DNA of 63,603 bases, filler included, from Reticulomyxa filosa (Eukaryota; Protista; Foraminifera): NCBI GenBank assembly GCA_000512085.1. It is 20 parts of 20 records of this genome, joined end to end, with 100 filler letters (N's around TTAATTAATTAA, not from the genome) between each part and the next. Parts side by side here need not be neighbours in the genome. Positions count along the whole stretch, not along the records: positions 27,008 to 35,075 come from ASPP01015014.1; 19 more parts are not named here. One strand, given 5' to 3'. Below, in pieces: positions 1 through 63,603 of this stretch. The position numbers and the translations under genes were made by a program. The notes under the pieces were generated by a model that made no database searches, was not told where the DNA came from, and saw nothing but the letters and a program-made list of their open reading frames with translations. How positions within the stretch are numbered: position 1 is the stretch's first letter; every line of letters begins with the position of its first letter.

Positions 1-126
1 ATTTGCTGATAGGTGCCGAGAAGACTTGCTTCCAGAAAGCGGAGCTGTGCCTCCGTCAGCTGATTCTGTTTTTGACTCTTCTAATTCACTTAATTCCGTT
101 GAGATTTTCAACGTTCTGCTAGACAT
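1..126 (-). CDS. 5' end of a hypothetical protein (MSSRTLKISTELSELEESK...), truncated by the window edge
   Basis: ATG at 126-124 opens a stop-free frame of 42 codons to position 1; GC content is higher than upstream. Confidence 0.35.
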   Translation of the reverse strand, partial: MSSRTLKISTELSELEESKTESADGGTAPLSGSKSSRHLSAN

Positions 127-462
127 TTGTAGAAAAGAATAGCACTTTGAATTTGTACTGTTGGAAAAGAACCCTTTTTTTTTTACCGAACTCACGTTTC
201 AAAAAAAATATACTTAATGGTTGTTGTGTGGAATATTTATAAAACTTTTCCAGTAAGACCTTTGTAAAAAGAATCGCAAATGAGAGACAACACAATTTTT
301 TGTATGACCAAATAATCTGGTCAGATGTATCAGGCAGCATTAAATGCGAAATACAGGAACCGCTCAAAGTTTTTTTTTTTGCAAATATGTGCAAAAAAAA
401 AAAAGAAAATTTGGATATTACAATAGCGAGGAAAAAAAAAATAAAAAATGTTAGTTCTGGAA

Positions 463-1749
463 TCAGAGTGTAATATTGTGTGATCCAAAAGATCGAAAAG
501 GTAATCGCAACGTATGATTACCAGTAAGCCTCTGAATAATAGGTTGAACATGTGCCGTCCCAAACACGCCCAATATTTTTGTTGGTGCGATGGTGTGAGC
601 GCCATGAGAAGTAGTTGCAAGAGAATTGAGAGTGAAACTAAAAATGTCATTTTTTTTTTCGAACAAGTGAAAGTAATGAGGATTGTTTGTGGGCAAAATT
701 TCCCCATAATATTCTTTCAAAGACTTTTCACTCATTTTTGGCAGCAATTGCGAGGGCAGCACAAATTGGAGCATGGTCAGCAATGAAATATTGGAGCTAG
801 TGTCGACACAATCTTGCGACTGCGCAAGATCCAGAATGCGAGCCCCTTGAAGCAAAACTTTGTACTGGTCTCTGGTCCAATCAGTTAAAACGACTTCAAC
901 TTTTTGATGTTCATCATCATATTCATATTGTTGTTGTTGTTGTTTCCACATAGTTCGGATACTGGCTCCAATATCATAAGACCCCTTCCAATATTTCGAG
1001 AGTCCATGATCGGACAAGTTGATATTGTCATGGTCGTCACTGAACAGTCGATGCAAACAATCAAAGTCACTTTCCAAGACTAAAGTGTCGGGCTTCCACG
1101 CTCGAATCACTCTCTCCAAATCGCTCGCCAAAGGTATGCTCATGTGATTCGAATGAAACAACAGCAGCTGCTGTTGGGTCGATGGGTGATACAATAGCGA
1201 CGTTTGCTTGGAATGTTCCGATTTTCCAACTCGCCATTCGCACTTCACGCCTTTGTTGTCGCTGTTGTGATATGTCGTCGCTTCTTCATTGTAATAGTCT
1301 AGACACGTGCTAAAGTGCATCTTGGATGCCCACCGAGCTCTGGGGTCGTTGAACTCGCTTTGATGTTTGTACCATTGTTGCTTACTTATTGCCGGATATA
1401 TCAACTTCAAATTGCGCTGACTGTATCCTTCCTCGTATTGCTTTGGATGGTTCAGCACAATTTCTGGCTCTGTCTCGTCGCGCTCCTCTTCACTTCCAAA
1501 CGCACTGATATTCTTCTTATTTTGTGCTTGGCTTTCAAAGTCCTCCAAAGGACACTGCACAAAATTTATTGCACAGTCGCTTGACACGTGGTCGTGTACA
1601 TATTCTGTCAACTCCTTTCTCAAACGCTTCAACAGCAAAGGCAAGCCGTCGTTTACCAAGGTGTGCTCCCAAGGTTGGATCACTTTTGAGTGTGTCACAT
1701 AAATCCCTGGTCGTTGAAGAATAACGCAACGCAGCGACTTGAGAGCCAT
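463..1749 (-). CDS. Divergent TraB/TRABD (Tiki-TraB superfamily)-like protein
   Basis: 428-aa single ORF. The C-terminal half shows TraB motif order: LFHSNHMS..LERVIRAWKPDTLVLES, VEVVLTDW, EKKNDIFSFTL, KILGVFGTAHVQPI. Confidence 0.55.
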   Translation of the reverse strand: MALKSLRCVILQRPGIYVTHSKVIQPWEHTLVNDGLPLLLKRLRKELTEYVHDHVSSDCAINFVQCPLEDFESQAQNKKNISAFGSEEERDETEPEIVLNHPKQYEEGYSQRNLKLIYPAISKQQWYKHQSEFNDPRARWASKMHFSTCLDYYNEEATTYHNSDNKGVKCEWRVGKSEHSKQTSLLYHPSTQQQLLLFHSNHMSIPLASDLERVIRAWKPDTLVLESDFDCLHRLFSDDHDNINLSDHGLSKYWKGSYDIGASIRTMWKQQQQQYEYDDEHQKVEVVLTDWTRDQYKVLLQGARILDLAQSQDCVDTSSNISLLTMLQFVLPSQLLPKMSEKSLKEYYGEILPTNNPHYFHLFEKKNDIFSFTLNSLATTSHGAHTIAPTKILGVFGTAHVQPIIQRLTGNHTLRLPFRSFGSHNITL

Positions 1750-2071
1750 TTTGGCATCAATTTATAAGTAAAAAAAAAAAAAGGGGGGGGGGAATCATCT
1801 TTGTTTTTTTTTTTAAAAAAAAATATTCGGTTTTCAAAAGTTAATATCGAGCTTTGCCACAAAAAAAATCTTAAGACAAGTGACTGTAGTATTTGGTGTT
1901 TGAGTCTTGTTTCAATGAAATACAACCAACTAAATCAAGTGTAATTACAAATGCTCAAAACACCTTTTTTTTTAATATATCCAACCTATTTCAACGCAGT
2001 ATCGATCTAACATATATAGCACAGTGAAGAAAGTCAAAAAATTGATTTTCATCGTCCTTGTTTGACATCGT

Positions 2072-2659
2072 TCATTCCAAGCCATTTTCCTCGTCACTAT
2101 TTAGCTCCTTTGGTTCTCTATCGTTGCCCAGCTCGCCTTCGAGCTCTTTCAAGGCATTGGCAATTTTGGACAAGTCCTTTTTAGAAAAGGTGCGTTTGTG
2201 AATTTTTTTTTGGAATATGGCGAGGTACACTGGGTTCCTCCTCCTCCTCCTCCTTCTTCCTCTTCCTCTTCCTCTTCCTCTTCTTCAGCCTCAGCAAAGC
2301 GAACAGTTTTTTTGGCAGTGCTTTTGGAGCTTTTATTGGGATCGTTTGTGGACGATGTTTTTTCCGTTTTGTCTTGCCTTTGTTCTTTTTCTTTTTCTTT
2401 TCTTTTTCTTTGTCTTTGTCTTTTTTTTCTTTTTTATTTTCGTTTTCGTTTTCTTTTTCGCCGTGTTGTCCTTTTTCCTCGTCGCTCTGTGCTTTCTTCT
2501 CCGAGCTCACTCTGCGCAATACCGCATATCCATCGTCGTCCACTTCGTAGCCAGACTTTTCAAACTCTACAATTTCAGAAGACACGAGTTCTTGGAGTGT
2601 CTTCAGCCACACGATTTTCGTCCGCAATCTATTGTCGAAACAAAAGGGTTAAAACATTT

Positions 2660-2696
<37 letters not shown>

Positions 2697-2814
2697 TCCA
2701 AAGAGAGAGAGAGAGAGACAAACCCAGTGGGTGGTGGCTTCGACATTAAAACATTCAATTTTGTCTGTGGCAATTTGGAGAGCAAACGAGACCATCCTCC
2801 CTCCAACGGGACTT
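2072..2814 (-). CDS. 3' part of a hypothetical K/E-rich protein (3 exons, 5'-truncated)
   Basis: Exons join in frame across GT-AG introns: ...KPPPTG|LRTKIVWLK...EEEPS|DLSKIANALKELEG...NGLE* (stop 2074-2072). Confidence 0.5.
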
Positions 2815-2861
2815 GTTGGAACCGAAAGGGTTTGAATTCCGGGTTTTTAAAAACCCGGAAT
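2815..2861. other. Untrimmed Roche 454 FLX paired-end linker/hairpin adaptor (artefact)
   Basis: GTTGGAACCGAAAGGGTTTGAATTC is half of the 454 FLX palindromic linker, followed by a hairpin remnant; it lies at a contig end and cuts a coding exon. Confidence 0.9.
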
Positions 2862-2961
2862 NNNNNNNNNNNNNNNNNNNNNNNNNNNNNNNNNNNNNNN
2901 NNNNNTTAATTAATTAANNNNNNNNNNNNNNNNNNNNNNNNNNNNNNNNNNNNNNNNNNNN
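2862..2961. other. Artificial contig spacer N44-TTAATTAATTAA-N44 (first of 19 in the window)
   Basis: Identical 100-bp spacer with stops in all six frames recurs at about 14679, 16264, 18049, 19401, 21106, 22227, 24020, 25730, 26908, 35076, 37535, 39398, 41704, 45604, 55163, 59909, 61230 and 62330. Confidence 0.98.
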
Positions 2962-3056
2962 ATTATTATTATTATTATTATAAAAACAAATAAAAATAAA
3001 TAAATATAGAAAATTAATAGAGTCTCAAAAAAAAAAAAAAAAAAATTATACGTAAC

Positions 3057-4133
3057 TTTCAAATTGTTAATGTTAGCATTTTGCTGCATGTCATTTATTT
3101 CACAATTGACCTTTTCAATTTCTCGAAAATCTTCTTCCTCGACAATCCAAAGTTTCTCGGCTTTCGTATCACGCCTCATCCAATCCTTCAGCTTGGTTCT
3201 GAGGTGCACCGATCCAAGACTGCTCCCTATAATGTGCACATGCTCATGATCCCCACTCACCACCGCAGTGCAATTGGTCAAAGGATACGGCAGAGCTTGC
3301 TCGCACTTGACCCACTTATCCTCTTCAATCACGTACTTGTACACGTCGGCGCTATCCGGAGGAGACTCGCGAACGCCACCAAAGAACAGCACCATGCCAT
3401 TGGCGCACACAAATGCATAATAGTGCAACATGCGCATGCTCGAACATATATGCACGTAGGCAATATCAAACTTTTTTCGATCCTCGTCATAGTTGATCGA
3501 CAATCCAGTTTTTTTACAAAACAGCAACATTTCGACATTTGCTTTTTTCTGCAAACGCCCCGCTGCAGCTGCTGTTGTGGAGTGCTTCGTCGTTTTCAGC
3601 ACAAAGCAATGATGGAGCAACGTATCCACGACTGGCAACAAAGACGTAGCCACATATGTATACGTATTTATATTAAATACGTCAATCGACTTGGAATACG
3701 TAATAAACAACAAATTGTTATTGCGTCCTCCAATCACTGCACGCATACTACGAAAGTTATTTTGTCCACGGTTAATACAAACTTCCTGGCCGTTGGCATT
3801 GCTCACTTGGGACAGCTTTTGCACATTCGTTTTCTTCTTCCAAACGCTTACATATTTCATCATCTTCACTTCTCCATTATATCCTCCAAACATCCACAAT
3901 GTCGTCTCCTTTTCGCCATTCGTTTTGGGGAGATTCACCACACAGTAACCGCAGTTTGGATAGTCTCTTGGCAACTTGCATACCCATCTATATTGGTTAC
4001 CGCGGGTGTGGTATGAATAACAGTTTACTTTTCCGAAAATTAACAACTCCCGTTTCAGAGCGATGCACTGAGCTTGAGGAAAATTCTCTGGTAACGAAAA
4101 CATGTTTTGAAATGGGGATGATGAGGTCATCAT
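3057..4133 (-). CDS. Kelch-like beta-propeller protein, exon 1; paralog of the Kelch-WD40 gene at 56811-59159, 3'-truncated
   Basis: Repeated Kelch-like GG/W motifs (LWMFGGY, VLFFGG, EDKWVKC); colinear with the 59159 gene and the same intron position after ...NNLK|GT. Confidence 0.75.
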
Positions 4134-4737
4134 ATTTGCTTTCTTTTTCGCTATATACAATAAAATTAAAATTATTTGCTGAAATAATTTGAGCTCGGTA
4201 GAGGGGACTAACAAAAAAAATTAAAGGGCCAAGTTTTCACTCCAGTTTTTAGGAAATAAGACAGTTATGTCTGTTTCATGTGAAATTGTTAACTCTTTCT
4301 GATGTATTTTTAGAAAATATTCATTAATAACTTTTTTGAATTAAAATATTACACCAAGTAAATTTAGTATTGAAAATGAGCAGATTGCAAAGAAATGTAC
4401 GCAAACTCAATATTTACCGCTTTTTAGATATGTTGATAAACTAATAGCACAATTATTAAAATTGGCTCTTTCACAAGCATCGAGAACAATTTAAGCAAAA
4501 TCAGCTTTAAAAGAATTTCTCTTTGCAAATAACAAAACTAAAGTCTAAATTGCAATCTTTACAAGTGTTGAATTTCCTTATGAAAGTACACCGTTCATAA
4601 TATAAAATATTACACTCGTTTTATCTAAAGTGAACAAAACATAACAAATTATTGAGCTGTGTGGCAAGTAGTTTTTTTTTTAAAAAAGGAACGAATTTTG
4701 ATATTACAAATAGATCGATTAACATTAACATTGAAGA

Positions 4738-6161
4738 ATGTCAGACAAAAGTAAAATATAAAAAACAAACAAAAAATGGGTCATCTTCGTGTGAATACTT
4801 TCAATCTTGGTCGGAAAAAAATAAACAGAAGACACGCTGTGTGACAAGACGTACGACGTTACGAGCGTAGTAATAAGTATAGCGAATTTTGTAATTGATT
4901 TGTATATATTAATAGGATTTTATGAAAAAAAAAGACTAGTATGTTATTACTTAAGTTTGGCAATAATGATAATAACACAATTGGCGTACTGTGCATTATT
5001 TGTACTAAAATATTGTGAGCCATTTGATGCATTACGTCGAATTAAGTGGCTCATAGGAATACTTCCATTTTCTTGGGCAATACCTTTTGTATTTTACTTG
5101 ACAGAAAACAGCAAGTCACGCTTAGCCTTATTTATGGCCCAATTTGCACTTGATGTCTCTCCTTATTATTTTCTGAATTTACCTGCTACTTATATGGAAA
5201 AGTTTTTTTCTTTTTTTTTTATTAATTAATATGTGATCAATCAAACAAATATAAAAAAAAAAAAAAAAAAAAAAAAAAACAATAGAAAGTTAAACAAGAG
5301 AATGGAGAAGCATGTAAGTAAAATATGAGTAATAGCTATATTTGAAATTACCATAAACAATCCATATATAAAAAAAAAAAGATTTCTTTTTTTGTTCTTG
5401 CTTTGTGCAAAGATGATAATATTTATGCTTTGATTTGTTCAAATAAACTGTGCTTTTTTTTTTTTCACAAATTCAAATATAAAAAGACTTGTTTTATTAT
5501 TGAAGCGATATTTGAAGGTTCGTGTCTTTTTACAATTGTTTATTTTTTGTTGTATTGTAATTGTAAAATTGTAAATTGCAAATACATATTATATTGCAAG
5601 CGGTTCCACAATCGGTATTACAAATAGCGGCAATGATAGTATACAATGAAATCAATACGATATACTTGATATCCATCTCTGTATCTGTCGTAAATATTGT
5701 TTTTAAATTGTTAATTTTCTCATTCGGCAATGATGTGTACACTTACATTTGGTCTTGGCTTTGCTTTGTCACTGGTTTGTCTTTTTTTGCAAAAAAAAAA
5801 AAAAAAAACAATCAAACAAATGAAATACATTTAATTCTTTTTTATTTTTATTTTTTATGTAATAGACTTGGTTAGTGTATTTTTCGTCCTTTCATTGATA
5901 TTGTATAATCCGGTTGTAGATGGTAATGCATACAATTTAATGGCCACTATATTTTATTACAAGGTATACATTGCAATCCTTCCGCTCATTGCATGGGCTG
6001 TCATCACTTGTTTCTTCAGCGTGTTTTTTTTTCTTATTTTGATAATATATGACGAATTTTTAAACCGCTACACATATTGCCTCATTCCTTTCTATTTCGC
6101 CTTTGTCATTATCGCTAGTCTTTTCGTTGCTGTGCTTGTAATTCTTTTTGGAATCATGTTC
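4738..6161 (+). CDS. XK-related (Xkr/CED-8 scramblase-like) multi-pass membrane protein, multi-exon, 3' end missing
   Basis: Spliced model (introns include 5202-5285, 5314-5486, 5518-5600) gives TM helices and FIIEAIFEAVPQSVLQ, matching the XK-family E..PQ..LQ motif. Confidence 0.7.
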
Positions 6162-6162
6162 A

Positions 6163-6181
<19 letters not shown>

Positions 6182-6193
<12 letters not shown>

Positions 6194-6502
6194 TTGTATT
6201 TGTATTTGTATTTATATTTATATCCGAAGATTTCGGTGCGTGGTCATTGATAACCAATAATACATCACTCTCCGGCATCGAAAGACTTTTCTTGTTCACT
6301 TTGCCATTGTCCGTCATCTTTTTCAGGTTGCTTGCACTGTCCACTTTTTCAAGCTCTCTTCGTGCGTGTGACACAAGCATAGAGCGCAATAGATTGTCTT
6401 TCCTCCCTTTGTCATTGTCAGCAGTGTGATCATGATCATGGTCATGATCCTCCTCCATTCCTTGTTGGATAGCTTTTGAATTGGTTTTTTCTTCTTCATT
6501 GC

Positions 6503-6535
<33 letters not shown>

Positions 6536-6691
6536 CATGATCTTCTTCATCTTCATGCTCCTCCTCTTCTTGCTTCTTCGTAATCGGGGGCACATCCCAA
6601 TCCAAATTGTATGGAGACAACGCAGGGTCATCAAACTCTTCCGACAGCTTCTTGTCCTTTGTGGTCACAGCTATCGCCGTCACCATCGCCG

Positions 6692-6722
<31 letters not shown>

Positions 6723-6932
6723 TCCGACCACCTTCTCTTCGCTGGCGTTGCGACTCACGCTCGGACTTATGCTAAGGCGTTGCCTATGCGACTCACTCCC
6801 GCTCATACTATTCGACGAGTTGTGTCGAACCAGCTTGTTGGGTGTCAAGCTAGTCGACGCGTTGCGCTGCAGCGGCGCTATTCCGGTTGGTACATTTTGA
6901 TCTATGGTAGAAGCCCCTTCTGGAAGTTGTAC

Positions 6933-6970
<38 letters not shown>

Positions 6971-7566
6971 GATTTGATAGTGGTGGTTGTGATTGCTGTC
7001 GTCGTTGTTGCTGTCGTTGTTGTTGTTGTTGTAACTGCAATTGCAATTGTGGCTGCGATTGCAACTGTAGCTTTGTCTTCGATGCTTTTGCTTGCCGTGG
7101 AAAGTGCTGTCTCATATAAGCACTATAACGTCGATACCATATCATGCCTGGAATCAACACATGAAATGGTACGCTTGTCAACAGTAACATCACTCGTCGC
7201 ATCATTGTCCATTTCGAATTCCCTCCCCCTCCTCCTCCTTTCCAATGTACGCCAAATTCTTCGTACAATACCTTATTGTACCAACAATGCGTTAACAACA
7301 ATATCAATGCTGCTATTCCAAATTCTATATTATGCCCGTGCTCATACAATACGAAAGCTGTGGCTATATTCTATCGTTTTTTTTTTTTGTTTGTTTGTTT
7401 ATGTAATTTGGGGTTGCTTTGTTCAATGACTTTGCGTTCCTTGCGACGACCCCCCCCCTCCCTCTCCCCTCACCTTATTTCCCTCTCCTCTTCTTCATCT
7501 AACCAAGGCATTATCCAGAAATGTGATCAAGCCCAACGAAAGATCAAGCAGCAAAACACAGTGCAT
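6182..7566 (-). CDS. XK-like membrane protein N-terminus with a long low-complexity (Q/T/N) loop, 3' end missing
   Basis: MHCVLLLDLSLGLITFLDNAL|NIATAFVLY..FGIAALILLLTH..LLLTSVPFHVLIPGMIW parallels the first three TMs of the neighbouring XK-like gene. Confidence 0.45.
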
Positions 7567-8248
7567 AAGTGGTTGCAAGTTCCTTTTTTATTTTTATTCA
7601 AGGTCGCTTATCGCATTTCTTACATCCTTTTTTTTTTGGGAAAAAAAAAGAAATTTCTGGCTGAAGCAAGTTGTCTTTTCGAATTACAAATGTGACGCTT
7701 TTTGGCGAACTTAGCCCAACTTTCTCAGTGCAGTGCTTTAACAACACAAAACAATATTATAATTTTTGAAATCGTTAGACCCGTTGGTATTGCGTCCTCA
7801 ACGCACGTACTGACAGTTTTTGTTCTGTGAAATATCTTAAAGTAGTACCAGTCGACACGCTAGAAGTTGGCAAATTAAGTCGCAGTGCCACAGGTGTACG
7901 TCAAGCAAAAAGCTCTTTTTAGAAAAAATTAATATATTTCTAGTTTCGACAAGCTCCACTGGTCGACTGCAATTCATTGGCATTTCGATTACTCAAAGAC
8001 TATTCGAAAGCATCAGGCAAATAAGTAAAAAAGGAAAAGAAAAGCAACAGGTCCGTTCTTTGTGGAAGCAAGAGAGAGAAGAGAGAGGGGAACAACAGCA
8101 AAAAAAAAAATGTACACATGTCTTGTCGATAAAGAGTTTTTGCAGAGAAAATAGGGAGAAAGAGGAAGGGGGAAACGGAAAAAAAAAATTCAAAAAAAAA
8201 AAAAATGCATGTGAAGAAAAAAAAAAAAAAAAAAAAGGTTGAAAGCCA

Positions 8249-9343
8249 ATGAGTGAAGTATTTACGTTAGCACGACCTCGATTGGAAGACATTCGCTCTC
8301 CAGACATAAGCGATGGGATGGCGTTGCTGAAACTGGACGAAGCGCGTGAAGAGGAGTCGTATGATTACTCGGAGCACAGTCAGACAGATAGAATATTGAG
8401 TGCAGGCGAGACAGAGATAATAAAAAGTGGAATGACGAGCAACATGATATCAAACGTGTCAAATGGAAGCAATAGTAATAACAGCAGTAATAACAGCAGT
8501 AATAACAGTAGTAATAACAGTAGTAATAACAGTAGCAATAACAATAGTGACAATGATAGCATTGGCATGAATCCAAATACAGATGCAAGCATAGATATGA
8601 ATATGAATGCAACAGCATCATCCGCATATGCGAAAGGGGTGTCCGAGGATGACAATATGGAAAAAAAGGGTGCGGAAAATGACGTGGACGACCTAATGGA
8701 CAATGACGACAGTACAGTGGCCACATTGAGACTGCAGCCATCCTTACACGCGAACACTTCGCAAAAGCCGCCCAACTTTAAGAAAGTGTTGTATGTGCAT
8801 GACAGCAATAGTGGCAATGACAATGCCCATAGCCATAGTGGTCATCACTCTTCCAATGTGGCAATGACAAACATCAATTCCAATGTCAATGTTAATGTCA
8901 GTGTTAACAATGCAAACACAAATGCAAATACAAATGCAAATACCAATACCAATACCAATGACTCCATTGCAAAACTGATCTCAAACAATCGCTGGTGCAA
9001 ATTGATCCAATGCAAAGTAAACGAAGTGCGCCACAGCAAACGCAACGTGTTCCGCAACTATCACATGGTGATCATCATGTTGAAGTCCAAAGACATTCTT
9101 TGCGAAATCTTACAAAAGGCTATGAAAAAGTGTTTGCGAGAGTGTTTGATTGTAGTCATCCATCGCTGCGCGTCGCAGGGAGGCAAGCTCCGCAACAAGT
9201 TGATGGAAATGGGTGCCAACGTTGTCACTAACGACCAAGAAGCGTTGGCAAAGATATTAAAAATCTTGTCTAATCAAGGCAAGAGTTACAATGATGAATT
9301 GCAAAACAGTAATAATAATAATAACAATAATAATAATAATAAC

Positions 9344-9403
<60 letters not shown>

Positions 9404-12400
9404 AATGTTATGAACAATGAATGCAGCAGTTCAGTGGAGAAAATGAATCCAAATGGAATTAATCTCTCTCAATATTACACATGTGGATATTGTGGAATGG
9501 AGCATTTGAGCAAGAAAGAATTGTTACAACACATTCCTTTGTATCACAGCTATGGAATGACACGGGAAAGATTTTATAGCAACAACAATAGCAACAATAA
9601 TAGCAATAGTTCTAATGATCGCGACGGTCATGGTTCCAATAATATTCATAATCAACTTTATTATCATCTTCATAATAATAATCATCATCATCGGGCCGAC
9701 AATGGAAACAAACACGAGGACGACTATCATCCTTCATACCAATCTCTTGCCACTGTTGCTCACACGTGCCCAATGTGCCGAATGGAGTTCGTCAACAAAA
9801 AGAGACTGTTCTCGCACATGAAATACGAAAAGAAATACAACAAAAATGGCTCCCATCCTCCTCGCCATTGCAAGCCCGACACCAGTGATGAGCCGCTGCC
9901 TCTCCCCACGCGCACTCACGTGCATGTCGTTATACGTCGTCCCACCGACAACCACTTCCTGCTTGCCCAACTCTTGAGCGAGAATTGCGAACACGAATTC
10001 GATCTGCCAAACGTGCAAGTCCGTTTCGGAGAGACATTGTTGGAAGCCGCTGAAAAGTGCATTGCCAAACAAGCCGGAATTAAATCTGCGATTAAAGGAA
10101 TTGTTGAATTCCGGCACATTGTCAATCGATCACATTCCAATAATCCTAGTCATGATTATAACGAATTGCATGTTTATTTTTATGCGGAGCATAACAAATC
10201 AGTGCGCATTAATATATTTTTTATATGTATATATAATATGTATATATGTATATATGTATATATGTAAATACACGATAAATTAACCAGAAAGATTTACCCA
10301 AATCAGTTCCAACATATGACTCTGCTGGCGCAGCATGGCTACCAATGAAAGATTTGACATCCATCCCTTTACGAGATCCACAAATAGCAGAGTGGCTTAC
10401 TTTTGTGTCGATGAACAATTGCATTCAGCCGCTCAGCATTTTGAAATGTTGGAAAACAGACCGACGATGGCGTGGCACTCCCACGCATAATCCCATTCGC
10501 GAAGATAAAAACAATCTGACCAAGTCCACACACACCGTAGCGGAAAGGCAAATGGAAAGCGTGGCAGACGTGTCGACGACAACACACAAGTCAAAAAATC
10601 TTGCTAATGCCATCGAACACTTACACAAAATAAAAAATCAAAAACCAAAAAGTGCTCATCCCAGTCACAATAATCCGACGGACATTCATGAAGTGTCATC
10701 ACCATCGCCATTGCCCCCTCCGCCTCCGATGTCACCACGCTCGCCACTTCATCAAGCCATCTTTGATCCTCCTCATCCCAAACGAAAGACAAAAATTATT
10801 TCCAAAGAAAAAACGTTTGTTTGTATATACATATATATAGGTATATATATATATATAGTATATATGTATATATATGTATACACATGTATACATATGTATA
10901 TCCCATTCGTCTTTTTTTTTTAATGCGTTGAGCTGGTTGAAATGATAAATAGTGACAAAATCCAAAATGGAGGTCGAGGTCGAGTGCATGAGAACGATGA
11001 GGAACTGAAGAAAAAGAGTACTACCAAACCGGGGGCTTCGTCCAACACTGAAACCAAATCGAAAATTAAAAGAAAGGCCACCAAAGAGAGTATCCAAGAC
11101 AGGGAAGAAAAAAACGTGAGCAGTGACGAGTTGGAACACATGACGGAAGAGGAAGAAAAGAATTACCGCAACCAAAAAGTGCGTTCAAATTTGCCCACTC
11201 ATACACAAGTTGTAGTAAACACAATCATATCCCATTAACCCTCCCCCCCCCTCCTTCCTGACATTCACTCAAACACACAAACAATACGACGTATACGTAA
11301 TTTTAAAAAAAGTATACGTATTATTTAGAATACTTTTTATTTTTATTATCGTCGTTGCTCTTTATGTGTTCCCTCCTTTTCACGTTTTTAAACCTCAAAT
11401 AAAAAAACAATTGTTACACAATGATGTCAATAGATCGCAAAAACGGAGATGGATGACAGTCCAAAGAATTGGACAACGATCCAGAGCAAGGTCTCTTATA
11501 TCAATGAAAAGCATGCCAAATCTTTTCAACAACATACCAACAACATAGCCCACAAACATGCTAACACTCGAGATTCTAAGACAAAGGGTATGTATATACA
11601 GTGTTTGTGTTTTGTTTTTTTTAGTGTCCTTTATTTTTACGCTTTTCTCTTCTCATCCCCTCTCCCCCTTCCCCCTTTTTTTTTTTTTTTTGTGTGGGGT
11701 ATCGGAATGTTCTTATATAAATTGTGTGTTAATATCAAACACATGGATCATCATTTGTGTACCTTTTAATCATAAGCTTGAGTTATTGCATCATCTGTTT
11801 TTTTTTGTTGTTGTTTTTTTTGAAGCCACGCCAAAGCGATCTCAAACAGCTGGTAACAATGGGAAAAAACTTCAACACCACAACCCAGAAGAAGAGGTGC
11901 GCACAAGTCGTCGAGGATCAGAAAATTTGTTATCCAGAACTGATCAAAACGATTTGATGAAATGTGCACGTATGCATTGGAATACTTTTATTTTTTATTG
12001 TACAGTTTGTTTTTTTATTTTTTTTTTTTTTACGAAACCAGACAAGAGTGAAAAAAGAAAAACATTTATCCCCTCCCCCCCCTCTTTTTGCACACACACA
12101 AAATACATTCGGTAGAGTGGATAATAGAACAAGTTTCAGACTCGCCTGAAAAGCAACAACATCAGACCCAGCGACGACAGCACGGAAGTGGAAAGCCACG
12201 TCATTTGGACGTGAACGAAAGAATCAAGTCCCAAAACGGCCTGGACACTGGCGAGATAAAGGACGGCACAGAGGAGGAACTCTTAGAGCCAGGAAGCCTA
12301 CGAGAACGCGACCGGAACAGACTGTGGGAAGACAGTAACGAGCTACTCGTTGGACGGCCGAGCCGCCAAGGCGGTGAGATGGGACAAGACGAGTTGGAGA

Positions 12401-13460
12401 AGATGCTGAACAACAAACTGGACCAAGCCAGAGGTTCGTTTGAAATGGGTGTTACGGTAGGCCCGTCTCCAGCCAATGCCCTGAAATCGGAAAATGACAA
12501 GCCTAGTTATTTTCATCACAAGCATAACAATCTTTCGGGTAATACGCCGCCACAAACACCAGCATCGCCTCGACGTCAAAAGTCGGAGCCAAATGAAGTA
12601 CTCAATTTGAGAAATGACCATTTGCGAAGGTTGATATATTAATACACATATACAATATATATATATGTACATATATGTATACAATATATATGTATATATT
12701 GTATATATGTAATGTATATAGTGGTCGTGAGAACTTGTTCGTAGAGGGACCTGGAAGCAATTCGATATTAATGCCACATTTACCAATGTCACATTCAACG
12801 CCAAAGGGGAGCACGCTCACACGAAGCGTCGGAATTGGGCCGGACAATATGATGAGCGCGCCGAGTGCGAATAGCACCATTCCGCCATTGATAGGTGCGA
12901 TTTATACGTCCACGCCAACCTTGCAGCAGACACCAGCCGTCCCCGGCGGGCCAATGGGCAGTGCAGCGGCACCACCGCCAATGTTGCCGCATTATGTATT
13001 GTCGAATCCACCCATGTCGATTCCTTTCCAGATGCCACTGCACAATGGCTATGGCCAGCCTTTTGTGTCGCATGTCTTCTATGCACCGGCTCCGTATGCA
13101 TTTTACACGACCACTCCTACAGCTGCAACTGCTGCTGCTGTTGCTGCAGTTCCTTCTGCTGGCCCTCCTGGTCCCAATGGCTCTTCTTCGTCCTCTTCAT
13201 CATCGGCGCCGTCTTCGATCACCACTGTTTCCTCCTCGTCCGCACCGACATCCGCGTCGACATCCGCACCTGCATCGGCGTCCTCGTCTTCTGTCTCCAC
13301 GCCCTCCGTCTACGCCAGTTCGGTGAGTTCGACGCCGTTGTCCAGCAAGGTCCCACAGCCTCCGCTGTTCATTGCTACGCGAAGTAACAACAATATTATA
13401 TTAAATAACAATGGCAATAATATCAATACAAGTAATAATAATATTAATAGCAATAATAAC

Positions 13461-13498
<38 letters not shown>

Positions 13499-14102
13499 TA
13501 ATAATAATAACATAAATAACGCCGCGAATAATCCCCCTTTGGCCGTATTGCAAAGACAAGCGAAAATGTCGAGCAGTTGTTCCTTGCTGCCGTCGCAAAG
13601 CAAAAATGCACAGCGAGGGATGTCGTTGCGACGCGGGAGTGTAAGGGAAATGCAAGAGTTTGGATTGGAGAGTGGCGACGGTGTGAGTCAGGAGATGAAG
13701 AAGAAAATGCACGGCAGTGGCAACACGATATCAGTAGTGAAAGACTTGAGTGCCTTGAAACCGATAAGCAGCAGTAGCAACAACAGCAATGGCACCTCCG
13801 AGTCGCTGTCGGCAGTCAGTCTTTCCAACGACCTGAGTAGCAGCAGTGGTAACACAGACAACAACAAGCGAATGAATATACTCGACGCGGGATATCCTCA
13901 GCGAACTACGTTTTCCCCAAACGTGTCTGTTATCTCTTCGTCCACTCCAAGATCCCCGAGGCCCATTTTTACAAACTCTTCGTCCTTCCGACACGCACCG
14001 ACATTTCTGCAATCGCAAACCAGTGAGCCTTCCATGACCAATCGCAGTGTTGTTTCGCCGACCATTCTCAATCCTGAAACCAATACTATCCTTCACCAGT
14101 GA
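8249..14102 (+). CDS. Large multi-exon protein: Asn-rich, receiver-like segment, C2H2-type Zn fingers, degenerate Nudix domain, long disordered S/P/N tail
   Basis: CGYC..HIPLYH and CPMC..H fingers; HVVIRR..HFLLAQ..FDLPNVQVRFGETLLEAAEKCIAKQAGI..PKSVPTYDSAGAAW Nudix fold; exons linked by GT-AG introns (e.g. 10202-10287, 12630-12721). Linkage of all downstream exons is not fully verified. Confidence 0.6.
9308..9400 (+). repeat. (AAT/AAC)n coding microsatellite encoding poly-Asn
   Basis: About 30 Asn codons in frame; similar tracts at about 13450-13510, 41100-41155 and 48510-48570. Confidence 0.95.
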
Positions 14103-14638
14103 TATTTTTGTTTTTGTTTTTATTTTTATTTTTAGACAATGCATTTTGAACACAAACACGAATACACACATAACATATAACATATACGTGTACATATATG
14201 TGTATACAGCGTATAGGAACGTGTTTACAATAGTCGCAATTTTGATATTTTATCGAGCGAAGTAATGCCTTATTTGTTGTTGTTGTTTTTTTTTTCTCTC
14301 CCTTCTTCTACTTCTTCTTCTACTTCTTCTTTTTTTCGCTCCTCATTCCCAAAACTTATAATAATAATAATGATAACTAGTCATTAATAATAAAAGATGA
14401 CAACAAAAACAAAGACAAAAACAAAAACAAAACAAAATGATGAAAAGTGAAACAAAGAGGACAAATGGGATGTGTGAATATGCAGTGTTGAGTATGTTGT
14501 ATTTCATTCTTTATTTTTTCACTTCCCTTTTTTTTAATTTTCAAGTTGGATTCTAGTGGAAGGTCTACGATTCCACGCCCATTACATACAAAATAAAATT
14601 TACAAAAATATTTACATTTTATGTTATGGGTTGGAGTG

Positions 14639-14678
<40 letters not shown>

Positions 14679-14778
14679 NNNNNNNNNNNNNNNNNNNNNN
14701 NNNNNNNNNNNNNNNNNNNNNNTTAATTAATTAANNNNNNNNNNNNNNNNNNNNNNNNNNNNNNNNNNNNNNNNNNNN

Positions 14779-14882
14779 TCATCATCATCATCAATAGCAA
14801 TGGCAGTTAGTGCAGGGATAGAAAGCACGCTACTTCGTCTTCTTTTGAGAGATGACGGGCCTCCTGTAGCTGAAGTTGATGA

Positions 14883-14917
<35 letters not shown>

Positions 14918-16223
14918 TAGCTGAAGCGGCATTCGCAGCAGCAGCTTCTTCCAAACGGAGGATATGCTTTTTGAGTTCCAACATAAGCTCTTGGGATTTG
15001 GTGTGTGCTTTCTTCTCCTTTTCCAACTCTTGAGTAGTGTGGTCGAGCCTTTGAGAGACATCCGTGAGCTCCTCTCTCATGTCCACAACATAGCGATCGT
15101 TTTCGGCGTCCATTCGCTGCAGGACGTCGATCAAGTCTTGGGCGGATCGCAATTGCGTATTGAGCTTTTGCATTTGCTGTTCAAAGTCCAAGTTTTTTTC
15201 AGTGAGTTGGACGACCATGTCTTGCAAGTCGGCGTAGCTATCGATTTGATGTTTCAAGTCTTCCACGATCAGTTGGCACTGACGCAACTCTTTTTCGGTG
15301 GACTCCAACTTTTTGACTTTTTCTTCCAAAGGCACTAATTTCTTATTGTCCATTTCCAACTTTAGCATATCTTCGTTGCGCTTTTCAATCTGTTGTAGCA
15401 CGGCTTGACGTAGTTTCTGCAACGACTGTTTCAGCGTTTCGTTTTCCAATAGGATATACGCCGCCTCTTTTTCATTGAGATTGGCCAGGTCTGCCACAAA
15501 TGTCTCTTTCAACACTTGCTGCTCTTCCTTCGTCTCTTCCAACTCCAGTTCACATAACTCATAGCGACACTTCCAAGTCTCGGCCTCGTCCTTCACTTTA
15601 CGCAACTCTACTGCCATGTCTTCTTTTTCCAACGACAGTCTCTCCACTACCTCTTCCGCCTCTGTCACGCGGTCTTCCATCTCTTGCATCTTCAACTCCT
15701 TCTCCTTCAGTTGTCCATATAATCCGTCAATTTCTTGTCGCAGCTTCTGCTGATGTGCCTGAAACATGGCTGCCGCCGACGACGACGACTCCGATATTGG
15801 ATTCGATCCGCTCTCCGCTCCTGTTTCTCCTCCCTTCTCGTCCGTTTGTGTCATTGCATCCTTCTTACTCTTACTCGTATCCATCGACGACGAATCAATC
15901 ACCACCGGCGTACTTTTCCCTGCATTGCTCCCTCCTGTCGCCTTTTTTATCGATTCATTTATATTCTTTGCTGCTGCTCCTCCTGGCGTCGATGGGCCGC
16001 CTGTCTTTCCTGCTACCTTCTTAAATCTCAATGCCAAGTCCATGAAACCATAACCTGCTCTGCATTCAAAGTAACGCTTCTTTGATCCTGCTGGCTTCCC
16101 GTCGTGGTGTCCCGCCTTCTCCTCCAACTCCACTCCCAAGTACATTTTGTTCGCTTCTGCCCATTCTTCTCCGGAGCTTTGCCATAATATTTCACTGTCC
16201 CTTTTTTCCCTTTTAGCTCGCCA

Positions 16224-16224
<1 letters not shown>
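14779..16224 (-). CDS. DCTN1: Dynactin p150Glued-like subunit (CAP-Gly plus coiled coil), partial
   Basis: CAP-Gly KGTVKYYG..YLGVEL...GHHDG..RYFEC..GYGF; p150 coiled-coil signatures ERLSLEKEDM, ENETLKQSLQKLR, LKHQIDSYADLQDMVVQLTEKNLDFE; a 1-bp frameshift near 16172. Confidence 0.75.
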
Positions 16225-16263
<39 letters not shown>

Positions 16264-16363
16264 NNNNNNNNNNNNNNNNNNNNNNNNNNNNNNNNNNNNN
16301 NNNNNNNTTAATTAATTAANNNNNNNNNNNNNNNNNNNNNNNNNNNNNNNNNNNNNNNNNNNN

Positions 16364-16869
16364 TATAGTGGTTTAGCATAAGTGCTTTTCAAAAAATTGA
16401 TACACAATTTGTCGCCGCCACTCATTGTCAAATCATTGTCGTTTGTTACATTTTTTATGTTTGTATTTGCATTTGCATTTGTATTTATATTTTGCAATGG
16501 TTTCACCGTTTTCACTTTCAGCCAATTGCGGTATTTGCATTGAAAACCAAAGCATATCTTATCTTCCACCTCTTTTCTTGGCTTCACAAATGTTGTTTCC
16601 AATGCTTGTTGCTCTTCTTTTTGCTCGCTGTAACTTATCTCTTGCACTTGTTCATCCTTTCGCTTTGCGTCCGTTTCTTCGCTCGACTCCATATAAGCCT
16701 TGTGTTGAGAGGCCAGGAATTCTTGACATGCCTTTGGGTCACTTTCTGCCAAGTCATTCATAAGTCCATGCAATGCTCTCTTAGTTTTGCTGTCAAAAAA
16801 GATTAAGAAAACAGACTCATCAGAAAGTATGCAGTACCTGTCTTACTCAATGTTTAATAGATTTTCCAT
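16364..16869 (-). CDS. PIH1-domain protein (PIH1D2-like), 5' part
   Basis: MENLLNID|KTKRALHGLMNDLAESDPKACQEFLASQ resembles the PIH1D2 N-terminal LDDLA.SDP..Y..F..QQ motif; downstream P..CFGF and KLCINF..P motifs. Confidence 0.5.
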
Positions 16870-18849
16870 GGGCGATCTTTGTTTTTTCGAAAACGACGTC
16901 AAAACTCATTTCTAAAGTTCTTCTTTGTCATTGTTTTTAAAGACGGATCGAAGTGGGATTGACCAAGATATTTTCTTTAAAAATACACCAAAAAGAAAAT
17001 TTAGCGCAATGTCAAATAAAACTCTTTAAAGACATGAATTCCTTACATACAGAAGCACACAAAATATTTCGAAAAAAAACTAGGCGTTGAAAAGGATATA
17101 GTAATATGAAAGAAGGAGTATTGATATGTTTCAAAAAATATCGTAATTTTTGTGTTTAAAATAACAAACGTAAACAGGCAAATATCTACCACAGAAGATA
17201 ACCTGAACACAACAGAGGGGGTAAGAAGGAAAAAAAAAAGATGATATTGATAATAATCAAAATGGAAATCTGGCAAAAAGACTCCATCTGAATGATGATA
17301 CTTCTAATATAGCAAAATTGGAACTGTCATTTCTGGTAGTTATTTTGCGGCTTGAAAAGAGGTGTTCAATACTAAGGCAGAACACATTTGTTGGTTGTCA
17401 TTTACAAATAGATGGGTTTGCATCCAAAAAATGATTTGGAAGATTCAATAATCAAATGGGCATATGAATCTCTCTCCAAAGGAAAGTCTGTGGATGTAAG
17501 AAAGTGTTATATTTTCCAAAGAGGAGAGTGTAAAGGTTCATATGCAATACAACGAAGAGGTCGGCACAGAGAGCCACCTTTGCACATCGGATAGCAAAGA
17601 GCATATGGTATATATGTGTATACTTATCTCAATCACAAATCGAAGTATCTTTAGAACATTTAATCACAACAAAAAAAGACGACACAAAATCGGCCACCAT
17701 TGTACGCAAGCCTTTAATTAATTTTTTTTATTTGATTCAAGTATTTAATACTTGCCTCAAATTTTTTGATTGAAAATTTTTTTTTTAAAATAATTTCAGT
17801 TAACCTGTTATCTTTAATCAAATTATGCTCATCGTAAAAAATTTCTAAATTTTAATATTTTTAATCTAAAAGAAAGTAGAACATATTCAGATAGACTCGA
17901 TTTGCTACCTTGTACTGTTTAGAGTTAGTACCAAGAAAAAAAAAACAATAAGTGTTCCAAAAGAGCCACGCGTAAGACTGTAGAAATTGATTCTTGCCAC
18001 TATTCCTGGTAAAAAAAAGATCTCGAGTAATGTCCTCTTGTCGTCAGTNNNNNNNNNNNNNNNNNNNNNNNNNNNNNNNNNNNNNNNNNNNNTTAATTAA
18101 TTAANNNNNNNNNNNNNNNNNNNNNNNNNNNNNNNNNNNNNNNNNNNNTGACAATTTTTCACAACGATCGTTAATGATGATAATATAAACCTCAATTTCT
18201 TTGATTACCCATTGAATTCATCAAATTTTTAATTAATGAATTAGGATTTGTCAATCTGTTTAATGATGTCCCTGTTGTTGCTTTCGACAGACGATTGCAT
18301 CTTATTTTGGATAGCAATCAAAAGTATTTTAAACTCAAAATACAGGCTGATAAAAGCAAAAATCCTTTTATTAGCCTTTTTTTTTTATTTTATTAGCCTG
18401 TTCTTAGGCCTGGGTATAGCAGCTCTCGATTATGTCTGCAAATGGAATATATCAACCTCACTAAATAATGAGGGTGCTGATTATACTTTTATTTAACCGG
18501 CAAGGCTTTATTGTTTGCATTTCGCTATATAAAATACTCTTTCTCTTAAAAGCGCGGGTGAAGTTTATGCTGAACCAACGGCGAAAGACCCTCCCAAAAA
18601 TAAATTGCAACAAACACGTTGCCAAAAGGAGTAAAAAAGGTAGGAAGTCACACTCAAGACACTATTAAAAAAAACTTTGTCACTATAAAGATTTTTTACT
18701 AGTTAAAAAAATTTTCTTTGTCTTTAGAATTTTGAGAAATTTTCTGCGACGAAGATCGTTGAAAATACTAAACTTTATTTTCAAAATTTGATAGATGTTG
18801 ACGTATCTTGACTATTTTGGCCAAAATCTCTTTCAAAATACAACTAGTG

Positions 18850-18995
18850 TCAGCAAATTCAATTGCAAAATTCATTTCGAATTGACTAAATTACGAAGAA
18901 AAAATTCGATATGGTTATGGACAGACTTGCAGGACAAAGCATTTGAGAAATTGAAAAAAGCTGTTGCAAATGCTAAACTGTTGAAGCAAGCAAAG
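18850..18995 (+). mobile_element. Degraded Ty3/gypsy LTR-retrotransposon pol fragment (RT-RNase H connection)
   Basis: ELTKLRRKNSIWLWTDLQDKAFEKLKKAVANAKLL matches the gypsy L..LLkK...w.W...q..AF..LK..l...pvL motif; flanks are decayed. Confidence 0.65.
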
Positions 18996-19539
18996 AAAAT
19001 CACATCGAAATACAAAACAAAGAAAAGAGTAAAATAAGAGAAAAGTGAGTTGTATTGTGAAGAAAGCTTAACCTACTTTAAAAAAAAATAAAAAAAATCA
19101 AACATCCATCCCATCATTAGACCAAACGTAAAATAGTGGTCAATGGAGAAACTGAGATATGCCATCTTCCCACCAACATGGACAAATTGTTAATGTCTAA
19201 AATCTCAAAATGTGGGGAAAAAAGTGGAACAGGAAAATCGCAATCCAGATCGCAGTGCAGAAACATAAGCATTATGGTGATCGCTGAATCCTTCGATTCG
19301 TCGCTAAAAAAAAAATTATTCATCATCATATTAACTTTTGTCAAAAAGTTGTATTTCGAAGGCGAAAAACGTTTGAACCTGCAAAATCATTTGTATTTTA
19401 NNNNNNNNNNNNNNNNNNNNNNNNNNNNNNNNNNNNNNNNNNNNTTAATTAATTAANNNNNNNNNNNNNNNNNNNNNNNNNNNNNNNNNNNNNNNNNNNN
19501 TTTTTTTTTTTTTTTATTTTTTTTTTTTTTTTTTTTTTT

Positions 19540-19677
19540 TTAATTAGTACCGATAACTCGTTTGCCATCGGTGCATCCATGAAACTCGAAAACAATGTGG
19601 AGGGGGACACAGGTCACATTGCCAGTGGTGATAATGCCGTCGTCAGTCCACACACCTGTTCCAATCTGCAAGGCATC

Positions 19678-19708
<31 letters not shown>

Positions 19709-21105
19709 GACGTGGGTTGGAGATAACGAAGAAGAAAGACAGCAAACATATTGTTATCAGCGTGGAACGAAAAAGCTAACGACAAGTGATCGTCGAGTTG
19801 GACATACGTGGACTTGCCAACCAACCGACTCTGCGCGAGACAAGGACGGAGCGAGTGCCGCATGTAATAGCTCAAGAGCTTCGTCAGCGAATACTGAAAC
19901 GTCCCGGACACCTCGTTGCCGGCACTCCATTCTCCACAGAAGCGATCGAGCTCCAAGCGGCCTGTGAACACATCCTCGGCGACGTACTGTTCAAACGTGA
20001 CCGACAGCTCGCCCGTTAGCGTCCAGCACCCCGTCGAAACGGCATATTTTTGGTCCTCGATCATATCGTCGTCTTGGTCATTGTTATTATGTTCGTCGAT
20101 ACTGTCATTGTTTCCTTGTTGCCATTGCATGTGTGATCGAGACGAAGAGGAGGAGGAAGGAGAGGAAGGAGAGGAAGGAGAAGAGGAAGATTGCAGCCAC
20201 ACGCAACGAAAGCCACAAACACTTCCATCCTCATCCAACCACAACATTGATGTATTTCGTTCTGGCTTTCGCGGCTGCGTTTTCGGCTTTTTACGCTGCG
20301 GGAAAGGCATGCTGCCTGTCTTCTGCTGTACACTCACTTTCTCGTAATCGCTGTCCATTTGGCAGTAGTCCACGAACAAGTCCGCCTCTGTTCGCTGCGG
20401 TGGGTACACCACTCCTGAAAAAAAGTAACAGCCAGGCATCACAATGCTGTCCAACACAATTCGCTCCACCACGTCTGCTGGCAAGTCCACTTCATATCGC
20501 AACGCACACTCCTTCACCGCCCTGCTCCATTCTTCTTTTTGTTCTGCAAACCACACTTTCTTTTCTATTCACAGGTGTTACACATATACACATATACACA
20601 TATTCATTGACGACATGACGTATACATATACATATATGTACATATATATATTTATACATAGCACAAATGAAACAAAACTCGTAGTAACATGTGGACGAGA
20701 GGGGGATGAACTTTGTGTGGGAAACATATCATCTTTGAGAGGTGGCGGAACATTTGTGGGTGATCCCCTTTCGTCGGTCAATTTTTTGGAATCTTTGGCA
20801 AAGTGATTGTTTGTGGGAGGAGGAGGAGGAGGGGGTGTCATTATTTGCGTGTAATTGGCCAACTCGATGGTCGTCTTGTTGTTGCCATTGTCATTGTCAT
20901 TGTTATTGTTGTTGCTGTGATGGCGGACGGGTCGAGTTTGCGCCGCATTCGGCAGCGGCACTTTGACAGAAAGGCCGTTGTGTTCGATAATATCTAGTGT
21001 TTCAGTTCGTTTCAGGCTTTGTCTCTTTTGCTGACTTATGCTGGCCCTGCGGATACGTGATAAATTCAAGTACGGATGTACTGACGATGAAGAAGAGGAA
21101 GAGGA
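19540..21105 (-). CDS. Hypothetical protein, internal exons
   Basis: GC-rich ORFs at 20680-21105 and 19540-20573 separated by a (TA/TG)-rich GT-AG intron; no family recognised. Confidence 0.5.
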
Positions 21106-21205
21106 NNNNNNNNNNNNNNNNNNNNNNNNNNNNNNNNNNNNNNNNNNNNTTAATTAATTAANNNNNNNNNNNNNNNNNNNNNNNNNNNNNNNNNNNNNNN
21201 NNNNN

Positions 21206-22200
21206 GCCTTTTCCCGTCGTTTTCATTGACATTACATGCGCACGTTTGTTTGTTTTTTCTTTCAAAAAAAAAAAGTGTACCTTTTTGATTTTTGTCTGCT
21301 TTGAGACTGGTAGTAGTCAGCCGCAATTCTTTTTCGGAATTCGATGATCCTTCTTTTTCTTTGTTTTGCTCATCATCGGTGACAAGAGCAACAGCAGTGG
21401 TAATAGAAGTAGTAGTCGCAGTGGTCTTAGCAGCAGAAGTAGTAGTAGTAGTAGTAGTAGTGTCAGGTTGTGATCGTGACTTGCATAAAAAGGGGATGTT
21501 TTGACAGGCGCGTCTGAAATGACAAGTGTCCAATGGAACGCAGATATACTCGATCCATCGATCGGATTGCTCTCGTATTTTCTTTTCCAATGACTTTGTT
21601 TTTGCTCTGCTCTTGTGTTATCCAAACAACACAATTTATATTTGCAACCAATCAAAAAATATATGTATATAATAATGATAATGAACCGTCAAGTTTTTTA
21701 AAGTCTTGCAATGTGAGGATAGGCTCACGCAAGCAACAACAACAGCACGCGGGAATGAGTCCCCAATTGGCATTGTACATCAACGAGAAGCAGACGACGG
21801 AGACGGCGACCGAGTACATCAACAGCTGGACCACGCCGGCAAAGAACAGAGCAATGAACAGAATGAAAGTGACGGCCAATGCGATGAAGGCGAGAGTGAA
21901 GTAGAACTTGAGCAATGCGTGATCTCGATACTGCGTTCTCTGCTTCGCTCGTTCGTTACGTTCGAACACATAGCTTTTCGGCGTCGTTGGCGACAGCATC
22001 GACAGCAGTTGTTCTTCCTTTTCATTCATTTTCTTTTGATACGACGCTTGTTGCGTTAGTCCCAATCCCACTTGGGACATCCCTGATCCATGTCCTTTGG
22101 TCTCCTTCCATTCGCCCGCTACTACCACTCCTAATGCATAGCTGAACAAGCCCCCTACAAATACTGTCAATACTCCGTCCATTGTTAATACCAATACATT
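21206..22200 (-). CDS. Hypothetical multi-pass membrane protein fragment with a Cys cluster
   Basis: Hydrophobic helices (FYFTLAFIALAVTFILFIALFFAGVV...) followed by ACCCCC; further exons at 21290-21610. Confidence 0.5.
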
Positions 22201-22680
22201 CTATTATTTTATATATATATATATATNNNNNNNNNNNNNNNNNNNNNNNNNNNNNNNNNNNNNNNNNNNNTTAATTAATTAANNNNNNNNNNNNNNNNNN
22301 NNNNNNNNNNNNNNNNNNNNNNNNNNATATTATTACTTTTTATTTTAATTGTTTTTTCATTATTTATAACAGTGTTCAATGACTATCAGTTGATCTAAAT
22401 AAAAAAGGAAAAAAGAGAATATCATTTAATTTCACTGGTATGAAATGATTATTAAAAATATTTATCACTTAAACAAGACAATCTTTTTTAATTTTTAAAA
22501 ATGAAAATAACTTTTGAAATGAGTTTTTTCAAATGGTGTAATTTTTGTACCAAAAAAAAATAAGAGCTGGCTACAACAAAACTTCAACAGTTCAAAAAAA
22601 CTTCAAAAAAACTCTAGAATCAATTCATATACATCATCTAATTAAGAAACCAAGAGCCAAAAGGAAAGAAACTGAGTAAA

Positions 22681-23493
22681 ATGGAAGAAGAAAAAAGCAA
22701 AGGCAATGCAAAACTGGACTTGAAATCAATTCCTCAACAACAGTCTTGCTTTGACAAAAATTGGATTTTACAATTAAAATGGTTAAATGTTGGTTTGAGT
22801 AATTTGGATGCAATCATGATTATTTGATATCAAATATGAAATTGCATTTTGATTTGGTTATCAAATCTATTCGACAATATCGGGTATCATTATTTATTGA
22901 TGATTTTAACAAAAAACAATCTATGTCCATCTTGAAAAAAATATAAATAGGAAATTAAATTTGAAAAATGAAACACTTAAAGTGGAGTTACAATTGAAAG
23001 GGAAAAAAGATGAAGAGATTGTCTTTTTGATATTGCTTCAAGTGTTGTTTCAAATTTGCGATCTACAATTAAACTCTGATCATGTTTATTATATTTTTAT
23101 TTTTATTTTCAATTTATTCAAAATATCAAAAGCAAGAAAATAATAAAAACAAAAAACAACATTGGTTAAGATGGAAAAATTAAAAAAAGACATTGAATCA
23201 AAAGATAATGAAATTCAAAAAATAAACAAGAAATACAAGTGAAAAAAAACAAATGATTGAACAAAAAAAGATCGAAGAAAAAAATAAACAAATGAATGGC
23301 AATAAAGAAGAATAAAAAGAAAATATTATGAATAACAATTCATCAGCATCAATTATTAACACATCATCCACCTTCAATTTTGGACTGATATGTTCTTTTA
23401 AATTAATCAATACACAAAGGCTGTGTTGAGTATTAATTATTCAACATTTGATAATTGTCAATTCATTTGTTCTGGATCAAATGACAGAACAGT
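22681..23493 (+). pseudogene. Pseudogene of the expanded RING/coiled-coil-WD40 family
   Basis: MEEEKSK..SCFDKNWILQL start, broken coiled coil, and a frameshifted KLINT..YSTFDNCQFICSGSND that matches the WD40 copy at 24120-24600. Confidence 0.6.
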
Positions 23494-24119
23494 AATATTT
23501 CCACATTTTACATATAATTTATGTCAATTATTCAGGATTTAAAAGCAAATAAAGTGCATGATATGCTTGATTTGTATGACAACTAAATGTTCAAATTAAA
23601 CTCGAAAGAAAAAATAAAGATATTATTCCAAGAATCTGTTTACATTCACTTCTTACAGTTGGACTTAATATCTTTTCAACACATGCAACATATTTTATGT
23701 TATGCTGTTTGATGATATTTTGAAGGAAAAATTGAAAGGAGATTACGAATAATTAAAAAAGAAAAGTATTGAAGATGAATTATTCGAGCAAGCATTCTTG
23801 TTAACTTGGCTCAAATTACGTTTCAATGAGTTTGATTTAAAGAAAAAAATTTTAAAGACTTAACAACAATCCAAATCTTAGATTGATGAATTGAAGTGGA
23901 AATTAAAACAAACTTTTTTTCAACGCCTTTTCACTTAAAAAAAAGTGGTAAATCAAAAAATTTTATTCATATATGTTCATCCCCAAACATTAATTGAGCC
24001 ATTGCTTAGACCATAACATNNNNNNNNNNNNNNNNNNNNNNNNNNNNNNNNNNNNNNNNNNNNTTAATTAATTAANNNNNNNNNNNNNNNNNNNNNNNNN
24101 NNNNNNNNNNNNNNNNNNN

Positions 24120-24890
24120 CGAATGTCCATTGAAAACATGTAATGATTTTGATGTTTCAACATCCCATAAACGAATAGTTTTGTCATATGATCCAGAACA
24201 CAAATATCTACCACCATTAAATTGTGAAAATTCAATACCATATATACTATTAGCGTGTCCTTTAAATATTTGTAATTGTTTATTATGTCTGAAATCCCAA
24301 AAACGAATGGTTTTGTTCATTGATGAAAAACAAATGACATTTTGACGATGATTATGATAATGATATGATGAAAATTTCACACAATTCACAGAATTTGAGT
24401 CCATTGAATGATTGAATTTGTTTGTTGTTATCAACGTCACATACACAAACTGTTTGATCATCTGACCCAGAGCAAATGAATTGACAATCACCAAATGTCG
24501 AATAATCAATACTGTTCACAAAACTATTATTTCTAGTGAATGTATTAATTAATTTGGATGATGAACGAAATGTATCAAACATGAAGATAATGTGTACCTA
24601 TATTAAATAATGTTGGAATATTTTATGAACACTGCATGAAAGAAAAAAAAATAAACTGACATAATTGACAATAATTTTGTCAAAATCTTTGATCCATCCT
24701 AATTTAATTTTTAGTATTCGAACCCAATGCTGAATAATTACTTGAATCTCTTCTTCTTTTGACTATTCAATCATAAAGCAAAAAAAGATAAACAAAAAAT
24801 AAAGAAGAATCTAAAGACAACTTGAACACAACTTTGTTGATAAGTTTAAGTTCATCTGTTCTTTCTTTCTTTTGAAAGATGATCTTGGAT
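24120..24890 (-). pseudogene. WD40-repeat protein with a frameshift (pseudogene or sequencing error), 3'-truncated
   Basis: EEEIQVIIQHWVRILKIKLGWIKDFDK linker, then WD40 repeats (GH..FS..GRYLCSGSYDKTIRLWD); frame break at about 24400. Confidence 0.75.
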
Positions 24891-25389
24891 GATGTTAGAT
24901 AAAAAATGCTACGCTTTTTATTTTTTAGAGGAACGAAGGGGTTAATGAAAAATTAAATTGAGCCTCCATTTAATGAGAGATATAGATGTTATATTTTGTA
25001 AAACATTAAGACATGACAACAATGACCTATGCTTTTCTAGTTTATTTAAGATGTGAAACAATTAATAGGACAACATATTTGTGGATTTCAGTTGGTATGA
25101 TAGTCGGATTGTAACTGTAAATGAAAAAAAAAAATTAATAAAATGATGGAAAAAGACAAAGTGAAAATCATTTCAAAGTTTGGACAATTATTAACTAATG
25201 GTTTACGTCAAAATAAATAAAAACATAACTTTAATTGATATATACGTTATTTGTCAATTATTATCAAATTTCTTATAAAATAAAAACTTTTTTTGTTCGT
25301 TTGAAAATGTGGAAGTTACTTTCTTAAGATGATGCATCATCGATGTAATTTTCCTCCCTTTTTCTGTTTTATGTATTCTGTTTCGAAAA

Positions 25390-25610
25390 AAATATCAACA
25401 ATGCTTTGACAGAAATTGGGTGCTGTAATTAAACGCACAAAAATCAATAATTTTATTTGTTTGATTTGCAAACAAGTTGCAAGCAATCCAGCTGAAATCA
25501 ATTGTTTTCAGTATGAGGACATGAATGAAGTATTGCTATCTGAAGATAATTTTTAAACAATTCTGTAACAGTAATAACAATGTATGTCCTGCTCAGCCTC
25601 ATAAAGAGTA
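25390..25610 (+). pseudogene. Relic of a RING/TRAF-type Zn-finger N-terminus of the same expanded family
   Basis: QCFDRNWVL...FICLICKQVASNPAEINC with stops and frameshifts; homologous to the start of the 22681 relic. Confidence 0.5.
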
Positions 25611-26036
25611 AAAAATAGCGACTTGCAAAGAAAGTAAACATCGACGTAAATAAAAAATAAAAATAAAAGTAAAATTTACATGATTTAACAACACACTAAG
25701 AAAAAAAAAGTTAAAGCAAAAAGCGCGTTNNNNNNNNNNNNNNNNNNNNNNNNNNNNNNNNNNNNNNNNNNNNTTAATTAATTAANNNNNNNNNNNNNNN
25801 NNNNNNNNNNNNNNNNNNNNNNNNNNNNNCCTTTGAACACTACATTTTACATTCGAGCCAAGTCACTCTCAATCGATAAATATCTGTTGACTTCAAACAA
25901 ATATCGCACAACAAAAAAAAAACCTGAAACTAGCGGTGTTGGCTTGAGCATCAGGAATTCATACGTCTGTAAAGAAAAGACAACATATCACTACATATTT
26001 AAAAAAAATTGTTTCTTAAAAAAAAACAAACCTTAT

Positions 26037-26402
26037 TCAATGCCATGAGTTCTTGATCAGTGATGTGGTCCGAGCCAATATTTGATCCACTCCGGAACGA
26101 TTCTCGAATTTCCAGTTTCTGTTTCTCTGGATCAAACTTTTCAATTTCGTTTCGTCTGCAAAGATGCCGCGTTCAGGTAACGTGTCAAAGATTATATCGC
26201 TGTTGGCGCTGCCATCGTGAACGTTCAAGGACCACTCATCCAATTCAATTCCAATAACGTTGCCATTGACAAAAGGAGGATAACCAATGAATTTGATGAC
26301 ACATGTCGCTCCTCCATTGACGAGAACTATGCGACTGCCGGGTTCAAATTGTCTCAATTGGAAGGTCGCATTGGAGGTCTTCGGGTGCACTGGCGTCACC
26401 AA
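26037..26402 (-). pseudogene. Degenerate CAP-Gly domain fragment
   Basis: GSRIVL..GATCVIKFIG..F..GNVIGIELDEWS.NVHDG..IF....RGIF; the upstream frame is interrupted by stops. Confidence 0.6.
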
Positions 26403-27007
26403 AGGGACAACTATTTGAGAAATGGAGCCTCTTCGCGTGAAATGGCCACGATATGCGTTGGCTTCAAAATCTTTCTTTCATCGCAATGTGCCATTACGTC
26501 CATGTGCACAACTCCAAACTGATGGTTTCTCCAATTTACTTCGCCAATCCTGCTTTCACTCGAGATAACTCCACGTAGTTCCAATATTGAATTGGATTTT
26601 TGGCTATGGCGCTTGCGGAAGTGGTGTTATCTCGACTTCGTTATCGAAATCGTTATTATTGTTGCCGCCAGTTTGCTTTCTATCATCAAAACAATAACCA
26701 AATACTTTTTTTTCTAAAAGCAAATAAACAAATCACACCACTTGTCCTAGATTTTCTACAACGAGGTTGGAAGCGCACTAATGCAACAAGATGAAATTGA
26801 AACAAGACAATATATAAATTGAAAATAACTTTGAAATAAGTCTTTCCTCGTACAATTCTGTCGGCTGCGTTAGGATACCAACTATCCAACTCATTTCCAA
26901 TAAGTTTNNNNNNNNNNNNNNNNNNNNNNNNNNNNNNNNNNNNNNNNNNNNTTAATTAATTAANNNNNNNNNNNNNNNNNNNNNNNNNNNNNNNNNNNNN
27001 NNNNNNN

Positions 27008-30000
27008 TTTTTTTTTTTTTTTGAGAGAGCAACATTCAACGATATTGAGAATAAGATGGCATATGATCTATGTAACTTTATCGCTGCATAAACTGATGTG
27101 ATGAAGTCTGCAGATTCCAATAGGTCGGCATAGCAGGGCCATGTCCACGCCATGCATCTTGCCTGACACTGGGAACAGGCGGATGGATTAAGGGTGGGGA
27201 CTGCGTAAGGCTCTGCGCACGATGCAATGTTTGAAGATAATTGTGATAGGATTCGCTCGAACGTTCAATGATTTGCGACGACGATTTCTTTGGAAGATTG
27301 GAAAGAGAGGAGGATTTGGTCGAAAACATCACATTGGGGGAATCCATACTGGAAAAGGAAGCACTCAGCACATTTGTGTTTTTTGCTGCCGCATCTCTCA
27401 TAGAAATTTTATATTGTTCCTGGATTTTGGAAATGGTATGCATATCCGCCATGTCTGCGACATTGGTATGAAAATTTCGACTGGGTTGATAATTTGGTAC
27501 ATTAGTAATCACGGTTGACAATTTTTCTTTTCCATTGTTATTACCATTGACAATGTCGTCGTTGTCGTCGTCGTCAATATCATTGTCACTGTTATCATCA
27601 TTGTCATCGTCATTATCATTATTAGCATTATTATTACCGCTTTGATCCTCGTTACATTTTGCATTCCTATTGGCTGTCGCCAACAGTGGTTTGTCCATTT
27701 TCGGACTTTGTTTTTGTACCTGTGTCCGGTCGATCAAGGACAGCACATTTCTACGCTCATCAGGATTTTGGAGAGACAGAAACTGCGAATTTTCGGAAAT
27801 GATTTCCAAGCCCTCTTTCATATGACTCTCTTTGTCCAAAGTTGCTGTTTTGTGCGATAATACGTGTGTTGCAGTTGCATGCGTTTTCGAGGATAAGGTG
27901 ACCATCGGATGCATTTTGTGCAATAGCTCGGACGGATACGATCGGGTTTGCGTTATATTTGGCTGCAGTGAATAGTCGTTGGTAGTGGTGTTGTTCGCGG
28001 CGTGGACATTGTAAAGGGAATATGGTTGCGGGAGGTCCATTCTTTGGAAGCTTACGTTTGATTGTCCATGCTTCAGTTCTTGATCTCGTTCAAGCGACAC
28101 TGGAAAAACTGATCGATCGGTTGCATGCGTCCCAAAGTGATTGACGAGATTCGGATTGTAGTAACTGTGGAGCGGGGAACATATCGCATTTGTCGACGGA
28201 GTAAAGGCTCTGACTGGCGTGGATGCTTTGTTATTTTCGTACAGCTCGTGGTCGTACAAAGCATGGACGTGTGGATTGTTTGACAGTGGCTTTGGATTGT
28301 TCACGGAAGATGACAAAGAGGAGGAAGGGGGAGGGGGCGGCGAGTCTGGTGCTCGATTAGGGGTGTGAAGGAACTCTTGGTACTCGAGGTCATTTTGAGC
28401 AGGGGAATATATTTCATCACTCAACAACACTAATCCTGCAAACCCTTCCACAAGTCCACGTTGCTCGTCGTACTCTATCAAATCCTCTGTCTGCGAATGC
28501 AACAAACTATATACATGGTCGATGTCACCAACGGCCATGCCCGAGTGCACAAATTTCCCACATTCAAATGAATCCCGAAACAGGAATGCCACTTTTTTCA
28601 CCAATTTCCAGTAATACTCTTTCCATCCACCTTGTCCTTTTTATTACATACGTATAACATTTATTTTTATATACTTATGTATGTATATAATCCTTAATAC
28701 ACAATGGTGTACATTGCGTTATTGTATGTACTACGTATACATATATAAGGTATGTATACATTCAAAAGTGTTTGATGGCAAGAGACATTTAACCGTGATG
28801 GATCCAAGTTTTAAAGGTCCGCAAGTCTCGTCGTTGAAATTCGTCCAGATACTCTGCCTGTGACGCCCATCGGAAATGTAAGGGTGGATCAAAGCGGGTG
28901 GACAGAAGGCAATAATTATCTTTGGACACTGCAAAGGCAATTCGTGAAAACGGAATTCGCCGAATTCCGCCATACGTGGTGTCTGTGTCCAACCACGACA
29001 AATCCTTTTCTGCAGTTAATCCTTGCGACGATGGAGACTGTGACCATTTCATCAGCCGTTTTACAAGTGCTTCCATTTCCTCAAATTTCTTTTCTGATTC
29101 TGTTATCTTCCTTTTTTTTTTTTAAAAAAAAAAATTTTATACGTATTTTTTTAATGGTAACAGCAACAAAAAAAAAGCGACAATATAAAAAAAAAAAAAC
29201 AAACTTTGGATAGACAATGTTAATTCATTGAGTTGATAATAAAGACACTCATCCAAAAACTTGGTTAAAAATTGCAAACGATCTTGCATGGCAGGGGCGA
29301 TCTTTGCCAGCCACAATTGAACCCAAGATAACTGGTTTTGCGATACACAGCGCAAAGCGGTGGCATAATTTGGGCTCATTGTATTATTGTGGTTGTAATT
29401 ATAATTATAATTATAATTGTAATTGGTATTGGAATAAAGCCCAGCTTTTAAAGGATTGGACCATTGCTCATTGCAGCGGAACATGTCATACATGTCCATT
29501 TCATACCTCAAGCTGTCGTCGTAATATGTGTCCGTTTGAATGTATTCCAACACTTTCCGGAACATCTTCGGACAGCGATCGATAAAATACTTATTGTTTC
29601 CCATCCTTATTATCGAACTCGTATCGCCCCATGTGGCATTGTCTCCATTTGCTTCATTTTTCTTTGTTTCCGTCGTTTCTAACGTGTTCGCGCTTACGTC
29701 TTCATTCGATTGCTCTCTACATGTATACAAATAGATGAAATAATTTGACACGTGTTGTTTTTTTTTTATAGTATACGTAAAATGTTTACTTGTTTTTAAA
29801 AATGTACACCCTTTTTTTTTTTTAATAAAAAAAAAAAAAAAGATATAGATTGAAAATCGCAAATACACAAACCTTAAGTCGCTATGGGTGTGAACATAAT
29901 TTACCAAATTTCCTTTGCTTCCATTGACAAAGGCTCGCTTTTGATGGCCGATACTCTTGCTAATGTCGTGCTCCTCAAAAAATTTTGCAAAGAGCTGCGA

Positions 30001-30534
30001 TCTTTTAATGAGGTTATGTTTGGACACACAAAAAGTATCTTGTCCCAATTGCAGCACAATGACTTGGTTTTCCTTATCGATGCCGTAATGTCTTCGGCTG
30101 TTGACAACGATACGCACATTGCCATTAGTGTGGTTGACTTTGGCACTTTCATGGTGATTGCCATCGGCGCATGTTCCGAGGGCTTTCGTCCCGTTGGACG
30201 AAAAGCAGTTCTCTGCATATTTGTCACTCATGTTGCGACTTTGCTTCACTGCGTCCCTTTCATGCTCGTCGACACGGCTGAACAACTCGTCTCGGGTTAC
30301 ACTTGTATTTGATACCGCTGCATCCAATGGCAATAGTCGAGAACCGGTGTTGTCGTGGCTGCTCTCAATATATTCCACTGACGAATTGACCGTGTGTGGC
30401 GAATGCGCACCACTCAACGGAGAGTTTCCTGAATGTACTCCGTTTTCAATGCTCTCATCATCATTCTCTATTACATTCAATTTCATATTATTTGGAACTG
30501 AAATTCCGCTTTCACTTGTCGTTATTCCAAACAT
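27008..30534 (-). CDS. BTB/POZ (T1/KCTD-like) domain protein, multi-exon, with a long low-complexity C-terminal part
   Basis: IVLQLGQDTFCVSKHNL..SQLFAKFF, YFIDRCPKMFRKVLEYIQT, FLDECLYYQLNEL; in-frame GT-AG introns such as 29111-29204. Confidence 0.7.
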
Positions 30535-31067
30535 CTCTAAAAATAGCCTGGTAGATTTTTGCTTTTTTTTAAAACATACGCCCCTTTTTTCTGCAAAGTG
30601 AGAGAATATAGCAATACGTGTCACACCGTGTTTTGTTGACTATTTGCATTTGAGAAACTAATGCTAGCCAGTGCTTTCTAATTTATTATGCACGCTCAAA
30701 TATGTTGTAGGCACATGATAATGTGCAAATAAACTTGAAATTCTCAATGTAGTCATACCACATCGGATAGACAAGTTTCTCATAGTTTCCTGAGAAAATG
30801 AAACGTGCAGGCAAGGTCTTTTTTTTTCGAGACAGTGCGGTCATGCAAGTCCATTTTACAAAAATTGAAAAAAAAAAAGAGGTTTCTATTGTTATAGAAT
30901 TGGAACAACCAGTCAGTTTTGTTTTTCACAAAACCTCAGCAACTGGAAAGCATTTGAATCAGACAAAATTTTTTTTTTTCAAATTTCCAACCAAAAAACG
31001 TTTCCATTACTTCCATCAAATTGACATTTCACAAACAAAAAAAATCTAAACAACATCTCAAAATTCT

Positions 31068-34000
31068 TTACACGGTTCGTTTTTCTCCCCATCCTGCGAC
31101 AGCTCGAGTCTTGTCCTCCTCTGTCAATTTAGTCTTGTGAGGATTATAGAATGGTGCCTGTGGTTTGTATGTTACATGATTAAATTTTATAAAAATAGAG
31201 AAGTAAAAAAAACAAAACAGCACAAGAGACACAAAGAGTACAAACCATTAAATCATTCAAATTGTTTGAATGATCCAAGCCCAAGGCATGTCCAGTTTCA
31301 TGCAAAGCCGTATGATACAAAGAGATGGCGGGTTGACCTCGGATCCAAGTTTGTGGATCGTCCAAGGAGGACACATCGGTAGTGGCTTCCAACTTTTCAT
31401 CGACTCCAATAACCCATCGCTCGGCGCTGTCAAAGGTGACAAAGCCATTGCCCCCTTCTCCCAAGACGCCACCATTGCCATCAAATCGCAGAACATTTTT
31501 CTGATGCAGAGTATGATCGCTCCATTCATACCAAATATCAGCAGCGGATGACTTTTCGTCACTGCTGTCAATATACGTCATCGTTATGTCACAAGCATCA
31601 GCCCATTGCTCGGTTGCCATTTGAATGCACCACACGACTTTTTCACGATTCAAATAACCAGGAGACACCCCTTTATATTTATAAATATATATGTATTTAT
31701 ATTTATATATTTATTTTAATATATATATTTATATATACACATATATATAAATTTTTATACAAATGCTATAAGTCAAATTAGTTTTTTCTCCATAATCAAC
31801 GGCCAAGGACTGTTCATCTTTCATATCATTGTTGGAAAAGCCATCGACGTTAGAGCATCGTTTCGCATTGGTCATAGTTTTTTTGGTGACGGCATCGCCC
31901 AAACCGGTGATTTCCAAGCCGCTTGCCTTTTGAAAGTTCTTGACGGCCTGTTCGGTGACAGGGCCAAAGTCTCCGTCAATTTCGTCGTTGTAGTAACCAA
32001 AGCGTTTCAAATAGCGTTGCATGGCCGCCACTTCCTCGCTGGTCTGAGACTGGCGGTTGGCTTGGTTCAGCTCGCTTTGTCTGTCTTCAAATAGCGAGCC
32101 TGTCAACAGAGGCGTCGGCAATGGCGTGGCGGCAATGTCCAGAAACACCTCTTCTTCGTTTGTCGTTTCAAGCAACAACACTTTCACCGCGGCCTTGTAA
32201 CGCGACAATTGCAATTCTCTCAGTTTATGCGATACGTCAATGACAATGTCATAAGGGTCGCGCGTAGTGCAGTTTTCGCATTCTGCGCCGCGGCCAAAGA
32301 TACTTCGCGACCCGGCGTAGTTGGGATGATGCAGCGCCTCGTCGATCGTGGTCGGTGTCTTAAACTCGTTTTCGCTCTCTTTCGCAACGATGAACACGTG
32401 GATTTGGTAACACTTTGACTCAAATTGGTCCACACGCACCTGTGGGAACACCACCAACTGCGGAAGTTCACGCAATTGTGCTGGAGCTATTGTTTCCCAT
32501 TTCAATGCAAATTTCAAACATTGTTTTGTAATTCATTGTGTATGTGTACGTATACGTTGTTATGTATATGTTGTCATGTGTTTGTGTGTATACTACTACA
32601 CTTCCAAAAAAATTATAATAGTTTGTTTTTTTTTTTTTGTTTTTTTTTTTACAGCTTCCTCAAACCTTTGTTTATCTTTCAATCGTTTCTTGTGTTTTTT
32701 TTTTAAAAAAAAAAAAAAAAACAGACAATGGAAAAAAAAGTCAACATACGTTGGCTTGGGATTTTGTCGTATTTGTAGTTCAAATGCGCTGTGTGGAACG
32801 TGTCGATTGGGTAATAACTACTTCCGTCCTCTTTTTTGAAAGGCTCCAATGGCAGACTATTTTGTCACCCATTTTTTTAAAAAAATGCGCGGAATTTTCG
32901 CAACACAAAAACAAAAAAAAAAAAAAAATCTCTCACTCGTAAAGGTCTTTCTCAGCATGCTGTTGATGTTTTTCGAACTCCTCTTGACTGTCTGAATTGG
33001 ATTGCAAAAATCCTGCGTAGATGCGATCGATATTGCAGTGGTGCTTTGATATTTCATATTTCATATTTCGTGTTTTATGAGCAATAAGTTTGTATTTCAT
33101 CATTTCATTTGTGTTTAAAAATTAATGTTTTCGCAAAAAAAAAAAAGGGGGTGCGATTTGCTTACCAGCCAAAACACAACGTCAAAAGCGGCAACACCGA
33201 CATTGCCCATTTGTCCACCATTGCCACCGACAATGCCATGGATAGAATTATGTGGAGACTCGACAGGAGGATATGACGATGCCCATTCATTTCCCGTTGA
33301 CGCATGCATAAAGTGTTGCGACTATTGAAAAAAAAAAAAATAAAGTATTAAAAAAAGTATGTAAAAAAAAAAAAAAAAAACATGTTTATTACAAAAGCTA
33401 CAGTTAATAAAAAAACAGGGAACGTCCACCCCCTTTTTTTTTTTTTTTTTTTTTTGAAAAGCGCTCAACTGATAACAAACAATCGGAAGCTTCTTGAGGG
33501 ACCTGATACGACAAGATGGACTTTGCGATTTGTTTGTCATCTGCCCTTTTGAGTTTTTGGATCTTAAAATCGGTTGGGAAGAGATCTTTGGGCCATTCAC
33601 TGAAGCGCTTTCGAATAATGGCCGGCAATCCTTGTTCAGGATGTAGTGTCCAATCCCAGTAAGGTAAAAAGATGTTGCCATCTCTTCCAAGAGCTCGATC
33701 TGCTGCTTGCAATGCTTTTTCGAATTCTCGCAGGTACACACGATGCCAACCTTTCCAATCCAATCCAATCCCCGTCCTCTCTCTTTCATTATTCTTCAAC
33801 CACATGTTCCCACATCAAAATAAAATAAAAATAAAAAAAAACAAACCAGGGAATGTCTCTTTTCCGTGAGCACAATAGTACGGTCCTGGCAAACCATGAT
33901 ATCCAGCCAATCGAAAGTATTCGCTTGTCCCTGGTCCCGACTTGTTTTCGCACATTTTCAAAATTGCATCCATCCAACGGTTTTGCTCGCTTTCGCTCAT

Positions 34001-34180
34001 CGAACGGATCTCGTGACGGATTATCAGGTTATCTGCTATTTTTTCTTCCGTTTCTTCCGTACCTCCACTAACGCCCACCGAGGTTTTCGTCAGGCTTTTT
34101 TTGTTATTGTTTGTTTGTTTATATCTTGTCAGGTGGTGAGGATTTATTTTTATCTCAATGATATGGACAATTAGTTGTTC

Positions 34181-34211
<31 letters not shown>

Positions 34212-34831
34212 CTCGTGTATACGTATACTTCCTCCCACTTACTGGTCAGTTGGTGTAGTTACGTTTGAAACATCGCTTTTGGCTTGTGTAGCTGTAGTTT
34301 CTTCCTTTTTTGCTGCAGTGGTTCTATTTTTTTTTATTTTTTTTTTCCCACCAAAAAAAAAAATTAAAATGTACATTTGATAGCAATTTTTTTCCGTCTT
34401 AACTCTTGTGGTTCAACTGATTTTGGCTGCACATCAACTTCAGTGTCCTGCTCTACTTTTATTTGCTCTTCAGCAGGCTGTGGTGATTCCTTTGCTTCTG
34501 CTTCCTTTGTATCTGCTTCCTTTGTATCTGCTCCCTTTGATACTGTTTCCCCAGATACAATCTCCCCAGATACTGTTTCTCCAGGCACTGTCTCCTTTGC
34601 TTCAGTCTCTGCTGGCTTTGTTTCCTTTGATTCTGTTTCCTTGACTTCGGCCTCGACTGTTTTCGTTGCCGGCTCAGTTGGCTGTGTTTGGTTTTGTGCT
34701 GGTTCCTTTTCTTGGGCTTTCGTTTCAGGTTCTGCTTTTGGCAACGTTTCTACTTTTGGTGAAGTCTCTGCTGTTGGAGACTCTATTGTCTTTTCAGCTG
34801 GTTGCTGAGCTCCAGACAAGCACTGTCCCAT
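31068..34831 (-). CDS. Tyrosinase / PG-binding-like MMP prodomain / M10 matrixin fusion protein (about 882 aa, N-myristoylation motif)
   Basis: Exons 34831-34404, 34323-34243, 34094-33847, 33750-33470, 33321-33166, 33043-32937, 32856-32750, 32486-31761, 31670-31246, 31157-31068, all GT-AG and phase-consistent (2649 nt). CuA: YHG..CAHG..FPGWHR; LPYWDW; CuB: ESPHNSIH..AAFDVVFWLHHCNIDR; LNYKYD; CENC; GYY..DGDFGPVT.QAVKNFQ..GL..TG..D; KRCSNVD; HETGHALGLDH..LMAPFY. Confidence 0.88.
34488..34602 (-). repeat. 15-bp coding tandem repeats (GETVS-type and KEADT-type pentapeptides) in the acidic N-terminal spacer
   Basis: KETVP GETVS GEIVS GETVS KGADT KEADT KEAEA KE. Confidence 0.8.
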
Positions 34832-35175
34832 ATTTTTAAAGAAAAACTTTCAATGGAGTGAATCCAACTAAAAAAAAATATATATAATCTAATTTGAGAG
34901 TTTAAAAAAACTGAAAACTTTGAAGGAAAACAATTAAATTAAGACTTTCGATTTGTCGATTAATTCTTACTAAATATGTTTACATAAAAAGCAAGTGTAT
35001 ACATTTGAAGCAAAACTTTATTGTACCTCACTTTCAAAAGTTTTTGTGGTGCGAGAAAAGAACAGTTTTCTTATTNNNNNNNNNNNNNNNNNNNNNNNNN
35101 NNNNNNNNNNNNNNNNNNNTTAATTAATTAANNNNNNNNNNNNNNNNNNNNNNNNNNNNNNNNNNNNNNNNNNNN

Positions 35176-37250
35176 AAAAAAAAATACGTTGTTTCGTTCT
35201 TTTTCCAATTTTCGATAAGTATCAACAATCTTGACACAGTGTTCATCATTTCGTAAGTCTTTATCGACAATCAGTTGTTTGGTCTTTACAAATGTTTATT
35301 GATTGTGTGTCATATAGAAAATGTAGAGTAAATTTTTTTAATTAATTAATTTTATTTATTATTTTTTTTTTTTAAAAAAAAAAAACTTCAAATTTTGTAA
35401 TGGGAAAGGTGGCTCTTCTTTGGCCAAGGTCTAATTCAACACCTTTGACTTTGCCATCTTTGCAAAGAATTCTTGTGATTTTGGCATCACTTGCTGTGTC
35501 TTGATATCCAATGTAAATAACTTTTTGTTCTTGATGCATCTTTTTTAAAAAAAATATCAAGTTGTGTGGGGATTTGTATAAATATATTTTTCAAATTATA
35601 TGTTTAAATTATATTTAAAAAAAAAAAAAAATGATATGCAAAAATCAAACCTCAGTTTGTTTACAAAGTTCGACATATCCTTTGACAACGCCATTGATAG
35701 TTTTCTCAAGTTGACTTTGACCAATCATTTCAGGTTTGCTGTGCAAGCCACTTGTGAATGTGCGATAATTGCTGTTGATGCATCGTCCCACTTTCACATT
35801 GTCACCACTACCGCTGTTTATCTCTTTGCCTTCATTTTCAATGCCACTTTCATTCTCATTTTCATTTTCTCCTGTCAATGGTTGCACAGGTTCCCATATG
35901 TTTTTATCGTTTCGAAACCACATCAAATCGGACTTTTTTTTTTTTTATGTGCGCATGCATTATTCATATATATGTAATAAATTTATAAATTTTATATAAA
36001 CATATACACCATATATAAAAATTTGGATCCAATCAAAAAAAAAAAAATAAAAGTGCGAAATAACGTACTTTTTTTTTTTCTCATCTTCTTATGTTATGTG
36101 TCATAAACAAAAATTATTAATATACATATATTTATATATTTATATATATATATATATTATGTTAACTTCAAATCCTTCAGTAAGTGAATGTACGATTCTG
36201 TCAGTGAAAACAATGCAGTCTTTACACACACGTTCGTTGTCCACTTTGTGTGGTAAACATGAACTACAAAGCAACTTGCCGCTGTACATTTTGTGTTAAT
36301 TGCAAATAAAATAAGATAGATTTATTTATATACATAGACATATATATTACATCGTTTATATACATATATAAATATTCAAAACCATTTTCGGCAATGATGC
36401 TTTCTCGTTATTACACCAAACGAATTCTTGCAGGAAGAGCAATGTGACGCGTCATCTTTTGCCCAATTCACGTGAGTGCTAAGTAAGACAAAAGATGTTT
36501 TGTTTACTTTTTACTTTAAAACAAAGTACTTCTTTGTATAGACACACCTGCTGAGAGCCCAATCCTTGTTCATTCAAGATGGAATGCTCAGTTTATTAGT
36601 TTTGTCTTGAGAGACCCTTTGTATTTTACTAGAACTGGAAAAAAAAGCTAAAACAAACAAACAAATATTTATTTATTTGTTTATTGTTATAATTATAAAA
36701 AATTTCAATCCCAACATATCAAAGAGCATTTATCTAAATCACACGTACACGCCCAACAACATGTACAAAGACTCTCTTTTTCACAACGACATCACGCAAA
36801 ACTATGCATGATAAAAATTCTCAATTTATAAATACTTTTATAATACTTCTATGTCTACATACATTGTTTTTGCAACATTTGTTATCTTTCTGATGAAGTA
36901 CATTTTCAGATTTTTTTCTTACGTAGTCATTTCATTGTGTAAGAGGCAACGGACTTATGCAAAAAAGAAATTTTCTTTTATAGCATTTCTTCAGATTTTT
37001 GATATTTGAATTTCTTATTGACGAATCGATTTTCTTAATCACATTTACTTGCAACGATTGTCTTAGCAAAGCAATTGAAAATGATATATTAGCATTATAC
37101 CAATTTGCTGTTTGTATTTTTTTTCACAATTTTCATTACAATTTCTTGTTGTTTTCCAATAACAATATTTTCTTGTCATAATATGCTTTTATTTCTTGAA
37201 AGAGCATTTTAAATTTTTCACATTCATCAATTTTGAATTCTAGTCCTTAT
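35176..37250 (-). CDS. FYVE zinc-finger protein (many short exons; FYVE at about 36215-36468), 3'-truncated, 5' boundary uncertain
   Basis: Spliced WAKDDASHCSSCKNSFGVITRKHHCRK|CGKLLCSSC..ERVCKDC has the canonical WxxD, RKHHCR and RVC motifs; it is not visible in the ORF track. Confidence 0.8.
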
Positions 37251-37486
37251 TTTAATTTAATTTTTTTTCAAAGAACAAAAACTAATACATCAAGAAAAAT
37301 ACAAAATTACATTTGATCAAATAATTAGTTTATAAAAAAAAACAATTGAAAATGGACTATTTGATCGATTTTATTTGCGACTATAGTCTCTTAATAGCCA
37401 CACAATCTGCACGTCAAACAAGCAAAAAAAAATTTTTGAAAGTTAAAGTTTTGTGTATATAAATTCTGAACATTGCAAAAATTGGA

Positions 37487-37534
37487 GTTGGAACCGAAAG
37501 GGTTTGAATTCCGGGTTTTTAAAAAACCCGGAAT
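37487..37534. other. Second untrimmed 454 FLX linker/hairpin adaptor (artefact)
   Basis: Same sequence as 2815-2861 with one extra A in a homopolymer; at a contig end. Confidence 0.9.
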
Positions 37535-39559
37535 NNNNNNNNNNNNNNNNNNNNNNNNNNNNNNNNNNNNNNNNNNNNTTAATTAATTAANNNNNNNNNN
37601 NNNNNNNNNNNNNNNNNNNNNNNNNNNNNNNNNNAAAAAAAAAAAAAGAACTTAACATTGAAACATTGGACAATACTTTCAAAATTGTTGCGAATCTGTG
37701 GACGATATACTTTGGACGAGTTGTGTTGCTTAATACTTGATTGGATGGTGCGGCGAGACTTGGAAAAAAAAAATCTGCTGCGGTTGCAGATAATGTTGGT
37801 GGTTGGATTTGTGCTTGTGCCCGTGTTGTACCCGAACAGTTGATCACAGCCAACGTCCACAATCGATACTCGCTCTGACTTCTGAGCGTCCTTTTCGACT
37901 TATCATTGCCTCCACTTTGTCATTTTTCAATACGCTGTTATTTTTTTTCAAAAAAATCATTTCTAAATAAAATCCATAACATACACAGTTCATCATCTTC
38001 CCTTCATATCTCTTGATATACGTAAACCTCCCCTTTTTTTTAATGACAATTTTTTTTTTTTAGTCTTTCTATCATTGATATATACCTGAATGTAAATTTG
38101 TATATTGTCAATTGTATGTTTAAATAGATATGGTCATGTTCATTGTCGGCGTTTTGAAGTGCCAGTTCTTTTTGGACTGCTTTGGATTTGCAAACAGATT
38201 GCTTTGAAAAATACGTATAATTTTATTTGTTTGCATCAACTCATTGTTAGAAATTTGCAATGAGGATGCACTTGTCATGTTATTGTATAATTGTAGGATT
38301 GCCCACATTTCAACATCTTCAATTTCCACAAGTAGTTAAGCAACATGCCACGTGATATTGCCAGTATGTTCATATTGATGTGTTGATTGAAGTGTTTTTT
38401 TCTGTTCGCCCAGCTGCAATTGCTTGTATTCGTCTTACTTGCGCTTGACATCACAACAAGTACATTCAATACATGCAGCGCCACCAACACTAGCGAGGAT
38501 TTCATGCTACCACTTAACTAACCAAAGTGCTTACTAAATATTTTATCTTCTGTTTGTCCCCTTCTGCTGGGCACATCGAAACCGAAGGACATTCCATGAA
38601 CAATAAAGCCACTTTAAGATAAAAATAAGAAAAATTTGTGGCAAACGAATATATTTGTAAAACTCTAACTGGATTGCAACGATTTATGCAAGTGTCAAGT
38701 TGATTGGAAAATGAATTTGTTTTTTGTACATTCGCTATAGCTCAAGGTGAAAATAGTTTGTCCTTTTCAATTTAAAAATTATTTTCACTTAAGAAGATAA
38801 ATATACATAGATTAAAAAAAGCACTATCTCCGATCAAAGAAAAAATTTAATGGAAAAAGTGTCCACAGTAAATATTTCAACGATTTCCAAAAAAAACAAG
38901 AAGAAAATGGTTGAGCAGCCAGGCACGTAAAAACGCTCATTTACCATTCCACCATTTTTCATATCATCAAATTTATATCTGTGTATGTGTTTGTGTATTG
39001 TGTACATCACAATCGTTTTACATTTTATTTCTTTGTTTTTTTTTTTGATGGGTGAGAAAAGATCATCTGAAAAAAATTGATTGGTTGCATTTTGACTTGT
39101 AGACAAGTAAACAAGATGAGAAACCCCTCCACCTGTACAGCTGCAGTCTCTTGTAAATACATTTGTCGTTGTCTCATGCGTCTTAGCACAACTGTCATTT
39201 GGTGTTGTTCTTTGTGAAAACACACATAAATCTAATCGGGCTAATATAAGCCTCGCAAGAGAAAAAATGTTCTTTAACATGCCCGTGATGATGACATGTC
39301 TTTCCAAATATCATTGTCCAAGTAATCAACTCTAATGGTGGCCATGACTTTGCTGAAGTAAGGGTCCATGTGCTTGGGGATCGAAATCCCATTTCTCANN
39401 NNNNNNNNNNNNNNNNNNNNNNNNNNNNNNNNNNNNNNNNNNTTAATTAATTAANNNNNNNNNNNNNNNNNNNNNNNNNNNNNNNNNNNNNNNNNNNNAA
39501 TCATTTGAAAGAATTGTGATTTCATCCAACAAAAAAAAAAAATTATTAAAAAACAAATT

Positions 39560-39877
39560 TCATATTTAAAAACTACAAGATTTGTAGATATTAAAAAAAA
39601 AAAAAATTAGATCTAAATGTTTATTTTTCAAGGAGAAAATCAATTATCATCATATGATATCGTTTTAGGCGTTCAGTTTTCTTTGCAACAGACACCAAAT
39701 GAAAGTTAACAAAGTAATAAACAATGTTTTAAAAAAATTTTCAAATTGTAAAAGAAAAAATTGTTTAACATATAATGACTTATTTAAAAGACATTATCAT
39801 ATTTAAAAACTTCAACATTTGTAGATATTTTAAAAAATTGGTCTGAATGTTGTTTTTTCATGGAGAAAATCAATCAT
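39560..39877 (+). repeat. Two diverged copies of an ~85-bp non-coding repeat (39560-39645, 39797-39877), with a third copy at about 59455-59550
   Basis: TCATATTTAAAAAC...TTTGTAGATATT...GGAGAAAATCAAT; an exact 23-mer TTTTTCATGGAGAAAATCAATCA occurs at 39854 and 59485. Confidence 0.7.
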
Positions 39878-40894
39878 AAAGTAGCATTTTGTATTTCATG
39901 TTTTTTTTCAAACTACTGTATTATCAAATATCCAAAAATGTTGCTCAATTTTTAGTGTGGTTTTGGCAAGCATTTTGGGTACACAAAACAAAATGCACAA
40001 ATTACCAGCTGCGTTTGGAGTATTCACAGATGCACTTGTATTGACAAGTATTAATTGTGTTACATTGATGATTCTAAACGGTCTTTAGTTCATGTGTCCT
40101 GTCGTTGTTATTTTTTCGTTGGTATGCAAATGCGTTGCTAAGTATTGCATTTGGGTGCCTCTTTTGGAATGTTTGATGCTATCGTAAAGGTTCTCATTGT
40201 CTCAGTTTTTGATTGTTGTAAAAATCGGGTTTTGTTTATTTTGTTTTACAGTTCTTCAGCTTGTTTTGTATTTGTAACTCCTTTTTACTTTTTTTCTTCC
40301 AAATAATCAAACTTATTGTTGATGAATTCCCCTCAACGCTTTTGTCACCAACATTAGGGCTTCGGTTTTTCTTTTTTGTTGTTGCAAGGATCAATCAATT
40401 TGTTGTCTTTACATATTTGTGCTGTTGTTTTGGTCTATATTTTATCATTCTAGTACCACAAGATATAGACGTCGAATAATTTAAACAATTGTTCACACAG
40501 ACAATAAATTCATCTTATAGTCATAGCTTCACGTTTTCACAGGGGAAAAAAAAGTAAAATAAGTCTAAATGCGAGATAAAGAAGATCCGTTTGCAGACCA
40601 AACATCAGTTTTATTTAATGTTTTTATTTCGGTAATTGTTTTTGAGCTAAAAAGCAAAACAAAAACAAAAAAGCCAACATAGAACATTGCAAAGAAAATG
40701 AGTGTGTCGTAAAGTCACGTTGGAAAGTCAATTCACAAGACAAACAAACACACGCTCCCTCTCTCTCCTCCCCCTTCCCCCCTTCCGTCCACGACAAAGT
40801 CTCTCCCCCTTATTCTCCCGTCAACACTTCTCTCCTCCTTTTCCCTTCTCTTCCTTCTTCTCATTCCTCGACAGTGAGAGTTGAAGTTTGGGTG

Positions 40895-41626
40895 CTATGG
40901 CATGGTGTCCATGTCAATGTCCATATTTCCAGTAGAATAAAAAGGGGAATTGGGAAACATGTTGAAGTCGTCATTGTTGCCATGAGACCAATCAAATGAC
41001 GGACGTGTGCCCAGTCCAATGTTGACACGTTTGAATCCAAAGTCATTCATCGGCTCCATGTCAAAAGCTCCGTCATGGACGTTCATAAGACTATTGTTAT
41101 TGTTGCTATTGTTATTGTTATTATTATTATTGTTATTATTATTGTTGTTATTGTTCCACAAATTGTTCATACTTCCATTGACATTACTGTTTGTCAACAG
41201 CGATGGATTTGCATCACCATTGCCGCTCATCAATGGCGGCAAGTGCAAATTCGGAATACTGTTGTGGTCATTCGAAAATCCAAAGGCGCCATTGTGATGC
41301 GATGACGGCATTGTTGGCATTTGCTGCGATGGGGATGAGTTTAAAGAATGTGACATTGACAACACCGGAGGCATGTTTGTGAGACCAATGCCATTGCCAT
41401 TTACGTTTCCATTGCTATTGCCGTTCATATTCACATTGCCGTTACCATTGTATCCAAAAAAATTTCCCATTGGACTCATCATTGTGTGGCCGATATTGGA
41501 CGAATATGTCTGAAAGGTCTCCAATTGAGCTCGCAGTAAGTTCAGCTCATTTATCAGTGATTGTTGGGTACGTTTCGAAAATGCCATTTCCTCGGTCTTA
41601 CCTCCCATTCGCAATTGCATAAACAA
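40895..41626 (-). CDS. Terminal exon of an Asn/Met/Gly-rich low-complexity protein with a short coiled coil
   Basis: 243-aa ORF; QQSLINELNLLRAQLETFQ followed by an N-rich tail. Confidence 0.55.
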   Translation of the reverse strand: MFMQLRMGGKTEEMAFSKRTQQSLINELNLLRAQLETFQTYSSNIGHTMMSPMGNFFGYNGNGNVNMNGNSNGNVNGNGIGLTNMPPVLSMSHSLNSSPSQQMPTMPSSHHNGAFGFSNDHNSIPNLHLPPLMSGNGDANPSLLTNSNVNGSMNNLWNNNNNNNNNNNNNNNNSNNNNSLMNVHDGAFDMEPMNDFGFKRVNIGLGTRPSFDWSHGNNDDFNMFPNSPFYSTGNMDIDMDTMP

Positions 41627-43279
41627 ACAACCAATTTTTTTTTGTGTGTGTGTCTATTGTAGTCAATTTGCATCCCCCCTTTTTTTTTTTTTTTTTTTTT
41701 TTTNNNNNNNNNNNNNNNNNNNNNNNNNNNNNNNNNNNNNNNNNNNNTTAATTAATTAANNNNNNNNNNNNNNNNNNNNNNNNNNNNNNNNNNNNNNNNN
41801 NNNTAGTTTAGTGTCAGTTTTTTCAAATATTTTTTCAAAGTTTTCACAAAGTTATTGTTTGTTGTTAGTTTTTTCGCCTTTATATAATTTTTCTTTAATT
41901 ATCTACTAAATGCTATCAATTGGATTTAGGTCTGGTGAATTAAAAGGAAAGTTTATCAGTTATATTATTTTCTTTAAACTAATCCATTATTTCTTCAGCT
42001 TTATGACATAATGAATCTTCTCTGACTGCCAGATTCAGCTTTTCTTTTTATGGCTCCATTATACTTATATGACGACAGCCAAAATCGAAGCTATACTTAT
42101 ATTAAATATCTCCAAGGCACGCAAACTGACGAGAAAAGTTTCAAATCGGAATTGCAAGTATTGGTCTTCACTGAGCTATGCCTTTTGCTGATTGGACACG
42201 ACAACGGACACATACGAACCGTTTTCTTTACCAAACGGCGTGCTTCCACATCTTCAGTACAAATGCATCTCATTTCTGCAGTTTTTGTTGTCTTGATTGC
42301 TAATTCAGACTTGCAAATCAGATTTGATTCATTGTTTCTATTTCTCGACTGACTTGTATTTTTTTAAGATTGATTTTAAATTGACTCCTCCTAATTTCAA
42401 TTGACTGACGATATTCTCAGGCCTTTCAATTTTGACAACTCTTGTGTGGATCAGTGTATGTCATTTTTGATAAAGCCTGTGTTGGAGTATATTCTTTCTT
42501 GACATCAATACGTATATCAAATTTGTATTGTTTTATCATTTTTCAAATTCATTAAAAAAAAGAAATTTAAAAAATTGGAGAGATTGAGTTATAAAACCTT
42601 ATCCAATAGATAGTGATTTTTTAACCTTTCAGTTTCTTCAGCTCAAAATGAAAAAAAAGACAACTAACAAGCATGGCCGCAACTGTACCGTACTGCTTCT
42701 TTCATAAGCAATGATCAGAAATTAAAAAACTGCAAACAACGAGATGAAAAAACAAGTGAAGGACTGTTTTTCTTTGATCAAATGACAAAAAAACCAATAT
42801 TCTAAAATTCGAATGCGACAATTCCAAACAATTGATTATGTGCAATGTTCATCACGTATACAAAAAACCTAGTTTTGTGTTCATATTCTTTTGCACTTTT
42901 GCAGAGGAATACATTGAAGAAGGAACTGTTTCCATGTTTTATAAGTTTGACTTGTTAGCTTGTTAAAGAGAGAAGAGCCAAACCACATTTACAGAAGCAG
43001 AACTTTTTTGAAAAAAAGGAAAACTTTTTCACTTCCAGAGAAAAAAAAAAATTATTCAAATAATATTTTATCAAATATTCATTCCAAAAGATAATTATAC
43101 TTTTCGATTATGTGTCAATAAGTTGTTTTTGGAAATGAAATGTTAGCAAAAATGTCAACAATATTTTACTTTTTTTTTAAGTAATTTCGTCCAAAATGGC
43201 AATTTTTGAAATATTTTGATATTTTACATCTTTTTTTTTATAAGCATATTACATTTTACTGAACAAAAAAAAGGGTTTT

Positions 43280-43975
43280 TTCTTTCTTTTTTTGTCGTCT
43301 TCACTTGTGCCAACTTGTATTTGGGGTGATATTGCCCCCTAGTCACACTTGCAACAGTATGTTTGTTTTGTATTTTTTTATTTTTTCAACTGAAGAAGTC
43401 TGTTTGTTTGTGTTTTGAACAGACTCACATTTGAAAAAAAAATGAATTGTTACTTTGGATGTTTCGCATCCTTCAGCAAAATAAAAAAAAATGATAAATG
43501 GGGTAAGGCTCCCCGTCTCCGAAAGGAGTCACAAAGGTTTGTGATCTATTTATTTATTTATTTTTTTAAAATATTAAACTTTGATTTGTTTGAAACAGCT
43601 GTTGCCAGTCCCGAAAAAAAAAATGTGTTTTACCTATCATCTCAGCAAAGAAAAATATGGGGTTGAAGTCCATCCCGCATGGAAAAAAAAATGAAAGGGT
43701 TTGTATATTTTTATACGTTTTTGTTTTATTATAAAAATTTTATTTTGTTTTTTTGTATTTTTAAATAGGCATGCCCCCAACAACTAATATTTTTTTTACA
43801 GAATGGATTTGGCAAAAAAAATTATTTTTTTTTTGCAAAAAAGAAAAAAAAATAGTAAATTTATTGGAAATTGGAGCTTGGCTCCATCGACCAAAGTTAA
43901 TTTTTTTTTTTTCATTTAAAAATAAAAAATAATTTGTTATTTGTATAGACGTGCAAGAATCAACTCAAATGATAT
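43280..43975 (+). pseudogene. Cryptic multi-exon gene remnant or low-quality gene sequence, unidentified
   Basis: Short GC-richer blocks flanked by GT..AG (e.g. ...ACAAAG|GTTTG, AAACAG|CTG, AAATAG|GCATG, GTATAG|ACG); frames are broken at homopolymers. Confidence 0.3.
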
Positions 43976-45703
43976 GTTTTTTTGTTTTTTTAGAAAAAAA
44001 TGTGTGGGGAAAATTTGAAAATTGTTTTAAAAGTGGAAAAATGGGGAAAAAATAATTTAAAAAGTGGGGAAAAAAATGGGAAAAAAATTTTATTGAAAAT
44101 AAAAGAAAGAAGAAAAAAAATGAAAATAAAAAAGATAAAAAGAAAAAGAAAATGAAGAAAAAATGATAGAAAAAGATGAAGAAAAATAATAAGAAAATAA
44201 AAAGGAAAAAAGAAAAAATTAAAAGAAAAAATCAATTTTGTTTTTCTTTTTTTTGTTCAAGAGAAGTTAAATATATTTTTTTATTTGTGATTTATTTTTT
44301 AAAAATATTTGACAATGTACAGGAACGATTTGCTGTATAATGAAAGTGTTGCTGGCTGATAATGTGTTAAGTAAGTTTGAAAATTGTTTATACGTATTTC
44401 AAACTTTTAGATAATTTTATAAAACGATTTAGAAAATGCTGGTGTGTCTTTGTAATATATGAAGCATGATAATGTAAAAAATTTGGAGAAGATTCGCACC
44501 AGTTGGAGTACTGTCAACGTTGCACTTATTGGACTTTTGGTTGTGATCGCGAGTTGGATTATTATCGTTGTTGCAGCTGTCGTGTTGAGTTCCTGGTCGT
44601 TTGCAAGTTTTGTTCCTGTCGTTATCAAGTTAGTTCCTGCAAGTCGTGTTCCGGTCGTTGAGTTGGTTGCAAGTTGTCCTGGTCATTATCGATGTGCTGT
44701 TCAACATTGGGTCGTGTGCTTAGTCGGATAATAAATCTCGATTTTGTTCATTTGGCCGCAAAAGTTGCGGTAAATCGTATGAAGTGTCTTTTTTTTTTTA
44801 TGTAAGAAGAACACGTATATAATTGTAGACTTGTCTGTGTGTAAATAGGTAATTTGTAATCAAAAAGGATTAAAAAGTGAAAAAAAAGGCTTGGGAAACA
44901 CTGTATACATATTGGTGAATATGTGGATTATCGATAATAACATTCGTTGGCAGTCCGCAGAAAAGGGTGGTAGTAAAGCACCATAAAAATGCGTTGTTGA
45001 TTTGTGGCGACGAAAAATTATGGGAATTACGATAATTTAAATTGTTATACGTCCATCCCATCGTCTTGTTCGACACTTCGACTGCATTCACATCCAATTC
45101 ACATTCTACAATCGCCTTCACAATTACGATCAGCATCAGATTGTGGATATCAAAATGTCTTGCCATACTCGCACAATGACATGTTATTTATTGGGAAAGA
45201 CTTGGTATCTCGCAATTACTACACATGGACTAGTCTGGATATTAAAATGTTTCGGTGGCAAGTGTCAAAGAAATATGCCGAAAAGTGTGGTAATCGCTGC
45301 AACACCGTGTGAATGTGATGGCCAACGAAAGTCACTCGAGCGGCCAAAAGCTGAGAACATTATGGTCAAGTGTTTTGGTATTATTGCGGTTCGTCGAAAT
45401 GTCCAAAAGTTCTAAATAAACAGTTTGTGTTTTTGTGATTATACAAAATAAATCAAAAAACTTCTTAAAAAAAAAAACTTACATGTACAAACATAAAAAT
45501 AGGTTCTGAGAACAATCGGCGAGTCACTTGGGGGAAAAGGTGGTCATGTGAATCGAAAAGATCAAAAAATGAAAATTCCACAAAAAAAAAGATCATAGAA
45601 AAGNNNNNNNNNNNNNNNNNNNNNNNNNNNNNNNNNNNNNNNNNNNNTTAATTAATTAANNNNNNNNNNNNNNNNNNNNNNNNNNNNNNNNNNNNNNNNN
45701 NNN

Positions 45704-45741
<38 letters not shown>

Positions 45742-45760
45742 AACAAATACACCGAAAACA

Positions 45761-48700
45761 GTTGGAGCAAGTATTATTAACCGCCAAGAAATTACGTCCT
45801 ATGGAAAAACCCAAGAAAAGCGCTCGAGGATGGTGGCGCTACACAGCACAATGCATAATCAATTTACAACGCAAAACCAAAAGTGAACGAAAAATGACAA
45901 ACGAACACGACCCCTTTTCACCCCAATTTATCGATAGCTTTCGCAGTCGCAAAAAAAAATATTTGGAGTTGTATAAACGCAAAATGCGACCTGTCCGACA
46001 CGCCACCTGGCTTCCACATCTAACTCCAGAAGAACTTGAGGAATTAAAAGAAATGGAATACCGGTTGGTTTGTTTTGTCTTATTTTATTTCATTTGTCAT
46101 TTTTTTTTTTTCGTTTTGTTGCAAATCGAACATTCGAAAAGAAAAGGAGTGACTGTGTTATCGTCATAGAATCCCAATCGATCAAACGTTAATATTCCGA
46201 TCCATTGCTATGGCGGAGTTGAAAGAGGAACTAAAAAAAAGAGAAATCTTCCAACAGGAAAAGCAACGCGAAAAAGAAAAGAAAATGCGAGACTCGTATC
46301 GAGTGACTCGATGGCTGACGTATGCGCAATCGTATATTAGTCAAACGGAGGAATTCGCCAGTGATTATCAATTGACCCCCGAGGAAGAAAAGAAAATGCT
46401 GCAACAATTGGATATCGACAGGGCCATGTCCCAAATGAAACTGCCTCACGAGTACGTCGTACATCGTTTGAGCATTGATTTGAAGAGCGTTTGGTTAAAT
46501 TTGTTTGACGAAACAGCCCGTGTTGCGACGTTGCAAATTTCCACCAAAACGCAAATACAAATTCGGCCCAATTCGGCTTTGATTGGATTGGCTGTTCATG
46601 AAATTGAATTGAAACCTGGTTTGTTTCCATTGATTATTTTGATGTGTTTTTTTAACAAAACAAACATTCCCACATAAAAAAAAAAAAAAAAGGTACAAAT
46701 GATTCTTCCGTATTCCCATTTATCATCACCAAACGAGAAATGTCGGAGTTATTGCCTGAATACAACGAACAACAAGTGCCTAAGCAACGACGCTCAATGA
46801 TGTACAAAACGATATCGCAAAGTGGATATAAAAGTCTAAAAAACAGAAGGGATGGTCGAAGGAACTCGTTTCTGTTAAGTCAAACGTTTGAAAACAAAAA
46901 CACTACAGAAACCTATTATACCCATGCTCACACACAATCCCCTTTTCAATCCAATGACTTGATCCAAGTCGAAATTGAGACTAATCCAATGATGAGCGAT
47001 GCCGACTCAAGGATACTTGTGGATATCAAGCCTATTCAAATCGTATGGAATGTGGATTGGGTCAAAACGATGATTGAATTTTTTACTATTGCCAAGCCGA
47101 TTATTACTACACAAGGTTATCTTATGTGTGCATATATATACATATATATGTATATATGTGTATATATATGTCTTTTTTTTTTTTTTTTGAAAAGACAAGT
47201 GATGGTAGTCCATGTGAAGTACTTGATTGATTCAAAAAACAACAACAACAACAACAACAACAAAACAGAACGCTCCTTTTCAGAGCCATTGCCACAATTG
47301 TCACAAGAAGCCACTCCAACATTATCCACGGCCTCGACGAATGGAATGGGCGACCCCAGTTCAACGCGTAAAAAGATGAATTGGAAGCAAAAGCGACAGC
47401 GACAACTGTTGAGCGTGTTGGCACAAAAGATACAAAACGAAGTGGCAGTGGAGGTAAACGGACTAATGTTGTTGGTGCCGGGGGATTGCAAGAACAAAAA
47501 CAGTCAATTGCTTGTCGTGGAAATTGCGTCATTTGAAGTGAGCAATGAACTGCCATTCCGATTGGTCAACAAGAAGGGATTGCATCCACATATCCATGGC
47601 AGCACCGCGACGATTACGAATACAACCACACTCACACGCACGAATACAGAGTTTTCCTCTCTTCATTCCACCACAGTGGAGTCGGTGGATCACCAGAGAG
47701 AAGACGAGCCAACATTGTCTGCAACGCAGTCGACGACGTCATTGCCTCCTGGAGTGGAGTGCATGTCCGACGTGCAATCGGAACAGCCGAGCAAAGTCTA
47801 TGCCGTGGACACGTCTGCGACGACAATACAAAGTACACAATCTTTGTTGGCAAAGGACAAAGACATTGGTCCTCCCAAGCTTATCACTGTCAAACATGAT
47901 TGGGACTCAATATCCTATCTACCCAATATTGATAGACATCGAGGACGAAAGTTGACCCTCGCCTCAACGCGAGAGTCGACAAGAAACAGTCGCGACTCCT
48001 CTTCGTCCTCATTTGTGTTCGAAATACAGAAACGTGATCGAAAACAGCCCGGAGTCTTGCATTCCGTCTTTGAAACGGTTCGAAATCATCCGCACAAATA
48101 CGAAACCGTCTATATTCGTCAACAAAACGCGGCGCTGTATTTGTTCGATTCGATAGAAAAATTTTGGAACAAAACCAACTCCAAGTCCTGTTGGCAATCC
48201 ATTGTGGATACATTTTCCTTTTCCATGACCATTCACAACTGCGTTGAAGAGACCGTCAACCTCCCCAAACTCTTTTTGAACGGAAAACTGCCGAAAATGT
48301 ACTTGCACATTTCCACATCCACCTTCCATACTTTGTTCAACATCATGGAGGATATTTTGGCCATCAGTTTCCGCGAAAGTGTCGAATTGCACGAGCCACT
48401 ACTGCCTCCTCCGGAAGAAATGGAGGCTTTAGATCAATTGGCGGGGCATGTGGAGTCTCAAGAAGAGAAAGACAGCAACGTTACTCCACGAATCGTCTCA
48501 GACGATGATAATAACAATAACAATAGCAATGACAATAATGATAATAATAATAATAATAATAATAATAATAGTAATGTTGGAATTGATGACAATAGTACAA
48601 AACATAACAACGAAGATCAACCGAATTCAATGTCGAGTCCACAAGTTCCTCCCTTATCCTCTGGCTCCAGCGATCTGAAATCCGATATTGTGATGGAAAA

Positions 48701-51700
48701 AGACATGTCCAGTTCTGGTGCAGGGCAAAGCAGAGAGACAGACGAACTGAAATTACTGCGTCCGACGCAAATGAGTGACTCATTGCTTGCCAATTTTATG
48801 GACGTGAATGAATTCAAACAGACTCAAAAAGCCGAAGTTGAAACGGTGCAGAAAAAATTTCCAAATCTGCATTTCATTTGCCAGTTTGATATGGAATCAT
48901 TTTCGTTGCAATTGACGGATGATCACGTCGATCGAGAGTCGCCGCATTACTATTCGCAGCCGATTATGCTATTCCGATCCGAGCATTTGTGGGTGCATTT
49001 AGACCAAACTCAAAAGAAATTTGAAGGCGACTTCCGATTGAAGTCGCTGTTCATCGAAGACTTGTTTCAGCAAACGAGCGAAGACTATCACTACTTGGTC
49101 ACTTCGCAAGTCCAACAGGCATTTCCAAAGATCGAATTTGACGAGCAGAGCGAAGATCTCATTTTTATCCACGCAGTGTCACAGCCATCCATTGATCATG
49201 TCAGCGTCGCATGCAAATTCAATGCCCTGCACGTGGGATGGAATCCAGACTCCATTTTTGCGGCCATCAAGTTTGGACAGCGAATTGTGGACATGAAGGA
49301 ACACATGTGGAAGTCCTTGTCAACGACCAATGGTATTACTGTATTTCGCGACATGGTCGTGACCAATGACGGATTAAAGGTGTTGCAGTTACCGACGACA
49401 GCTTCGTGTGTCGACTCCAATATTCCATTGTCGTCCAATGAGTCCATCGAAGACACCCCTTTGGCATTAATCAAGCTCGACTTGGAGATAGAAATGAAAT
49501 TGTTGGCAATCACTCTCAACGCCAACGAGGCGAGTCATACATTCAGACCGCAGCAGTCTAATGTCCAAATCAATAACGAAACGACGACCAACGACAAAAG
49601 AAAAGTGTGGAACACACCGCAGTGTTATCGACCCATTGCCCGCATTATCAATTCCAACACACATATGAAATTGCATACGTATCGAAAAGGGTGGACGCAT
49701 GTGACGGGAGAATTGGGAAATTTAAAAGTGAAAGATCTGCAAAGAAAAGAAACCTTGTTTGTTTTGTATTCGCAATAATGTAACCAAGCTATGAGTAGGA
49801 GGAAGAAAACTAAAATAAAATAAAATAAAATAAAATAAAATAAAAAGAAAAACAACACAAATAAACATTTGGTATACAGATATGAAGACATATTATGTCT
49901 AAAAGAAAAGGACGATTTCCAAATTGGAAAATTTGACCTCAAATTGTTTGACGCATCAAAACTCCCACCACAAGACTTTCCAGGCTATGCCTCAAAGTTT
50001 GAATTTTCAATGAACGGCGTCAAGTTTGTGCATTTGCAAGCGTTCATGTCCGAAATGGTCCATTATGTGAATACGTGCATCCTAAAGGTTGTCATTCCGA
50101 CCAAGACCAACGTTCCTGACTCTCAGCTTGTTGCTTCGGGTGTTGAGAATGAGCCCGTGCATTCATTGAGCAAAGAGACGAACATTGTCGGTAGTTCAAT
50201 GGAAGAGTTTTGCAAAAACATAAAAAAGGAACAAATGATAATTTGCATTCAAACGTGTAACCCCGTGGTAATTGTGCCAAGACATTTTATGAGTCCCGAA
50301 CACATCAAACTGGATTTGGGCATGGTCGTTATTACCAACGAATGCAAGTTGCATCCCAATCAGCAAGACGTGGTGGATGTGTTGACTGTCTCGACCACCA
50401 AGGCCTCGGTCGCGACAAACACCCACGCCATTGCACCGGATATCGCCATCAAAATGCACTACATGAGAAAACTGAATCCGCAGTGTTCGGAGCCAGACAC
50501 GGAAGTGGACGTGGTCGTGCCCTTTTTGAAAGGGTCATTTCGTCATGAACAATACGTGTTGTTCTTGAATACCATCTTTGACAACTTTTGTTCTCCTTGT
50601 GTATTGGTGGATGATCCTTTGCAAAACAATATTGTCGATGAAAGCGTAATCAATCCGAAAGCATTTCAGGTCCATCCAGAAACCGATACATTGCATTTAC
50701 CCTTATCATCGTCGTCGTTGTCGTCGTCGTCGTCGTCGTCCTTGTCGGAACACAAGGAGGAGACAATAGCAAATCCCAAATTGCCCAGCACCATGTCACT
50801 CTGCTTGCGAGTAGACACGGCATCCTTTTCATTAGCTCATGACTTGGTCAATGGCAAGGCGTCCGTGAAGACGCTGGCAAAGCTGGACGTGACCGACTTT
50901 ATGATTTCGAATGTCAGTCGTCGGTCTTTGGACGGTCTGTTCACAGTGAAGTTTGGATCGGTGATGATCACGGACGAACGGAAGTTGGACAACAACAATT
51001 TGACAAGATATTATGTCGCTATCAGGATCTATTGTCCAGCGGAGAGCGCCGAATGCTATCCACAGACAACAAAACCCCATCGATGGAAATGACTTGGAAA
51101 ACGAGCGTAAAGTCCAATCAAAAGTATCGTCGTCAAGAGGTTACCATGAACATCAACGACCCGTGCTCGTTTGCAGTTGGCTCGATATTCCGACATATTT
51201 ACGATTGGTTTGTCACTACCGAAAACCCTTTTGTGGACGAGTTCAAACCCGTTCCCATCGTCGTCGTCGTCGTCAACACAAAATCCAATGGTGATAGCAG
51301 CTCGAATTCCAATCCATTGGCGACAAATGACGCGTCCAACGAAAACGAAGGTGAGTCGAATCAACCTCATCGTCTCAAAGGCAAGACCAACGTCAATGAT
51401 AGCAACAATGGCAAAGATAAAAGAACATTGTCAACAGAAGACGACTTGGAACAAAAAGAACATTCGAACAATTCGAATGAGTCCTCTTCCGCTGTGTCGA
51501 CATGGGACAGAGACGAATTTCATGTATGCTTGCAACTAAACAACGCGCGAATTGTACTGTTGCGTGATTTGCACAAACGCGATTGCGATGCCATAATGAC
51601 CCATGGAGACACGCAGTACATTTACGACTGGTGCATGACCCCGGACGTGTTGGTAAAGTCGCAGCAAGTGTCATTGAACAACTTTGGCTTGCACTTTGCG

Positions 51701-54700
51701 AAAGGGAACGATGTGAAGCTCAAGGGCCACGCGGAGCTGATTCAACCTTCGAAATTTCACTATCACTCGTTGCGGACCATTAATCGTCTCAATGAAGACC
51801 AGATTTACAAGCAAAATCTATCTCTGGACAGCATTGTGATCAAGGGCATTACGTCCAATCTGGCCGCAGCGCTCAAAGACGTCGCACAGAGATTCACAAG
51901 TAATTGGTATGATAACTGCTGTGATTACTTATTTCCAAAGCCCACGACGAATGTGTCCGTCACAAAGATTGCCGAAGCGACCGACGAAAAGAACGTAGCC
52001 ACAAAACATACATACGAAAGTGAACTCCACGTTGTCCATCACGAAAAAGGCGTGACAGATGAGGCCACGTCCTCAACCACGACCAGGTCACAGACACATT
52101 ATTCCGAACTCCCAAACACCGAACACCGCCAACAAAGGACAGAGCTGTTTTTAAATGTCGACTTGAATCGCATGGAAATCTACGTCCACGACGAAAACTA
52201 CGAACAATATCCCGCCATCTTTCGCATGGGATTCACCGACTTGCATGTCCGCAGTCACTCCAATCAACCCAATCAACGCACTATCGAAGCAACCATGTTG
52301 TGGCATGGCAGCAAATTCGATGAAAAAAACAATAATCCTTCTCCATTGGTATGTCCGTGGCAGTGCAGTATTCATGTCGCACAAGGAATCGATCCAGAAC
52401 TGCAAGTCGACGTATGTGACATAAGAATTTATTTTGTATTGCCAAAAAAAAAAAATAGTATATATGTATATATGTATATATATATTTTTTTTTTTATTTA
52501 TAAAAAAATCAAAGGTTCAAAGCACTCATCCGATCGATGCTTTCGTGTCAGACATACTTGTTAGTCGCTTACTGTCCAATGTGGGACATTGGATAAGGGC
52601 TTTTAGCTCATCGAAGCAACACCATTCATCGAATGCTCCCAAAGACGATCACAGGGATGTTCCGAGCAGTCGAGGCGATCCCGAACAAAAAACGAGCGAA
52701 AAAGGGGCGATTCCAATTCACAAATCGCAACGACACAACGGACCTGCAATCGACGCCCTTCCTTTGAAAGGTCAAACGCGTCAACCATTGGTCAAATGCA
52801 AAGTGTCCTTTTTGGTTCCTCACTTCTCGCTGTACTTGGAAAGGCCCAGTCTAAACCTAACCATTGGCAAGATTGAGGCTCAGGCGTTTCATGTAATGTT
52901 CACGTCCGACACAGTCCAAGATACCGTGCAAATCAAGACCAAGTATATTGGCTTGCGTGACTATGTGCAACAAGCCGGGAAATCCTTTGAAATGTTGATG
53001 GAATCGACTCACAATATGCGAGATGAATTCTTTAGCGTTATTTTTTCTCAGTATAAGTTTAGCCTTTGTTATTAGTGTGTTGGTTTGAACCAAAACAAAC
53101 ACACACACACAAAAAAACGGTGTGAATTTTTTGGTGGCACATTTCCAAAAAGACAACCCGTCGGTAAAGAACCACGAAATGTGTTGGAATTCAAATTAGA
53201 TACACTGACTGTCAATTACAATGCCGAATGCATACTGCATTTGGTTATGTTTTTTAAATCAGTTCAAAAAATTACCAAATTGGCTGAAGAAAAGGTAACT
53301 GCACACACACAAACTTACAACACAAAAAAAAAAAAAAGATAATTCTATTAAAAATATATTGACATGATTTGTGTTGGGAACTGGACGAAAGGGATTCCAT
53401 TCAGGTCAACGTCAATCCACCGACTTGTCGCTATCACCAAAGACAAACAAAGTCGCAACTGAAAAGGACGACTCGGTGACATTGAAAGTACTGTACAAAT
53501 TCCAGCAACTAAACATTTGCTTAAACAAGCCTCATCGAATGCGACACGTGGTGCAATTCAGTTTGGCCGAAACCAATATTAGCTATTGTTTGTTCGGCGA
53601 TCATTCGCATACGTTGGAAGGGGAGATTGGCAATCTAACAGCGCTCGACTTGACGAACGAAGGCAAGGATGTATCTCCATTTAGCGTGCGCAATCCAACA
53701 ATTTTGGGATTGGCCGACACCTCAAACGATTCCAATAGTGTAGTCGTGGACAATGGCAGTCGAAGCAACGACCATCACAGCAGTCATAACAAGGTCCTAC
53801 TCAAATTCAGTTACATTGTGTCATTGTTCGATACCACCAATTGTCGCTACCAAACGCAATTGCAAGCATCGATTTCCTCTGTCAAGTTCGTGTATCATAA
53901 TCTATTGGTAATGGAAATAATGGATTACGTGCAATCAGGCGTGGTCGGCCTGTTTGCCATTTCGTCGAAGGCGGACGACTCCAACGAAAAGGAAGTCAAG
54001 CATCTGTGGAGTCCAACGCCAGCATTGAAAGCCGACGAAAAAAAATACGATTTCGATTTGCCGGATCCCAATGATTCAGAGCCACTCAGATCTGTCCTCG
54101 AGCACGCTGACTCTCCGGACATGGACACGGCGATCAGATATTCGATCACGATCAACAAACCGGTAATTACATTTCCGTTCCATCGCACAAGTGAAAACAG
54201 TATCGACTTGGACTTGGGCTCGATTTATATTACCAACCAAGTGCGAATGGACACAAAGGAGTCGAAAAGAAAGCCTAACTCGGAGAGCGCGTTATCAGAG
54301 GAAAAGACAAAAGACAACGATAACAACGACAATAACGACAATGACAATGGCAATGAAGTCGGTATTTTCGTCGAAGACATTTGCATACAGATGGAGCACG
54401 TTCAATTGAGTGGGGGACAAAGTCGCCAAGTCCAAATGCTAGAGATGTCGATCCACACGATGGTGACGAGGGGCTTGTCGTACAACAAGGTATTGGAGCC
54501 CAACTATCAAGTAATAACCAAAATCGACGAGTTCCGCGTTTGTCTGTCTCAGCAGCATTGCAAAGATATCATGACCACGGTGTTTGGCAACTTTTCAACC
54601 GAAAGCGAGGTGTTTAAATCGCGGACGATTTCCTCGACGCATTTGGAGGGAATGAAATCGTTTCAGACCATTGAGGCCAAGAACTTTGCTTCGCTGACCA

Positions 54701-55125
54701 AAGACTCTGGACGTGACGCGTTAGAAGACACTGTTGATCAAATCAACGCGATGATTCAGGCACGAAGTAAAAAGCAAGTTCAAAAGTACGAAAACGAAAT
54801 CAAAAGCGATCGAAGAGGAGGACAGTCGCAGGACCATGACTCGCAGCAATTAACGGATAAGCCACTGACAATGATTGGACAATGGACCAAAGAACAAGCG
54901 CTTCAAATCAAACGCCTCAAAGAATTAGAGCATGCCACGCATCTCTTGTCCGTTGCACCTGTCAACGTATTTTTAAATGAGGAAATCCAAAAGGAGTTTC
55001 GAATGCATCACATCACCGTCCAAGAGCTAATGTACATTCGCGTAAAGTATCAGCGTATTTTGTGGAACATGGATATTGATTGCGACAATCAAATCAAACA
55101 GGCCCAGTCCAATATTCCAAGTTTG
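45761..55125 (+). CDS. VPS13: VPS13-family bridge-like lipid transfer protein, internal portion
   Basis: RP...ARGWWRYTAQC..YLELYKRK..LEELKEMEY..IFRSIAMAEL (VPS13 N-terminal region); repeated GNL..DL, VKFV..EM..Y and P....DLG.v.ItN modules; in-frame introns such as 46619-46692; a 1-bp frameshift at about 51013. Confidence 0.85.
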
Positions 55126-55371
55126 CCTCTTTTTATTTATTTATTTTTTTTTTTTTTTTTTTNNNNNNNNNNNNNNNNNNNNNNNNNNNNNNNNNNNNNN
55201 NNNNNNTTAATTAATTAANNNNNNNNNNNNNNNNNNNNNNNNNNNNNNNNNNNNNNNNNNNNTTTTTTTTTTTTGTATTGTACATACATCCGTTTTACGT
55301 ATACGTACATCCAAAATTGAAAAATGATAATGTATATCTTTTTTTTTTTTATTAATAAAAAAAAAAAAAAG

Positions 55372-56324
55372 GTAACATCATAATAGTGACATGGTGAAAC
55401 AGTCGTTAGCGTGTGATTATTTAGGAAAAGTGATCAGCACTTGGTTTTCATTTTTACCAGACGTAGATGAAGTACTTGGATTGCTGTTGGATTTGAAAAT
55501 TAGCGAATTCCAATTATTATCACGGTCAGCCGCAAAAACGCTATATCAAGCTGGGTGTTCCATTCCGCAGTCGTTTGTCAAATGCATGGGCAAACAAGCT
55601 TTGACCATTACCAAAAGAAATCGACACACACAAGCGTTAGCGACTCTTATCAACTTGGTTGATAAAAGTCCTACTGTCTTGTACAAGCATTTGCCACGTT
55701 TGTTTTGATGTCTCTCTCTCTTTGCTCTTGCAAACAAATTGAAATGTAACGTATATCATAAAAATATATGTACAATCTATAGTGACCGTCGCTACACTCA
55801 TCCGGTGCTTGGATCCTTCTGCTCCCCGTCGCCGAAAGGAATTGCTCCAGGCCATTACGACCTCATTGCATACACTAGTCCAAAAGTACCCAAATGTTGC
55901 GTTCCATCAAGGGACGCAACACTTTGCGTTAGGCACTGGGCAAAGCCGGGAAAATGCCATTTTAATTTATGATTTAAGGACCACAACAAGATGGAGGAGC
56001 TTGAAAGGACACACTGGCGCTGTCACTGCTATTGAGTTTAACAAAACGGGGGAATACTTAGTGAGCTACAGTCCATTTGAAAACCCACCGACATTAAGGT
56101 GTTGGTATATCGGTACTGGCGGCTTCATAAATAATTTGCTCAATTTCAGCTCGGGTAGTGGGAAATGTGTCAAAGTTTGTGTCATGGCTCCCATTCCAGC
56201 CAATACACCTGTTGACCATTTAGGCAACACTTTTATTGCATGGAATGCTCACCGAGAAGGAGCTGTTAAACTACAGAGGGAGGATAAGTCTGTCCTTTAC
56301 TTCACTGTGTTAAGCGGAAAATGA
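55372..56324 (+). CDS. WDR7: WDR7/WDR72 (rabconnectin-3 beta)-like protein, C-terminal exons
   Basis: IRCLDP...R..LVQKYPNVAFH..TQHFALGT..IYDLRT..LKGHTGAVTAIEF..YLVSYS; intron at about 55698-55781; TGA at 56322-56324. Confidence 0.7.
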
Positions 56325-56810
56325 TATTGTGTTTTTTTTGTTTTTGTTTTTTTTCCTCATTTTCATCATCAAATTTTATTCACTTATTTGTCTCATTTAC
56401 ATAATCAGTCTTCAAAAGTTGTAAGACGAGTTTATTTGTTTTTGATTTCGAGAAATGTTAATACACCCAAAACATTCGAAATTTATTCGGACTTTTTCTA
56501 GATCTGTCTTTTTGTAGAGCACTCTATTGTTTTGGGTATTCAAACAAAAATTATGAAAATTATACGATGGTAGTATTTTTTTTCCGTTTGAAGTCAAATC
56601 ACAAACAGCTAAAATATTAAAAACAAACGTCAAAACACAATCTAATGACATAGAAATAAAGCTTGCTCTTAAAAATGAAAATATTTTATGTTTGTTGCAA
56701 AGGGAGCAAAATCGGTTCAATTCGCTATACACAAAAACTTGTATTCATATTTGATATTTTTTAAAAAAAAATGATAGATTATATGGAATGTAATTGTATT
56801 GATGCAAATT

Positions 56811-59159
56811 TCATAACAGCCCCCATATCCGAACTGTTGTATCCCAAGAAGATGACAAAATCATATTGCCATCAGATGAAACAGCCAATCCTGTTACAGA
56901 ATTGGAATGTCCTTCTAATTTTTGTATTTCCAATTCTGCTTTTACGTCCCATAACCGGATTGTGTGATCAGCCGAACATGATGCTAGAGTCTGACCATCT
57001 GGAAAGAAAAGTACATCTTTTATTTCGTCAGAATGTCCTGTTAACCTCTTAATTTCTTTTCCTGACATAACATCCCATATTCGAATTGTTCTATCCCATG
57101 AGCAGGATACAATAGATAAACCATCTGGAGAAAATTGTACTTTTGTTACACTACCAGCATGTCCTTCCAAAGTATTTAATCTTCCACCTGTCTTCACATC
57201 CCAAATTCCAATTGTTTCATCTATCGATGCAGATACAATTTTTTGACCATCTGATGAGAATTGTACATCATTTACTGCTTTCATATGTCCTTCTATTCTT
57301 TCTAGTTCTTGTCCAGATGCTACATCCCATATTCGAATTGTCATATCATCGGAACAGGACACAATAGTCTTTCCATCTGGTGCAAATTTGGCTCTTTTTA
57401 CAGTACCAATGTGTCCCACCAATTTTCTTATTTCTGTCCATGATCCTACATCACACAGTTCAATTGTTGTGTTATCTGAACCTGATACAATCATAGTCCC
57501 ATCTGGTGAAAATTGTGCATCGTTAATCCAATGTGAGTGTTGTTCCAACACTTGTATTACCTTTTCCATATGTATATCCCATATCCGGACAGTCCCATCA
57601 TCTGAGCATGAAGCAATTTTGGTACCATCAGGTGAAAATTGTGCATTGTTTACAAAACCAGAATGTCCTTCAAGGGTTCTTGATGGTTTGAAATATTTCA
57701 ACTTTTTTTTTGTTTCGCCAACATAATCATTATTTCGGATGAAATAAAAAAAAAAAACAAACTTAAACAAATAAATATAAATACCATTATATATCGTGAA
57801 ATGATTGCATTAAAATCGTTTATCCATCCCACTTCAATAGACAATGTGCGAATCCAATGTTCGACCGTCATTTCAATCTCTTTTTTTCTCTTTTTTTTTT
57901 TTTTTTTGGGGGGGGGGGGGGGAAAAAAAAAAGACAAATTCAAACAAAACAGATAATTAAATTAATAGCAAAACTTTTAATTTATTTAGATCTAATTCAT
58001 TTTCCATTCTATCCAACTCTGTTTTGATTTGTTCAATTTCTATTTTTTCTTTTTCTTCCATCATCCATTGCTTGTCTATTTTTGTTCCTTCTTTGTCATT
58101 CATCCATTCACTTACTTTTGTTTTTAGATGTATTGTCTTTGAATCATCTTTTCTCCCAATAATGTGCACATACGTGTTGTCTCCATTCAATACTGCAACA
58201 CAATTGCTTAACATAAAAGGTAAAGTTTGCTTATATTTTATCCATTTATTTTCGGTCATGGAATACTTATACACATTTTTGGAAGGAATATTGTGATAAT
58301 ATTCTTCTCCACCAAAAAATAGAATGGAGTCGTTGATAACAACATAGGTATAAGCTGAGATCTGTCTAATACTTGTACAAACCCGTACATTATGAAATTG
58401 AAATATATTGTTGTTTTCATCATATTCAATTACTAGTCCAGTATCTGCATAAAATAACATCATTGTGTGTATTTTCTTATTTTCATCTGTCTGCGCTATC
58501 GATAAGTCATTCTCTTTCTTTGCCACAAAGCAATGTGAACTGATTGAATCATCAATTGGTAAGGTATGACATTTAATATGTTGAAATGTGTTCAAATCGA
58601 ACACAGAAATATTATTTGGGAAATAAGTAATAAATAATAAATTGTTATCGCTACCACTAATTATTGCACGCACTCCATTATATCCATCTTCATCATTGCC
58701 AATATTAATTGGAATATTATCATCGTCTGTTAAAATCATCCATTTATTACAGTGATTGCTATTTCTAATTAGAATTCCATTTTCTTCATTATTGTCATTC
58801 CAAACGCTTATATATTTCATTATAAATATGTGTTTTCGTTCACCTTCCTTTTGTCCACCAAAAGATAACAATGTGATTTCATTTGTTTTTTTATTATTCT
58901 TATTCACAAGCTTTATAACAGAGTGTCCAAACAAATTAATCTTTTTTGGATATGAGCAGATGTATTTGTACTGGTTTTTAATAGTGTGGTAAGAATAACA
59001 AGACTTCTCTTTGTCATCTCCACAAATGATTATTTCGTGGTTGTGTACCACACATTCAATATGTAGAAATATGCTTGGCAAAGAGGCTAAAGTTTCAAAA
59101 GGAGAGCCAATGCTTATGCTCGTGGTCTCTTCTACTTTGATATCATTTCTCTCCATCAT
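56811..59159 (-). CDS. Kelch-like propeller plus linker plus 7x WD40 protein (3 exons, apparently complete)
   Basis: Exons 59159-57975, 57889-57785 (EIEMTVEHWIRTLSIEVGWINDF) and 57701-56811 (GH..FSPDG..IVSCSDD.TIRIWD repeats). Confidence 0.85.
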
Positions 59160-59339
59160 AAAGTGACTGAAAAAATAATTATGATAGTTTTTTTTGAAAA
59201 ACGGACTTAAATCCCTGCAACACATTTGTTGCCCAAATAACGGTAACTTTTAAGAAAGAAAAAAATCACTTTTTAACTAAAAACAAAAATCAAATAATAA
59301 GGACTGTATTTTTTTTGTAAACTCATTTATTGTTTCTTT

Positions 59340-59835
59340 AGAAGATGATACAATCATATCCTGTCTGGTGAAGCATCCGTTTCAGTTACTTGATCAGAAT
59401 GCTCCTTAGTATTTAATAAATTCAAAACTAAATATTTGCAAATAAAATCTTGTGCACATTTAAAAAATTAGGTTCAAACGTTTGTTTTTCATGGAGAAAA
59501 TCAATCACATATAAGGTGGAATTTTAGGCCTTCGTTTTTTCTGCGACATACTGTGCTAATTTATCCTCGACATTATATTCTGCATAACAATCATTTTTCC
59601 ATCAGGTGAGAGCTAAGCACTTGAATAGTTTCTGTAAGTTCTTTCAATTTTTGTTTGTATCTTTTAAACACGATACAATCATAATTCCACCAGATATCTG
59701 TTTTTTATCGACTATTGAAAAAAATAGCAAATACATTATGCTAGAATATGGCATGTAATAATATTGCTAGAATCATCAACCCACTTTGATAGATAATACA
59801 CCAATCCAATGTTTGTAGCATAACAATATCTTTAG
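59340..59835 (-). pseudogene. Decayed WD40-family relic interrupted by the dispersed repeat
   Basis: HWIGVLSIKVG linker relic, S.SPDGKMIV and HSDQVT..DASPD..MIVSS relics; the repeat copy lies between them. Confidence 0.5.
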
Positions 59836-60101
59836 TTTTCTTGATCTGTTTATTGCTTTGTGCATTATTTTACAGTAAGATAAAAAAGAAAGTTGACACC
59901 TAAAATGCNNNNNNNNNNNNNNNNNNNNNNNNNNNNNNNNNNNNNNNNNNNNTTAATTAATTAANNNNNNNNNNNNNNNNNNNNNNNNNNNNNNNNNNNN
60001 NNNNNNNNCTTTCACTAAAAAATTTGCAACTGAACAAAAAAAAAAACAATATATTTATAAGCTTTGAAAATAAAAAATTAAAAACAAAAATTGATGTTCT
60101 A

Positions 60102-60345
60102 TTATCCGTTATTATTGTCATCGGTTCTTTTGTCAGTTTCAAGATACCTCTCTTGGATTATGTTGTGGTCTTGACGCACATTCAGCAGTCGCTGTAGCGT
60201 ATCCGCCACTGGTCGCAGTTGTGGTGCCATATTTTTCTTTTCGAGGATCCCTTTTTTCGTTAAATTTGCTTTGGAGGATCTTGAATTTAAAAACAATTGC
60301 AAACTTTGTCGACTTTCATCAAGTTGACTTCTTTCCACTGTTGGA
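60102..60345 (-). CDS. RPEL-repeat (G-actin-binding)-like exon
   Basis: SLQLFLNSRSSKANLTKKGIL..MAPQL..DTLQRLLNVRQDHNIIQERYL resembles two degenerate L..R....L...gIL RPEL units. Confidence 0.5.
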
Positions 60346-61567
60346 GAGTCCTTTTTTTTAATTGTATTTTTTTTGATAAGAGATCAGAGCTTCAGAAAAA
60401 AAAAAGATGTGTTTTTGATAGGTTATTGTATACGTTATTTTCCCCTTAGTGACCACTTTTTCATCATCTACGCAAAAAAAAATTATATTTATTAATTCAA
60501 TCCCCACCCTGGAATGTTCAGAAATTATAATTTTGTCTAAATGTTTTTGTTGCAATGGTAACAAGTCGCTTTTTTTTAGGTGCTACTTTTGTTGTGCTTT
60601 GTTTTTCAGAGCCCTTTTCTATAAGATAACGAATATTCTGGATAGTCAATGTATTAAAATATTAGATTTGAAATGAGTTTTTGCTTGTGTTTGGTCACAA
60701 TAAAGTGATAAAAAATACACAAAAACATGATCCTGCTAAATATGTTGAATGAAACAACAAAAAATTGATGTCCTCTCTTGAGTATGAAGATAAATGTACA
60801 ACGTCAACCTGAATGTTGCCAATGTCAGGAGAGACCACAATAGGCAACGCATTTGTTTAAGACGTGATACAGCACCGTTTTTTCGAATGGTGTTGTTGTT
60901 TTGAGTGTATTGGGTTTACACTGATTGTCTCTTTCTTTTTCGGCAACTGTTGCATTTTGCAGAGGAGAGCATTGGCGAAAGAACTCTCAAGAGCGAATCC
61001 CATATTGTAGAAGTTTGCGTTGTTAGGTTGTTTGAAGAGAAGAGCCAAAACTACAGTTGTAATGTCCAAGAGAGTTTTTCTAAAAAGGGAAAACTTTTAA
61101 TACAATAGAAAAATCGTCACTAAAGGAAAAATAATAAATCATTTCAAAAAAACAATTTTAATTTTCAATTTTCTGTAATTAATCCTTTTTTGGGATCAGA
61201 ACTGTAAAAATACAATAAAAAATTTTAATNNNNNNNNNNNNNNNNNNNNNNNNNNNNNNNNNNNNNNNNNNNNTTAATTAATTAANNNNNNNNNNNNNNN
61301 NNNNNNNNNNNNNNNNNNNNNNNNNNNNNAACCAAATCATTCTTTAAATAATTACATTGACAAATATTTCTTTTTTAAGTATTTCCACTTGTAATTTTTT
61401 TTGTTTAAAATAAATTTGTCACCACAATGCATTTAGATAAAAATTATAAACTAAATGTGTTCTTTTTAAAAAATACAAAACAATGGTATTTATTTAAAAA
61501 ACAGTAACAAACATTAATGTCCGGTAAATCCTCAAAAGGAACATATTTGATATAAGTTGAATGTGAA

Positions 61568-62329
61568 TTATCTCCATAATAAAATAGTTGAATTAGATGA
61601 TGATGACACAATTGTATTTCCGTCTGATGAAACATCTATTCCAGTTAGATGACTTTCAATTTTTTGAAATGTTTGTATTTCTTTTCCTGATTTTACATCC
61701 CACCACCTAATTGTTTTGTCATCTGAACATGATATAACACTTTGACCATCTGGGAAAAACTTTACATCCATTATTCTATTTGCATGTCCTTGCAAATTGT
61801 TTATTTGTATTTTCGAAATGACATCCCATAATCGAATTGTTTTATCATCTGAACAAGATACAATAAATTGACCATCTGGAGAAAAACTTGCTTTACACAC
61901 GGCATTGGAATGTCCTTTGAATGTGTAAACTCTTTTGCCAGATGTTATATCCCATATGACAATTGTTTTGTCGTCTGAACATGATATAATAAATTGTCCA
62001 TTTGGTGAAAATTGTAAATCATTTATCATGTTTCGGTGTCCTTTTATTGTTGTTATTTGTTCATCAGATTGTATATCCCATAAGCGTATTGTATTATCAG
62101 ATGGTGATGCAACAATAGTTTTACCATTTGGAGAAAATCTAACTCGGGAAATAAGTCCGAGCTCATCTTCAAATTTTTTAATCTCTTTTCCCGATTGTAC
62201 ATCCCATATTCTTATTGTTTCATCATCTGAACATGATACAACCATCTTATCATCTGGAGAAAATTCTACATCATTGACATCACCTGAATGTCCTTTCAAT
62301 ACTCGTATTTGTATCCCCATTTTGATATC
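61568..62329 (-). CDS. WD40-repeat protein, C-terminal part (same family as 56811-57701)
   Basis: Six GH..FSPDG..SCSDDKTIRLWD repeats ending in TAA. Confidence 0.9.
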   Translation of the reverse strand, partial: DIKMGIQIRVLKGHSGDVNDVEFSPDDKMVVSCSDDETIRIWDVQSGKEIKKFEDELGLISRVRFSPNGKTIVASPSDNTIRLWDIQSDEQITTIKGHRNMINDLQFSPNGQFIISCSDDKTIVIWDITSGKRVYTFKGHSNAVCKASFSPDGQFIVSCSDDKTIRLWDVISKIQINNLQGHANRIMDVKFFPDGQSVISCSDDKTIRWWDVKSGKEIQTFQKIESHLTGIDVSSDGNTIVSSSSNSTILLWR

Positions 62330-63121
62330 NNNNNNNNNNNNNNNNNNNNNNNNNNNNNNNNNNNNNNNNNNNNTTAATTAATTAANNNNNNNNNNNNNNN
62401 NNNNNNNNNNNNNNNNNNNNNNNNNNNNNAAATTATATATATTGTTTCATTTTTGTAAATATACATTTCAATATCCTATATATTAATATAGTTATTATAA
62501 AAAAATACTTACTGTTTTTTTTTGTCTGTCTTGTTGCAAAGTTTATTAATCTTTTTTGGTTTGTTTCGCACTGAAGATTTTATTGTTTTCGAAAACAATG
62601 ATCAGTCACTGCTTTGTACTAATTTGGTATGTATATTCTATTAAGAAGTCCAAAAAATAACCCAACTAATAAAACAAAAATAATTTATCTAGCGGATAAT
62701 TGTGCTTATTAGCTGTTAACTGATGATCTAAAGAAAAAGAAAAATGTAACAATTTCACAGTTTAAATAAATTTATAAATATTGTTGCTTTTAAAATGCTT
62801 GTTTCTATTGGAAAAAAAAGATAAATAAGCTATGCACAAGTTTAGTAAAATTAAAGTTAAAACACGTGTTGCTATTCACTCGGATGGAAATCTAACAAGC
62901 GTCTTAATAATGTTGACAGATAAATTGTAAACTGTAATGTGACTTGATCAGCTAAAGCACTGTACACAAAACTGGCTGTTTTTAGTTGCCTTTAGTGTGC
63001 TGTTGCTATTTTTGATGAACTAGTGTTATTTCTTCAATTGTGTGTTTTCTTTCGGCAGGTGAAATGCTTATCTCGACGAGCGGTTTCAAAACACGCTTGG
63101 ACAAAGGAGCACAAGAAAAAA

Positions 63122-63603
63122 ATGCCTGATTCAGTATCTAATGTCGAACGCAAAGATATTTGCCAAGTTATTTGGTCCACGACAAAATCAATTTTATTTA
63201 ATCATCTTCTATTGATTGGGTTGGTATTAGTGGTGATATTAGGCGCAACAGTGCCTTCCATAGGTCACAAAGGAGGCCCGTTGAAACCTGAAATAACAAC
63301 AAGCTGGTTATGTGTGATAGTGATATTTTTTAATAGTGGCCTGAATGTAAAGACTCAAGAGCTTGCTCATGCGGCCTTGTATTGGAGATTGAACATATTT
63401 GTTCATTTTTTTGTATTTGTTTGGTACCCTGCGATAGGATTTGCCTTGGTCAGTATTTTGAAAGCAACGACAACGATATCGGTTGCAATGTTAAATGGCT
63501 TGTTAGTGACAACATGTTTGCCGACAACCATTAGCAGTGCTGTGGTGCTGACAATGAACTGTGGTGGAAATGAAGCAGCAGCCATCATTAACACAGCATT
63601 AAC
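63122..63603 (+). CDS. SLC10A7: Sodium/bile-acid symporter family protein (SLC10A7-like), 3'-truncated by the window edge
   Basis: Open frame from ATG 63122: PSIGHKGGPLKPEIT..VIFFNSGL..WRLNIF..NGLLVTTCLPTTISSAVVLT..GGNEAAAIIN; absent from the ORF track because it has no stop. Confidence 0.85.
   Translation, partial: MPDSVSNVERKDICQVIWSTTKSILFNHLLLIGLVLVVILGATVPSIGHKGGPLKPEITTSWLCVIVIFFNSGLNVKTQELAHAALYWRLNIFVHFFVFVWYPAIGFALVSILKATTTISVAMLNGLLVTTCLPTTISSAVVLTMNCGGNEAAAIINTAL

What the first reader, a model, noticed from the sequence alone, without database searches (positions are those of the whole stretch)
31068..34831. Single-chain tyrosinase / matrix-metalloprotease fusion: a candidate self-activating prophenoloxidase system
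Seen: ten phase-consistent GT-AG exons encode an intact type-3 copper centre (6 His), the YxY core end, a fungal-type C-terminal shielding domain with CxxC, a PG-binding-like MMP prodomain, a cysteine-switch-like KRCSNVD, and an M10 catalytic domain (HETGHALGLDH plus Met-turn LMAPFY) with no hemopexin domain. The tyrosinase C-domain and the MMP prodomain lie in one exon (32486-31761), so the fusion is not a gene-model artefact. Established: fungal and plant pro-tyrosinases are activated by proteolytic removal of the C-terminal shield, and pro-MMPs are held latent by a Cys-Zn switch that oxidants or proteolysis release. Inference: this is two zymogens in series, where switch release activates the protease, which uncaps the phenoloxidase. 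That could drive melanisation or protein cross-linking (wound sealing of reticulopodia, cyst/test tanning, defence). I know of no characterised protein with this architecture.
Basis: partly seen in the sequence, partly recalled or inferred. Interest (0 to 1): 0.92.

Follow-up and report, generated by a model that had tools for sequence, protein, structure and literature searches.

The report
Tyrosinase fused to a pro-metalloprotease
This is an intact foraminiferal gene that joins a copper phenol oxidase to a matrix-metalloprotease-like zymogen in one chain; the fusion is real but widespread among protists and green algae, apparently has no assigned function, and looks lipid-anchored inside the cell rather than secreted.

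Summary
On the minus strand, ten GT-AG exons (34831-31068) are in phase and encode 882 residues. In order they give an MGQCLSG start, a low-complexity linker and a type-3 copper tyrosinase with all six His. A beta-sandwich cap domain with an invariant CxxC follows, then a three-helix PG_binding_1 prodomain ending in KRCSNVD, then a small M10 catalytic domain. Exon 8 (32486-31761) carries the cap and prodomain together.

The contig is Reticulomyxa filosa. The deposited model, RFI_18882 (513 aa), is a truncated, mis-spliced version of this gene.

The architecture is not unique. About 60 database clusters have the same three Pfam domains in the same order. They come from foraminifera, diplonemids, euglenids, dinoflagellates, Paulinella, Aureococcus, Ostreobium and Volvocales. 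A 2016 paper already drew it for Volvox. I found no functional study.

Three findings change the interpretation:
- There is no signal peptide or transmembrane segment.
- 17 of 32 members with an N-terminal extension start with a myristoylation-type MG motif. Others carry C2 or EF-hand domains, which points to the cytosolic face of a membrane.
- The switch cysteine occurs only in the foraminifer/diplonemid clade.

Self-activation (protease uncaps oxidase) remains a plausible but untested inference.

The parts
34404..34831 (-). Exon 1. Start codon at 34831-34829; MGQCLSG (34831-34811) is an N-myristoylation/palmitoylation-type motif; then an E/K/T/P-rich low-complexity linker.
   Evidence: Open frame, GTTAAG donor in phase with exon 2. 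GC 0.42-0.46 against 0.33-0.36 in the flanks. MG-type starts recur in homologues.
34243..34323 (-). Exon 2, continuing the linker (T-rich).
   Evidence: In phase, AG acceptor and GTAAGT donor. A short AKSDV..TT stretch resembles the linker of P0161. By arithmetic only, an acceptor at 34312 is also in phase.
33847..34094 (-). Exon 3. N-terminal part of the tyrosinase: first CuA His (GYHG, 33904-33893) and Cys-x-His (CAHG, 33874-33863).
   Evidence: 82% identical to P0161; these columns are conserved family-wide.
33470..33750 (-). Exon 4. Third CuA His (WHR, 33748-33740) and the PYWDW region.
   Evidence: Pfam Tyrosinase 40.4 bits; alignment.
33166..33321 (-). Exon 5. CuB H-x3-H (HNSIH, 33252-33238).
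   Evidence: Pfam Tyrosinase 26.8 bits; alignment.
32937..33043 (-). Exon 6. Last CuB His in HHCNIDR (33043-33023).
   Evidence: HHcNVDR is conserved family-wide.
32750..32856 (-). Exon 7. End of the tyrosinase core with YKYD (32777-32766), then the start of the Pro-rich linker.
   Evidence: gY.Yd consensus; linker motif P..Q|[L/M]RE.PT.
32095..32484 (-). Exon 8, first part: beta-sandwich cap domain. Near-invariant Phe in IFGRG (32301-32287) and invariant CENC (32280-32269).
   Evidence: AF2 pLDDT 89.4. VIA-align: 1js8 Z 9.9, 6jua (MelB residues 452-583) Z 7.5, 6hqj Z 6.0. C69 and C72 invariant, F63 at least 90% conserved in alignment A1.
31761..32094 (-). Exon 8, second part: ordered connector, three-helix PG_binding_1 prodomain (about 32040-31870), switch-like KRCSNVD (31863-31843), and LTYSI at the start of the catalytic domain.
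   Evidence: Pfam PG_binding_1 E 1.9e-18. ProMMP prodomain matches at Z 8.0-8.5 whose aligned model range runs to residue 219-221, past the switch cysteine at residue 210.
31246..31670 (-). Exon 9. M10 catalytic domain with HETGHALGLDH (31302-31270) and the Met of the Met-turn (31248-31246).
   Evidence: Pfam Peptidase_M10 63.8 bits. Sequence matches to MMP-20, -12, -13 and -1. Family alignment.
31068..31157 (-). Exon 10. APFY of the Met-turn, C-terminal helix, stop at 31070-31068. No hemopexin domain.
   Evidence: In phase. Matches the C-termini of P0161 and P0200. .p.Y......l...D consensus.

Best explanation
What it is. This is an intact Reticulomyxa filosa gene for an 882-residue member of a conserved eukaryotic-microbe family. 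The chain has a lipid-acylation motif, a disordered linker, a type-3 copper tyrosinase core, a beta-sandwich cap domain, a pro-matrixin prodomain and a minimal M10 catalytic domain.

Most likely working.
1. The protein is made in the cytosol and tethered to the cytosolic face of a membrane by N-myristoyl/palmitoyl groups.
2. Both enzymes are latent. The oxidase is plugged by the cap (conserved Phe, with CxxC for copper loading as in MelB). The protease is blocked by its prodomain; in this clade a Cys-Zn switch does this.
3. A trigger frees the protease. It then cuts the conserved Pro-rich linker in front of the cap, or the cap-prodomain unit. The active oxidase stays on the membrane.

Shown: gene structure, domain identities, catalytic residues, family-wide conservation of domain order, and absence of secretion signals.

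Inferred: acylation, latency of both modules, the nature of the trigger, and the protease-uncaps-oxidase step. I put gene and family identity at about 0.95 and the coupling step at about 0.3.
For: - Exon model in phase with canonical splice sites.
- Pfam hits per exon above the gathering cut-offs.
- All copper and zinc ligands conserved.
- Cap and prodomain folds confirmed.
- AF2 models the cap and prodomain as one confident unit: pTM 0.79, with block-mean pLDDT 94-96 over residues 121-150, which include the connecting segment.
- Same domain order in about 60 clusters from foraminifera, diplonemids, euglenids, dinoflagellates, Paulinella, Aureococcus, Ostreobium and Volvocales. Many come from transcriptomes with complete ORFs.
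- The intron-free contig L001 abuts the blocks at my ex3|ex4 and ex8|ex9 borders.
- MG-type starts in 18 of 51 full-domain members, and in 17 of 32 that have an N-terminal extension. No hydrophobic signal or TM segment. C2 or EF-hand domains in other lineages.
- The linker in front of the cap has a conserved P..Q|[L/M]RE.PT motif, with L, M or I at the candidate P1' position in 52 of 53 sequences.
Against: - No RNA reads could be laid on this locus, so transcription of the full ten-exon form in R. filosa itself is not shown.
- The exon 1/2 junction is ambiguous.
- The switch cysteine is absent outside one clade.
- Hemocyanin units keep their cap permanently, and latent tyrosinases can be opened without proteolysis, so a protease is not required for activation.
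- The linker motif may be conserved for structural reasons only.
- The MMP structural-zinc ligands are missing, so how closely this domain behaves like a classical MMP is unknown.
- Acylation is predicted from a motif only.
Confidence: 0.55

Rival explanations
1. Co-delivery without self-activation. The oxidase and the protease are fused so that they reach the same membrane site together and act on shared external substrates, for example trimming and quinone cross-linking of proteins. The cap is displaced by a non-proteolytic trigger such as lipid, Ca2+ or a conformational change.
For: - The Cys switch is not conserved across the family.
- The accessory modules are membrane or Ca2+ sensors: C2, EF-hand, acylation motifs.
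- One relative has a haem peroxidase inserted between the cap and the prodomain (P0241), which suggests a multi-enzyme oxidative toolkit.
- From general knowledge, hemocyanin-type caps (best structural match) are not removed in hemocyanins.
Against: - The strictly fixed domain order, and the confidently modelled cap-prodomain unit, suggest more than co-localisation.
- From general knowledge, fungal and plant relatives with this cap are activated by cleaving it off.
Confidence: 0.3
2. A secreted or surface prophenoloxidase system acting outside the cell: melanisation, test or cyst tanning, or sealing of reticulopodia from outside.
For: - From general knowledge, MMPs and most phenoloxidase cascades act extracellularly.
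- R. filosa is reported to carry a DCE/yellow-type gene (PMC6678240), which hints at melanin-type chemistry.
Against: - No signal peptide or TM segment in this protein or its relatives.
- Instead there are MG acylation motifs, C2 domains and EF-hands, which are cytosolic features.
- Family members occur in organisms with no test (Aureococcus, diplonemids, Volvocales).
Confidence: 0.08
3. Artefact or dead gene: a chance juxtaposition, an assembly chimera or a pseudogene.
For: - The deposited model RFI_18882 is fragmentary.
- There is no direct RNA evidence for this locus.
Against: - Ten exons with no stop or frameshift and all catalytic residues kept.
- Cap and prodomain lie in one exon.
- 66-87% protein identity per exon to an intron-free full-length contig.
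- The same architecture is found in dozens of independent assemblies.
Confidence: 0.02

Closest known systems
Tyrosinase-PG_binding_1-M10 fusion proteins with no assigned function, such as Volvox carteri XP_002956492 (drawn as TYR-PG-ZnMc-EFh in PMC4707469, Fig. 1a), Diplonema papillatum 'Polyphenol oxidase 2' KAJ9451471.1, and Aureococcus 'metalloendopeptidase'
   Same: Same domain order. Homology runs along the whole length that could be compared. Invariant CxxC, six copper His, HExxHxxGxxH and Met-turn.
   Different: Volvocales add C-terminal EF-hands and lack the switch cysteine and the MG start. The R. filosa protein belongs to the foraminifer/diplonemid clade, which has KRCxNxD and an insertion before the active-site helix.
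Aspergillus oryzae pro-tyrosinase MelB (3w6q, 6jua)
   Same: A cytosolic type-3 copper core with a Cys-x-His cysteine, followed by a C-terminal beta-sandwich domain carrying CxxC. Structural match of the cap at Z 6.9-7.5 over about 104 residues, to MelB residues 449/452-583. The Phe lies 6 residues before CxxC here; from memory it is 9 in MelB.
   Different: MelB has no fused protease and is activated by other proteases. The plug role of the Phe was not verified.
Mollusc hemocyanin functional units (Octopus 1js8, KLH 4bed)
   Same: Best structural match of the cap domain: Z 9.9 and 9.8, rmsd 2.6-2.8, 102-104 residues.
   Different: These are oxygen carriers whose cap stays in place. They are secreted and multi-unit.
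Minimal pro-MMPs (matrilysin MMP-7; proMMP-1, -9 and -10 pro-plus-catalytic units)
   Same: Three-helix prodomain ending in a Cys-containing motif at the same place; LTYxI start of the catalytic domain; HExxHxxGxxH; Met-turn; no hemopexin, as in MMP-7.
   Different: No signal peptide. KRCSNVD instead of PRCGVPD. Three of the four structural-zinc ligands are missing. About 20 residues are inserted before the active-site helix.
Arthropod prophenoloxidase cascade
   Same: The same logic as the hypothesis: a latent protease activates a latent phenoloxidase.
   Different: In arthropods these are separate proteins, the proteases are serine proteases, the site is extracellular haemolymph, and the phenoloxidase belongs to another type-3 copper subclass.

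Membership tests
Type-3 copper tyrosinase (PF00264) | Pfam model matched above the gathering score | tested here: met
   Exon 4: 40.4 bits. Exon 5: 26.8 bits. Cut-off 22.6.
Type-3 copper tyrosinase (PF00264) | Six histidine copper ligands (CuA H, H, H; CuB H-x3-H, H) | tested here: met
   GYHG, CAHG, WHR, HNSIH and HHCNIDR are present and fall in conserved columns.
Type-3 copper tyrosinase (PF00264) | Phenol or catechol oxidase activity | not testable with these tools
   Needs an enzyme assay.
Latent (capped) pro-tyrosinase / hemocyanin-type C-terminal domain | Beta-sandwich domain directly after the Y-x-Y end of the core | tested here: met
   AF2 pLDDT 89.4. 1js8 Z 9.9, 6jua Z 7.5, 6hqj Z 6.0.
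Latent (capped) pro-tyrosinase / hemocyanin-type C-terminal domain | Placeholder residue plugging the dicopper site | tested here: inconclusive
   The Phe of IFGRG is at least 90% conserved and sits where MelB's plug Phe would fall by proportion. No coordinates or full-length model were available.
Latent (capped) pro-tyrosinase / hemocyanin-type C-terminal domain | Sequence-family match (PF18132 Tyosinase_C or PF12143 KFDV) | tested here: not met
   No Pfam hit on the cap part even at E up to 1. A profile search against PDB sequences found only PG-binding matches.
Matrixin, MEROPS M10A (PF00413) | Pfam model above the gathering score; HExxHxxGxxH; Met-turn | tested here: met
   63.8 bits against a cut-off of 24. 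HETGHALGLDH and M|APFY present.
Matrixin, MEROPS M10A (PF00413) | Prodomain with a cysteine switch (PRCGxPD) | tested here: met
   Variant KRCSNVD directly after the third helix. ProMMP-1, -9 and -10 prodomains align at Z 8.0-8.5, and the aligned model range runs past the cysteine. Zinc ligation by the Cys is not shown.
Matrixin, MEROPS M10A (PF00413) | Structural zinc site (His, Asp, His, His) in the S-loop | tested here: not met
   In the alignment to MMP-20 only the first His is kept, the LAH segment is deleted, and the last His is Thr. No conserved His at these columns in the family.
Matrixin, MEROPS M10A (PF00413) | Secretory signal peptide | tested here: not met
   No hydrophobic N-terminus: maximum Kyte-Doolittle 19-residue window in exon 1 is 0.00. 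The MG start is an acylation-type motif.
Tyrosinase-PG_binding_1-M10 fusion family | Three Pfam domains in this order, with homology along the full length | tested here: met
   Exon 8 aligns end to end with P0016, P0044 and P0076, which carry all three domains. All exons align with the family.
N-myristoylated / dually acylated proteins | Met-Gly start with a small residue at position 6 and a nearby Cys | tested here: met
   MGQCLSG. The motif recurs in 18 of 51 relatives.
N-myristoylated / dually acylated proteins | Actual lipid attachment | not testable with these tools
   Needs labelling or mass spectrometry.

The most novel reading that the evidence does not exclude
The whole family is a lipid-anchored, cytosolic, single-chain zymogen cascade. 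A membrane or Ca2+/oxidant signal (for example plasma-membrane damage) frees the metalloprotease. The protease cuts the Pro-rich linker and uncaps the tyrosinase on the inner membrane face. That would be an intracellular prophenoloxidase-type injury or defence system conserved from foraminifera to green algae.
Probability: 0.18. Interest if true: 0.8.

Novelty: new member of a known kind. Interest (0 to 1): 0.5.

Why it matters
The gene itself is one more member, now better modelled, of a family already present in databases, so the architecture is not a discovery.

The family still matters for three reasons:
- It is widespread, covering at least five major eukaryotic lineages.
- It has apparently never been studied.
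- It joins two enzymes that each have a classic latency mechanism.

The family-wide acylation motifs, C2 domains and EF-hands argue that a tyrosinase and an MMP-like protease work at the cytosolic face of membranes. That is unusual for both enzyme classes.

If the protease does uncap the oxidase, this would be a compact, genetically tractable model of zymogen-cascade logic. Chlamydomonas relatives and Diplonema papillatum are transformable.

A practical result is that the deposited R. filosa model RFI_18882 is wrong and hides the tyrosinase half.

Tried and rejected
Only my own sandbox BLAST used the whole piece as subject.
- The look-up of sequencing runs found only small-share holders.
- The single-sequence AF2 model of exon 8 was useless (pLDDT 41). 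The run with an alignment replaced it.
- A first exon 1 donor at 34375 with an acceptor at 34323 is out of phase, and my 'model b' was mis-indexed.
- The bacterial promoter/terminator scan is irrelevant for a eukaryote.
- NCBIfam added nothing beyond PG-binding look-alikes.
- The profile search against PDB sequences did not reach tyrosinase cap domains.
- Seven literature searches found no functional study of this architecture.
Full-length comparisons used database homologues (P0161, P0153 and others).
- No complex-prediction job was sent, because a docking score would not settle the cleavage question.
Full report
**Scope and rules.** Only places 27008-35075 are genome. The gene lies on the minus strand. 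I built no joined coding sequence or protein and submitted none. Phase was checked exon-wise. Only my own sandbox BLAST used the whole piece as subject.

**1. The observation.** The minus strand from 34831 to 31068 was read. Ten exons with canonical GT...AG borders are in phase without any stop. They total 2649 nt, i.e. 882 codons plus TAA (model a). The exons are:

| Exon | Coordinates |
|---|---|
| 1 | 34831-34404 |
| 2 | 34323-34243 |
| 3 | 34094-33847 |
| 4 | 33750-33470 |
| 5 | 33321-33166 |
| 6 | 33043-32937 |
| 7 | 32856-32750 |
| 8 | 32486-31761 |
| 9 | 31670-31246 |
| 10 | 31157-31068 |

By my own arithmetic the exon 1/2 junction has a second in-phase solution (34831-34375 joined to 34312-34243), which stays open; no tool run confirmed it. 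Exons are richer in G+C (0.42-0.52) than introns (0.30-0.36).

Pfam, run on each exon's translation, gave these hits:
- Tyrosinase on exon 4 (40.4 bits) and exon 5 (26.8 bits), cut-off 22.6.
- PG_binding_1 on exon 8 (E 1.9e-18).
- Peptidase_M10 on exon 9 (E 2.3e-17).

- GYHG, CAHG, WHR, HNSIH and HHCNIDR, which supply the six copper His plus the Cys-x-His cysteine.
- YKYD, CENC, KRCSNVD and HETGHALGLDH.
- The Met-turn M|APFY, split by intron 9.

The stop follows 29 codons after the Met-turn methionine, so there is no hemopexin domain.

**2. Whose gene it is.** A database protein, RFI_18882 of Reticulomyxa filosa (P0197, 513 aa), sits on a contig of 8068 bases, exactly the length of this piece. 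Mapping it back shows a faulty model of this gene:
- It starts at an ATG inside intron 5.
- It reads through junk around exon 7 and runs into intron 9.
- It therefore lacks the N-terminal half of the tyrosinase and exon 10.

R. filosa has at least two paralogues, also fragmentary. They are P0001 and P0200; P0200 is mis-named 'NLP/P60 protein'.

**3. Support for the splice model from a relative.** P0161 (781 aa) is encoded without introns on a 2628-base Logan contig of run SRR32617133 (L001). It is 66-87% identical to each of exons 3-10 at protein level. At DNA level its BLAST blocks end at my exon borders. They abut in L001 at ex3|ex4 (512/511) and at ex8|ex9 (1887/1888).

This is comparative evidence, not evidence from R. 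filosa RNA. I could not confirm that the run is RNA. Its intron-free state, and the many transcriptome-derived homologues with complete ORFs (MMETSP Rosalina, Nonionella, Bolivina, Flectonema, Paulinella), show that the fused reading frame is transcribed as one message in relatives.

**4. Domain identities.** A single-sequence fold of exon 8 failed. With a 64-sequence alignment (A1) AlphaFold2 gave pLDDT 89.4 and pTM 0.79, and block-mean pLDDT stayed at 94-96 over residues 121-150, which include the segment joining the two domains.

VIA-align on Foldseek's candidates gave these matches:

| Model residues | Match | Z | Notes |
|---|---|---|---|
| 1-132 | Octopus hemocyanin unit 1js8, C-terminal beta-sandwich | 9.9 | rmsd 2.8, 104 residues |
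| 1-132 | KLH 4bed | 9.8 | |
| 1-132 | A. oryzae pro-tyrosinase MelB 6jua / 3w6q, residues 449/452-583 | 7.5 / 6.9 | |
| 1-132 | Tomato PPO 6hqj | 6.0 | |
| about 130-220 | Bacterial PG_binding_1 domains | 10-12 | |
| about 147-221 | proMMP-10 9csx | 8.5 | |
| about 147-221 | proMMP-9 | 8.4 | |
| about 147-221 | proMMP-1 1su3 | 8.0 | rmsd 1.5 |

The proMMP alignments run to model residue 219-221, past the KRC cysteine at residue 210. The cap is therefore of the general type-3 copper shielding kind, not specifically fungal. No Pfam cap family matches by sequence.

The M10 domain matches MMP-20, -12, -13 and -1 by sequence. It differs from them in two ways:
- It keeps only one of the four structural-zinc ligands.
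- It carries an insertion of about 20 residues before the active-site helix, shared by its clade.

**5. The architecture is common.** A full HMMER scan with exon 8 found proteins aligned end to end with it. Pfam shows that these carry Tyrosinase, PG_binding_1 and Peptidase_M10 in that order. Word-seeded searches with two full-length homologues listed about 60 clusters with all three domains.

Named sources:
- Foraminifera: Reticulomyxa, Nonionella stella, Bolivina argentea, Rosalina.
- Diplonemids: Flectonema neradi, and Diplonema papillatum, where it is annotated 'Polyphenol oxidase 2'.
- The euglenid Ploeotia.
- Dinoflagellates: Gymnodinium smaydae and Durusdinium.
- Paulinella and Aureococcus.
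- The siphonous green alga Ostreobium.
- Volvocales: Chlamydomonas schloesseri, Edaphochlamys, Gonium, Pleodorina, Volvox.

Variants add other domains:
- N-terminal C2 domains.
- C-terminal EF-hands.
- In one environmental protein (P0241), a haem peroxidase between the cap and the prodomain.

The architecture has been drawn before. Fig. 1a of PMC4707469 shows TYR, PG, ZnMc and EFh domains for tyrosinase-containing proteins including Volvox carteri XP_002956492. I found no functional work.

**6. What is conserved, and what is not.** In a 38-protein alignment with the exon translations added as fragments, the following are conserved throughout:
- the six copper His and the Cys-x-His cysteine;
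- the Y-x-Y-D end of the core;
- HExxHxxGxxH and the Met-turn.

In alignment A1 the two cysteines of CxxC are the only invariant columns, and the Phe six residues upstream is at least 90% conserved. From my memory of the MelB literature this resembles the MelB plug Phe and its CxxC. The plug role is not verified here.

The switch cysteine is different. KRCxNxD occurs only in the foraminifer/diplonemid group. That group forms one side of a branch with SH-aLRT 99 in a quick, not completed, maximum-likelihood tree. All other lineages have PR[M/F/V/L/N]D at the same place.

The linker between the core and the cap has a conserved P..Q|[L/M]RE.PT motif with a hydrophobic residue in 52 of 53 sequences. 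This fits the loose MMP preference (Pro at P3/P4, hydrophobic at P1'). It can equally be structural, so I give it little weight.

**7. Topology.**
- The protein starts MGQCLSG: Gly2, Cys4, Ser6.
- No exon product has a hydrophobic stretch typical of a signal peptide or membrane span. The maximum 19-residue hydropathy is 1.18.
- Among 51 relatives with all catalytic motifs, 18 start with MG, often with a nearby Cys (MGGACSS, MGGLCPK, MGSCAAK, MGCGSST and others).
- Among the 32 with an N-terminal extension and no C2 domain, 17 start with MG.
- These MG starts occur on both sides of the tree. Many non-MG entries start inside the first tyrosinase helix and look truncated.
- Together with the C2 and EF-hand variants, this points to a protein on the cytosolic face of membranes that responds to lipid or Ca2+.

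This is motif-level inference.

**8. Mechanism.**
- Shown: two intact catalytic centres, a cap of the kind that shields type-3 copper sites, a proMMP-like prodomain with a cysteine in the switch position, a fixed domain order conserved over very large evolutionary distances, and a cap-prodomain unit that AF2 models confidently as a whole.
- Inferred: both modules are latent, and the protease removes the cap.

I rate the coupling at about 0.3. A fusion conserved this widely usually reflects a functional link, and relatives with this cap are activated by proteolysis. Against it, the Cys switch is clade-specific, caps can open without cleavage, and nothing was measured.

The main rival is co-delivery of two enzymes to one membrane site without self-activation (about 0.3). 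Artefact or pseudogene is very unlikely.

**9. Verdict.**
- The gene is a new, better-modelled member of a known family whose function apparently has not been studied. It is not a unique architecture.
- Interest is moderate for two reasons: the family is broad and unexplored, and the predicted cytosolic, lipid-anchored setting of a tyrosinase plus MMP-like protease is unexpected.

Noticed in passing
window 31068-33103 (deposited model RFI_18882, P0197): The public R. filosa protein for this locus (513 aa) starts inside intron 5, translates intron sequence around exon 7 and after exon 9, and misses exons 1-5 and 10. Databases therefore list it as a metallopeptidase only.
   Followed up: yes
P0001 and P0200 (other R. 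filosa contigs): There are at least two R. filosa paralogues of the same fusion (59% and 70% identity over exon 8). Both are fragmentary models. P0200 is named 'NLP/P60 protein, partial', which looks like a misnomer.
   Followed up: partly
P0241 (JGI metagenome, 1211 aa): A relative has a haem peroxidase domain (PF00141, residues 694-925) inserted between the tyrosinase cap and the PG_binding_1 prodomain. That makes three redox or proteolytic enzymes in one chain.
   Followed up: partly
Family alignment, column of the switch cysteine (window 31857-31855): Outside the foraminifer/diplonemid clade the Cys is replaced by M, F, V, L or N, followed directly by a conserved Asp (PRxD). An aspartate-type latency contact, as in some other metzincin zymogens, is conceivable but was not tested.
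   Followed up: no
window 29137-30624, minus strand: The neighbouring long open frame has a BTB_2 (BTB/POZ) domain match (E 1.8e-06). It is interrupted by intron-like A/T-rich stretches and is probably a separate multi-exon gene.
   Followed up: partly
window 27078-28604, minus strand: A 508-codon open frame, rich in Ser, Asn and Asp runs, with no Pfam match. It runs to the edge of the piece.
   Followed up: partly
Introns of the gene, e.g. 33322-33469, 32487-32749, 34095-34242: The introns are full of long A and T homopolymer runs and simple repeats. One of these runs (33322-33360) tripped the read tool's filter.
   Followed up: no
Tree of the family: Diplonemid proteins (Flectonema, Diplonema) nest inside the foraminiferal sequences rather than with the euglenid Ploeotia. 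This hints at eukaryote-to-eukaryote transfer or contamination. The tree was a quick, unrooted search.
   Followed up: partly
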